From IMG/VR virus record IMGVR_UViG_2061766007_000328: 38,331 nucleotides of DNA; one strand, written 5' to 3'. Position 1 is the first letter of the stretch; every line of letters begins with the position of its first letter. Of this stretch, positions 1-38,331 are shown piece after piece. The DNA is from an uncultured virus (IMG/VR IMGVR_UViG_2061766007_000328) (lineage: Duplodnaviria > Heunggongvirae > Uroviricota > Caudoviricetes > Crassvirales). Below the pieces are notes generated by a model. The model was not told the origin of the DNA. It did no database searches and saw only the letters and a program-made list of their open reading frames with translations. The translations under genes were made by a program, and so were the position numbers.

Positions 1-115
1 GGAGCCGTCCCACCCGTTACCAGCAAGCGTCTCGTCAATGATAACGCATAACGAATGGCAGCTCCTACAGTAATAGACGTAATCCTCAGGAAGTTCAGGC
101 AATAAGTCAGACATA
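1..115 (-). CDS. Fragment of CxxC...CxxC Zn-ribbon protein (variant copy of 2116..2340)
   Basis: 1-126 nearly identical to 2227-2352. Confidence 0.7.
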
Positions 116-136
116 TCAATCCTCTTNNNNNNNNNN

Positions 137-493
137 CACGAACTCGATGTCGTTGTTCTGGATGAAGAGATGCTTCTTACCGTCAAGGACAATAGCAGGA
201 ATGTCGTACTCCGCATTCATGTCGTCCTTCTGCACATTGTTCTCACCTATAGCCCCCGGAAGATGCTTGACCATCTTGTAGCGCTTGAAATTGATGCATA
301 CGATCTCTCCGGGCTTTACATCGGTGACCATCTTCCCTACCGCCACTACACGCTGGTAGTTGTTAAGGGAACCTTCCATCTTCGTCACGTCCAGAAGGAG
401 TCCTCCGGGAGCAGCGACTTCTCCAACGTAAGTGTTCGCCGTTGTAATCACACCCGTGAAAAGCGGGCGTATCTTCTTAATGTTGAATGCCAT
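137..493 (-). CDS. GroES/Cpn10-like protein, variant copy truncated by gap
   Basis: IKKIRPLF...VVAVG...VKPGEIV pattern; inverted near-copy of 9448..9849. Confidence 0.65.
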
Positions 494-496
494 AAT

Positions 497-965
497 CTAT
501 TTGTTCTCTTTTGGTATCACCTGTCGGGCTGATTTCTTACCATCCTGCCCGACAAGCCATACGCGTTCATATAATTCACTGTTCTTGAGTTTCCTTACCG
601 GAGAAGGAGTCCTACCGGAGAGGATTTCTGCAGCCATGTTCTCGACCTCACTCTGCGATAGCCTGCTCCTGTAGGAACTCCGAGGGACTTGTGTAATCTC
701 GCGTGATTCGTTTGCCCTCCATTTCAGATACCTGCTGTATGCCGGACCTATCCTGCCTATGTATGGTATGTTCCTCACCACAGCATACTCCGAAAACTTC
801 TCNNNNNNNNNNNNNNNNNNNNNNNNNNNNNNNNNNNNNNNNNNNNNNNNNNNNNNNNNNNNNNNNNNNNNNNNNNNNNNNNNNNNNNNNNNNNNNNNNN
901 NNNNNNNNNNNNNNNNNNNNNNNNNNNNNNNNGTACTCCCGCTCGTCAACAAGGTTCCTAACCAT
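497..965 (-). CDS. IHF/HU-like DNA-binding protein, variant copy with gap
   Basis: Flanks match 8977..9444 (MVRNLVDEREY...VIPKENK). Confidence 0.6.
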
Positions 966-1359
966 CTCTCCTGATAGGGTTCGTTGAAGAAGACCAGTCG
1001 AAGAGAATGCTGAGAAGATACCTCGGCTCGTCAGTCATGTGCGGAAGATACTGCTTGTTTATCCCTCCGTCAACGATGATTCCGACCTCACGGAGTTTGC
1101 CTATTATCATGCCGAAGTATTCCTTGGACATACCGAGGGAATCCCTCATGTCCTTGCGTGAAGTCTGAGACCACAATACCTCCTCAAGCACAGCAGTGTC
1201 CGATATGCTCTTGCTGAGCTTTACATACTGCGCTATTATCCTTGCCGCGACATCCCTCTCCCGTGACGTGAGTTTGTGGAAAGGCGCAAGGAACTCCACC
1301 CACAGACGGAAGAAGGAATCGGCGGTACACTTCAGGGGAATGAGATTATTTGTTTTCAT
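958..1359 (-). CDS. Winged-HTH-like DNA-binding protein
   Basis: Start MKTNNL; RKDMRDSLGMSKEYFGMIIGKLREVGII has HTH-wing pattern. Confidence 0.55.
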   Translation of the reverse strand: MKTNNLIPLKCTADSFFRLWVEFLAPFHKLTSRERDVAARIIAQYVKLSKSISDTAVLEEVLWSQTSRKDMRDSLGMSKEYFGMIIGKLREVGIIVDGGINKQYLPHMTDEPRYLLSILFDWSSSTNPIRRDG

Positions 1360-1691
1360 CCTTCTCCTTAGGCTCTGCAAACTGCTGCATGAAGGACATC
1401 ACAGCCGCCTGTATATTCTTCTTCACGAAATCCACGAACTGCGAATCGTAATTTTCCTTGTGATCCATCACCCTGAACAGGAGGTCAAGGGTGAAAGACG
1501 TGGTGTCGAAACTCTGAAGCTGACGCTCCAGCATCTGATTGCGCTGGGAAAGTCCCGCTGCAAGTTCCTTGAGTNNNNNNNNNNTGCTCCAGCATCTGAT
1601 TGCGCTGGGAAAGTCCCGCTGCAAGTTCCTTGAGTTTTTCGTAGGACAGCTTCTCCTGAGCCTGTCCGGCTTTTGTTTTCTTTTCTTCCAT
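1346..1691 (-). CDS. Hypothetical coiled-coil protein (internal gap with duplicated overlap)
   Basis: MEEKKTK...KLSYEKLKELAAGLSQRNQMLERQLQ...DENK rebuilt across gap at 1575-1584. Confidence 0.65.
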
Positions 1692-1711
1692 AGTCAAAAT
1701 ATGCTTTGAAA

Positions 1712-2128
1712 TTATCTGTATCTCGTCTTGAGCCTGGCGCTGCGTCTTCCTGAACCACGACGCTTGCCAGTCTTGTATATAGCCTTGCTGCCCTTCTGCA
1801 GAACCCAGTCAAGCCATTCCACCTCTTCGATGTCCGGCATTGACGTGCAGTCCAGCATCCAGCAGTATGAACCGCACACAAGGCCCATCAGGTCTAACCG
1901 CAACCTTTTTTCAAGATGAACTCCGGTCCCGTATACTGGTTCTGAAAACACGAAACCGAACTCGTGTACTCTCTCGGTTCTGCGGAGAATCCTACTGAGC
2001 CTGCGATGCGCAGCACGTCCCGTAGCGGCATTATAGTCGTTTCTGAATCTGCAATAGACGTCCTCCGGTCCCGTACATAGTCTATCTCCATAGTAGAACT
2101 CTCCGTCTATCTTAGTTATTTGTTCCAT
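1712..2128 (-). CDS. Hypothetical protein
   Basis: 138-aa ORF overlapping upstream gene in operon. Confidence 0.6.
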   Translation of the reverse strand: MEQITKIDGEFYYGDRLCTGPEDVYCRFRNDYNAATGRAAHRRLSRILRRTERVHEFGFVFSEPVYGTGVHLEKRLRLDLMGLVCGSYCWMLDCTSMPDIEEVEWLDWVLQKGSKAIYKTGKRRGSGRRSARLKTRYR

Positions 2129-2340
2129 TCTATCTCCTCACGCTTCTTCTTCCTCCTTTCCTCTTCCTCAAGCCACTCGTCAATGTGGCACGTAGCAATG
2201 TCAGTGGAGTAGCATTTACCGCAGTATGAGCCGTCCCACCCGTTACCAGCAAGCGTCTCGTCAATGATGACGCATAACGAATGGCAGCTCCTACAGTAAT
2301 ATACGTAATCCTCAGGAAGTTCAGGCAATAAGTCAGACAT
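2116..2340 (-). CDS. Small Zn-ribbon protein
   Basis: YCRSCHSL...YCGKCYST. Confidence 0.7.
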   Translation of the reverse strand: MSDLLPELPEDYVYYCRSCHSLCVIIDETLAGNGWDGSYCGKCYSTDIATCHIDEWLEEEERRKKKREEIEWNK

Positions 2341-2341
2341 A

Positions 2342-2485
2342 TCAATCCTCTTCGTAGTAGGTTACTGTATATGTTCCGTCCTTCTCCTGGAACACACTGA
2401 TAATCTGTTCTTTTGGTATGCCGCGCTTGTTGACCTCTGTCTCAAGCTTACGTTTGTCGTCGGCAGAAAGTATACGCATTCTCAT
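2342..2485 (-). CDS. 47-aa hypothetical protein (not in ORF track)
   Basis: MRMRILSADDKRKLETEVNKRGIPKEQIISVFQEKDGTYTVTYYEED*, between promoter and next ATG. Confidence 0.65.
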   Translation of the reverse strand: MRMRILSADDKRKLETEVNKRGIPKEQIISVFQEKDGTYTVTYYEED

Positions 2486-2506
2486 ATTGTAAGGTCATTA
2501 GTTGTA

Positions 2507-2550
2507 CAAATATAAGAATGTTTATTTTATTTTGAAACACTTTTGTTTCA
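2507..2550 (-). promoter_or_regulatory. Bacteroidota-type promoter with overlapping palindromic operator
   Basis: TATATTTG (-7, minus strand, 2507-2514); TGAAACA-cttt-TGTTTCA at 2533-2550. Confidence 0.6.
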
Positions 2551-2574
2551 TTTGTTGATAGTAAATTGATTACG

Positions 2575-5500
2575 CTAATTCTTTTTTACGTTTTTGGCTC
2601 TAAGAATAGCGGCTTTTACCTCATCATTGTTGCCATACACGTTGCGTAGGCGGTTGAGGATGCCGCCGTAGTCCATAGGAGTAGAGAAAAGGTTACGCTC
2701 ATAGTCCCTGCGCTTTCTCAGACCACGGTTCTTCTTGTCGTTATAGCCGAAATCTATGTTGTTGACCACAGTGTCAAGGTCAAAGTTCTTCAGAGCCTCC
2801 TGCATAGCCGGAGACTTACGCGTATATCCACCGTGACCTATGTTGTAGTAGTAACTGAACAGGGCATCCCTCTGGTTCTGGTTGAGCTTGTCGAAGTTTG
2901 GCGTGGCATTGATGAACATCGGAACCCTCCTGCTTACGGTATCCGCAAAATACTGGTCAGCCTCTGCCTGCGTCATGCCATTAGGGAACCTCTTCCTGAC
3001 ATCATCACCAGTAAAGCCGTAGCCTATGGTCCATACGCCATTGCCGTCCTGATACCATTGGTCACGAAACGCTTCTGTGTCCTTGATGTACTTGAGTATA
3101 TCGTCAGACGGGACATAGTTGCTCTGGACAACTGATGACTGCCCTGCTGCGACTGTCGGTTCTGTTGCCCGCATGAGATTGTTGAAAGGCCCAGGAACAA
3201 ATGTATCGCCTTCCCAGTGACCTACTCCTTCATGACCCTTGGCATAGATGCTATCGGTACTGAACGTAGGGTGATGCGGCTGTTTCCACGTATCCGGGAA
3301 ATGGAAGTCAGGGGAAGATACGTCAGCATCCCTGTTGTTGAGCCAGTAACCACGGTAATCGTATGCGTGAGAGTACGCATCCGGATTCGGATCTAACCCA
3401 AGAGTTGCTGCAGCATTGGCATACCAGTCCTGGAATTTCTTTTCTCTCCTGTCGCCCAGTTCTGTTACGAAGTATTTGCCGTTGCGCTTTCCTTTTATCC
3501 TTCCACCGTTCGCGTATTCTAAATTATTATATAGCGAGTCAATATCTGGGTCAGGGACCAATTTCCACTCGTCCTTATTATGATATCTTCTATCATAATA
3601 TTCAAAAGGCTTTCCTAAGCCAAAATGAAGCGTAGACTTCCCTTGGCCAAGACCTATATCCCACAAATCATAGAAACTCCTATATTCTGGAGTACCATAA
3701 TTTGCAAAGTTGCCTAACCCGCTGATATTCCCATAATCGCGTGTTTGAAATTTTCCAACATAGTTCATAGGAATAAATCCCTCAGATATCTTATCGTGTT
3801 CTCTAAGCTCATCAGCATGTTTGTCAAAATAATTTGACCAAGCAGCAATATTTGAGTCGGCTTTACTGGTCGCATAATCTAACCCATACTTATTGGCGTC
3901 TGAGTAAAAATCTGAACTTAAATAATCATCTCCGATTTTCTTAAGCCTCTTATATTCATTTATTACAGCATTGTTCTGTATGCCCTTATTTCCATACGGA
4001 TTCCGATAAAAAGTATAGTAGTAATCAGCACCTCCATTTGTGTTAGACGGAAGATATTTAGAGATTTTCACTGGGGCGCCAAACCCTTTTCTGTCAGATA
4101 TCTCCTGGTTCTTTTCTATTGGATACCCCAAATAATACCGCAACTGATTATAGTGAGTTGAATTTTCCGGCGAATAGTCTTCTTCTCCTGCACGCTGATT
4201 ATGATTAAGCACTAGTGCGTCTATTGCTTGATTAGCATCGTAGTCTTCATAGAAAGCAAGATTATTTAATGCCCTTTTAGAAATAAGTGTTTTATTCTGC
4301 GTTTGTTCATTAGTTATACCATACGTATCTAGCTCCTCCTGTTTCTCCTTCCTTAATTCAGGATTAGTAAACTCAGGATACTTTCTCTCCCATGCAGCAG
4401 CCTTACCAGACGCAACATCTTCTTTATATTGCCTCCCGTGTTCTCCCTCATAATCAGTGTTATAGTACCTGCCGTTCCAAAAGAATGTTTTCTGCCCTTT
4501 TTTGCGAGCATCTTTGTATGCCTCATCAAAAGTGTACTCCTTCCCCGAATATCTATCTGCGGTTAAAACCTCAGAAACAACGTCCACATTATTTACAAGC
4601 GGAGACCTGCCCTTAAGTTCAGCAGCTTTAGCCGCAATAGCCGCCGCACCGTATGCAGCAATAAGATCGCGCAATCTTTTTGATCCACTTTCGCCCCCAC
4701 CCCGAAACACATTTTTATCAGGATACTGCTGAAGGAAACCGCCGTCTTCGTGCCACTTGGCTGAATTCCTAGCGAAGTTGGCTTTGCGTACCATAGCAGG
4801 CGAATAGTTCTCCTTATGAGCAAGAACCTGCGACGCAAACGCCTGTACGGATTTACCATGCTTTGTCGCAGCAGCAGTGAATGTGCCCCGCTTGGACGGC
4901 TTGATGTGAATTGAACCCCCATCCTCCAAAAGAGTAGGGTCTTGTAGAGCAAACTTGAAACTTGAACCCGGATGTACAATTTTTGGGAATCCACCACGTT
5001 CCGGGTTCCATATAACTTCATCACCAACACCTCCGTCGTGTATACCCCTAAGAACAACACCTGGATAGTCCATACCAGGTGTATCAGAAACCGGCTTGCC
5101 AAGTAACCTTGATATATCATCGGTACTATGTATTTTATAACCATCCAATATCAATGGGTTATTGGATGTCATTTTAGCATAATCACCGCTAACACCGGGT
5201 ACATTACCATAATACTTTTGCATCAAAGTGATATTCTCAGGAGTCGGTTCAAATAGTTCTGACCAGTTCTGGCCCCTAACCGTGCTTATTTCCCGCAGTT
5301 TCCCCTTCGGAATAGTAAGCAAGTACATGTTTGGAATACCACCTTCTGTACTATAAGCCGAAGGAGTTTTTAGAGATGCGTTATAATTGAATCCCGATTT
5401 ATATCCTGCAGCTAAGTCGTGCGATCCACCAAAAAAGCTATGGTACCCGCGCAACCCACTCTGCCATCCAGGAACCGAAGTAAACCCACGCCAGAAATAA

Positions 5501-6798
5501 TCAACGCCTTCAGGATAAGCTTTCTTTGCTGCGTCTGTCCTAAGAGCCGCCGCCCACCAGTCCGGTATAGCAACCGGATCTCCGGATATGTCTCGTGCTA
5601 TTGTTTCAAGCGGCTCCATTTCTCCACGATTAACCATATCAAGTATCTGCTGCACCTGGATATGTTCCGGGGTACTAACCATAATATTATGTGGTATGGT
5701 TCGCATTACTTTGCCCTCATTCGGTGCAATTGTAGATGCTGATACTAAAGGTTGATTATATTCCATTGGTGTCATCCCAACCAACGGAGCGCTATTTGAT
5801 GATGGAGCAGCCTGTGTTACGCCTGCAGCAGATGACGCATTTGCCGAAGCACTTGCTAGTTTTTCGTTCTCGTAGAAAAGATTGAGATACGCCTGTTCTG
5901 GAGTAATGTTCTTGGAGACAGACTCATCTATAATACTATTAAACTGATTCTCCGACAGGTTAGGAAAACTCTCTTTTTTTAAGTGTTGGTACTTCAATGT
6001 CGGATCTGCCTTATGCTTCGCATTAGCTTCCGCCATTGTTTTCCAGTATTCCTGAGCAGACAAGCCAGCAGCTTCAGCCTGGTCACCAATAATGTCTGCC
6101 TCATACTCGGGCACATACTTGAAAGCGGTTGCCGGGCTGTCAGGATAGCCAGCAACCTTATTAAAATAATGCTCGTGCCCGGCAAGCCAGTTCTCCCACG
6201 CCTTTTGGTCATAACCCGCAGATTCTAAAGGACTCAACGGCTTCAACGCTGCAGAACCAGCAGTACTTATACTCTCAACCGGTTCAAGTTTGCCGTCCTT
6301 GAGATACATAGGGCCTTGCCAGGTCATAAGCAAAGTCTCTCCAGTATCTACATCCTTTCCCACACCGAGACCATTTGCTTTCGCATATTGCTTCAGACCC
6401 GATGCCTTCTTCTTTGCCGCACTCTCTGCCACCTTCTTCTCTATAGCCTTACTTATTCCTTTAGTTAACGCCTGCGGAGCCAGTGTCAATCCCATCATAG
6501 TCACACCAGGCAACACCTGTCCATTCGCCATCATCTGACCAGCCTCGTACATCTGCATCGGGTCACCGGCATCAGTGTAACTCATTATCTCCTGCTCCAT
6601 AGGAACAAGAGGCTCATCCTTTATCTCTCCAGGTAACCTCTGATTAGCAATCTTCTCAGATACCCTGTCGAACATCTTCTGCTCTCTGCGGCTGGCAATG
6701 TTATCCTTGGCGGAACGAACCTTATCTACTCCGTATTTATTGATAAGCTCCTGTAAGAGCAATGGATTAACTGGCATAACAAATCTACTATTAGTCAC
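2575..6798 (-). CDS. Large multidomain putative virion/ejected protein with C-terminal GH24 lysozyme and central ART-like domain
   Basis: 1407 aa (alternative ATG at 6777); IKDTEAFRDQWYQDGNGVWTIGYG...DALFSYYYNIG is a phage lysozyme; repeated xxGG motifs. Confidence 0.75.
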   Translation of the reverse strand: MTNSRFVMPVNPLLLQELINKYGVDKVRSAKDNIASRREQKMFDRVSEKIANQRLPGEIKDEPLVPMEQEIMSYTDAGDPMQMYEAGQMMANGQVLPGVTMMGLTLAPQALTKGISKAIEKKVAESAAKKKASGLKQYAKANGLGVGKDVDTGETLLMTWQGPMYLKDGKLEPVESISTAGSAALKPLSPLESAGYDQKAWENWLAGHEHYFNKVAGYPDSPATAFKYVPEYEADIIGDQAEAAGLSAQEYWKTMAEANAKHKADPTLKYQHLKKESFPNLSENQFNSIIDESVSKNITPEQAYLNLFYENEKLASASANASSAAGVTQAAPSSNSAPLVGMTPMEYNQPLVSASTIAPNEGKVMRTIPHNIMVSTPEHIQVQQILDMVNRGEMEPLETIARDISGDPVAIPDWWAAALRTDAAKKAYPEGVDYFWRGFTSVPGWQSGLRGYHSFFGGSHDLAAGYKSGFNYNASLKTPSAYSTEGGIPNMYLLTIPKGKLREISTVRGQNWSELFEPTPENITLMQKYYGNVPGVSGDYAKMTSNNPLILDGYKIHSTDDISRLLGKPVSDTPGMDYPGVVLRGIHDGGVGDEVIWNPERGGFPKIVHPGSSFKFALQDPTLLEDGGSIHIKPSKRGTFTAAATKHGKSVQAFASQVLAHKENYSPAMVRKANFARNSAKWHEDGGFLQQYPDKNVFRGGGESGSKRLRDLIAAYGAAAIAAKAAELKGRSPLVNNVDVVSEVLTADRYSGKEYTFDEAYKDARKKGQKTFFWNGRYYNTDYEGEHGRQYKEDVASGKAAAWERKYPEFTNPELRKEKQEELDTYGITNEQTQNKTLISKRALNNLAFYEDYDANQAIDALVLNHNQRAGEEDYSPENSTHYNQLRYYLGYPIEKNQEISDRKGFGAPVKISKYLPSNTNGGADYYYTFYRNPYGNKGIQNNAVINEYKRLKKIGDDYLSSDFYSDANKYGLDYATSKADSNIAAWSNYFDKHADELREHDKISEGFIPMNYVGKFQTRDYGNISGLGNFANYGTPEYRSFYDLWDIGLGQGKSTLHFGLGKPFEYYDRRYHNKDEWKLVPDPDIDSLYNNLEYANGGRIKGKRNGKYFVTELGDRREKKFQDWYANAAATLGLDPNPDAYSHAYDYRGYWLNNRDADVSSPDFHFPDTWKQPHHPTFSTDSIYAKGHEGVGHWEGDTFVPGPFNNLMRATEPTVAAGQSSVVQSNYVPSDDILKYIKDTEAFRDQWYQDGNGVWTIGYGFTGDDVRKRFPNGMTQAEADQYFADTVSRRVPMFINATPNFDKLNQNQRDALFSYYYNIGHGGYTRKSPAMQEALKNFDLDTVVNNIDFGYNDKKNRGLRKRRDYERNLFSTPMDYGGILNRLRNVYGNNDEVKAAILRAKNVKKN

Positions 6799-7086
6799 GC
6801 AAGTATAAGAAAACCAATGCCCGATAACGCATAAATAAGGAAAACACTTGCCCCAGGTAATACATTCCCTGTGAAAACATGCCCCCGCCAGCCTGTATAT
6901 AGGAAAGATACACCCCCGCCTGTAATATGGCGGAAAAATTTTGAGCTATACCACTGTGTATTTCTTCATTTCGAAAGATGAAATAAGTGTGAGAGGAGGA
7001 GGTACCCCGAGCTAACCCCACCGTCAATGTTAGGGTGGGGGATATACCCGCCACCTGTAAACGTTTAACTTCTAAAACTCAGCAAT

Positions 7087-7470
7087 ATGGCAAAGTTTGA
7101 AAACACCGGCACAAGGTATCAGCAGTACGCGAATGACTTCGCTCTTGACAACAAGGCGCAGATTACTCGCCTCGTTCCTATCATCAAGGAGTTCGATGGG
7201 ACTACCAAGGTCTACTTCGAAGTCACCTTCAAGGAGGGTAGGACTTACTGGCCTTTCATCTTCTTCTGCAAGTTCCTGCCTACTGAGGAGGACATCACCA
7301 AGCTCAAGGAGGGAAAGACCAAGGACCTCTTCCTCCAGTGGGGCAGAATGTCTGCAGAGGATGACTGGGGAAAGCCCAAGGTTCTCGCCATCGTCGATGA
7401 GGACGGTGAAGAGTGGCAGCTGCAGGGAGAGCAGGATGTCTATCAGGGTGACGAGGCCGAGACCGTATAA
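7087..7470 (+). CDS. Hypothetical protein, first gene of rightward transcription unit
   Basis: 127-aa ORF with strong codon bias (AAG, TTC, GAG), followed by a hairpin. Confidence 0.75.
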   Translation: MAKFENTGTRYQQYANDFALDNKAQITRLVPIIKEFDGTTKVYFEVTFKEGRTYWPFIFFCKFLPTEEDITKLKEGKTKDLFLQWGRMSAEDDWGKPKVLAIVDEDGEEWQLQGEQDVYQGDEAETV

Positions 7471-7475
7471 ACAGG

Positions 7476-7500
7476 AGGCACCACAACGGTGCCCTTTCCT
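7476..7500 (+). terminator. Putative intrinsic terminator
   Basis: ggcacc-acaac-ggtgcc followed by ctttcct; variant copy at about 12159-12183. Confidence 0.45.
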
Positions 7501-8572
7501 GCTCAGTAGTCCGAGTCATTAGGCAAGTTTTTCCCGCGCGTGTAATCTTTTGATTTTTTCANNNNNNNNNNNNNNNNNNNNNNNNNNNNNNNNNNNNNNN
7601 NNNNNNNNNNNNNNNNNNNNNNNNNNNNNNNNNNNNNNNNNNNNNNNNNNNNNNNNNNNNNNNNNNNNNNNNNNNNNNNNNNNNNNNNNNNNNNNNNNNN
7701 NNNNNNNNNNNNNNNNNNNNNNNNNNNNNNNNNNNNNNNNNNNNNNNNNNNNNNNNNNNNNNNNNNNNNNNNNNNNNNNNNNNNNNNNNNNNNNNNNNNN
7801 NNNNNNNNNNNNNNNNNNNNNNNNNNNNNNNNNNNNNNNNNNNNNNNNNNNNNNNNNNNNNNNNNNNNNNNNNNNNNNNNNNNNNNNNNNNNNNNNNNNN
7901 NNNNNNNNNNNNNNNNNNNNNNNNNNNNNNNNNNNNNNNNNNNNNNNNNNNNNNNNNNNNNNNNNNNNNNNNNNNNNNNNNNNNNNNNNNNNNNNNNNNN
8001 NNNNNNNNNNNNNNNNNNNNNNNNNNNNNNNNNNNNNNNNNNNNNNNNNNNNNNNNNNNNNNNNNNNNNNNNNNNNNNNNNNNNNNNNNNNNNNNNNNNN
8101 NNNNNNNNNNNNNNNNNNNNNNNNNNNNNNNNNNNNNNNNNNNNNNNNNNNNNNNNNNNNNNNNNNNNNNNNNNNNNNNNNNNNNNNNNNNNNNNNNNNN
8201 NNNNNNNNNNNNNNNNNNNNNNNNNNNNNNNNNNNNNNNNNNNNNNNNNNNNNNNNNNNNNNNNNNNNNNNNNNNNNNNNNNNNNNNNNNNNNNNNNNNN
8301 NNNNNNNNNNNNNNNNNNNNNNNNNNNNNNNNNNNNNNNNNNNNNNNNNNNNNNNNNNNNNNNNNNNNNNNNNNNNNNNNNNNNNNNNNNNNNNNNNNNN
8401 NNNNNNNNNNNNNNNNNNNNNNNNNNNNNNNNNNNNNNNNNNNNNNNNNNNNNNNNNNNNNNNNNNNNNNNNNNNNNNNNNNNNNNNNNNNNNNNNNNNN
8501 NNNNNNNNNNNNNNNNNNNNNNNNNNNNNNNNNCGCTACCGAAAATGGAATAATCATCTACAAGAAATAGAT

Positions 8573-8940
8573 ATGGAAGAGATAAAGACCCTTTCTTTCT
8601 TTGGTGATAACGGATTGTCCAGCACATCCGCCAACCATGTCGCCAATCTTGCCAAGGAGGCGGTACGTAAGTATCGCTATGCCCTTGAGAATATCAACTT
8701 CTGCAAGGAGAGTATTTCCGTCATAGGAGATAAGACCGCTACCGTTGTGGAAGAGGGAACAGACTATGATACTTTGCAGAGTATTCCTGGTATCATTCAG
8801 AAGATAGCATCTGCCAATTCCCTTATTGCTTTTCTTCGTGAGGCAATCAAGGAGAAGGAGCGTAGGTTCAAAGAGGCCAAGGAGTATGTCGATGTTGACA
8901 GGAGGAAAGCGCTCGATGCTGAAAAGATCGAGTTAGGAGT
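8573..8940 (+). CDS. N-terminal fragment of coiled-coil protein (variant of 14125..15060)
   Basis: MEEIKTLSFFGDNGLSSTSANH identical start. Confidence 0.7.
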
Positions 8941-8976
8941 NNNNNNNNNNCTCTTCCACGAACCCTATCAGGAGAG

Positions 8977-9444
8977 ATGGCTAGGAACCTTGTTGACGAG
9001 CGGGAGTATAGGAAGATATCGGAAGAGCTAGGAGTTCCGGTGGATTCCGTAAGGGCTGCGGTGAATTCGTTTTTCTCGACTATCATTGACGACGCACGCT
9101 CTCTTCCGTTCGACAACTACAAGAAAATCTTTACCAGGGAGAAGTTTTCGGAGTATGCTGTGGTGAGGAACATACCATACATAGGCAGAATAGGTCCGGC
9201 ATACAGCAGGTATCTGAAATGGAGGGCAAACGAATCACGTGAGATTACACAAGTTCCTCGGAGTTCCTACAGGAGCAGGCTATCGCAGAGTGAGGTCGAG
9301 AACATGGCTGCTGAAATCCTCTCGGGTAGGACTCCTTCTCCGGTAAGGAAACTAAAGAACAGTGAATTATATGAACGCGTATGGCTTGTCGGGCAGGATG
9401 GGAAGAAATCAGCCCGACAGGTGATACCAAAAGAGAACAAATAG
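8977..9444 (+). CDS. IHF/HU-like DNA-binding protein
   Basis: YRKISEELGVPVDSVRAAVNSFF...NIPYIGRIG resembles HU/IHF helices plus beta strand; such genes are typical of crAss-like virion blocks. Confidence 0.6.
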   Translation: MARNLVDEREYRKISEELGVPVDSVRAAVNSFFSTIIDDARSLPFDNYKKIFTREKFSEYAVVRNIPYIGRIGPAYSRYLKWRANESREITQVPRSSYRSRLSQSEVENMAAEILSGRTPSPVRKLKNSELYERVWLVGQDGKKSARQVIPKENK

Positions 9445-9447
9445 ATT

Positions 9448-9849
9448 ATGGCATTCAACATTAAGAAGATACGCCCGCTTTTTACCGGCGTGATTACTAC
9501 CGCTAATACCTACGTTGGCGAGGTCGCTGCTCCAGGTGGTCTTATACTTGACGTAAGGAAGATGGAAGGTACTATTAACAATTTCCAGAGGGTAGTTGCG
9601 GTTGGCAACATGGTCACTGACGTAAAGCCTGGAGAGATTGTTTGTATCAATTTCAAGCGTTACAAGATGGTTCAGCACCTACCCGGTGCAGTAGGCGAGA
9701 ACAACGTGCAGAAGGACGACATGAACGCTACGTATGACATTCCGGCTATTGAAATCAACGGTAAGAAGCATCTGTTCCTCCAGAACAACGACATCGAGTT
9801 CGTAGTAGAGGAGTATGACGGTGTAGATGACGGAGGATTGCTGCAGTAA
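9448..9849 (+). CDS. GroES/Cpn10-like co-chaperonin
   Basis: IRPLF, VVAVG, VKPGEIV, INGKKHLFLQNNDIEFVVE parallel GroES motifs, with an insertion. Confidence 0.65.
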   Translation: MAFNIKKIRPLFTGVITTANTYVGEVAAPGGLILDVRKMEGTINNFQRVVAVGNMVTDVKPGEIVCINFKRYKMVQHLPGAVGENNVQKDDMNATYDIPAIEINGKKHLFLQNNDIEFVVEEYDGVDDGGLLQ

Positions 9850-9974
9850 TGTTCACACAAGTACCATTGCCTACAGTTGACGAGATGGAGGACTTGCACA
9901 TAAGGCTCGTCATAGAGAAACTGCAGAAGGAACAGGAAGAAAAGGAGAAGGACGATGAAACTGATAGAGTTTGA
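9849..9974 (+). CDS. 41-aa hypothetical protein (not in ORF track)
   Basis: TAATG coupling; MFTQVPLPTVDEMEDLHIRLVIEKLQKEQEEKEKDDETDRV*. Confidence 0.5.
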   Translation: MFTQVPLPTVDEMEDLHIRLVIEKLQKEQEEKEKDDETDRV

Positions 9975-10388
9975 CGGTCTTGAGTTGAAGGTTGCGGATG
10001 AGGCTTTCCTTATCCGTCAGATACGCCAGTTGTTCGAGGCTGACAAGTCCAAGAAGAAGGAGCAGTTCTGGAAGCAGATGTCGTATCTGTGGTTCATGTG
10101 CGATCCGCGCAGTACATACCAGTACATAACGGATGAAACCAACCGTTCCCTTGAGATAAAGGCACAGGAAGGGTTTTCTGTTGACTGGGAACCTACCGAC
10201 ACTCTTAAGGAGGCAATGGACATATACCGCAAGCATACTGTTACAACCTCCGCACTCTTACTGGAAGGTATGCGTAAAGGCATAGACAAGCTCAGTACAT
10301 TTCTTGGGAATACAGAGATATCGGAGAAGACCGTTGCTGCTATGACCAGTGCGTTGAGGCAGATACCGGAACTTGCCAAGGCTCTTGT
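9955..10388 (+). CDS. Hypothetical helical protein, truncated by gap
   Basis: MKLIEFDG...YLWFMCDPRS...; open to gap. Confidence 0.7.
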
Positions 10389-10958
10389 NNNNNNNNNNNN
10401 NNNNNNNNNNNNNNNNNNNNNNNNNNNNNNNNNNNNNNNNNNNNNNNNNNNNNNNNNNNNNNNNNNNNNNNNNNNNNNNNNNNNNNNNNNNNNNNNNNNN
10501 NNNNNNNNNNNNNNNNNNNNNNNNNNNNNNNNNNNNNNNNNNNNNNNNNNNNNNNNNNNNNNNNNNNNNNNNNNNNNNNNNNNNNNNNNNNNNNNNNNNN
10601 NNNNNNNNNNNNNNNNNNNNNNNNNNNNNNNNNNNNNNNNNNNNNNNNNNNNNNNNNNNNNNNNNNNNNNNNNNNNNNNNNNNNNNNNNNNNNNNNNNNN
10701 NNNNNNNNNNNNNNNNNNNNNNNNNNNNNNNNNNNNNNNNNNNNNNNNNNNNNNNNNNNNNNNNNNNNNNNNNNNNNNNNNNNNNNNNNNNNNNNNNNNN
10801 NNNNNNNNNNNNNNNNNNNNNNNNNNNNNNNNNNNNNNNNNNNNNNNNNNNNNNNNNNNNNNNNNNNNNNNNNNNNNNNNNNNNNNNNNNNNNNNNNNNN
10901 NNNNNNNNNNNNNNNNNNNNNNNNNNNNNNNNNNNNNNNNNNNNNNNNNNNNNNNNNN

Positions 10959-12115
10959 TCCTTCTGCAAGGCATACTCTAACGCTTATATCTCTGTTTTC
11001 TTCTCCTTCCTCAAGAGGGAGAATCCTTACTTTGAGTCCGCTCGGGGAATTGTCCGTACAAACCGCGGCAGTATATCCGGCAAAAGCGTCACTGGTTCGG
11101 ACATCTTTATTCTGGAACTCTATGCCATCAGGCAAATCGTATCCATACTTATTATAGTTTATAAATACGTACCAGCTNNNNNNNNNNNNNNNNNNNNNNN
11201 NNNNNNNNNNNNNNNNNNNNNNNNNNNNNNNNNNNNNNNNNNNNNNNNNNNNNNNNNNNNNNNNNNNNNNNNNNNNNNNNNNNNNNNNNNNNNNNNNNNN
11301 NNNNNNNNNNNNNNNNNNNNNNNNNNNNNNNNNNNNNNNNNNNNNNNNNNNNNNNNNNNNNNNNNNNNNNNNNNNNNNNNNNNNNNNNNNNNNNNNNNNN
11401 NNNNNNNNNNNNNNNNNNCGAACCCGATGCGCGAAGTTTTGCTGTCCTACCGGCGAATCCAATATGACTGACGGACACGTGCTTCATGCCGTCTTCTCCA
11501 ATAATCTTTATGGAATTAATCAGAGATGCATCCTGTGCTATATAGAAAGAAGCCTGCTTTGACTCATCTATAAGTTTGCATCTTATGGGCTCAAGAATAG
11601 ACGACTCCTCACATGCCCCAACCTTTACTCGAAGTATTGTTTCGCCAGCCTGACCAACATAACTGCTGCCTATCTGAGATATTGATTCCTGTCCGGATGC
11701 ATANNNNNNNNNNTGATGCATACAGGCCAACTGTCGCCCACGATGGACTTGTTTCAAGCCTCCACTGAGCCGGGGACTGAAGAACAAGCAATATATCGTC
11801 ACCGTCCTTAGGGAATATATAACTCGTCTTGCTGTCGTCGCCAAAAAGGAAAATCCGGAAATCAATATTTTCATATCCTATCGGAAGCTGAGTAACTGCA
11901 ACCTTTACAACAACAGTCTCATCGTTGCTAAGGCATATATTGACATCAGATGTCCTCTGGGTGTCATGACTTACTGCGGCATCGGCATTGGAGAGCCTAA
12001 GAACGTCACCATATTTCTCCGCCCTGAACCAATTGTAGCTCTGCGTTTCGGCAAGTTTCCATGTGTCTGTAGAGTTGTTTACCGTCACCGTTAAGTCTAC
12101 ATAGTCCTCAACCGA
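10959..12115 (-). CDS. Fragments of a BACON/Ig-like repeat protein
   Basis: Three fragments (10959-11177, 11419-11703, 11714-12115); TVTVNNSTDTW...NWF...RTSDVNI and FPKDG...WRLETSPSWATV...GETILRVKV patterns. Confidence 0.55.
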
Positions 12116-12479
12116 NNNNNNNNNNCCAGGGTGACGAGGCCGAGACCGTATAAACAGGGGGCACCACAACGGTGCCCTTTCCTGCTCAGTAGTCCGAGTC
12201 ATTAGGCATGGGTACAGAGAAGGTAAGCAAGACGAGCCTTGGTGCTCCACCGGGAACTCTGTACTCTTGTCTTATAAGTCCTGATAACATATAAACAGGC
12301 AGCGTGGTGTACAACACGTGGAGAAGGTCTGGGAGATGTGTGGCTGTCCAACACTCACACACCAGTTACAAAACTTGTTCTCCGGATGCGCTTTAGTCAT
12401 CTCTCTAATCGTGGATATTTTCTATTTCATTGACTCGAGTCATTAGGCAAGTTTTTCCCGCGCGTGTAATCTTTTGATT

Positions 12480-12969
12480 TTTTCAAAACGGAGAGATATA
12501 TATTATATTATTTAGATTTTATAAGTCCTGATAATATTCTATACACCTCTCCGTTCTTGACAAAGTCTCTTCTTTCTTTCTTAGTATATATATTTATATA
12601 TATACTTCTTTCTTTCTATCTCTAGTTAATATCTAAATCTTAGTATAGATTATGGAGAATAATAGGGATAATAAGAAGGTTAATATCCTACATCTTATAG
12701 CACTTAATAATATGAGTGTTATTAAGTGTAAGAAAGAGGATATACAATCTATCCTTCAATCTAATCCTGGTTCTTCTTATATAGGACCTATTCGTTCTTA
12801 TTAGTATTTCCTATTATTTGGGGGATATGATATTTTATCTTCTCTATTTATAGCTTATATAGTCTGAGGATTAATATTAATACATCCAAAGATTAATACA
12901 TCTAAAGATTAATACATCCAAAGATTATATAAGCTATAAAAAGAGAAAGAAATTCAAAAGAAAGAGAAA
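12480..12969. other. AT-rich non-coding region, candidate replication origin
   Basis: No ORF; TA runs, several inverted repeats, tandem 16-mers. Confidence 0.5.
12876..12923 (+). repeat. Three tandem 16-bp repeats ATTAATACATCYAAAG
   Basis: 12876-12891, 12892-12907, 12908-12923. Confidence 0.9.
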
Positions 12970-13016
12970 NNNNNNNNNNTGAGTCGCCAATGTATAACTT
13001 TTAGTCTTTGTATATT

Positions 13017-13454
13017 ATGAACGCTATTACCTATTACGCTCTTCAGGCAGCACGTAAAACTGGTGACCTCAACATTGACGCTCTCATGCACATCCTTGGT
13101 GAAATGGATGAGAGGCGTGCCGAAAGAACAGTTGAAGCTCTCATTGGTCTTGTTGATATTCCTCAGATGATGGCGACTATTCCTACTCTCAGCAAGGCTG
13201 ACAAGGATACTATCTGTGTTCTTGATAGTTTCAACTATCTTGACGACATGGTTCGCTTCAAGTATACCAGGACCGATACCAAGTATTTTGTTACTCCTGA
13301 GGAAGCTGACAAATACACCTCAACTGGTGACTACAAGTGGGACAAGTATAAGACTCGTCAGGAAGGTGAGTATGTCTTTGAAGGAAATTACACTCACGAG
13401 TCGAATGACTACTGTTCCTACCAGAGATGGATGGACAATGCTATAGAGGAGTAG
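13017..13454 (+). CDS. Hypothetical early protein
   Basis: MNAITYYAL...; mostly synonymous differences from second copy. Confidence 0.8.
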   Translation: MNAITYYALQAARKTGDLNIDALMHILGEMDERRAERTVEALIGLVDIPQMMATIPTLSKADKDTICVLDSFNYLDDMVRFKYTRTDTKYFVTPEEADKYTSTGDYKWDKYKTRQEGEYVFEGNYTHESNDYCSYQRWMDNAIEE

Positions 13455-13513
13455 GCTTAGGCTTCCTCCTTTTTTCTGATTTGTATAATATCTAAATTTG
13501 CANNNNNNNNNNT

Positions 13514-13888
13514 ATGCACATCCTTGGTGAAATGGATGAGAGGCGTGCTGAAAGAACAGTTGAAGCTCTCATTGGTCTTGTTGACATTCCTCAGATGCTG
13601 GCGACTATTCCTACTCTCAGTAAGGCTGATAAAGATACTGTCTGCATCCTTGAGAGTTTCAACTATCTTGACGACATGGTTCGCTTCAAGTATACCAGGA
13701 CCGACACCAAGTATTTCCTCACTCCTGAAGAGGCTGACAAATACACCTCAACTGGTGACTACAAGTGGGACAAGTACAAGACTCGTCAGGAAGGTGAGTA
13801 TGTCTTCGAAGGCAATTACACTCACGAGTCGAATGACTACTGTTCCTACCAGAGATGGATGGATAACGCTATAGAGGAGGAGGCTTAG
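13514..13888 (+). CDS. Variant copy of 13017..13454 (5' truncated by gap)
   Basis: Near-identical protein. Confidence 0.75.
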   Translation: MHILGEMDERRAERTVEALIGLVDIPQMLATIPTLSKADKDTVCILESFNYLDDMVRFKYTRTDTKYFLTPEEADKYTSTGDYKWDKYKTRQEGEYVFEGNYTHESNDYCSYQRWMDNAIEEEA

Positions 13889-13903
13889 GCTTCCTCCTTT
13901 TTT
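13876..13903 (+). terminator. Intrinsic terminator
   Basis: ggaggaggc-ttag-gcttcctcc followed by T6. Confidence 0.6.
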
Positions 13904-13936
13904 CTGATTTGTATAATATCTAAATTTGCAAGAAAT

Positions 13937-14122
13937 ATGAAGACTAAGAAGAACGTTGGTCGTTTTGGTGGTCTTATTGACCAGATGAACAGGGACAGGC
14001 ATCATCTCGTCCTCGTGGCTCTCAACAAGGCAAAGGATTTTGCCCATGAGTGTATCCGTCGTGGATACGATATCGAAATCGGTGATGCCACTGAGAAGGG
14101 TATAATCATTTACAAGAAATAG
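13937..14122 (+). CDS. Hypothetical 61-aa protein
   Basis: ORF preceded by TAAATTTG -7 element (13921-13928). Confidence 0.7.
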   Translation: MKTKKNVGRFGGLIDQMNRDRHHLVLVALNKAKDFAHECIRRGYDIEIGDATEKGIIIYKK

Positions 14123-14124
14123 AT

Positions 14125-15060
14125 ATGGAAGAGATAAAGACCCTTTCTTTCTTTGGCGATAACGGATTGTCCAGCACATCCGCCAACCATGTCGCCAATC
14201 TTGCCAAGGAGGCGGTACGTAAATATCGCTATGCCCTTGAGAACATCAACTTCTGCAAGGAGAGCATTTCCGTCATAGGAGATAAGACCGCTACTGTTGT
14301 GGAAGAGGGAACTGACTATGATACTCTGAAGAGTATTCCTGGTCTCATTCAGAAGATAGCATCTGCCAATTCCCTTATTGCATTTCTTCGTGAGGCAATC
14401 AAGGAGAAGGAGCGTAGGTTCAAAGAGGCAAAGGAGTATGTTGATGTTGACAGGAGGAAAGCGCTCGATGCTGAAAAGATCGAGTTAGGAGTTGCCGCTC
14501 TAAGCTCAACCAAGGCACCTGTACGTGAAGCATATCCTACCGAGGAGGATGTCAAGCTTGAGTGGACTATTGGTGAGCAGGAAAAATACCTGTCGCTTGA
14601 GGCCGAAGCTGCTGCTCTTGGTAAGGCTATTCACGAGGATGGTCCTATCAGCACTGCACGTATAGACTTGATGAATAAGATTCTCAAGCCTAATCGTGTT
14701 GCTGCCAACGGGCGTGATACTATCATCTACCAGTATTCTCCACGTGTGCGTGTTGAGGATGTAGATATAGTATATGATTCGCTTCAGAAGCGTTTCCGCA
14801 GTGTCCAGGCTGAACTCAATGGTATGAAGAAGCGTATTGAGGATACTATCCTCGAGCGTAAGATTGCCATTGACAACGCATATAACGAGGCAATGCGTGA
14901 GTATAACGCCAAAGTGACTGATTACAGGCGCAGGGATGATGCTTTCGAGCGTGAGATGGATATCAAGCGCAAGGAACTCATGCAGCAGGTGAATGCGCTG
15001 AAGATAGTCATTCCGAACAGGCTCAAACCTATGTACGACCTCCTCATGGAGAACAAATAA
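14125..15060 (+). CDS. Long coiled-coil protein of unknown function
   Basis: 311 aa, heptad-rich, C-terminal KIVIPNRLK. Confidence 0.8.
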   Translation: MEEIKTLSFFGDNGLSSTSANHVANLAKEAVRKYRYALENINFCKESISVIGDKTATVVEEGTDYDTLKSIPGLIQKIASANSLIAFLREAIKEKERRFKEAKEYVDVDRRKALDAEKIELGVAALSSTKAPVREAYPTEEDVKLEWTIGEQEKYLSLEAEAAALGKAIHEDGPISTARIDLMNKILKPNRVAANGRDTIIYQYSPRVRVEDVDIVYDSLQKRFRSVQAELNGMKKRIEDTILERKIAIDNAYNEAMREYNAKVTDYRRRDDAFEREMDIKRKELMQQVNALKIVIPNRLKPMYDLLMENK

Positions 15061-15137
15061 TAACAATCAGCTAAGATCAGTACTGAGTACTTGTACGAAT
15101 CTGGTCTGAATGCCGAGGGTGGATATGNNNNNNNNNN

Positions 15138-15683
15138 ATGCCCGTACGTGAAGTATATCCTACCGAGGAAGATGTCAAGCTTGAGTGGACTATTGGTGAG
15201 CAGGAGAAATACCTTTCTCTTGAGGCTGAGGCTGCTGCTCTTGGCAAGGCTATTCACGAAGATGGTCCCCTCAGTTCTGCACGTATAGACCTGATGAATA
15301 AGATTCTCAAGCCTAGCCGTGTTGCTGCCAACGGACGCGATACTATCATCTACCAGTATTCTCCACGTGTTCGTGTTGAGGATGTAGATATAGTATATGA
15401 TTCGCTTCAGAAGCGTTTCCGCAGTGTCCAGGCTGAACTCAATGGTATGAAGAAACGTATTGAGGATACTATCCTTGAGCGTAAGATTGCCATTGACAAC
15501 GCATATAACGAGGCAATGCGTGAATATAACGCTAAAGTGTCTGATTACAGGCGTAGAGATGACGCTTTCGAGCGTGAAATGGATATCAAGCGCAAGGAAC
15601 TCATGCAGCAGGTGAATGCGCTTAAGATAGTCATTCCGAACAGGCTCAAGCCTATGTACGACCTCCTCATGGAGAACAAATAA
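15138..15683 (+). CDS. C-terminal variant copy of coiled-coil protein
   Basis: Near-identical to about 14515-15060. Confidence 0.75.
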   Translation: MPVREVYPTEEDVKLEWTIGEQEKYLSLEAEAAALGKAIHEDGPLSSARIDLMNKILKPSRVAANGRDTIIYQYSPRVRVEDVDIVYDSLQKRFRSVQAELNGMKKRIEDTILERKIAIDNAYNEAMREYNAKVSDYRRRDDAFEREMDIKRKELMQQVNALKIVIPNRLKPMYDLLMENK

Positions 15684-15687
15684 TAAC

Positions 15688-15930
15688 AATCAGCTAAGGC
15701 CAGTACTGAGTACTTGTACGAATCTGGTCTGAATGCCGAGGGTGGATATGNNNNNNNNNNGGCACAACCATTACTAATAAGGCTTATCAACAATGTCCCG
15801 AACTACAAATCTTTATGCCTATGAAGCGTGATGGTGGAGGCAGGGCTTTTGTTCTTGTAGTAGTTCGAGGTTTTGGTTCTGGTTCTTGCTTTTGGTTTTT
15901 GCATATCTGCCTTCGGCAAGTTGATTTTTA
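15688..15930 (+). ncRNA. Candidate structured ncRNA of unknown class
   Basis: 15734-15750 pairs with 15902-15918 (17 bp, 3 G-U); 15688-15695 pairs with 15919-15926; internal stems; spans a 10-N gap. Confidence 0.6.
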
Positions 15931-15953
15931 TTATTTTTGTAAAAATTATCATC

Positions 15954-16832
15954 ATGTTAGGAGCAATTATAGGTGATGTTGTGGGCTCGACGTATGAGTT
16001 CCACAATACTAAGGATTACAATTTCAAACTGTTCCCTGAAGGTAGTAAATATACTGACGATACTATAATGTCTCTTGCGGTTGCCAGTACACTTATGAAG
16101 TGTCCGAATAACTATACGGAGAGATATGAAGTATTTGAAGATGAAATGGTACGCCTTGGACAGATGTTTCCTGTTCCCAAAGGAGGTTATGGTGGAGGAT
16201 TCGCAAGGTGGTTGTTCAGTCCTGCACTTTTGTTTTCTTATGACGGGAAGGAATATCCTAAATCCGAGTCTGGAAGATTTCCTTATGGGTCTAACGCCAA
16301 CGGCTCAGCCATGCGGGTATCTTCTATTGGATGGTTTTATAGTGGCATTTCTGCATATAAGATGACTTGTCGTGCCTCTTATGCATCCGCTGATATTACC
16401 CATAATTCAGAAGAGGGACGTGCTGGTGCATGTGCTGTGGCAAATGCCATTCGTCTTGCTCGTGAGGGTAAATCCAAAGAAGAGATATGTGAGTTTGTAG
16501 AAACTCAGTTTGGTTATGACCTTCATAAGACATGGTATTACTGGCGTAAAATATATAAGTGGGACAGCAGTTGTAGCGGCACAGTTCCTCAAGCTATCAT
16601 TTGTTTCCTTGATTCAATAAATTTCGAGGATGCTATACGCAAGGCCGTGTCTCTTGGAGGAGATTCGGATACCATAGCTTGTATAACTGGTGGTATCGCT
16701 GAGGCCTATTACAAGGAAATACCTAGTTTCATGGCTCATAAGGCTATGGAAACACTTCCTGATGTACTTAAAGACATTCTCAAGAAGTTCCAGGATATAG
16801 TAGGATACTGGGACATAGTAAAATTAGTATAA
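15954..16832 (+). CDS. ADP-ribosylglycohydrolase (DraG/ARH family)
   Basis: MLGAIIGDVVGS, YTDDT, GSNANGSAMR, ITHN, GGDSDTIACITG motifs; true start likely ATG 15954. Confidence 0.92.
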   Translation: MLGAIIGDVVGSTYEFHNTKDYNFKLFPEGSKYTDDTIMSLAVASTLMKCPNNYTERYEVFEDEMVRLGQMFPVPKGGYGGGFARWLFSPALLFSYDGKEYPKSESGRFPYGSNANGSAMRVSSIGWFYSGISAYKMTCRASYASADITHNSEEGRAGACAVANAIRLAREGKSKEEICEFVETQFGYDLHKTWYYWRKIYKWDSSCSGTVPQAIICFLDSINFEDAIRKAVSLGGDSDTIACITGGIAEAYYKEIPSFMAHKAMETLPDVLKDILKKFQDIVGYWDIVKLV

Positions 16833-16862
16833 TTTCATAACATTTTTGTTTCATACATTGAG

Positions 16863-16889
16863 AACCAGTACATTATGTGCTGGTTTTTT
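16863..16889 (+). terminator. Putative intrinsic terminator
   Basis: aaccagtac-attat-gtgctggtt followed by T run. Confidence 0.5.
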
Positions 16890-16903
16890 AATATCTTTGT
16901 ATC

Positions 16904-17341
16904 ATGAATTTTACAAGAGCACAAAAAGAAGCCTTATGGCGTAAGATCGAGGAAGCCTCTTCTGTTAAGAAAAAGAGGATTATAACCGAGTTCGAGAAGA
17001 ACTGGAAACCCAGTCCCAAATCCAAGGATTTGTTTGATAAGCTCAAGAAAGTCGTAGATCTTGAGAAGAAGGTAGAAGCACTTCGTGACGAGATTACCGG
17101 TGGGGACTATTGCAAGGTCTATGACCTGGGTGATGCAAAAGTCCATATTTACAAGTCTGGCAAGTATGAAACTGTCCTTGATACTTACAAGAGCATCGTA
17201 ATGCAGGACTTCGAGAATAGGCTTTATCGCGACAAGGTAATTCCCTCCGAGACCGCCGTCATGGATGAGCTCGAGCTTCAGCTTCTCAGCAAGACTTTCG
17301 ATGTCCAGGCTTTCCTTGCCAAGTTTGGTGTAAAGGAATAG
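16904..17341 (+). CDS. Hypothetical protein
   Basis: 145-aa ORF; TATCTTTG -7 element at 16892-16899. Confidence 0.75.
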   Translation: MNFTRAQKEALWRKIEEASSVKKKRIITEFEKNWKPSPKSKDLFDKLKKVVDLEKKVEALRDEITGGDYCKVYDLGDAKVHIYKSGKYETVLDTYKSIVMQDFENRLYRDKVIPSETAVMDELELQLLSKTFDVQAFLAKFGVKE

Positions 17342-17353
17342 TCTAATTTAATA

Positions 17354-17429
17354 GGTCCCTTAGCTCAGTTGGTTAGTCAGCAGCTGACTCATAATCAGCA
17401 GGTCGCAGGTTCAAGTCCTGCAGGGACCA
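17354..17429 (+). tRNA. tRNA with CAT anticodon, most likely Ile2 (lysidine type)
   Basis: Acceptor ggtccct/agggacc, anticodon arm gctga-ctCATaa-tcagc, T-loop GGTTCAAGTCC; C4/C5 acceptor and A73 as in ileX-type tRNAs; no encoded CCA. Confidence 0.9.
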
Positions 17430-17471
17430 CTAGCCTTTTTTCAAACAAGGTTTCATAACTAGCTTATCGTT

Positions 17472-17504
17472 ACCACTCTCGTCGTGAGATGCGAGTGGTT
17501 TTTT
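17472..17504 (+). terminator. Intrinsic terminator after tRNA
   Basis: accactc...gtga...gagtggt followed by T run. Confidence 0.65.
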
Positions 17505-17532
17505 CTTTTGATAATCATCAGAACATCATATC

Positions 17533-17664
17533 ATGTTAGAAGAACTCTACTATGAGCTTGAGAATAATCTTGAGCTTACTCATGAACAGTGGCTTTCCCT
17601 TGTTGGTCTTATTGAAGACCTGGAGCTTGAAAAAGTTTCTGGAAAGTCAGTGGAAAATAAATGA
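17533..17664 (+). CDS. 43-aa acidic hypothetical protein (not in ORF track)
   Basis: MLEELYYELENNLELTHEQWLSLVGLIEDLELEKVSGKSVENK*. Confidence 0.5.
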   Translation: MLEELYYELENNLELTHEQWLSLVGLIEDLELEKVSGKSVENK

Positions 17665-17702
17665 AACACTTTTGTTTTATTCATTAATAATCAGTATATT
17701 TG
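17662..17702 (+). promoter_or_regulatory. Bacteroidota primary-sigma promoter with overlapping operator
   Basis: TTTG(17671)-N20-TATATTTG(17695); TGAAACA-cttt-TGTTTTA at 17662-17679. Confidence 0.7.
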
Positions 17703-17706
17703 AACC

Positions 17707-17832
17707 ATGAATAACAGAGAAAAGTTTCATACTATCCTTCTTAGTGTGATTGCCGGGTCATTGCTTGGCATCATGCTTATCCTCGCATATCTGCTTTATT
17801 TGGTATACCCTTTAATCCCAGTATTTGACTGA
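17707..17832 (+). CDS. 41-aa single-pass membrane protein (not in ORF track)
   Basis: MNNREKFHTILLSVIAGSLLGIMLILAYLLYLVYPLIPVFD*. Confidence 0.55.
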   Translation: MNNREKFHTILLSVIAGSLLGIMLILAYLLYLVYPLIPVFD

Positions 17833-17926
17833 TGTTACTTTGGGCTATAGTATTTGTCGGTGTAGTCACTTTCGTAGTTGTTGATTGCACTCGTACACGT
17901 AAATAATCACATTAATCTTTTCTCAA

Positions 17927-18751
17927 ATGATCACTTCGAGAACACAAACAATTACTCCTGACTATGCATCGGAGTTGCTTAAGAAGAACACCCTCAATCG
18001 TCCTGTGAATCAGGCCACGGTTGATGACTATGCTGCTCAGATGGAGAAAGGGCTGTGGAAACTTAATGGCGAGCCTGTTATTGTCTCTGCAACTGGTAAC
18101 CTTCTTGACGGACAGCATCGTCTCCTCGCTTGTGTAAAAGCCAATGTTGGCTTTACAACAGTTATCACTACTGGTATTGATGCATCTAATTTTGATACCA
18201 TTGATACCGGCAAAGTAAGAAGCGCTGCCGATGTATTCAATATTGTCGGAATCAGCAATGCCGCAATGATATCTTCCATAGTCAGCAGTTACTTCAACAT
18301 CAAGAAGAATGATTTCAGCTATGTGGATACCAGGAATGCCACTTTGCGTAAGATGAAGATATCCAAGCATGAGCTCCGTGACTTCTATCAGAAGCATTCA
18401 GAACTTGTAGACAGGATATATCATATGTCCAGAGGATGTTATGACCATCTCCGTCTTCTTACCACGGCTACTGTTGGTGCGTATGCATTGTATCTTATCC
18501 TTGATAAGAAGCATCCAGAGGAGAAGGTGTTCAGTTTCTTCCGTGAACTGTTCGGTATTCTTCCTCCTACCAACAATAGCGTAAGCCTTCTGAATCATGT
18601 TCTGAGCAGGCATGTTCTCAAGCAGAATGTTCTTACCCCTCTGCAGAAGAGTGTGTATATCAAGAAGGCTTGGAACAATTACGTTCTTGGAAAGGAGCTC
18701 AAGTCTTTGACCTACAACAAGAACACAGAATCCCAGCTTCAGTTCATATAG
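17927..18751 (+). CDS. ParB/Srx-fold (DGQHR) protein
   Basis: NRPVN...GEPVIV...LLDGQHRL motif. Confidence 0.75.
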   Translation: MITSRTQTITPDYASELLKKNTLNRPVNQATVDDYAAQMEKGLWKLNGEPVIVSATGNLLDGQHRLLACVKANVGFTTVITTGIDASNFDTIDTGKVRSAADVFNIVGISNAAMISSIVSSYFNIKKNDFSYVDTRNATLRKMKISKHELRDFYQKHSELVDRIYHMSRGCYDHLRLLTTATVGAYALYLILDKKHPEEKVFSFFRELFGILPPTNNSVSLLNHVLSRHVLKQNVLTPLQKSVYIKKAWNNYVLGKELKSLTYNKNTESQLQFI

Positions 18752-18752
18752 T

Positions 18753-19247
18753 ATGAAGTATACCAGGGAAGTATTGTTTTGTGCAAGATATCTGTCTGGC
18801 AATGGTATAACCGCCGATAATTTCAATGATGTCCTTCAGCATCTAAATGAGTTATCCGGCGAGTATACAATTGTCAAGATGGAGAATCGTGATTTTTATT
18901 ACGAGCTTGCTTCGAGGTTGAGGGAGATGTGGCCCCCTGGTGAAAAGGACGGCAAATATCCTTGGAGGGATTCCGTAGATAATCTTCGTCGAAGACTTCA
19001 AGAACTTTGGAAAATCAGATTTCCAAACAGAACATTAACTATAGAGCAGTGCCTTGCTGTTGCTAGAAAATATCTTTCTCAGTTTCAGGGAAGCACCAAA
19101 TACATGCAGATACTTAAGTACTTTATCAAAAAAGAAGGTACTTCGAAATTTGCGGATATGCTTGATAGTGAGTCCGAACTGGCTCAGGCGATGGCCCAAT
19201 ATACCGAAGACGAATCTGTACCCACTGAGGAGGGTGTGTTGATATGA
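18753..19247 (+). CDS. Hypothetical protein upstream of helicase (possible loader/initiator)
   Basis: 164 aa, ATGA-coupled to helicase; function inferred from position only. Confidence 0.6.
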   Translation: MKYTREVLFCARYLSGNGITADNFNDVLQHLNELSGEYTIVKMENRDFYYELASRLREMWPPGEKDGKYPWRDSVDNLRRRLQELWKIRFPNRTLTIEQCLAVARKYLSQFQGSTKYMQILKYFIKKEGTSKFADMLDSESELAQAMAQYTEDESVPTEEGVLI

Positions 19248-20485
19248 TTAAAAATACTAACAATTCAGACCCATTTGCATGCGAAAACAATGCACCCTCT
19301 TCTTTGGATACTACTGGTGCGAGATCTACCTATGGTGTCATCAGTAATCTCATAAAGAAACGTGAGAATGTTCTTAAGGGAGGCATCAATTGCATACCGT
19401 TTCCGTTTGAGCGTTTCAGGAATGAAATTCCTGGAATAGAACAGGGTCAATATGTAATAGTATCCGCGAATCAGAAAGTCTGTAAGACTCAATGGGCAAA
19501 CTATGTATATTTGTATCATGTGCTGGACTATTGCTTTGAGCATCAGGACCAGTGCTCGTGCCATATCATATATTTTGCTCTTGAAGAGTCGATACAGCGT
19601 ATAATAGAGAGATACATGTCTCATCTGTTGTACGAGTTGGATGGACTTCGTTTCGCTCCTTCTGATTTGAGGTCTACACATAAGGAGTATCCTATTCCTG
19701 AAGAGGTACTTGATCTTCTTAATAGTGACAAGTATCAAGAAAGGCTGCGCTTCTTTGAGAAGTGTGTTCAGTTTGACACTGAGAATACTAACCCTACCGG
19801 CATACTCAGGGTATGTGAAGAATATGCAAAATCTGTAGGAGTGTATCGCTCCCATAAGGTTTCTTCCAAATCCAATTTTGCCAAGGAGATTGAGGTTTTC
19901 GACAGTTACAAGCAGAACGACCCTAATCACTACAAGATTGTCATCATTGACCATATTGGTCTTGTAGATAAGGAACAGGGGTTCAAGACCAAGGATGCCA
20001 TAGATAAGCTTTCAGAGTATTTCGTCAAGTACCTGCGTAACAGATATAATTATACCTGTGTGGCTATTCAACAGCAGGCATCAGACACTGAGGGTTTAGA
20101 GGCCCAGAAGCAGAAGAAAATGGTTCCTTCTGCTGCCGGTCTCAGCGATTCCAAGTATACCGCAAAGGATGCAAATCTTGTTCTTGGTTTGTTTGATCCG
20201 TCAAAGTTTGGACTTCCCATGTGGCTTGGTTATAAGATTCAGGATACTGACGGCTCGGGTCTTCTTACTTACGGAAGGTTTTTGTATGTCATTGCCAATC
20301 GTGATGGGGAAATGGGCGGTGTCTGTCCAATGTTCTTTGACGGTGCGGTATGTAATTTCGAAGAGCTTCCAAGACCTGATGATGTGAATGCTATCTCTTC
20401 GTATTACAACAAAGCCAAGGATATGAAGTCTTACCGTCAGTCAAGGAAACTCTCATCACTAATCCTTTCATTTTTCAAAAGATGA
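19244..20485 (+). CDS. DnaB-like (SF4) replicative helicase
   Basis: Walker A-like SANQKVCKT, YFALEES, IVIIDHIGL, AIQQQ, DANLVLGLF, IANRDG. Confidence 0.8.
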   Translation: MIKNTNNSDPFACENNAPSSLDTTGARSTYGVISNLIKKRENVLKGGINCIPFPFERFRNEIPGIEQGQYVIVSANQKVCKTQWANYVYLYHVLDYCFEHQDQCSCHIIYFALEESIQRIIERYMSHLLYELDGLRFAPSDLRSTHKEYPIPEEVLDLLNSDKYQERLRFFEKCVQFDTENTNPTGILRVCEEYAKSVGVYRSHKVSSKSNFAKEIEVFDSYKQNDPNHYKIVIIDHIGLVDKEQGFKTKDAIDKLSEYFVKYLRNRYNYTCVAIQQQASDTEGLEAQKQKKMVPSAAGLSDSKYTAKDANLVLGLFDPSKFGLPMWLGYKIQDTDGSGLLTYGRFLYVIANRDGEMGGVCPMFFDGAVCNFEELPRPDDVNAISSYYNKAKDMKSYRQSRKLSSLILSFFKR

Positions 20486-20727
20486 CAAAGACATTATTGT
20501 TAATAGAGCGTAATGATGAAGGAGCCAGTCTTGAGTTCAACACGGCTGATAAGAATGATATGCTGTGTATAGCTACTGCTCTTACCAGCCTACTCAAAGA
20601 CAAGCCCGCGCTTCAGTCGCTTATTGTGGATATGCTTGAAGCGTACGAGCATGACGAAGACTTTCACGACGCTCTTGATAAATCGACTCTGAATATTCCG
20701 GATTTTAATAAAATTCTCAAAAATTAA
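20482..20727 (+). CDS. Hypothetical protein
   Basis: 81-aa ORF coupled on both sides. Confidence 0.7.
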   Translation: MTKTLLLIERNDEGASLEFNTADKNDMLCIATALTSLLKDKPALQSLIVDMLEAYEHDEDFHDALDKSTLNIPDFNKILKN

Positions 20728-21530
20728 TGGCAAAAGAAATTATTCTACCTACTAAACGTAGTGAGGCGGAGAACTATAACCCAAGGTTGATGGTTCTCTT
20801 CGGTCTCCCAAAGAGCGGGAAATCTTCCTGCGTTGCCAGTCTTGACGACAATCTTATCATAGACCTTGAAGACGGGTATCGTGCTCTGAGTGTCATGAAG
20901 GTGCAGGCTCGTAACATAGCGGACATCTTTGCAATCAAGGCTGCTATCCAGAAGAAGATTACCGATACCGGTAAGGTTCCGTACAAGTTCATCACCATTG
21001 ACAATGCCACCAGACTCGAGGAGATGTGTCTTGAGTATGCAGCAGCACTTTACCGCAAGCTTCCCATGGCTCAGAACTGGGGGCTCAAGCGTGACAAGGA
21101 AGGAAATCTCCTGCGTGTCAACGGTAAGACTGTTCCTGACCCTAAAGCAGATGTCAGGACTCTTCCCAACGGTTCCGGTTATCTGTATCTCAGGAATGCT
21201 CTTAAGGATGTCATAGATACATTCCAGGGACTGTGCGAAACCCTTATTCTTGTATGTCATGTCAAGGACAAGCAGATACAGATGAACGGAGCCGAGTCAA
21301 TAGAACTGGCGGTGGATCTCGCTGGTAAACTTGGTGACATTATCTGTGGTAAGGCCGATGCTGTGGGATTTGTCTATCGTGAGAAGAACAATACCATTAT
21401 TTCCTTTGAGGGTGGTGAAGGGCACATACGTGAAGCAAGGCCCATGCATCTCCGTGGAAAGCGTTTCATAGTGGGAACGTCGGATGAGAATAACGTTCTT
21501 ACTATGGATATGTCAAAGATATTCCTGTAG
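20727..21530 (+). CDS. AAA_24/Sak4-like P-loop ATPase
   Basis: FGLPKSGKS, IIDLEDG, ITIDNAT, LILVCHVKD, ADAVG. Confidence 0.8.
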   Translation: MAKEIILPTKRSEAENYNPRLMVLFGLPKSGKSSCVASLDDNLIIDLEDGYRALSVMKVQARNIADIFAIKAAIQKKITDTGKVPYKFITIDNATRLEEMCLEYAAALYRKLPMAQNWGLKRDKEGNLLRVNGKTVPDPKADVRTLPNGSGYLYLRNALKDVIDTFQGLCETLILVCHVKDKQIQMNGAESIELAVDLAGKLGDIICGKADAVGFVYREKNNTIISFEGGEGHIREARPMHLRGKRFIVGTSDENNVLTMDMSKIFL

Positions 21531-21607
21531 TATATCTAATCTGATGTCTTTCAGATAAATAAAATTAAATAAAAAATAACCGATTTACTTTCTAAATATT
21601 ACATCCA

Positions 21608-22093
21608 ATGACTATTACTAACAAGAAGCTCCTTAAGAATTTCAAGAGCATCCTTTCTTCCAGTGTTGCCGCCAAGGAAATTGTCGCCTCCGAGATTGAG
21701 AGGGTGGACGAGAAGTATCGTAAACTTGCAGAGGCGGAGAAGTCTGACCTTACAGAACAGATGAAGGTTCTTGACGACCAGATAAAACTGTATTCCAGTT
21801 TAGTTCAGTGTAACGAGCCTGAGCAGCAGGAAACTCCCGCTGAGGAGAAGGTAGTGGATACTGTATTCCCTGAGAACAATGCTGAGGAGGATGAAGTTGC
21901 TGAAGAGAGCACCGCAACTGTAGAAGCGGAGGAGGAAGAGGCTGAAGAGGCATCTGAGGATACCGAGGATGTTCATCACAACGGTGAGGGAGATATTGTG
22001 TGGCCTGAAGACGATGATGCAGCTGAGGAGGAATCCGATGAGGATACTGAAGAAGACGGCGATGGTTGGCCCGAGGAGCCCCAGGAGTGGTAA
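21608..22093 (+). CDS. Coiled-coil protein with highly acidic C-terminus
   Basis: D/E-rich tail ending GWPEEPQEW. Confidence 0.75.
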   Translation: MTITNKKLLKNFKSILSSSVAAKEIVASEIERVDEKYRKLAEAEKSDLTEQMKVLDDQIKLYSSLVQCNEPEQQETPAEEKVVDTVFPENNAEEDEVAEESTATVEAEEEEAEEASEDTEDVHHNGEGDIVWPEDDDAAEEESDEDTEEDGDGWPEEPQEW

Positions 22094-22122
22094 TTCATGT
22101 CTAACCTATAATAGTTTCAAGT

Positions 22123-23058
22123 ATGATTACAAATTCTAATGTTTCCAGAACTGCTCCTACCGAGGAGTATGTAGATATCAAGAAATGGGTTGGTGTCGGC
22201 TCTGTCTCAATCGTAGCCATCAATCCCAACAATGCAAAGCTTCGTGAGTTTGGCTGGAGCATCGCTGAAGATGCAGCCGAGCCCGTATATGCTTATAACA
22301 AGGAGTCCAATACTTCAGGTAGGATTCGTTTCCTCGTAAAGCTCGAGGATGTGGAGTCCAAGCCTGTCGTAGCTATGGATTTCTTTGTGCGTCCCGAAAT
22401 CAGGATGACTGGTAGAGAGGGCGATTCCGAGCGCAAATGTCAGGTTATTGACTCTTATGGTCGTAGTGCTTTTGCTACCAAGGCGGAGTTTACTTCCCAT
22501 AAGATTCCTCAGTATGCCAACGGTCCTGCGCTGATTGCAAGCAATTACAAGCCGTGTCACGTCGGCGAGGCTGAACTTATCCAGTTCCTCATGAAGTTCC
22601 TCAACATTACTCCTCTCCAGAGGTTTGACAGGAACCGCAACGAGTGGATTGACAACAAGCAGCCCGGAGAGCTTACCATTGACCATTGGGATAAGTTGTG
22701 CGCCGGTGATGTCAGTGAAATCGCCGAGTACGTAGCATATCAACCGGACAATAAGGTCAAGGTTATCTTTGGCGTTAGGACTACCGACGACAACAGGACC
22801 TATCAGACGTTCCTGTCTTCCCTCTTCCTCGGTAACGGCGCATTCGTAGACAAGACCTCCGGTGTGTACAGTAACGCACAGAAGGAAATCAACAGGTATA
22901 TGGATAGGCAGAATGCTGATTCTCCTGTTACATATACCTTCAGCGCTCTTCCTGTTCACGAGTGGGCTGTAACAGCCAGCAATGTAGAGGAGGGCAACGA
23001 GGATATGCCTGATTTCGACGCTCCGGCTACCGAAGAGCCAGACGGGCTTCCCTTCTGA
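22123..23058 (+). CDS. Putative single-stranded DNA-binding protein
   Basis: Acidic tail ending DGLPF; lies between ATPase and primase. Confidence 0.55.
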   Translation: MITNSNVSRTAPTEEYVDIKKWVGVGSVSIVAINPNNAKLREFGWSIAEDAAEPVYAYNKESNTSGRIRFLVKLEDVESKPVVAMDFFVRPEIRMTGREGDSERKCQVIDSYGRSAFATKAEFTSHKIPQYANGPALIASNYKPCHVGEAELIQFLMKFLNITPLQRFDRNRNEWIDNKQPGELTIDHWDKLCAGDVSEIAEYVAYQPDNKVKVIFGVRTTDDNRTYQTFLSSLFLGNGAFVDKTSGVYSNAQKEINRYMDRQNADSPVTYTFSALPVHEWAVTASNVEEGNEDMPDFDAPATEEPDGLPF

Positions 23059-24083
23059 TGATTTCAAACACTAAGAGAAGTGTCTTGTCCATAACCAGAG
23101 ATGATGTAAAGCTTTCCGATGCCGATATCATCAAACGGTATATGGGCATAGATACTTTTCCTTGTACCTTCCGGTCTCCCTTGCGGGATGATGACGTCAA
23201 TCCGTCATTTTCCATGAGGGAGACTCTTGGTAAGGTATATTGGAAAGACTTCGGAACCGGTGAATCAGGTTCCGCTGTTGCCCTTATGGCTAAGTTATGG
23301 GGTGTCAAGTATAAGGAGGCGCTTCTCAAGATACAGTTGGACACAGAGAGACGTGTCCCTGCGTTTGAACTCATAAAGAGGTATAAGGGTAAGATACATC
23401 TTACCAGTAACTCCACCATGGATATCAAGGTCCGTGAGTGGAGAAAATGGGATACAGAATTCTGGAAATCTTTTGGAATAAGCCGTAAGTTCTGCAAGTG
23501 GTGCAATGTCTTTCCAGTGTCACATCTGTTCTTTACAAGGATTGATGCGGATACGGGCAAGAAAACTACAATCACAATACCGGCGGATAAGTATGCTTAT
23601 GCATACATAGAATGGAAGGATAACAAGGAGAGCATTAAGCTTTATCAGCCGTTCTCACAGACTATGAAGTGGCTTTCCAAGCACGACGCATCCGTATGGG
23701 ACCTGTGGAAGCAGGCATTCAGGTGGGCGGATAAGAGAAGCAACGAAGCTGTGATAATCACTTCTTCCAGGAAGGACGCAATGTGCCTGTGGGAGAATCT
23801 TGGAGTTCCCGCTATGGCCCTGCAAGGCGAAGGTTATCTTCCCAAACCGCAAGTTATGCAACAAGTGTTTGACAAGTTCAAAACCGTATATCTGTGGTAT
23901 GACAATGATTTTACTCACAAGAATGACAATCCAGGTCAGGACAATGCAGCCAAACTTGTGGAGATGTATCCGGGGCTTCGTAATATTCTTATACCTAGTG
24001 TGTATAAGAGCAAGGATCCCAGCGATCTCGTCAAGAACGTCGGTGCCCAAGCCTTGAAGGAACTATGGGAAATACAAAAGTAA
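23058..24083 (+). CDS. DNA primase (DnaG-like TOPRIM)
   Basis: FRSPLRDD..PSF..WKDFG N-domain; ITSSRKDAM, YDND, SKDPSD. Confidence 0.8.
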   Translation: MISNTKRSVLSITRDDVKLSDADIIKRYMGIDTFPCTFRSPLRDDDVNPSFSMRETLGKVYWKDFGTGESGSAVALMAKLWGVKYKEALLKIQLDTERRVPAFELIKRYKGKIHLTSNSTMDIKVREWRKWDTEFWKSFGISRKFCKWCNVFPVSHLFFTRIDADTGKKTTITIPADKYAYAYIEWKDNKESIKLYQPFSQTMKWLSKHDASVWDLWKQAFRWADKRSNEAVIITSSRKDAMCLWENLGVPAMALQGEGYLPKPQVMQQVFDKFKTVYLWYDNDFTHKNDNPGQDNAAKLVEMYPGLRNILIPSVYKSKDPSDLVKNVGAQALKELWEIQK

Positions 24084-24103
24084 AAGAGAATGAAAGTCTT
24101 ATT

Positions 24104-24289
24104 ATGAGAAAGAAGAAATATACCATTGAAGTTGTGTTCTCCACTCCTATAACAGTTGACGTGGAGGCGAACGACATTGATGAAGCAATGGACATCGCCG
24201 AATACGAGGCAGATCTTACATTCAGTGACATGCTGGACAATAAGATGCTTTGTACCGGTGATTTCGATTGCTGCGCACAAACACCATAA
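24104..24289 (+). CDS. Hypothetical protein
   Basis: MRKKKYTIEV...VEANDIDEA. Confidence 0.65.
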   Translation: MRKKKYTIEVVFSTPITVDVEANDIDEAMDIAEYEADLTFSDMLDNKMLCTGDFDCCAQTP

Positions 24290-24294
24290 CCAAT

Positions 24295-24486
24295 ATGAAT
24301 AAGTCTGTAATCATAACCGTCTTGGATTTCTTTGAAAGCGAGGTAGATATCTTCCAGGCTTTTGTTTCTGATGAAGATACTGATGTCGAGGTTCAGGATA
24401 TCATAGAAGAAAGGGGGCATCATATACAGGACTGTCACTATATGTTCTCTGACCCCAATAAAATCAAGATTAAAGTTGATTTGTAA
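24295..24486 (+). CDS. Hypothetical protein
   Basis: MNKSVII...; TAATG-coupled to next gene. Confidence 0.65.
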   Translation: MNKSVIITVLDFFESEVDIFQAFVSDEDTDVEVQDIIEERGHHIQDCHYMFSDPNKIKIKVDL

Positions 24487-24667
24487 TGGACTTTGAGAAA
24501 ATCTGTATGATGTTCACGATGCAGGAACCGTATTACGGTATCATCCTGTCATCTATGGAGAGGATACCTGACGAGAGGATAGGCACAATCGGTGTCGCCA
24601 AGTATGGAAACGTGTTCCGGCTTATATACAATCCCAAGTTCCTGGAACCCCTTAATGTTGATACTAT
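24486..24667 (+). CDS. N-terminus of DUF2201-like metallopeptidase/vWA protein
   Basis: EPYYGIIL...TIGV...LIYNPKF; continuation at 35324 and 36703. Confidence 0.7.
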
Positions 24668-24708
24668 NNNNNNNNNNCCCGTGTGATGGTTCAGGCTCTA
24701 ACAGTCTT

Positions 24709-24810
24709 TTATCTATTCTCATCATCTCTTTGTTTCTTTAATCTTCCGAACTTATATCCAAGCACGAATGCTATCACTCCGAATAGCAGTGTGCCTACGT
24801 ATTCCCACAT
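24709..24810 (-). CDS. 33-aa membrane peptide (variant start at 24860-24922)
   Basis: MWEYVGTLLFGVIAFVLGYKFGRLKKQRDDENR*. Confidence 0.55.
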   Translation of the reverse strand: MWEYVGTLLFGVIAFVLGYKFGRLKKQRDDENR

Positions 24811-24921
24811 CATTGTTCCTCCTCCTCTGGTAGTTTTGGTATCTCCATCNNNNNNNNNNAAACTTGAATCCAAGCCAGAACGCTATCACACACGCGAACA
24901 ACGTTCCTACATATTCCCACA

Positions 24922-25284
24922 TCATTGTTCCTCCTCCTTTGGTAGTTTTGGTATCTCCATCCAGTAGTCAATAAATACTTCCCTGACCTCTTCATCAAAG
25001 TCTCTCCACTTCATTAGATTCGTATCGAAATATTGTAGTCCAACGCATTGTGCGACTCCTGCTTGGTTTACGCAAGTGAAATAGAACCCACATTTTTCTG
25101 GCAGTCTGTCCTTGACGGAAACCCAGCCAAGGTCTTTCTCGGCTTGTTCATAACCTGCCTTGAAGTCATAATTCATATTGAGACGCATATACTCATCCTC
25201 GGACAAGATGTTTGCACCTCCCATTACTCTTGGACCGTGTGTAGCCAACTGGTAGGCTATGCTTTTTTCTTCCGCTCTTGTCAT
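24922..25284 (-). CDS. DUF551-like phage protein
   Basis: WVSVKDRLPE...IDYWMEIPKLP. Confidence 0.7.
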   Translation of the reverse strand: MTRAEEKSIAYQLATHGPRVMGGANILSEDEYMRLNMNYDFKAGYEQAEKDLGWVSVKDRLPEKCGFYFTCVNQAGVAQCVGLQYFDTNLMKWRDFDEEVREVFIDYWMEIPKLPKEEEQ

Positions 25285-25613
25285 ATCCTTTCCGTTACAA
25301 ATTCGTAATACTCCTTGGCAAACTTCTCTGCAAACTCTATGTTTGTAGAAAGACCATTACTCATACTTGAGCATACAGCATCCATTCTGCCGTCAATACA
25401 AGGCATAACTACAAAGTCAACAGAGTATCCTGCACCTTCTCTAAACTGTTCAAAGTTCCAGAATCTGAAGATAAGTTGGTACATATCTTCTTCTCCGTTT
25501 CTAACCATCTTGGATACATCAAAGTCTTCCTCGCCGTATTTGGCACTGAACCACTTCCTGTACCCTCTGTCAAGCAAGGATTTCTCAAATACTTTCCATT
25601 CAGTCTTTTCCAT
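25281..25613 (-). CDS. Hypothetical protein
   Basis: 110-aa ORF in tightly packed array. Confidence 0.7.
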   Translation of the reverse strand: MEKTEWKVFEKSLLDRGYRKWFSAKYGEEDFDVSKMVRNGEEDMYQLIFRFWNFEQFREGAGYSVDFVVMPCIDGRMDAVCSSMSNGLSTNIEFAEKFAKEYYEFVTERI

Positions 25614-25615
25614 AA

Positions 25616-25978
25616 TTACTCTAATGATAGTTTTACTTTAAGTAGCTTTATAATTTCCTCCTGAATATTCTTTTCCCAAGGAAGCATAATTTCTACGATA
25701 GAGTCAATTACCTCGTTTCTTTTCTTGTCAAATTTGGCAAATTGCTGGATGAGACTCCGACACTTAGGATTACTTGGTGAAAGACAGTTATAGTTCTCAA
25801 TACCACTTGAGACTTTACCATCACGCCATAGCACTAACCACTGGTAGTGAATTTCTTTTCCACTTTCAGTTATGTAACTCTGGTCTTCTATATCAATAAT
25901 GGTGTCAGTGTCAACACTCCCATCGTAACATTCATAGAAGATACGGTCTACAACTTTATATTTCTTATTTCTTCCCAT
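25616..25978 (-). CDS. Hypothetical protein
   Basis: 120-aa ORF. Confidence 0.7.
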   Translation of the reverse strand: MGRNKKYKVVDRIFYECYDGSVDTDTIIDIEDQSYITESGKEIHYQWLVLWRDGKVSSGIENYNCLSPSNPKCRSLIQQFAKFDKKRNEVIDSIVEIMLPWEKNIQEEIIKLLKVKLSLE

Positions 25979-25980
25979 AG

Positions 25981-26358
25981 TTACATCTCGTTTAGTTTGT
26001 CAATTAACTTTTCAAATGGTGAGTAAGCAAGATTGTTTGCTTTGGCAACTTTTATTTGTTCATTAGCCCACTCCAACAGAGCGTCCTTCTTCCATTCTGC
26101 TCCGGCTTTGAAAGCATCAATGACATCCACTTGTCCATATATGGATGGTCTGCTATCAAACGAGTATTTATATGCCGCTTCCTCCAGACTCTTGTCGGGT
26201 TCTTCCGAGAGGGTGTCAAGGAAGGAAAGTACCTTATCCAAATAGGCATACCCTGCGTATGACTTGATGAGTTCCAACGAGCAATCCTTTGGATGAATCG
26301 AAATGAAGTCTTGTTGCAGTTCTTTAACAAACTGTCTTATCTTCTCTATCTTGTCCAT
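25981..26358 (-). CDS. Hypothetical protein
   Basis: 125 aa; SLEEAA...AFKAGAEW motif common in small Bacteroidota phage genes. Confidence 0.7.
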   Translation of the reverse strand: MDKIEKIRQFVKELQQDFISIHPKDCSLELIKSYAGYAYLDKVLSFLDTLSEEPDKSLEEAAYKYSFDSRPSIYGQVDVIDAFKAGAEWKKDALLEWANEQIKVAKANNLAYSPFEKLIDKLNEM

Positions 26359-26474
26359 ATCTAAATCAAGTTAAAAAAGGGTACGATAAGAGGAGCCTTC
26401 CCGGGAGGACTCGTGGCAATCACTATTTACCATNNNNNNNNNNGAACTTTCTTATCTTCTCTATATTGCCCATA

Positions 26475-26768
26475 TCATTTACTGTTTAGTTGTCCTAACC
26501 CATAGAAGTAACGGGCAATGACTTTGAACTTGCCAAGAGTTATTACCTTGCTCCACTCAGTCGCTATCCAGTATTCCTCTATCTCCTCCTCCAAGTCAAC
26601 CTCCTGCTGCTCCTGCTGGAGAGAGTCAACAATCTTAAGAATATTGTGTATTTCACTTCTACGGTAAAATGACTCAAGGCCACCTTCATCAGTAAGTACT
26701 GGAACGGTTATCTCCTCATAACGATTTGCAAGGAGTTTTCTCAGTTTATCTGCGTCAATGTACTTCAT
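26475..26768 (-). CDS. Hypothetical protein
   Basis: MKYIDADKL...SLQQEQQEVDLEEEI...IARYFY. Confidence 0.7.
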   Translation of the reverse strand: MKYIDADKLRKLLANRYEEITVPVLTDEGGLESFYRRSEIHNILKIVDSLQQEQQEVDLEEEIEEYWIATEWSKVITLGKFKVIARYFYGLGQLNSK

Positions 26769-26770
26769 AA

Positions 26771-26947
26771 CTAACTATTTTTACAATGTAGACCAAGTAT
26801 CAAAGGAAACGCAATCCAGCACAGAAGGAGTACGAGAAAAAATCTTACAAGCATTTGCCAAATATTTTTGTTAGTTTCGTCGTCAATATATCCAGCCATA
26901 AAGGCAAGGGAGAAGAAGTAGTATATTGTCAGTATTGTTGTAATCAT
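26771..26947 (-). CDS. 58-aa two-TM membrane protein (not in ORF track)
   Basis: MITTILTIYYFFSLAFMAGY...FFLVLLLCWIAFPLILGLHCKNS*. Confidence 0.55.
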   Translation of the reverse strand: MITTILTIYYFFSLAFMAGYIDDETNKNIWQMLVRFFLVLLLCWIAFPLILGLHCKNS

Positions 26948-27032
26948 ATCTAAATCAAATAAAGGGTGCGTCCCTCAAGTGGGAGAGCAGGTGGCTACAT
27001 CGGGGTAATCCATATACCACGCGCCCTATAAG

Positions 27033-27870
27033 TTATATCAGTTTCTTGAGATTGTCATACATTATAGATAGCCTGACAGAATCCGCAACATCGGTCTTAG
27101 CTAATTTGTGTACCGCATTATTCAGTGCATTCATCTGCTCCTCGCTGGGTTTCCAAGAAGGACGGAGGGATTTGAGCCAAGATATAAGGGATTCTATACT
27201 TTCGTATGCTTGGTTATTGCTATTTCTGTCAATAGTCTTTTGATGGTCGCGTAGCCACTCAACTACACCCTCTCTGCGGTGCTCATCCTCCTCGTTCCAC
27301 ACGGGATAGAAAGAGCCGTCACTGCTTACAAACCCATTTTGATATTTACACTTCTGCTCTTCTTTTAACTGTTCGTGCTGTATATTACAATTGTTCCAAC
27401 CGTCATAATATGCCTTGCGATATTCCTCGGTCCAACCAGTTTCATCAACCTCGTGATGGCAGTAGTTTGGCTTCTGCTCTTTCTGCCTTTCGAGGTAGGC
27501 GAGTTCTTTTGCCTTATCAGGGTCATTCGTTTTTCCCCAATACATTTCAACTATCGCTACAAGGTGTTTCCGTATCCTCTCATCCTCGCTCTCGCGGAGT
27601 TCGGGGAAGATACCATTAAAGTCTTTTTGCATTTCGCCGTTTTTGTCAAAGATTACATCACCAAGATTTGTGTCTTTGGTATAATANNNNNNNNNNCCTC
27701 TCATCCTCGCTCTCTGCAAGTTCAGGAAAGATACCATTAAAGTCCTTTTGCATTTCACCGTTTCTGTCAAAGATTACATCACCAAGATTTGTGTCTTTGG
27801 TATAATACTTTTCTTTGAACGATTTGAAGCGTTCCAAAGCCTCGTTGTATAGTTTCTCGTATTTGTCCAT
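27033..27870 (-). CDS. Hypothetical protein (gap with duplicated overlap)
   Basis: MDKYEKLYNEAL...IFPEL.ESEDERIRK...WKPSEEQM. Confidence 0.7.
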
Positions 27871-27872
27871 AA

Positions 27873-28325
27873 CTAATCCTTTTTACAAGTTCCCGATGTG
27901 GTGAATGTACCTATGTCTCCTCCCGTTCTTGGGCAGTTGATGCAGTCCCTCATAGGATTGGTACATACTCCTCCGTGGTAACAAGGCGGGTTATAGTGAA
28001 AAGTGTAGGACTTATCGTACTCCTTCCTTGCATCCTCGCGACCTTTCCAATATTGGTCAAGTCCAACAGTACAACCCATGCAGATTTCTTTCTTGGCGAG
28101 TTCAAGGAGGGTTTTAGCGTTGGCATCAACTGCTGCTCTAACATCAATCTTTAATCCGTTGTATGCATCAAAAATTGAATATAGCATTTCCTCAAACTCC
28201 GTCAGTGCTGGCTCTTTGGGAGCAAAAGCCTCGGAGTCCACAAGCTCCTTTAATGCCCGTAGTTCATTCTCCACTTCGTGTATTCTGCGCTTGATTTCTT
28301 TGCGCATTGTATTGGTTTCTTCCAT
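27873..28325 (-). CDS. Hypothetical protein with Cys-rich C-terminus
   Basis: PCYHGGVCTNPMRDCINCP. Confidence 0.7.
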   Translation of the reverse strand: MEETNTMRKEIKRRIHEVENELRALKELVDSEAFAPKEPALTEFEEMLYSIFDAYNGLKIDVRAAVDANAKTLLELAKKEICMGCTVGLDQYWKGREDARKEYDKSYTFHYNPPCYHGGVCTNPMRDCINCPRTGGDIGTFTTSGTCKKD

Positions 28326-28417
28326 AATCTATCCGTTAAAAATCCGCAAGGGAAGGAAATATACTCTCAACACTATGACTGTTTAACTTCTAACTGGTCC
28401 TTCCCCTGCAGATTATA

Positions 28418-29899
28418 TTAATGTACCCAGTGTGAACTGACTTCGCAGTCTGCTGGTATTGGTAACCTTTTGTAATACTTTGCCGCTGCTTTCTCCATTA
28501 TGTTTTGAACAACTTTGGAGAAAGACTCAGCCAATTCTTTTGGGCACTCGCAGTCAAGCTCATCATGTACAAACACACAGAACAGAACCCTGCCGAACAG
28601 ATTATTCTTGACAACCCATTCGAACAGATCCGCCGCTGCCTGTTTCATTACTATTGCACTGCCCCCCTGTATGGGATAGTTCAGCACGTTCTTCTCGAAC
28701 CAGTCGTGCCCCATGGAGATGTGCTTTCTGACCATCTGGGCAACTTCGTCATCAGTGCCTTTATGGTAAAGCTTATAATCATCCCAGAACTTCCTGTCGA
28801 ACCTGTCCTCAGTGGCCTTCCAATAAGCCCATTCTGGCCAGTATATACGATGCCCGGTTTGTTTGTTAATGACTATATATCCATGCTCCTTAAGGAACTT
28901 TCCAGCCTGTTTCTTGAACTTTGCCATGCCTGGCATACCTTTGAGTATACCAGTTACCATAGCCCTTGCCTTGTCCACAGGAAGGCCTATTGATGTGGCG
29001 ATAGAAGTTCCGTCAGAACCGTATCCGACAGCAAATTCTGCAGACTTTGCTTTCTGCCTCAGGTCTGGTCTGAGCTTCTTAACATCACGGACATCAACAT
29101 CCTTGAGTTCGTCAGGAAAACAAAGTTTGGCATAGAGGTTATGGGTATCTATGCCGTTGGCGAATGAGTCAAGCAAAGTTTTCTCGTTCCACACATCAGC
29201 TTGGACACGGGATTCCTCTGCAGCATAGTCGACGGATACGAAGACATTGTTATCCTCCGCTACAAAGCACCCTCTGGTCTCCGCATCCTTGGGAAGATTC
29301 TGGAGATTGCAGTAAGACACGTCGCTATCAGGAAGTCCTTTGAGTTTTGCAAGGTCCCTGTTGAAGCTCTTGCTCTCTCCTGAGGACATCCTACCAGTTA
29401 CGGTCCCGAATTGCCTGAACACCGTGTGCAATCTTCCGGTATTGGGATTAATCTGGTTGAGATGACCTTGTCCGTAAGACGACACACATTTTGAAGCCTC
29501 CTTATACTTGAAGTATATATCCAGGAAATCATCAGCTATTCCTTTCTGGGTGGCGATAAGTTTTTCAAGAGCGGAGTCTTTCTCTTTCTTGGTCTTCTTA
29601 TCCTTTGTCTTGGTATCGAAACCCAGTTTCTGCAGAACTGGTACAACCTGTTTGGGACTGTTCCAGTCAACGCAGCATCTTGGTGTCATTGTGACATCAG
29701 GATCTTCGAACAAACTGAGTTCAGTACAGGTGACAGTGAACGCATCAGATAGGGAAGTGTGGGTTTGGACATAGGAATTAAGCTTGTCAAGATAGGTATC
29801 AAGATTAGCCTTATCCTTGCTCATCTTTGCCTTCCACTTCTTCTCATCGAGTTTGATACCGCACCACTCAAGATAAGCTATAGCCGGTACGAATCTGTT
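28418..29899 (-). CDS. polA: Family A DNA polymerase, polymerase domain
   Basis: TGRMSS, NLQNLP, motif A DYAAEESR, motif B RQKAKSAEFAVGYG, NYPIQG, motif C VHDE. Confidence 0.92.
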   Translation of the reverse strand, partial: NRFVPAIAYLEWCGIKLDEKKWKAKMSKDKANLDTYLDKLNSYVQTHTSLSDAFTVTCTELSLFEDPDVTMTPRCCVDWNSPKQVVPVLQKLGFDTKTKDKKTKKEKDSALEKLIATQKGIADDFLDIYFKYKEASKCVSSYGQGHLNQINPNTGRLHTVFRQFGTVTGRMSSGESKSFNRDLAKLKGLPDSDVSYCNLQNLPKDAETRGCFVAEDNNVFVSVDYAAEESRVQADVWNEKTLLDSFANGIDTHNLYAKLCFPDELKDVDVRDVKKLRPDLRQKAKSAEFAVGYGSDGTSIATSIGLPVDKARAMVTGILKGMPGMAKFKKQAGKFLKEHGYIVINKQTGHRIYWPEWAYWKATEDRFDRKFWDDYKLYHKGTDDEVAQMVRKHISMGHDWFEKNVLNYPIQGGSAIVMKQAAADLFEWVVKNNLFGRVLFCVFVHDELDCECPKELAESFSKVVQNIMEKAAAKYYKRLPIPADCEVSSHWVH

Positions 29900-29909
29900 N
29901 NNNNNNNNN

Positions 29910-30308
29910 CTTACTGGCTATATCCTTCTGGAACGACTTGTCAAGCTCGATGCCGGTATATCTGTACAAGACATCATGAAGATTATATGTAACCTTTCCT
30001 GCCTTGTATCCGAGATACAGCAACTGCTCGCATATCATGGTATCGTACACATGAAGCGGGGCTATGTGGAAGTTATACAGGAACTCCAGGTCAAACTTAA
30101 GGTTATGACCTATAAGATGCGATGCTTCTATCGTTCTTCTGTACAGCAACGGATCTATGCTGCCACAGTCAACGACTATCTGAGTGTTCTTACCAGTCTG
30201 AAAGTCGTGATAACCGAACTGCATGGACGCAAGACTGCACACGTGCGGGTCCAGGCCCGTGGTCTCAGTATCAAACTGTACCACAGGCCAACTGCTGATA
30301 AGCGAGAT
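29910..30308 (-). CDS. polA: Variant fragment of PolA 3'-5' exonuclease domain
   Basis: Near-identical to about 30615-31015. Confidence 0.75.
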
Positions 30309-30318
30309 NNNNNNNNNN

Positions 30319-31089
30319 GGTGCAAGTGACAGTAAACGCATCAGATAGGGAAGTGTGGGTCTGGACATAGGAATTAAGCTTGTCAAGGTAGGTGTCAAGA
30401 TTAGCCTTATCCTTGCTCATCTTTGCCTTCCACTTCTTCTCGTCTAGTTTGATACCGCACCACTCAAGATAAGCTATAGCCGGTACGAATCTGTTCTCAA
30501 CCGTAAAGGCATTCAAACAGTCCCTGTCTTTTGCTATGAGCATCTGTGACCTCCGTATATCTTGAAGATGCACGACGTCGTTTGCGGCATAGCGTATTCC
30601 TTCGGGAGTGAGTCCTTTACTGGCTATGTCCTTCTGGAACGACTTGTCAAGCTCGATTCCGGTATATCTGTACAATACATCATGAAGATTGTATGTAACC
30701 TTTCCCGCCCTGTATCCGAGATACAGCAACTGCTCGCATATCATGGTATCGTACACATGAAGCGGTGCTATGTGGAAGTTATACAGAAACTCCAGGTCAA
30801 ACTTAAGGTTATGTCCTATAAGATGCGATGCTTCTATCGTCCTCCTGTACAGCAACGGGTCTATGCTGCCGCAATCAACGACTATCTGGGTGTTCTCACC
30901 AGTTTGGAAGTCGTGATAGCCGAACTGCATGGACGCAAGACTGCACACATGCGGGTCCAGGCCAGTGGTCTCAGTATCAAACTGTACCACAGGCCAACTG
31001 CTGATAAGCGAGATGCTGTCTTCCACGGACAACTTCTGTACGTCGTTCATGGAAGAAACATCTATTTTGTCGCTTACAAGATAAATCAT
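30319..31089 (-). CDS. polA: PolA N-terminal 3'-5' exonuclease domain
   Basis: DTETTG, GHNLKFD, YDTM, YAANDV; 3' end overlaps sequence at 29730-29899. Confidence 0.9.
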
Positions 31090-31171
31090 ATCGTCATCGT
31101 CACTGTTCTTTTCTCGTNNNNNNNNNNTAAAGCCTCGTTGTATAGTTTCTCGTACTTGTCCATAACTAATT

Positions 31172-31450
31172 CTATTTATAAAACACCTTTGCTACTTTAT
31201 TAGGAATTGTAAAATCTTTTACTTCTTCCCAGTAGAAATACATGTCGTTAGTTGGTATGTTAGCAATACACATAGACATCACCATTGCTTCACTGTCTGT
31301 GACGCATCCAAAGTCTACAGGTGTTCCATCTTCATTTACCCATAGTTGACCGTCCCAGACATTTTCAAACTTAGCATAGATTGATTTTTCGTAAGTATAA
31401 CCATCGTTACCATCATATACTATTTTGTACTTTTTAATACAGAAACTCAT
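31172..31450 (-). CDS. Strain-variable hypothetical protein
   Basis: 92-aa ORF absent from the equivalent junction at 27870-27873. Confidence 0.7.
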   Translation of the reverse strand: MSFCIKKYKIVYDGNDGYTYEKSIYAKFENVWDGQLWVNEDGTPVDFGCVTDSEAMVMSMCIANIPTNDMYFYWEEVKDFTIPNKVAKVFYK

Positions 31451-31626
31451 AATTAATCCTTTTTACAAGTTCCAGATGTAGTGGATATACCTATGTCTCC
31501 TCCAGTTCTTGGGCAGTTGATGCAGTCCCTCATAGGATTGGTACATACTCCTCCNNNNNNNNNNTACTGACAACTTCTGTACGTCGTTCATAGAAGAAAC
31601 ATCTATTCTGTCGCTTACAAGATAAA

Positions 31627-32162
31627 TCATATCGTCATCGTCACTGTTCTTTTCTCGTAGTCTATTACAACGTCATACTTTGCAAGGAAATCCGAGCCTA
31701 GAATGAGAGCCACGGTACAGTTATAGTTACGGTAAAGTTCGAAATGCTCAGTCACCGAGGACATATCGAACTCATAGCCGGAAACCATAAACACCTGGTC
31801 ACCGATTGTGGTCTCAACATTCAACTGGGATATATTGTTCTTCTTGTNNNNNNNNNNATCACTGAGGACATGTCGAACTCATAGCCGGAAACCATAAACA
31901 CCTTGTCACCGATTGTGGTCTCAACATTCAACTGGGATATATTGTTCTTCTTGTAATCACCGATTCCTGTGAAGTCAGCAGTGAGGTCTTCCTCAACCAC
32001 GGATACCCCGGGCAACTCAATCATACCCTCGCTTGCGAGGGTAGATTCAGCACCCGTATCAATGATTGCGTTCGTATCAATCCCTCCTACCTTCACAGCT
32101 ATCATAGGAATGCCGGAATTGCAATCAACAAACGGCACGGTTATCTTGGTATTATGCTCCAT
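31627..32162 (-). CDS. Retropepsin-like aspartyl protease (gap with duplicated overlap)
   Basis: AIIDTGAESTL and LILGSDFLAKYDVVIDY. Confidence 0.85.
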
Positions 32163-33174
32163 TTGTCGTTTTCTTGCTTAGTTTGACCATGTTGGAATAG
32201 AACATGTTGAATCCCATCCACGGGATGTTGAACTTCTTGATTTTCTTGAGCAGGACATCCATATCAGTGAACTTGACATCTTTCATGTTGAGAATCATAT
32301 CAAGCAATGCCTGCCCCATTGCATAATCATCGTTGGATATAGGGTCCTTCGATATGGAAAGAATCCTCTTGGTGGCTTTATCGTACCTGCTTCTGGTGCT
32401 AATCAGTTCCTCTCCTGAAGTCCTCCTTGCGTTACGGAATACCATATTCAGAAGAGTCATAGTGCCCGGGTACAGGTCTATGTTCATCTGCTCGAGGGCT
32501 TTTACCTGTATAGCCAGTTTCTTCACCGTTTCTCCGTCAACAGGCTCTGTTCCCAACTTGTATATGATATACAGCGTGTCTGGAGTGAGCACATTGTCGG
32601 TAGTAAGGTCCAACTGGTTGTAGGACACTGAAGGCTTTTTGAGAACACCATCCAAGAGTCCGAAGAAAGGCGCCTCGTTAATGTTCTTCCTCAGCCTGAA
32701 CAGGTGAACGTAATACGACACCGGCTCTATCACGACACAGTCGTCATACATTATCGGTATATGCGGAACATAGGTCTGCAGCACATCTGCCAGATCCTTA
32801 CGAGTCATCTTCGGACCCTCGGAGTTTACATAAGCAACCTTTGCCGGAGGATACAGGACTATCTGGTATACGGAACAATAGGCGGAAACATCCTGCGATG
32901 AGAATACATTGTATTCTGCCGTGTCGTACCCTCTCTTAATCGTATAACTGTTCCTTATGGTGGCAACAGGAAGGGCACAATCCTGAATGACATTCAAAGA
33001 GGCGCCCTTCTTCGGTTTGAGAGTAGTATCAACCAGACAATCTATATTGCGGAACTTCTCAGCCACGCTTCTGTCAAACGCATATTCAGCGCCGTCGAAG
33101 AGATAGTCCAATTTCTTACCGAACAGTGTGTAACCATAATAATCCACACCGTCTTTGGATACGTATAGTTTCAT
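32152..33174 (-). CDS. Hypothetical protein, paralogous to the 35917..36411 plus 34741..35313 protein
   Basis: 340-aa ORF; shared motif blocks. Confidence 0.7.
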   Translation of the reverse strand: MKLYVSKDGVDYYGYTLFGKKLDYLFDGAEYAFDRSVAEKFRNIDCLVDTTLKPKKGASLNVIQDCALPVATIRNSYTIKRGYDTAEYNVFSSQDVSAYCSVYQIVLYPPAKVAYVNSEGPKMTRKDLADVLQTYVPHIPIMYDDCVVIEPVSYYVHLFRLRKNINEAPFFGLLDGVLKKPSVSYNQLDLTTDNVLTPDTLYIIYKLGTEPVDGETVKKLAIQVKALEQMNIDLYPGTMTLLNMVFRNARRTSGEELISTRSRYDKATKRILSISKDPISNDDYAMGQALLDMILNMKDVKFTDMDVLLKKIKKFNIPWMGFNMFYSNMVKLSKKTTNGA

Positions 33175-33671
33175 TACTTCGAGTTTAGTATTGAGATAAG
33201 GTCATTAGCCTCATCAGTGAGAATACCCTTGGGAACAACAGCTTTGGCGGCTTCGTAGTCAAGAATCTCGGAAAGGAGTTCCTTCCATCCCTTGTACTTG
33301 TATTCCTTGAACGAGAAGCCGTCAATCTGGTCCTCTGAGCACGGGTCGTAGACATAGGACACAGGCTGCATGTCAGTACGACTGATGTCGCAGAAGACAT
33401 AAGGCAGGATAGTATAATCCTTATACTCATCATGCGCGTTGAGGACAATCCTCAGGATATTGGTATATAACGACGCCTGTATATCATACCTGAACTTGAC
33501 GAAATTCTCCACGAAATCGTATGCAGGCATAGCACTTGTCTTCACATCAATAGGCTGGATAGTCTTTTCATTGTGGTCTACGACAAGCTTATCCGGCATG
33601 CATTTTACAGACACAACCCTACCGTCTGTGAGCTTTGCCTTGGCAGCAAACTTTAACTGGTAGAGATGTTC
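33174..33671 (-). CDS. PD-(D/E)XK exonuclease, C-terminal part
   Basis: VKCMPDKLVVD...PIDVKTS...YDIQASLY. Confidence 0.8.
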   Translation of the reverse strand, partial: EHLYQLKFAAKAKLTDGRVVSVKCMPDKLVVDHNEKTIQPIDVKTSAMPAYDFVENFVKFRYDIQASLYTNILRIVLNAHDEYKDYTILPYVFCDISRTDMQPVSYVYDPCSEDQIDGFSFKEYKYKGWKELLSEILDYEAAKAVVPKGILTDEANDLISILNSK

Positions 33672-33948
33672 NNNNNNNNNNCGTACGCAGGCATCGCACT
33701 CGTCTTCACATCAATGGGCTGGATAGTCTTTTCATTGTGGTCTACGACAAGCTTATCCGGCATACATTTTACAGACACAACTCTGCCGTCTGTGAGCTTT
33801 GCCTTGGCAGCAAACTTTAACTGGTAGAGATGTTCNNNNNNNNNNTCAAATCAAAGGGCTTGTTAGTCATCTTGGAAAGAGTATCCAAGACATTCTTCTC
33901 TGCCGGTGGAGGTACTGTATCCAAAACTACATACCTGTNNNNNNNNNN

Positions 33949-34476
33949 TATTCCAGAAGATGTTGAAGTCCACAGCGATTTGATGTAAGGATTTTCAAGG
34001 AAAGCACCAGCCATAGCGACGGCATCGTTCATGTCCGTAGAACTGACAATCTTCTTACCTTCACTGAGAGTATTGTAGTAATCCTTATATGCACTCAGTT
34101 TCACCAGTTGAGTCTCATACTTGAGCCTGCCTTGGTAACTGCACTGTGCAATTGCCTCCTGTATCGTAGCATCAGGAACCAAATCAAAGGACTTGTCAGT
34201 CATCTTGGAAAGAGTATCCAGGACATTCTTCTCTGCCGGTGGAGGTACTGTATCCAAAACTACATACCTGTCACTAACATGGTCAGCGTCGGTGATAAGG
34301 CAGTCAAACAGAGAGCCGAATTCCATTGAAGGTGTGGGAGTTACGCTCTCATGTATAGTTGCTATGGAGGAGAATCCCTCCTTGGCATATCTTGATATGG
34401 TAGAATACGACCACGCAGGATAAGCATGGTACTGCTCTTCGGTAAGCTTTAGCGAGTAGTCTTTAAGGGATTTCAT
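33949..34476 (-). CDS. PD-(D/E)XK exonuclease (RecE/DUF3799-like), N-terminal part
   Basis: YHAYPAWSYSTI...TPSMEFGSLFDCLIT. Confidence 0.75.
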
Positions 34477-34495
34477 CTGTTAATGTGTTAAAAGA

Positions 34496-34650
34496 AAAGG
34501 GAAAAGGTTTTAGAGAACTGAATCAAGCATTGAAATAGAAAGTGTATTGAGTAAGTTTCCCTGAATATGGTATGTGCTATAAGCAATTAGTTAGTGGCAG
34601 AACGCCTTATGTTCTCTTGTCGGACAACAGAACGACTGCCTTTTCCCTTT
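34496..34650 (-). ncRNA. Candidate ncRNA or structured leader
   Basis: Perfect 12-bp terminal stem, U-rich tail, promoter directly upstream. Confidence 0.45.
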
Positions 34651-34691
34651 ATCTATAAAAAATACATTTGCCATAAGTGATTCACCTACAG

Positions 34692-34722
34692 CAAATGTAA
34701 CAAAAATGTTATAAATCTGCAA
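34692..34722 (-). promoter_or_regulatory. Bacteroidota-type promoter with overlapping operator
   Basis: TTGC-N19-TACATTTG on minus strand; TGTAACA-aaaa-TGTTATA at 34696-34713. Confidence 0.6.
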
Positions 34723-34740
34723 TACCCAGCAAAAAATATT

Positions 34741-35313
34741 TTACATATTATTTGCAGCGTTTATCAGAACATTGAAGTTAGTGGGTTCAGAGATGTAATA
34801 CGGCTTCACCTGGATGCGAGATGGAATATCAGACACGTTAGCGGAATGGCCCTTAATCAAACCACCTGTTTCGGGAAGACCAAGATCATACAACTTGCAT
34901 TTCTGCAGCATGTTCCAATCGTCAGGTTCCACTACGCGATTGTATGTACCTCCTTTATCGCACAGGTCAAAGAATCCTATCTGTTTCAGTATATATTTCT
35001 GTGAGTCATTTACATAATGCCTTATGTTGCATTTATGCTGCCACAGATAATACGCAAGTGTAATAGGATACTTATTATAGTCACATTGGGCAAGAGCACA
35101 GGCAACTACATGATAATCCTTACACTTGCTCCATACTGAAAACAGTTCTGGAGTTACCTCTATGCTTGGTACAAGAGCTACATCCTTCTCAAAGCCGAAC
35201 TTTCTATCTGTATCAGACTTTTCCCACAGCAACTTGTAGTCAGGACACTTGAATATGGAATACATATCCTGCGTATGAAGGTCGGCTTCATTGATAAACT
35301 GCAAGTCAGATTT
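34741..35313 (-). CDS. C-terminal part of hypothetical protein beginning at 36411
   Basis: Open from gap; same strand; motif order parallels 32152..33174. Confidence 0.6.
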   Translation of the reverse strand, partial: KSDLQFINEADLHTQDMYSIFKCPDYKLLWEKSDTDRKFGFEKDVALVPSIEVTPELFSVWSKCKDYHVVACALAQCDYNKYPITLAYYLWQHKCNIRHYVNDSQKYILKQIGFFDLCDKGGTYNRVVEPDDWNMLQKCKLYDLGLPETGGLIKGHSANVSDIPSRIQVKPYYISEPTNFNVLINAANNM

Positions 35314-35323
35314 NNNNNNNNNN

Positions 35324-35713
35324 CCTTTCCTTGCTGAAACATGAGGTGCTTCATCTCGCCTTCAACCACTTCACTCTGTTTGACAATACTGGAATATCTC
35401 ATAAGGAGCGTCACATTCGTAATTGTGCAGAAGACCTTGAGGTAAACAGCTATCTTGACAGGAGCAAGATACAGAAGGAGGCGGGCGGAGTATTTGCTGA
35501 AGATTTAGGACTCGAGAAACGTCTCGGAACCCGTGAGTATTATAGGATACTCATCGGTAATGACCAACAGCAGCAACAGCAGCAGGCACAACAGCCACAA
35601 CAGGCGTGCAACGGTGGTCAAGGAGGAGGCTCAGGAAGTTCTGGTGATTCTGGAGATAACCATCAGCAGGATCAGAACCAACAGCAAAACCAGAATCAGA
35701 ATCCACCCCAGAA
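35324..35713 (+). CDS. DUF2201-like metallopeptidase middle fragment (HExxH) with Q/G-rich linker
   Basis: LLKHEVLHLAFNH...NCAEDLEVN. Confidence 0.8.
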
Positions 35714-35916
35714 NNNNNNNNNNCTGCCAGCTGCTGAGCTTCATGTTATGGATATTATCCAGAATCACGCTGTAATCCTCGGGCTTCAAGTTCTCATAGA
35801 GTTCGTCTGAAAGCTTGAAGAGGTAGACACGCTCCATAGGTGTAACAACGCCCACATTAAAGGAGAACGATGCCAACTCTTTCATGTCAGGAAGCAGGAC
35901 AAAACTNNNNNNNNNN

Positions 35917-36411
35917 TTGCCAGCTGCTGAACTTCATGTTATGGATATTATCCAGAATCACGTTGTAATCTTCAGGCTTCAAGTTCTCATAGAGTTCATT
36001 TGAAAGAGTAAAGAGGTAGATACGCTCCATAGGTGTAACAATACCCACGTTAAAGGAGAACGATGCCAACTCTTTCATGTCAGGAAGCAGGACAAAACTT
36101 GCATTATCCATGTTCCTGACAATATGGAATCCGCTGTTTCTCAAGGTATCCCTGGAAGTTCTGCATTCTGGAGATACATACACAAACGGAAATTTTGAAG
36201 ATGCTATCCTCTCGTAGCTGTTGAGCATGTCCGCAGAATCTGCAGGGTTTGCTATTCCGTGGGATGGACCATAGGCAAGACCTGATACAAGGTATTTACC
36301 CCTGTACAAGGTCTTATCTACGGAATAGTTACTGGAAATACGTGGGTTTCCACGATAATCCACCTCATAGGTACAAGTCTCCAAATATGTTGGAGTAAAA
36401 AACTGAACCAT
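35917..36411 (-). CDS. N-terminal part of hypothetical protein (variant fragment at 35724-35906)
   Basis: TAATG-coupled to AAA C-terminal fragment. Confidence 0.65.
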
Positions 36412-36692
36412 TAGGATACTACATTAGCAATCTTGGGATTGGACATCAGCTTATAGGTCTGGCGCTTGTTGTCGGAGATAATCTCCTTAATCATGTGATA
36501 AAACAGGTCCTTGTTAAACAGAACCTTTCCGCCTTTCTTGTCTGCGTCAAGGAAATCAATGATTCTCTTCTCTACCTTGGCGATAGGGGTCTTATCCTCT
36601 GACTTGAGCCACGCTGCCACATAGTTGACGAAACGCCTCTCGAGCAAGCTTGCGATGTCTGGACGATACTGTCCGGTGGAATCATACAGAGC
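36411..36692 (-). CDS. Probable C-terminus of the MoxR-like AAA ATPase (inverted contig)
   Basis: ALYDSTGQYRPDIASLLERRFVNY...; no own start; ATPase at window end lacks its C-terminus. Confidence 0.5.
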   Translation of the reverse strand, partial: ALYDSTGQYRPDIASLLERRFVNYVAAWLKSEDKTPIAKVEKRIIDFLDADKKGGKVLFNKDLFYHMIKEIISDNKRQTYKLMSNPKIANVVS

Positions 36693-36702
36693 NNNNNNNN
36701 NN

Positions 36703-36949
36703 CTTCTACCGTAAACCTAACGAGACACTTCATGGTGGAGGAGGAACCAGCTTCCAGCCACCGATTGATTTGTATTTGAAGCATCAGAGGGAATATGATG
36801 CCCTCGTATATTTTACCGACGGATATGCAGGTATACCGAAGAATACTCCGAAGGATACCCTGTGGGTTATCTCTTCAGAAGGAGACAAGAATAGAGATAA
36901 GTATCGTGTAAACGGTGCATCAGTAGTATTTATACCAAGTAAAAAGTAG
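36703..36949 (+). CDS. vWA C-terminal fragment of DUF2201-like protein
   Basis: GGGGTSFQP...LVYFTDGY...LWVIS. Confidence 0.8.
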
Positions 36950-37213
36950 ATGGATACACTTTTAGAGTTTCTTCAGGATTGTCAGAAAAAGGCCCTGAGC
37001 AAAGGAATTGATTGTTCTGTTGACATTTGTTTCAACAGTAAGAAAGAGGCTGTCGGAAACATCAAGATGATGTATGTATCGACAACTGGTATACAGGAGT
37101 CGTTCCTGTTTGAGACAACTGTCAGCGAGTCTTTCACCTCCTCCACGAATTCGGGGCGGATTAACAGAGCGTATCATTTTATTTCCAGTATAACAGATTA
37201 TAAAGAAGAATAG
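36950..37213 (+). CDS. Hypothetical protein
   Basis: 87-aa ORF between vWA and ATPase genes. Confidence 0.65.
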   Translation: MDTLLEFLQDCQKKALSKGIDCSVDICFNSKKEAVGNIKMMYVSTTGIQESFLFETTVSESFTSSTNSGRINRAYHFISSITDYKEE

Positions 37214-37218
37214 TAAAT

Positions 37219-38331
37219 ATGGGACTTAGTGCAAAACAAGCGAAAGAGCTTATCAACTATACCATTGACAACAACAAGACTCTTGAGGAGAATGGCGGAA
37301 GACCTATCTCAATATGTCTTGAGGGTGGCGCAGGTATAGGAAAGACCTCATTGGCTCAGCAGGTTGCTGAGGAGCGTGGGATGACATTCACCAAACTTAG
37401 TCTGCATGAGCTTGAGGAGGCTGGTGACCTCGTCGGTTTCCCTCAGATNNNNNNNNNNCGGCGCAGGTATAGGAAAGACCTCGTTGGCTCAGCAGGTTGC
37501 TGAGGAGCGTGGAATGACATTCACCAAACTCAGTCTGCATGAGCTTGAGGAGGCTGGTGACCTCGTCGGTTTCCCTCAGATGGAGTATGAGTGTCAGGTA
37601 GCCAAGGCTGTAAGGGATGCTGACGGTAACGTGAAGACGAAGATTCTTCCCGGCACTGTCTGGCTCAATGGTAAGCAGCTTGACAACCAGCCCAAGGGAA
37701 CTATGGTCAAGCAGACCGGTAAGACTCGTATGGCTTATGCAAAGCCTGCATGGGTTCCTGAGTATAATGAGAATGGCTGTCTGTTCCTGCTGGATGACTT
37801 CGGCAGGTGTAACCAGCAGCTTTCCCAGGCCGTGATGGAGCTCATTCTTACACAGGGATATGTGTCTTGGAAGCTTCCCAAGAAGACCAGCATCATCCTG
37901 ACTTCCAACCCGGATAACGGACAGTACAATGTGAATTCCATGGATGCTGCCCAGAGAACACGATTCCTTACCTTCAATCTCGATTTCGACATCAATTCAT
38001 GGATGGCATGGGCAGAGAAGGAAGGCGTTGACGGGCGATGCATCAACTTCGTTGCCTCGTACTACAATGAGTTGTTCAACGAGGACGACGAGGGTAACAG
38101 CATTTGTAACCCTCGAAGCTTCGTTATGTTCTCCAACATGATTTCCGGTGTGAAGGATTGGGATTCTGCTGACAGCCTGTCCTTTATTACCATGATTTCC
38201 AAGGGTTGCTTCAAGGATGATGGCGACCGCTTCTCCAAGATGTTCAACATGTTCATCAGGAATAAGATGCATCTTCTTCCCCAGCCGAAGAACATGCTTC
38301 TTGATGACTGGACAAAGGAAAGGCCTGTTCT
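37219..38331 (+). CDS. MoxR/AAA_5-like ATPase (gap with duplicated overlap; runs off window)
   Basis: GGAGIGKT, GDLVGFP, LFLLDDFGR, LTSNP, MDAAQRTRF, NPRS; frame from 37460 is open to window end. Confidence 0.88.

Follow-up and report, generated by a model that had tools for sequence, protein, structure and literature searches.

A candidate ejected cargo protein of a divergent crAss-like phage, composed of modules with Gly-Gly-ending connectors

The 1407-aa protein P0001, encoded in a 38,331-nt stretch of DNA (the window) from an uncultured virus of the Crassvirales (IMG/VR IMGVR_UViG_2061766007_000328), is, judged from its alignments to homologues, a string of autonomous modules with connectors that end in Gly-Gly (GG). 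In the favored reading, at a probability of roughly 60%, a divergent crAss-like phage ejects P0001 as a polyvalent cargo protein, and the GG joints are hinges at which cassettes can be exchanged. Among phages of the human gut the Crassvirales dominate, and little is known of their protein loading and ejection. The locus exposes a simple cargo grammar of a conserved basic module, Gly-Gly joints, and changing wall hydrolases and effectors. As a portable tag, the basic module may serve in loading or docking, and the joints may be permissive sites of cassette exchange or, possibly, processing sites. This grammar also offers a way to catalogue injected effectors by sequence in crAss-like phages and, apparently, in some phages of ~410 kb.

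Gene context and module map

The open reading frame and the five xxGG motifs listed in the initial annotation (LLEDGG, WHEDGG, FRGGG, YANGG, and MDYGG) were confirmed against program coordinates (Table 1). M8 at 6777 is the likely true start because conserved homologue sequence begins there (ATG at 6775–6777; residue 1 of the homologue P0003 aligned to aa 8). The four small ORFs 3′ of P0001 are 36–67% identical to their counterparts in the related locus L006, which run to terL and portal, downstream of a 1252-aa homologue of P0001. This synteny supports a late operon that P0001 would head and that leads to terL and portal in the relatives. The PolA encoded in the window is nearest to that of crAss-like phages (33–46% identity), and no homologues of crAss001 gp43, gp44, gp46, or gp47 were found in the visible window. 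P0001 does not occupy the canonical C1 slot, from the tail muzzle/"stabilization" protein to C2/vRNAP; L006 synteny puts the gene ahead of both terL and portal. A gp44 homologue, i.e., the canonical slot, was present in 39 of 80 module-bearing loci.

Table 1. Features of the P0001 locus (all on the minus strand)
Feature	Residues	Position	Strand	Remarks
Whole ORF of P0001	1–1407	2575..6798	-	1407 aa counted from GTG
N-terminal lineage-specific region	8–125	6424..6777	-	P0003 83%, L006 protein 69% identity
Variable region, mostly helical	126–384	5647..6423	-	
"ART-like" region	385–622	4933..5646	-	Conserved motifs YxW[RK]G, YSTxGGxPN, GxE[VFI]IWxP
Joint LLEDGG	623–628	4915–4932	-	Directly ahead of basic module
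Conserved basic module	629–685	4744..4914	-	IHIKPSKRGTFTAAA...NFARNSAKWH; gp45 homology; L006 protein 88% identity
Joint region	682–702	4693..4755	-	WHEDGG, mini-segment FLQQYPD, KNVFRGGG
WHEDGG	682–687	4738–4755	-	
FRGGG	698–702	4693–4707	-	
Cassette part a	703–804	4387..4692	-	Ala-rich helix and FDEAYKDARKKG..FFWNG sub-module
Cassette part b	805–1093	3520..4386	-	Low-GC domain (GC 0.367)
Joint EYANGG	1094–1099	3502..3519	-	Cassette end; YANGG 1095–1099, 3502–3516
YDYRGYW/HPTFS domain	1100–1227	3118..3501	-	Autonomous module
GH24 phage lysozyme	1228–1374	2677..3117	-	
Joint MDYGG	1375–1379	2662..2676	-	Follows lysozyme
C-terminal basic tail	1380–1407	2578..2661	-	ILNRLRNVYG...AAILRAKNVKKN
Four small ORFs 3′ of P0001		2116–2340, 1712–2128, 958–1380, 137–493	-	L006 synteny

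The lysozyme proposed on the C-terminal side was confirmed by a GH24 (PF00959) match at aa 1239–1367 (Pfam, E = 2.3e-19, 70.4 bits against a cutoff of 22.3) and by matches to PDB lysozymes at E = 1e-10. The catalytic Glu-Asp-Thr pattern of T4 lysozyme-type enzymes is there as E1242, D1251, and T1257, which are 9 and 6 residues apart. An ART-like domain at aa 385–622 is a language-model lead only: in an ESM Atlas feature search, aa 385–625 adjoined clusters with PF18760 (ART-PolyVal) on 17–54% of members (scores 0.90–0.91, 166–169 shared features). No Pfam match of P0001 to an ART family was found at E ≤ 1, searches with the aa 385–622 region returned no short homologue, no phage match and, by profile search, no ART structure, and the candidate ART arginine (FWRG) is replaced by lysine in P0002 and P0011.

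The N-terminal region (aa 8–125) possibly serves as a virion-incorporation determinant. Within the variable region, AlphaFold gave a moderate-confidence fold for aa 230–320 only. Of cassette part a, the stretch aa 740–795 was found alone in P0067 and P0068; part b is missing in P0003 and P0007 and shares 98% identity with P0002. The HPTFS domain lies on either side of the lysozyme in relatives and, with the basic module, makes up whole proteins of 179–256 aa, which in L063 and L064 are encoded immediately 3′ of portal. Tails like that of P0001 stand directly behind the basic module in L005, L010, and L012, and the tail recurs in P0070. Since both AlphaFold models of the P0001 sequence were poor (mean pLDDT 38.6 and 38.2), the assignment of the joints as disordered linkers follows from homology boundaries.

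Two AT-rich tracts had been noted by eye. The tract at ~3520–4400 was significant: the lowest-GC interval was cassette part b, with a statistic of 31.6 in 9-nt steps and, in 30-nt steps, of 28.3, above the highest value from 100 codon shuffles (23.4). The tract at 4930–5950 was not significant, its best interval (aa 466–565, GC 0.383) having a statistic reached by 28 of 100 shuffles. A composition switch at the GG motifs, as had been suggested, applied to the C-terminal (3′) edge of the low-GC interval at 3520, which abuts YANGG, but not to its other edge at 4386, where there is no GG. GC3 is 0.54 in the basic module and falls to 0.35 in aa 385–622.

The basic module and crAss001 gp45

The 57-aa basic module has 10 K+R against 3 D+E, is predicted to form three helices and occurs in 2106 protein clusters (50% identity clustering). 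A profile built on P0001 plus six homologues matched residues 368–432 of crAss001 cargo protein 1, gp45 (PDB 7QOG chain M; PF25725), at E = 3.2e-8, and a single-sequence search of P0001 against the same residues gave E = 2.2e-4. The profile match ties P0001 to the crAss-type C1/gp45 proteins and so bears out the virion cargo link that had been suggested. The module is the core of the P0001 family, and the crAss cargo-protein-1 family is defined by it. It is also a better candidate than GG itself for a signal of packaging, as had been suggested for GG, or of docking.

According to the available portions of the structural report (PMC10172136) and a review (PMC10136315), gp45 is physically in crAss001 virions, stretched from capsid to tail; in the cryo-EM maps (PMC10172136), residues 425–552 form one ordered portal-bound domain, and residues 245–425, basic module included, are unresolved. 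Like P0001, gp45 is a long, multi-segment and probably stretched virion protein with GG flanking the 57-aa module and bracketing functional segments. Taking the segment limits from those portions, GG at 209 and 263–265 bracket the resolved helix 214–245, GG 562 follows the portal-bound domain, and GG at 427/428, 434/435, and 447/448 sit within it. With three GG inside an ordered domain of the CARG1-bearing relatives, GG is thus not always a hinge.

Unlike gp45, P0001 has no CARG1 portal-binding domain (no Pfam match to crAss_CARG1, PF25725, at E ≤ 1) and no glycine-zipper or clear transmembrane segment (19-residue hydropathy peaks at 1.04), and it has a lysozyme, an HPTFS domain, a cassette, and a possible ART-like region. 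Its gene lies upstream of terL, and in its lineage CARG1 is present on a separate protein. Many module-bearing relatives carry CARG1. The partner domains in 75 scanned representatives are a portal anchor and wall hydrolases: crAss_CARG1 (16), SLT (11), Phage_lysozyme (4), Phage_lysozyme2 (3), and Glucosaminidase, LysM, and Gly-zipper (one each).

Gly-Gly joints, module exchange and processing

All five motifs coincided with breakpoint clusters across 120 homologues, as expected from their earlier placement at module borders: 47 HSPs start at aa 628 (LLEDGG), 49 end at 683–692 (WHEDGG), 40 end at 700–703 (FRGGG), 9 start at 1094 (YANGG), and 33 end at 1373–1376 (MDYGG). The homologues were not colinear, and modules were deleted, permuted, and exchanged exactly at the GG motifs, which agrees with their suggested use as swap points. 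P0003 consists of aa 8–700 joined to aa 1094–1407 of P0001. The lysozyme is ahead of the basic module in P0012–P0030, where the MDYGG counterpart reads YKYGG with the basic module directly next, and ahead of the HPTFS domain in P0033 and later matches. In P0009 and P0010 the cassette is ahead of the basic module; in these and in P0069, a ...DIDxLYxxFxxxxGG ending of the EYANGG type precedes that module. Identity to P0002 is 34–66% through aa 687 and 87–100% from aa 688, and identity to P0003 is 69–94% before the WHEDGG joint and 57–84% after it, with the cassette missing. The joint region (aa 682–702) is both the crossover with P0002-like sequence and the cassette insertion point. P0001 is itself a recent recombinant that crosses over at the WHEDGG joint, with 83–94% identity to one relative as far as this joint and 87–100% to another beyond it.

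That GG lies near borders by coincidence in a Gly-rich protein is extremely improbable. GG alone is not enriched in P0001, the 12 occurrences being close to the ~10 expected at G = 8.5%, but this explanation is contradicted by the family-wide statistics and by deletions, permutations, and crossovers that fall exactly at GG. In the family samples, which were gathered by query similarity and are phylogenetically non-independent, as applies to all family statistics here, 28.9% of homology breakpoints lie ≤5 aa from a GG against 9.3% at random. Over 304 distinct HMM-defined modules, GG was found ≤4 aa upstream in 286/299 internal instances versus 1/4 N-terminal ones, and at the downstream edge in 266/276 internal versus 5/23 C-terminal ones (Fisher P = 1e-17); C-terminal modules end ...KWNH-stop, and N-terminal modules start MSDIHIKPS. 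The connectors of the family often carry an aromatic or hydrophobic residue at −3 from Gly-Gly. An aromatic occupied this position in 136/401 contexts (3.5x) and, in an independent set of 144 representatives, in 274/902 (3.26x, P = 1e-70), compared with 0.45–1.38x for control doublets. GG-to-GG spacing peaks at 7 and 9 residues.

P0001 also has GG at 457, 486, 589, 602, 922, and 1323 that are not breakpoints, the last within the lysozyme fold, and breakpoints without GG at 1110–1119, 1196, and 1228. The module lacks its upstream GG in L081 and in three contigs of ~410 kb.

The enriched aromatic (3.3–3.5x) makes the signal at module ends a sequence-specific motif, not a mere Gly-rich spacer, as would suit a true polyprotein with aromatic-x-x-G-G joints cut by a phage or host protease in maturation or after ejection, freeing modules such as the ART-like domain and the lysozyme. 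The natural ...KWNH C-termini of module-terminal proteins lie within ~4 residues of a post-GG cut. HExxH occurs N-terminal of the module in L006 (aa 235), L038 (aa 167), and L084 (HELSH, with a sub-threshold Aspzincin_M35 match, E = 0.005). A zincin domain is part of crAss vRNAP proteins, hinted at by "ZnMc_tr" in a Rudgehvirus record, which also counts for processing. In the available text of PMC5512222, fused zincin peptidases are proposed to process polyvalent phage proteins, and processing is known for P1 DdrB. This polyprotein reading is nevertheless unlikely: GG 427/428, 434/435, and 447/448 of gp45 are in the contiguous, ordered 425–552 of mature virions, and "cleav" and "proteoly" occur 0 times in the available text of PMC10172136. 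Peptidase families were found above cutoff in 0/39 ORFs of the window (parts of which read N), in none of 19 locus ORFs, and in none of the 75 representatives. P0001 itself has no HExxH and no Pfam peptidase match and hence, unlike polyvalent proteins, no detected zincin-like MPTase. The intact GG of gp45, as far as the available text describes them, and the peptidase searches speak against GG as protease signals, a function the initial annotation had allowed.

GG-proteases (adenain, PLpro, deubiquitinases, C39) call for a hydrophobic residue at P4, and adenovirus adenain substrates and ASFV pp220/pp62 are structural or core precursors with GG-X processing and Gly-Gly at module ends. The P0001 family differs in having its aromatic at P5, not a hydrophobic P4, with no cognate cysteine protease found, and one member, gp45, has intact GG in the virion as described in the available text. 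It is quite doubtful that the joints are sites of an as yet unrecognized protease and crAss cargo proteins true phage polyproteins; the conserved basic module would then serve to load a single chain, from which effectors (lysozyme, ART-like enzyme, cassettes of other kinds) would be cut free during or after ejection. If true, this would give bacteriophages an equivalent of the way adenovirus and ASFV core precursors are processed at Gly-Gly-X.

Alternatively, the aromatic-x-x-G-G units could be bound linear motifs that dock repeatedly in the 12-fold portal/tail-barrel lumen or on the CARG1 ring and would hold the stretched protein in register, as packaging signals proper. The motif is kept even in mini-segments of 8–10 residues too short to fold (e.g., FLQQYPDGG), and crAss001 has the module and CARG1 on one fused protein, the window's lineage on separate proteins. 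By the available structural description, GG of crAss001 bracket both resolved machine-bound segments and also occur in the strand at the N-terminus of the portal-bound domain. Outside CARG1, however, no structure has such a contact, and gp45 245–425, module included, is unresolved in the maps described there, which leaves docking improbable.

Proposed role of P0001

In the favored reading as ejected cargo, P0001 is probably carried in the virus particle. It would be loaded into the capsid, and docking or loading near the portal would depend on the basic module, perhaps together with the tail; the comparison is gp45 of crAss001, the one solved virion, whose copy of the module sits directly N-terminal of the portal-bound domain. 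Ejected stretched and ahead of the DNA, P0001 would open peptidoglycan locally with its lysozyme, and the remaining modules would act on the host. The GG connectors would be flexible hinges that need not be cut, letting each bead fold, unfold, and thread independently, and in-frame recombinants would survive at them because they lie outside folds. The conserved aromatic at −3 is not explained by the hinge model alone.

T7 gp16-type podovirus ejection proteins and T4 Alt are stored in the capsid and leave before the DNA, and such proteins carry a muralytic domain or a host-modifying enzyme. To our knowledge, neither is known for GG-bounded module shuffling. Both resemble P0001 in its proposed role, with no sequence relationship shown here; T4 Alt is a packaged ART (PMC5512222, available text).

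P0001 could instead be a non-virion protein, a large modular endolysin or wall-acting lysis protein that shares linker-bounded domains with cargo proteins. Its sole curated family match is the GH24 lysozyme, its PHROG matches are "endolysin" families, and it lacks CARG1. This is very unlikely given the module's homology to a proven virion cargo protein, the place of the gene at the head of an operon running to terL and portal in relatives, and a size and multi-effector layout that fit ejected polyvalent proteins. The available text of Iyer et al. (2017; PMC5512222) describes polyvalent proteins as delivered with DNA, with lysozyme and ART domains typical; it mentions neither linkers nor glycine and so gives no description of GG joints or the basic module. 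As in these proteins, several unrelated effector domains share one chain in a late-gene context: against a criterion of at least two effector domains, P0001 has the lysozyme and, by homology, at least three further autonomous modules.

Segment identities and mosaic homologues of P0001

Identities of P0001 (the 1407-aa protein of the minus-strand ORF) to the homologues P0002 and P0003, calculated segment by segment, are listed in the table and are the strongest single result. Because the identity pattern switches at the WHEDGG joint, P0001 is a recent recombinant with its crossover at that joint. Homologues were mapped on P0001 using the best 120 of 376 hits. In this sample breakpoints clustered at aa 612–628, 683–703, 1094, 1110–1119, 1196, 1228 and 1373–1376, of which 1110–1119, 1196 and 1228 are without GG, and six GG of P0001 (457, 486, 589, 602, 922 and 1323) are not breakpoints. 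The five xxGG motifs of the initial annotation were present where it had placed them, and all five are homology breakpoints. With glycine at 8.5%, P0001 would be expected to contain about 10 GG dipeptides and has them at 12 positions; GG per se is not enriched, and only the motif positions are informative. In a 65-member non-redundant set, 28.9% of 933 HSP breakpoints lay within 5 aa of a GG, versus 9.3% of random positions.

Features of P0001 and of the window, with percentage identities to two homologues
Feature	P0001 aa	Window (strand)	P0002	P0003	Remark
P0001 ORF	1–1407	2575–6798 (-)			GTG start
N-terminal segment	8–125		34	83	
Second segment	126–384		66	69	
ART-like region	385–622		39	94	
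LLEDGG through WHEDGG	623–687		48	85	
Remainder	688–end		87–100	57–84	P0003 without cassette
LLEDGG	623–628				
Basic module	629–685				57 aa, IHIKPS...NFARN
WHEDGG	682–687				
FRGGG	698–702				
Cassette	703–1093				
Low-GC interval	805–1093	3520–4386			GC 0.367
YANGG	1095–1099				
HPTFS domain	1100–1227				
GH24 lysozyme	1228–1374				Pfam match aa 1239–1367
MDYGG	1375–1379				
C-terminal tail	1380–1407				
Small ORFs downstream of P0001		2116–2340, 1712–2128, 958–1380, 137–493			
ADP-ribosylglycohydrolase		15873–16832 (+)			Pfam E = 2e-36; phrog_6572 E = 1e-53
Adjoining paralogous ORFs		14125–15060 (+), 15138–15683 (+)			both phrog_33003
N stretches		7562–8533, 10389–10958, 11178–11418, 803–932			plus 26 runs of 10 N; 2173 N in 30 runs in all

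The homologues were not colinear: the cassette may be missing, and the order of lysozyme, HPTFS domain and basic module changes. P0003 consists of P0001 aa 8–700 joined to aa 1094–1407, the cassette between FRGGG and YANGG being absent. The cassette-less junctions read FLKEYPDGG/RLRGK in P0003 and FLQQYPDGG/RIKGK in P0007, and the P0001 cassette was therefore inserted into a YPDGG joint. In P0012–P0030 a lysozyme module ending in YKYGG is followed directly by IHIKPS; in P0009, P0010 and P0069 a cassette ending in DIDxLY....GG precedes the basic module; and in P0033 and later hits the lysozyme precedes the HPTFS domain. Four loci (L062, L063, L064 and L070) encode proteins of 179–256 aa made of the HPTFS domain and a C-terminal basic module, just downstream of the portal in L063 and L064. 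The P0001 C-terminal tail, also found in P0070, resembles tails that directly follow the module in L005, L010 and L012 (GG/LLQRYSPEQIREAISKIRK then stop, and similar), which suggests that all P0001 sequence between module and tail was inserted at joints. Deletion, permutation and exchange of modules at the GG motifs, with the crossover at WHEDGG, support the proposal that they act as swap points, and what the initial annotation had observed was largely right.

For base composition, single change-point segmentation of GC along the ORF was not significant (10.1 versus a 95th percentile of 11.5) and was replaced by a two-boundary interval scan. The best low-GC interval (statistic 31.6 in 9-nt steps; 28.3 in 30-nt steps, where the highest of 100 codon shuffles reached 23.4) matched the AT-rich stretch noted by eye at 3520–4400, while that at 4930–5950 was not significant, its statistic being reached by 28 of 100 shuffles. 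The claim that composition switches near the motifs held at one edge, which falls precisely on the residue preceding EYANGG; the other, at aa 805, coincides with no GG and is close to the end of sub-module aa 740–795, which P0067 and P0068 carry on its own. GC3 was 0.54 in the basic module and 0.35 in aa 385–622.

Homologues start at the eighth P0001 codon with MPVNP (residue 1 of P0003 is aa 8, and the consensus and L006 agree), and for this reason the true start is likely the ATG at 6775–6777. The only Pfam match was to GH24 phage lysozyme (E = 2.3e-19), with residues E1242, D1251 and T1257 present at the spacing of T4 lysozyme. PHROGs gave endolysin families and a weak match of the basic segment to a family of unknown function, a PDB sequence search gave lysozymes only, and neither phage GenBank records (megablast) nor IMG/VR yielded a close relative, whether of the DNA or of the full-length protein. 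AlphaFold2, run on small alignments of mosaic homologues, gave a mean pLDDT of 38.6 for aa 1–720 and 38.2 for aa 600–1407, and the models were usable only for three predicted helices of the basic module (pLDDT 63–75) and a helical stretch at 230–320. A VIA-align wide search with AlphaFold2 model 1 returned only generic three-helix bundles (Z ≤ 6.3) and was discarded.

The basic module and cargo protein 1

A profile of P0001 and six homologues matched residues 368–432 of crAss001 gp45 (cargo protein 1, C1; PDB 7qog_M) with E = 3.2e-8, and the single P0001 sequence gave E = 2.2e-4. According to the crAss001 cryo-EM paper, gp45 residues 214–245 line the tail barrel, residues 425–552 make up a domain that contacts the portal wing within the capsid, and the intervening chain is presumed to span about 420 Å (PMC10172136). 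This places the module immediately N-terminal to the portal-bound domain (CARG1), in a stretch unresolved in the maps. This homology supports the virion cargo part of the initial annotation at the level of sequence, and P0001 is best filed with crAss-type cargo or polyvalent ejection proteins. In a tblastn search of phage records, aa 627–689 were 86% identical to a sequence in crAss-like phage cr128_1, and cr108_1 and Rudgehvirus matched less well; all lie in a hypothetical gene that comes after the one for the "stabilization protein" and stands before the vRNAP gene.

Scanned in full, 1.84 billion representatives, one per 50%-identity cluster, gave 2106 clusters with the module at E ≤ 1e-3 (1270 at E ≤ 1e-10), in every possible position of proteins of 106–1791 aa. 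Copies were typically 70–90% identical to the P0001 module despite the clustering of the library. In the DNA of the window and three crAss phages, only 92 of 195 columns were invariant; the many third-position differences argue for purifying selection on the module protein and not for recent transfer. The module carries 10 K+R versus 3 D+E in 57 aa. Two copies occur in P0122, P0129 and others, joined in P0122 by DGKSG, not DGG. Small module-terminal proteins of L044, L057, L059, L069, L070 and L084 share the N-terminus MP(K/R)R(R)SLE(D/S)AG, a possible conserved signal or propeptide; those of L044, L057, L059 and L070 are encoded just after the portal, where neighbours are known. L065 (aa 421–442) and L066 (aa 450–471) carry an in-frame TAA inside the module where relatives have Gln (HGMGV-stop-EFA), the frame running on to KWKH and stop; seen on two contigs, it may have arisen by nonsense mutation or sequencing error, or may be a stop that is recoded.

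CARG1 was not found in P0001 by Pfam. A separate CARG1 protein was present in the genomes behind L006, L005, L010 and L061 (4 of 5 records searched). In genomes G001, G002 and G003 the CARG1 ORF begins with the domain itself (MGTFDTHGG). Upstream of it, in the same frame, G001 and G002 have a further ORF (about 280 aa). This ORF contains a glycine-zipper segment resembling the N-terminal portion of crAss001 gp45 and ends in GG/TRIKIKR or GG/CVYRVKVK and then TAA; the CARG1-first ORF of about 830 aa (L089 in G001, L090 in G002, minus strand) starts one codon after it. C1 of the window's lineage thus appears divided at precisely the point at which gp45 of crAss001 has the basic module; here the module is on the P0001-type protein instead, and in crAss001 it is on gp45 with CARG1. 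The break may reflect a genuine split, what is left after loss of the module, or read-through. That some phages fuse module and CARG1 and others encode them apart suggests that the two may act together near the portal. L054 holds an unusually large fusion, a 3014-aa open frame (3176–12220) with CARG1 at aa 2075–2194, the module at aa 2280 and three HExxH motifs.

GG joints as connectors or possible cleavage sites

Among 304 distinct module instances (module HMM; all fetched proteins and locus ORFs), a GG lay within 4 residues upstream in 286/299 internal but 1/4 N-terminal modules, and at the downstream edge in 266/276 internal but 5/23 C-terminal ones (internal versus terminal, Fisher P = 1e-17 for the downstream edge and 5e-4 for the upstream one). 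Terminal modules simply end in KWNH and stop or begin with MSDIHIKPS, and the GG is therefore part of the connection and not of the module. The 13 internal modules missing an upstream GG include those of the ~410-kb contigs L071, L077 and L078, plus L081. On L071, L077 and L078 (viral contigs of 409–413 kb; match 10001–10177) the module is C-terminal in proteins of 603–712 aa and has no GG in front (ESSN/IEIKPSKKG and similar).

An aromatic residue stood at -3 of the GG in 136 of 401 collapsed contexts (3.5-fold, P = 4e-40) and, outside the module, in 274 of 902 in an independent set of 144 representatives (3.26-fold, P = 1e-70); as the sequences of the family samples were all recruited through their resemblance to the query and are mutually related, P values overstate independence and the effect sizes count. 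GG itself was 1.75-fold over expectation in the 144-representative set, seven control doublets being at 0.45–1.38-fold, and GG-to-GG spacing peaked at 7 and 9 residues. Neither this aromatic-x-x-G-G rule, nor a portable 57-aa module, nor the split-C1 arrangement was found in print, including the available portions of PMC10172136, PMC5512222 and PMC10136315. Literature searches found no paper with "IHIKPS", "crAss_CARG1" or "cargo protein 1 domain", or combining Crassvirales, "cargo protein" and proteolytic.

The joint motif is sequence-specific, which speaks for cleavage, but its aromatic falls at P5, whereas adenain, PLpro, deubiquitinases and C39 peptidases have a hydrophobic residue at P4. 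Peptidase families were found in none of the 39 ORFs of the window, in which N runs hide plus-strand genes adjoining the P0001 operon so that a lack of structural or protease genes is uninformative, in none of 75 of the 144 new representatives, and, above cut-off, in none of 19 locus ORFs. No gene is labelled a maturation protease in the first 50 kb of annotated crAss001 sequence, and gp30 is labelled an L,D-carboxypeptidase. The GG of gp45 at 427/428, 434/435 and 447/448 fall within residues 425–552, one compact ordered domain, and these bonds are therefore intact in crAss001 virions; the main text of the cryo-EM paper has 0 occurrences of cleavage (PMC10172136). Cleavage at the joints, proposed in the initial annotation, is thus not supported. 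Processing by fused zincins has been proposed for polyvalent proteins (PMC5512222), and HExxH motifs (HEFLH, HELSH) occur N-terminal of the module in L006 (8648–12406, aa 235), L038 (aa 167) and L084 (aa ~160); these regions are possible zincin peptidase cargo domains, and the joints may be cleaved after ejection. L084 also gave a sub-threshold Aspzincin_M35 match (E = 0.005, 17.7 bits versus a cut-off of 30).

ART-like region, cassette and genomic context

For the ART-like region, the best ESM Atlas clusters carry PF18760 (ART-PolyVal) on 17–54% of members (scores 0.90–0.91), with 166–169 shared features, just under the guide value of 170. The motifs YxW[RK]G, YSTxGG and GxE[VFI]IW are conserved and compatible with an R-S-E pattern; the candidate Arg is Lys in two homologues. 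Pfam gave no support, a "shorter" homologue search returned nothing and a "near" search added only P0266–P0268, tblastn against phages gave only matches at E ≥ 2 (Gordonia lysin A), and profile A4 against PDB gave lysozymes only. We put the odds that this is an ART domain at roughly even. The window also encodes an ADP-ribosylglycohydrolase, which may form a writer/eraser pair with it. Cassette aa 735–1094 had no usable ESM Atlas match and no PDB match (profile A2), and no known relatives of cassette or HPTFS domain were found in ESM Atlas or PDB profile searches.

The family-A DNA polymerase of the window was closest to crAss-like phages (Kolpuevirus 46%, cr116_1 39%, crAss001 33%). Replication genes (DnaB-like, Sak4-like, primase) and the ADP-ribosylglycohydrolase gene are on the strand opposite P0001. 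The four small ORFs downstream of P0001 were 36–67% identical to consecutive ORFs of L006, with similar matches to L010 and L012. In L006 these follow a 1252-aa P0001 homologue (69% over aa 8–125, 88% over the module) and are succeeded by terL and portal; P0001 therefore heads a late operon, and the left edge of the window most likely falls just short of terL. The adjoining paralogous plus-strand ORFs had an OmpH-like match (PF03938) below cut-off.

Follow-up and report, generated by a model that had tools for sequence, protein, structure and literature searches.

Results and discussion

Organization and assembly of the locus

The window analysed here is a stretch of 38,331 nt from an uncultured virus of the Crassvirales, in which 30 gaps are filled with N. 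In its replication-gene region, with DnaB-like helicase, primase, polymerase and Sak4-like genes nearby, a gene for a conserved 311-aa protein is followed on the same strand by a structured RNA and then by an ADP-ribosylglycohydrolase (ARH) gene (Table 1). A tRNA-Met gene at 17354-17430 was the only match to Rfam at gathering thresholds in the whole window.

Table 1. Features of the locus, in window coordinates
Feature	Positions	Strand	Basis and remarks
CDS, conserved 311-aa helical ("coiled-coil") protein	14125..15060	+	ORF; 366 homologues at E<=1e-3; no Pfam domain
RNA 5' part (P1 5' strand, P2, P3 5' strand), variant A	15065..15127	+	Truncated by N gap 15128-15137; R1 partial match 15065-15254
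Second copy of CDS 3' part, variant B	15138..15683	+	94.6% identity; N gaps on both sides
Structured RNA, variant B	15688..15926	+	239 positions including 10 N, true length about 271 nt; R1 match, gap closure, covariation
P1 5' strand, AAUCAGCU	15688..15695	+	Begins 4 nt past a double stop codon; partner 15919-15926
P2 hairpin	15697..15730	+	Invariant ACUGA (15705-15709) and GAA (15720-15722) around a small covarying hairpin (15710-15719)
P3 5' arm	15734..15750	+	Stem scan, covariation
N gap, equal to 42 nt	15751..15760	.	Variable inserted hairpin region opening the P3-P4 linker; L009 sequence, contigs of four runs
P4 around P5 and hexamer tract 1 (15843-15859)	15797..15869	+	Covariation
Hexamer tract 2, (H-U-H-U-Y-G)n	15870..15900	+	Predicted single-stranded or loosely paired; profile of 39 unique RNAs
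P3 3' arm (15901-15918) and P1 3' strand (15919-15926)	15901..15926	+	Covariation
U-run after P1, terminator-like	15927..15939	+	Overlaps TAnnTTTG-type motif (15932-15939), 14 nt ahead of the ARH start codon
ADP-ribosylglycohydrolase (ARH) gene	15954..16832	+	PF03747, 2.6e-36, 126.2 bits against a cut-off of 26.2; phrog_6572, 1.4e-53

The end of the upstream gene and the beginning of the RNA occur twice, at 14506-15127 and 15138-15750. The high identity of these copies, the concentration of their coding differences at third codon positions (25 of 31) and the N gaps that flank them identify them as two co-assembled strains brought together by a scaffolding artefact, with no gene duplication. 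The sole two non-coding differences, at 15076 and 15077, both lie in P2 and leave its pairing intact; the two forms of the 5' hairpin in the original prediction are strain copies.

The gap of ten N inside the RNA stands for 42 nt. In L009, a relative whose protein is 95% identical, 42 nt lie between GGATATG and GGCACAACC, and in contigs from four of four sequencing runs 42 letters separate 15750 from 15761; runs X1 and X3 represent one sample, possibly the one that the window derives from, and X6 and X7 come from two other studies yet gave identical contigs. The two arms of the RNA are thus contiguous, and the gap-free molecule of 271 nt has a minimum free energy of -101.5 kcal/mol (z = -6.15). 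The originally proposed length of about 240 nt was short by 32 nt because of the gap.

A folded RNA with extensive covariation

The stems named in the original prediction were all recovered at their positions. P1 pairs AATCAGCT (15688-15695) with AGTTGATT (15919-15926), directly ahead of a T-run, and is an A+U-rich closing helix that joins bases about 230 nt apart. The outer stem of P2 pairs 15697-15703 with 15724-15730, P4 pairs 15797-15806 with 15860-15869 (with one C-A mismatch in the window strain), and P5 pairs 15816-15820 with 15838-15842. P3 pairs 15734-15750 with 15902-15918 over 17 bp in the window (18 bp after gap filling), 14 of which are Watson-Crick and exactly three G-U; these three are valid on the + strand only. 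A scan for stems of 17 bp with at most three G-U pairs and an arm spacing of 20-300 nt returned two in the window, P3 and 12847-12865/12922-12940, and none in 20 shuffles, so that chance is an unlikely source of P3.

Comparison among relatives, obtained by running a covariance model (R1) downstream of the protein homologues, extended this picture to the whole molecule, and the window RNA itself matches R1 with 206.9 bits (E = 6.6e-55). RNAalifold, applied to a MAFFT alignment of 13 RNAs, gave 54 pairs, 44 of them with compensatory changes. For 45 distinct RNAs, in an alignment fitted to the model and hence biased toward its structure, 94.3% of cells pair, against 35.5-40.8% with slid partners; compensatory changes occur at 53 of the 54 pairs, and none of 500 shuffles equalled the observed values. 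Among 1940 cells, 188 hold G-U or U-G and only 20 hold A-C or C-A, and all 51 R1 matches, plus seven more, lie on the strand of the gene. All 34 RNAs analysed carry stop codons in each of the three frames, which marks them as non-coding. The fold that these alignments demonstrate is a three-way junction of P1, P2 and P3, in which P1 unites both ends and P4 and P5 form the inner stems.

A DNA-level element (a replication origin, iterons or a packaging site) or a small protein-coding gene would suit the replication-gene neighbourhood, and a 58-codon ORF is annotated across the homologous stretch of PQ006092.1. The wobble asymmetry, the compensatory changes and the interrupted reading frames all speak against this disfavoured explanation and make it extremely improbable. 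We regard the RNA as almost certainly a real, new and selected structure, as had been proposed for the + strand.

The RNA matches no Rfam family. Rfam 15, searched at E<=10 with 14900-16100 and with the gap-free L009 RNA, returned only chance-level scores of 12-19 bits, in agreement with the earlier view that it is no recognised family, and the open-access papers covered contained no description of it. The viral structured RNA catalogue of Fremin et al. 2023 lists candidates of 29-151 nt (PMC10690425); a motif search in six of its supplement files gave no match, and a fragment of the RNA may be among its entries. A 23-mer of the window had no exact match in IMG/VR, and blastn against GenBank phages found no match to the RNA, only the ARH gene matching Bacteroides phage Versailles. 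A hammerhead ribozyme, considered on account of the CUGA...GAA arrangement, was rejected, as neither the second GA of the core nor a stem I is present and none of the ribozyme models in Rfam matches. For the ACUGA/GAA loop, a K-turn or a loop E was considered as a further candidate.

Linkage to the upstream gene

The 311-aa protein is the sole conserved neighbour of the RNA. Two small upstream ORFs (61 aa and 124 aa) were discarded as candidate partners, as each is conserved in only four loci. Among 73 protein-anchored loci, 56 carry a match to the model (49 plus seven of seven), although 12 of these are weak or partial at less than 35 bits; at nine further loci, which are more distant, the RNA has a divergent form about 400 nt long with the same P1, P2 and P3 and both tracts, six offer too little downstream DNA for a judgement, and in two (L060 and L061) the protein homologue is present and the RNA was not found downstream. 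The association that had been proposed between RNA and gene thus holds across 27-97% protein identity, an estimate that is biased because nearly all instances were located through the protein. The RNA-first evidence is small: a survey of 151 Bacteroidales genomes recovered the known carrier only (one true match), and a scan for the 5'-hairpin pattern gave nine matches, of which three were true, all at previously known loci. The carriers are phages of roughly 65-145 kb and prophages of rumen and gut Bacteroidales, with one copy per genome in five of five genomes or records. Synteny by itself is no proof of protein-RNA binding.

The protein is opaque to comparison. Pfam gave only a sub-threshold match to OmpH, and no function emerged from Pfam, PHROGs, a PDB sequence profile, Foldseek against the PDB or the protein atlas. 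The AF2 model (pLDDT 78.9) has long helices and two beta-hairpins; its one resemblance in BFVD is to an uncharacterised phage protein (TM 0.75), and a wide structure search with VIA peaked at Z 6.8, in helical noise. An RNA-binding fold or family was not recognised by Pfam, PHROGs, PDB, Foldseek, VIA or BFVD, and a search for longer fused forms yielded nothing informative on function. The median pI of 30 aligned homologues is 5.8, mildly acidic. In GenBank phages the gene gave no blastn match and two records by tblastn.

In 36 of 39 unique RNAs the RNA starts between -17 and +13 nt from the stop codon, and no TAnnTTTG motif, which we take to be the Bacteroidota -7 promoter box, occurs within 70 nt upstream of any of the 39. 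From these positions we take the RNA to be transcribed as the 3' end of the mRNA of the upstream gene. Direct adjacency is not obligatory, since another small ORF lies between gene and RNA in L012 and L047. A U-run follows P1 in 30 of the 39; in all of the other nine P1 is retained, and a tRNA within a few nucleotides or a separate terminator hairpin follows. We infer that the domain exists as a separate and stable RNA whose ends are paired.

These features could also be those of a purely cis-acting 3'UTR element, namely a large terminator, an mRNA-stabilising cap or an RNA-processing hub without a dedicated protein partner, which would end or protect the upstream mRNA and separate it from the tRNAs or accessory genes behind. 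The start at the stop codon without a promoter motif and the frequent U-run agree with such a role, as do the tRNAs that abut or nest in the RNA in L001, L004, L024, L046 and L063, and the long P1 and P3 helix presumably resembles a substrate of double-strand RNases. However, a terminator or cap would have no need of the invariant ACUGA/GAA loop or of two phase-conserved tracts with a substitution rate below that of the stems, P1 is A+U-rich and long-range where an intrinsic terminator has a compact G+C-rich hairpin directly ahead of its U-run, P1 persists where the U-run is missing, and about 250 nt with 54 covarying pairs far exceed what such roles demand. We therefore consider this explanation rather unlikely.

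Variable genes behind the RNA

The original prediction had joined protein, RNA and ADP-ribosylhydrolase in one module, and the third member does not belong to it. The ARH gene lies directly after the RNA in the window and in three of 23 relatives checked; in other relatives it is found upstream, far off or on the opposite strand (ARH occurs at eight loci, in varying places), and in most relatives the RNA is followed by other genes or by tRNAs. The ARH gene is a variable neighbour, outside any fixed module. Other accessory genes of these loci include a microbial PARG in L060 and, at four loci, genes resembling 2H phosphodiesterases of the tRNA-ligase type (18.6-24.7 bits against a cut-off of 23).

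Such company, with activities that remove ADP-ribose or process RNA ends in the midst of tRNA genes, would fit an RNA that acts in trans as a decoy or sponge for a host factor, be it an RNA-binding protein, a ribonuclease or a defence enzyme directed at RNA or tRNA, with the pyrimidine-rich tracts as bait and the upstream gene as a mere transcriptional carrier. The tRNA-like modules within the RNA in L006-L008, and its absence from host genomes without phage among the 151 Bacteroidales genomes, are in keeping with this idea. Yet the neighbour genes vary and the argument is one of guilt by association, while the near-perfect linkage to one phage gene across deep divergence would be left unexplained; a decoy is in our judgement a doubtful account.

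Hexamer tracts

On the 3' side of the fold lie two tracts, predicted to be single-stranded, of the form (H-U-H-U-Y-G)n, with G at almost only every sixth base; tract 2 has about 4-5 units and tract 1 has 2-3. A profile drawn from 39 unique RNAs gives the phase-fixed U and G 1.3-2.0 bits, and G is nearly absent otherwise. Across 11 independent close pairs, substitution amounts to 5.2% at the conserved tract positions, 7.6% in stems and 13.0% (139/1068) at other unpaired positions. The tract U and G positions thus have the lowest rate of any part; the periodic G/U tract noticed at the outset is real, and nothing else in the RNA is as well conserved. Partial pairing between the tracts and the A-rich 5' linker may occur, at a level only marginally beyond shuffles (mean z -0.81, and z < -1 in 18 of 35 RNAs). 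A hexamer scan of IMG/VR gave at least 119 matches; R1 found no full-length RNA in the DNA of 80 of these, and the seven best partial matches inspected were other-strand coding Q/E-type repeats or simple repeats.

A tandem repeat of this kind recalls the VIPR vrRNA, which, as described in bioRxiv 10.64898/2026.04.26.720920, has 9-16 tandem YNNGG units of period 5 with hypervariable NN, periodically coated by the RAMP protein Vipr. Both are encoded by phages, lie beside a protein gene and combine a repeat of alternating conserved and variable positions with a conserved structured part, and a programmable, non-contiguous guide, in which conserved positions hold a protein filament and variable ones spell the target, was considered on this basis. 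The period here is, however, 6, the unit is HUHUYG, and there are only about seven repeats, divided between two tracts within a much larger scaffold. The variable positions avoid G and are not hypervariable, as their rate in the close pairs (16.9%, 20/118) stands against the 13.0% of other unpaired positions and amounts to neutral drift. The protein is helical without a RAMP signal, and no RAMP-like fold occurs among the Foldseek and VIA matches of the AF2 model, a weak negative, as absence from such a list does not exclude the fold. We disfavour a guide of the VIPR kind and hold it to be very improbable.

The ring proteins TRAP and HutP read triplet repeats on operator RNAs, (G/U)AG and UAG, respectively. 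Those operators share with the present tracts a short conserved triplet that returns at regular intervals of about 5-7 nt, single-strandedness and an arrangement in two clusters; unlike them, the tracts carry a UYG triplet and belong to a 3'-terminal structure that is large and closed, not to a 5' leader attenuator.

Comparison with other structured RNAs

The paired ends and the large pyrimidine-rich interior bring to mind Y RNAs, and in particular YrlA (RF02553), of which phage-encoded examples exist (PMC4201824). An RNA of this type would work with the Ro60 (Rsr) protein. The interior tRNA-like modules of L007 and L008 match the Rfam YrlA model (37.9 and 36.3 bits; E = 8e-5 and 2e-4), and the distant subfamily has GGUCCGA-like and GCCGAAG-like strings at the junction, motifs given in PMC4201824. 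These scores fall far under the gathering score of 69 and concern the tRNA-like inserts only; the window and L009 gave no match. Its length is two to three times that of YrlA, and it has periodic tracts. The Ro-contact motif (GNCGAAN0-1G/GGUCCGA near the 5' end) appears not to be conserved as a whole: GAA is invariant after P2a and P2, the full motif occurs in the distant subfamily only, and GGUCC, which the main family does not conserve, forms the 3' side of the covarying P2 stem. TROVE (PF05731) was detected in none of four phage genomes or records and in none of three carrier Bacteroidales MAGs, which are perhaps incomplete, whereas control genomes matched. A YrlA-type RNA is accordingly disfavoured and extremely improbable.

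ROOL and GOLLD are likewise ornate, covarying RNAs of rumen and gut metagenomes, found in phages or prophages and often next to tRNAs, of 581 and about 800 nt, respectively (PMC5737381). The phage and prophage context near tRNAs and the ornate covarying fold are shared; in contrast, our RNA matches no Rfam model, is 218-308 nt long (about 400 nt in the distant set), always accompanies the 3' end of a single protein gene and contains hexamer tracts.

The omega RNAs or reRNAs of TnpB/IscB-type systems are made from the transcript of the protein gene and abut the end of its ORF. This transcript layout recurs here, but without a nuclease-like protein, transposon ends or a guide segment.

A possible protein-binding RNA scaffold

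The RNA belongs to an undescribed family of phage structured RNAs, and the explanation that we tentatively prefer for it is a scaffold bound periodically by the putative partner encoded upstream. The periodic tracts would then form a multi-site platform on which a repeating protein surface could read steps of 6 nt, and the likeliest reader would be the product of the adjacent upstream gene, which would assemble at the end of the very mRNA that encodes it. The original prediction had likewise suggested that oligomers of this protein could bind the tract, possibly as an anti-defence or decoy RNP.

A bolder version of this scaffold, which we think unlikely in its entirety, makes RNA and helical protein a new phage ribonucleoprotein. 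A non-RAMP protein would polymerise on single-stranded RNA in exact 6-nt steps, with U and G recognised at fixed phases and the register set by the three-way junction; early in infection the particle would target the RNA or tRNA metabolism of the host or of a rival, and relatives with real tRNAs or tRNA-like modules nested in the scaffold would be natural fusions that load or present tRNA-shaped cargo. Elsewhere, ruler-like binding of this kind is familiar from Cas7 backbones and viral nucleocapsids.

Few large RNAs of bacteria and phages have dozens of covarying pairs, and such RNAs have repeatedly led to new biochemistry, including ribozymes, RNA cages and guide systems. The present family is well defined by its 54 pairs, invariant junction loops and strict 6-nt phase and is widespread in phages of rumen and gut Bacteroidales; its link to one protein family makes an otherwise opaque gene testable. 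Bacteroidales are described in the abstract of PMC13370968 as being without the classical RNA chaperones Hfq and CsrA, so that a phage RNA with a single-strand platform could expose RNA-protein recognition in this phylum. Additionally, the linker inside the scaffold accommodates whole tRNAs, an observation relevant to the way in which larger RNAs acquire tRNA-like modules.

Covariation and completeness of the RNA

The 311-aa helical protein encoded directly upstream of the RNA has 366 homologues at E<=1e-3, many of them on contigs of 66-140 kb, and neither a name nor a Pfam domain was found among them. Anchoring on these homologues gave 73 loci (8 viral, 57 metagenome, 1 GenBank phage and 7 genuine ones from Bacteroidales MAGs), some of which are the same contig out of two collections; the unique full-length RNAs number 39. 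The GenBank phage, PQ006092.1, is circular and 98.6 kb long; the carrier MAGs include Muribaculaceae and Cryptobacteroides, and one MAG locus lies within a 3.3-Mb chromosome and is therefore a prophage. In nearly all protein-anchored loci, the same element occupies the DNA 3' of the stop codon.

Folding a MAFFT alignment of 13 of these RNAs with RNAalifold yielded a consensus of 54 pairs, 44 of which show compensatory changes. The covariance model built from this alignment, R1, gave 51 matches in the window plus 66 loci, on the gene's strand every time, the window itself scoring 206.9 bits at 15688-15926; it further matched all seven MAG loci. In a second alignment of 45 distinct rows, which was fitted to the model and is hence biased toward it, two-sided changes occur in 53 of the 54 pairs, standard pairs fill 94.3% of cells, a share that drops to 35.5-40.8% if partners are shifted by 1-3 columns, and none of 500 shuffles attains any observed pairing measure; the independent MAFFT alignment agrees in direction. 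The covariation among homologues that the original prediction had called for is present in both alignments. G-U or U-G combinations occupy 188 of 1940 cells and A-C or C-A combinations only 20, which identifies the plus strand as the selected one and RNA as the selected molecule, as had been proposed.

Across all 73 loci, R1 matches 56, 12 of them weakly or partially (<35 bits), and six could not be judged, with less than 150 nt of downstream sequence. The nine most distant loci (protein 28-30% identical) were missed by R1 and carry a longer version, ~400 nt in length, in which P1, P2, P3 and both tracts recur and for which RNAalifold predicted 78 pairs, 17 with compensatory changes, from six sequences. 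The RNA is absent after the gene in L060 and L061, where the next gene encodes a microbial-type PARG and those beyond it are bacterial. All five genomes or records searched whole contain a single copy. When 151 Bacteroidales genomes were surveyed starting from the RNA, the known carrier was the only true match; a second match at 28.8 bits was rejected as a U-rich stretch with no protein homologue nearby.

All pairings listed in the original prediction were recovered, including the stem 15734-15750/15902-15918, whose 17 bp comprise 14 Watson-Crick and three G-U pairs and which is one of just two such stems in the window, none being found in 20 shuffles. The gap at 15751-15760, marked there for closure, was closed from two kinds of sequence: the metagenome contig L009, with 95% protein identity and the same gene order, has 42 nt at this position, and in assembled contigs from four public runs 42 letters separate 15750 from 15761. 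Two of these runs derive from one sample, possibly the source, and the other two, from other studies, yielded identical contigs. With the gap filled, the RNA measures 271 nt, in place of the ~240 nt first estimated, and corresponds to positions 3441-3711 of L009; its fold has a free energy of -101.5 kcal/mol (z = -6.15 versus shuffles).

Architecture and periodic tracts

The RNA is organized as a three-way junction of P1, P2 and P3 with the inner stems P4 and P5 and two tracts of H-U-H-U-Y-G hexamers (see table); the small covarying stem-loop in P2 commonly has a CUUG closure.

Elements of the RNA and neighbouring features (positions refer to the window unless a locus, L, is named)
Feature	Position	Strand	Description
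P1	ends of RNA		8 bp; joins first and last bases of RNA
P2	one base after P1 5' strand		hairpin; internal loop with invariant ACUGA and GAA flanking small covarying stem-loop
P3	preceded by invariant GAA		18 bp
Linker	after P3		variable, 31-90 nt; optional hairpins; includes 42 nt hidden by gap
P4			10 bp; encloses P5 (conserved loop) and tract 1
Tract 2	between P4 and P3 3' arm
tRNA-like modules	L007 3789-3888; L008 3784-3882		sub-threshold YrlA/tRNA matches
TAnnTTTG-type motif	13921-13928		8 nt before ATG of ORF 13937-14122
TAnnTTTG-type motif	15932-15939		14 nt before ATG of ADP-ribosylglycohydrolase gene; overlaps U-run 3' of RNA
tRNA-Met (CAU)	17354-17430	same as RNA	0.5 kb downstream of ADP-ribosylglycohydrolase gene
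1406-aa ORF	2575-6798	-	match to endolysin families (phrog_7, 3.5e-28) over C-terminal ~160 residues
ADP-ribose-removing or RNA-end-processing enzymes	first ORF after RNA in L002, L012, L015, L019; L060 3400-4287; L038/L040/L041 1605-2345

Among the 39 unique RNAs, tract 2 has the consensus G-U-U-y-U-y-G followed by three n-U-n-U-y-G units, with 1.3-2.0 bits at the U and G phases and 0.1-0.4 bits at the two variable phases, from which G is almost absent. Substitution rates, taken from 11 independent close pairs, are 5.2% at conserved tract positions, 7.6% in stems, 13.0% at other unpaired positions and 16.9% at variable tract positions; no other sequence of the RNA is thus as constrained as the tract, whose variable positions show neutral drift. 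Tract 2 is predicted to pair only slightly better with the A-rich linker than with shuffled linkers (mean z -0.81), and we treat the tracts as single-stranded or loosely paired. All three frames carry stops in 34 of 34 RNAs, which excludes a conserved ORF.

Transcription unit and neighbouring genes

In 36 of the 39 unique RNAs, the start of the element falls between -17 and +13 nt relative to where the stop codon ends, and in several the stop codon is itself part of P1; none of the 39 has within 70 nt upstream a TAnnTTTG motif, which we take to be the -7 promoter box of Bacteroidota. Thirty of the 39 have a U-run after P1; in the others, either a tRNA begins within a few nucleotides (L001, L004, L024 and L046) or a separate terminator hairpin comes next, and P1 is retained in every one. 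The linker of L063 contains a nested canonical tRNA-Ile(UAU) (L063 2379-2454), and those of L006-L008, from phages of 135-145 kb, contain tRNA-like modules that score 30.8-37.9 bits, below threshold, on the Rfam tRNA and YrlA models and none of which ARAGORN calls as a tRNA. Because the element starts at the stop codon without a promoter motif, always keeps P1 and accommodates such modules, we argue for a discrete RNA that would derive from the 3' end of the transcript of the upstream gene and have its ends set by P1, and for a linker that appears to tolerate large insertions. An alternative in which the element acts in cis, as a 3' cap or processing hub, seems to us rather unlikely.

The upstream gene is the sole constant neighbour of the RNA. 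We scanned 24 ORFs, namely 23 first ORFs 3' of the RNA and the ORF after the L060 gene: in addition to its occurrence in the window, the ADP-ribosylglycohydrolase (ARH) was found in three (L009, L046 and L047), a tRNA-ligase-type 2H phosphodiesterase-like protein in four (18.6-24.7 bits; cut-off 23), and DUF6717, PcfJ and PARG in one each, with no family assignment for 14. By tblastn, the ARH occurs in eight loci, upstream, downstream or on the other strand, and each of the window's upstream small ORFs is common to just four loci. This varying position indicates a recurrent accessory gene of the region; the original prediction was right about the structure of the RNA and wrong in uniting it with the coiled-coil protein and the ARH in a three-gene module.

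Enzymes of ADP-ribose removal or RNA-end processing (ARH, microbial-type PARG and the 2H phosphodiesterase-like protein) recur at shifting positions around the locus, which may represent an accessory or counter-defence hotspot beside tRNA genes. In L001, a complete 94-kb phage contig, a near-threshold match to the RAGATH-1 hammerhead ribozyme (2216-2286; 55.2 bits, gathering score 56.3) lies ~215 nt upstream of the coiled-coil homologue.

Relation to known RNAs and possible function

No family in Rfam 15 matches the RNA, with or without the gap, in agreement with the original prediction, in which it was not recognised as a known family. Its architecture is reminiscent of Y RNA/YrlA, an identity that we disfavour since there is neither a threshold match nor a conserved Ro-contact motif; TROVE genes were found in none of four phage genomes and three carrier MAGs. 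Guide, Y RNA and DNA or ORF readings, even taken together, appear very improbable. The nearest published case is that of the VIPR vrRNAs, phage RNAs in which a short periodic repeat is coated by the adjacent protein; they differ in period, motif, repeat number and apparently protein fold, and their hypervariability is missing here (bioRxiv 10.64898/2026.04.26.720920). ROOL and GOLLD share habitat and tRNA proximity with our RNA and differ in sequence, size and gene linkage (PMC5737381). Both of those RNAs oligomerise, and this one may do so too. The RNA represents a genuine family of structured RNAs, marked by an unusual periodic motif, of which Rfam 15 and the literature searched contain no description.

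What comparative analysis shows is an RNA fold under selection, on the same strand as the gene, that appears to be co-transcribed with the gene and to display two phase-conserved single-strand tracts. Such tracts might be read in 6-nt steps by a repeating protein surface, and the three-way junction with its invariant loops could provide an anchoring or nucleation site. Because of linkage and the shared transcript, the upstream protein would be the best candidate reader, and its periodic binding to the tracts as an RNP is a reading that we put forward tentatively, at somewhat short of an even chance; that the RNA is instead a sponge for a host factor we consider doubtful. The AF2 model of the protein (pLDDT 78.9) has long helices and two beta-hairpins, and the median pI of 30 aligned homologues is 5.8. 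Searches of the PDB by sequence and by fold gave no informative match, BFVD gave one uncharacterised phage protein (TM 0.75, 18% identity), and a search for longer fused forms found none.

The scaffold and other features of the window

The window, a metagenome scaffold heavily interrupted by 30 runs of N, comes from the replication region of a phage and encodes a DnaB-like helicase, primase, DNA polymerase, Sak4-like annealing protein, tRNA-Met and ADP-ribosylglycohydrolase. Variants that are 93-96% identical, in tandem or several kb apart with N10 gaps between, occur at 8534-8940, 13086-13385/13514-13813 and 14506-15127/15138-15750. The last two stretches are 94.6% identical (577/610), with 25 of 31 coding differences at third codon positions, and 8534-8940 is 95.6% identical to 14087-14492; around the RNA, the scaffold strings together same-locus pieces from co-occurring strains, and the window here is thus not colinear with any single genome. 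The variants noted in the original prediction are accordingly strains and not a duplication, and its observation that the differing 5' hairpin still pairs was borne out: the only non-coding differences between the two strain copies, at 15076 and 15077, both fall in one strand of P2 and keep its pairing.

The window's only other long stem is a 19-bp inverted repeat at 12847-12865/12922-12940, inside which lie three direct repeats of the 16-nt unit AAAGATTAATACATCY; it could be an operator, iteron set or origin-like site, and an A/G-rich stretch and an N gap lie 3' of it. To judge from its C-terminal match, the product of the 1406-aa ORF is probably a large virion-associated lysin.
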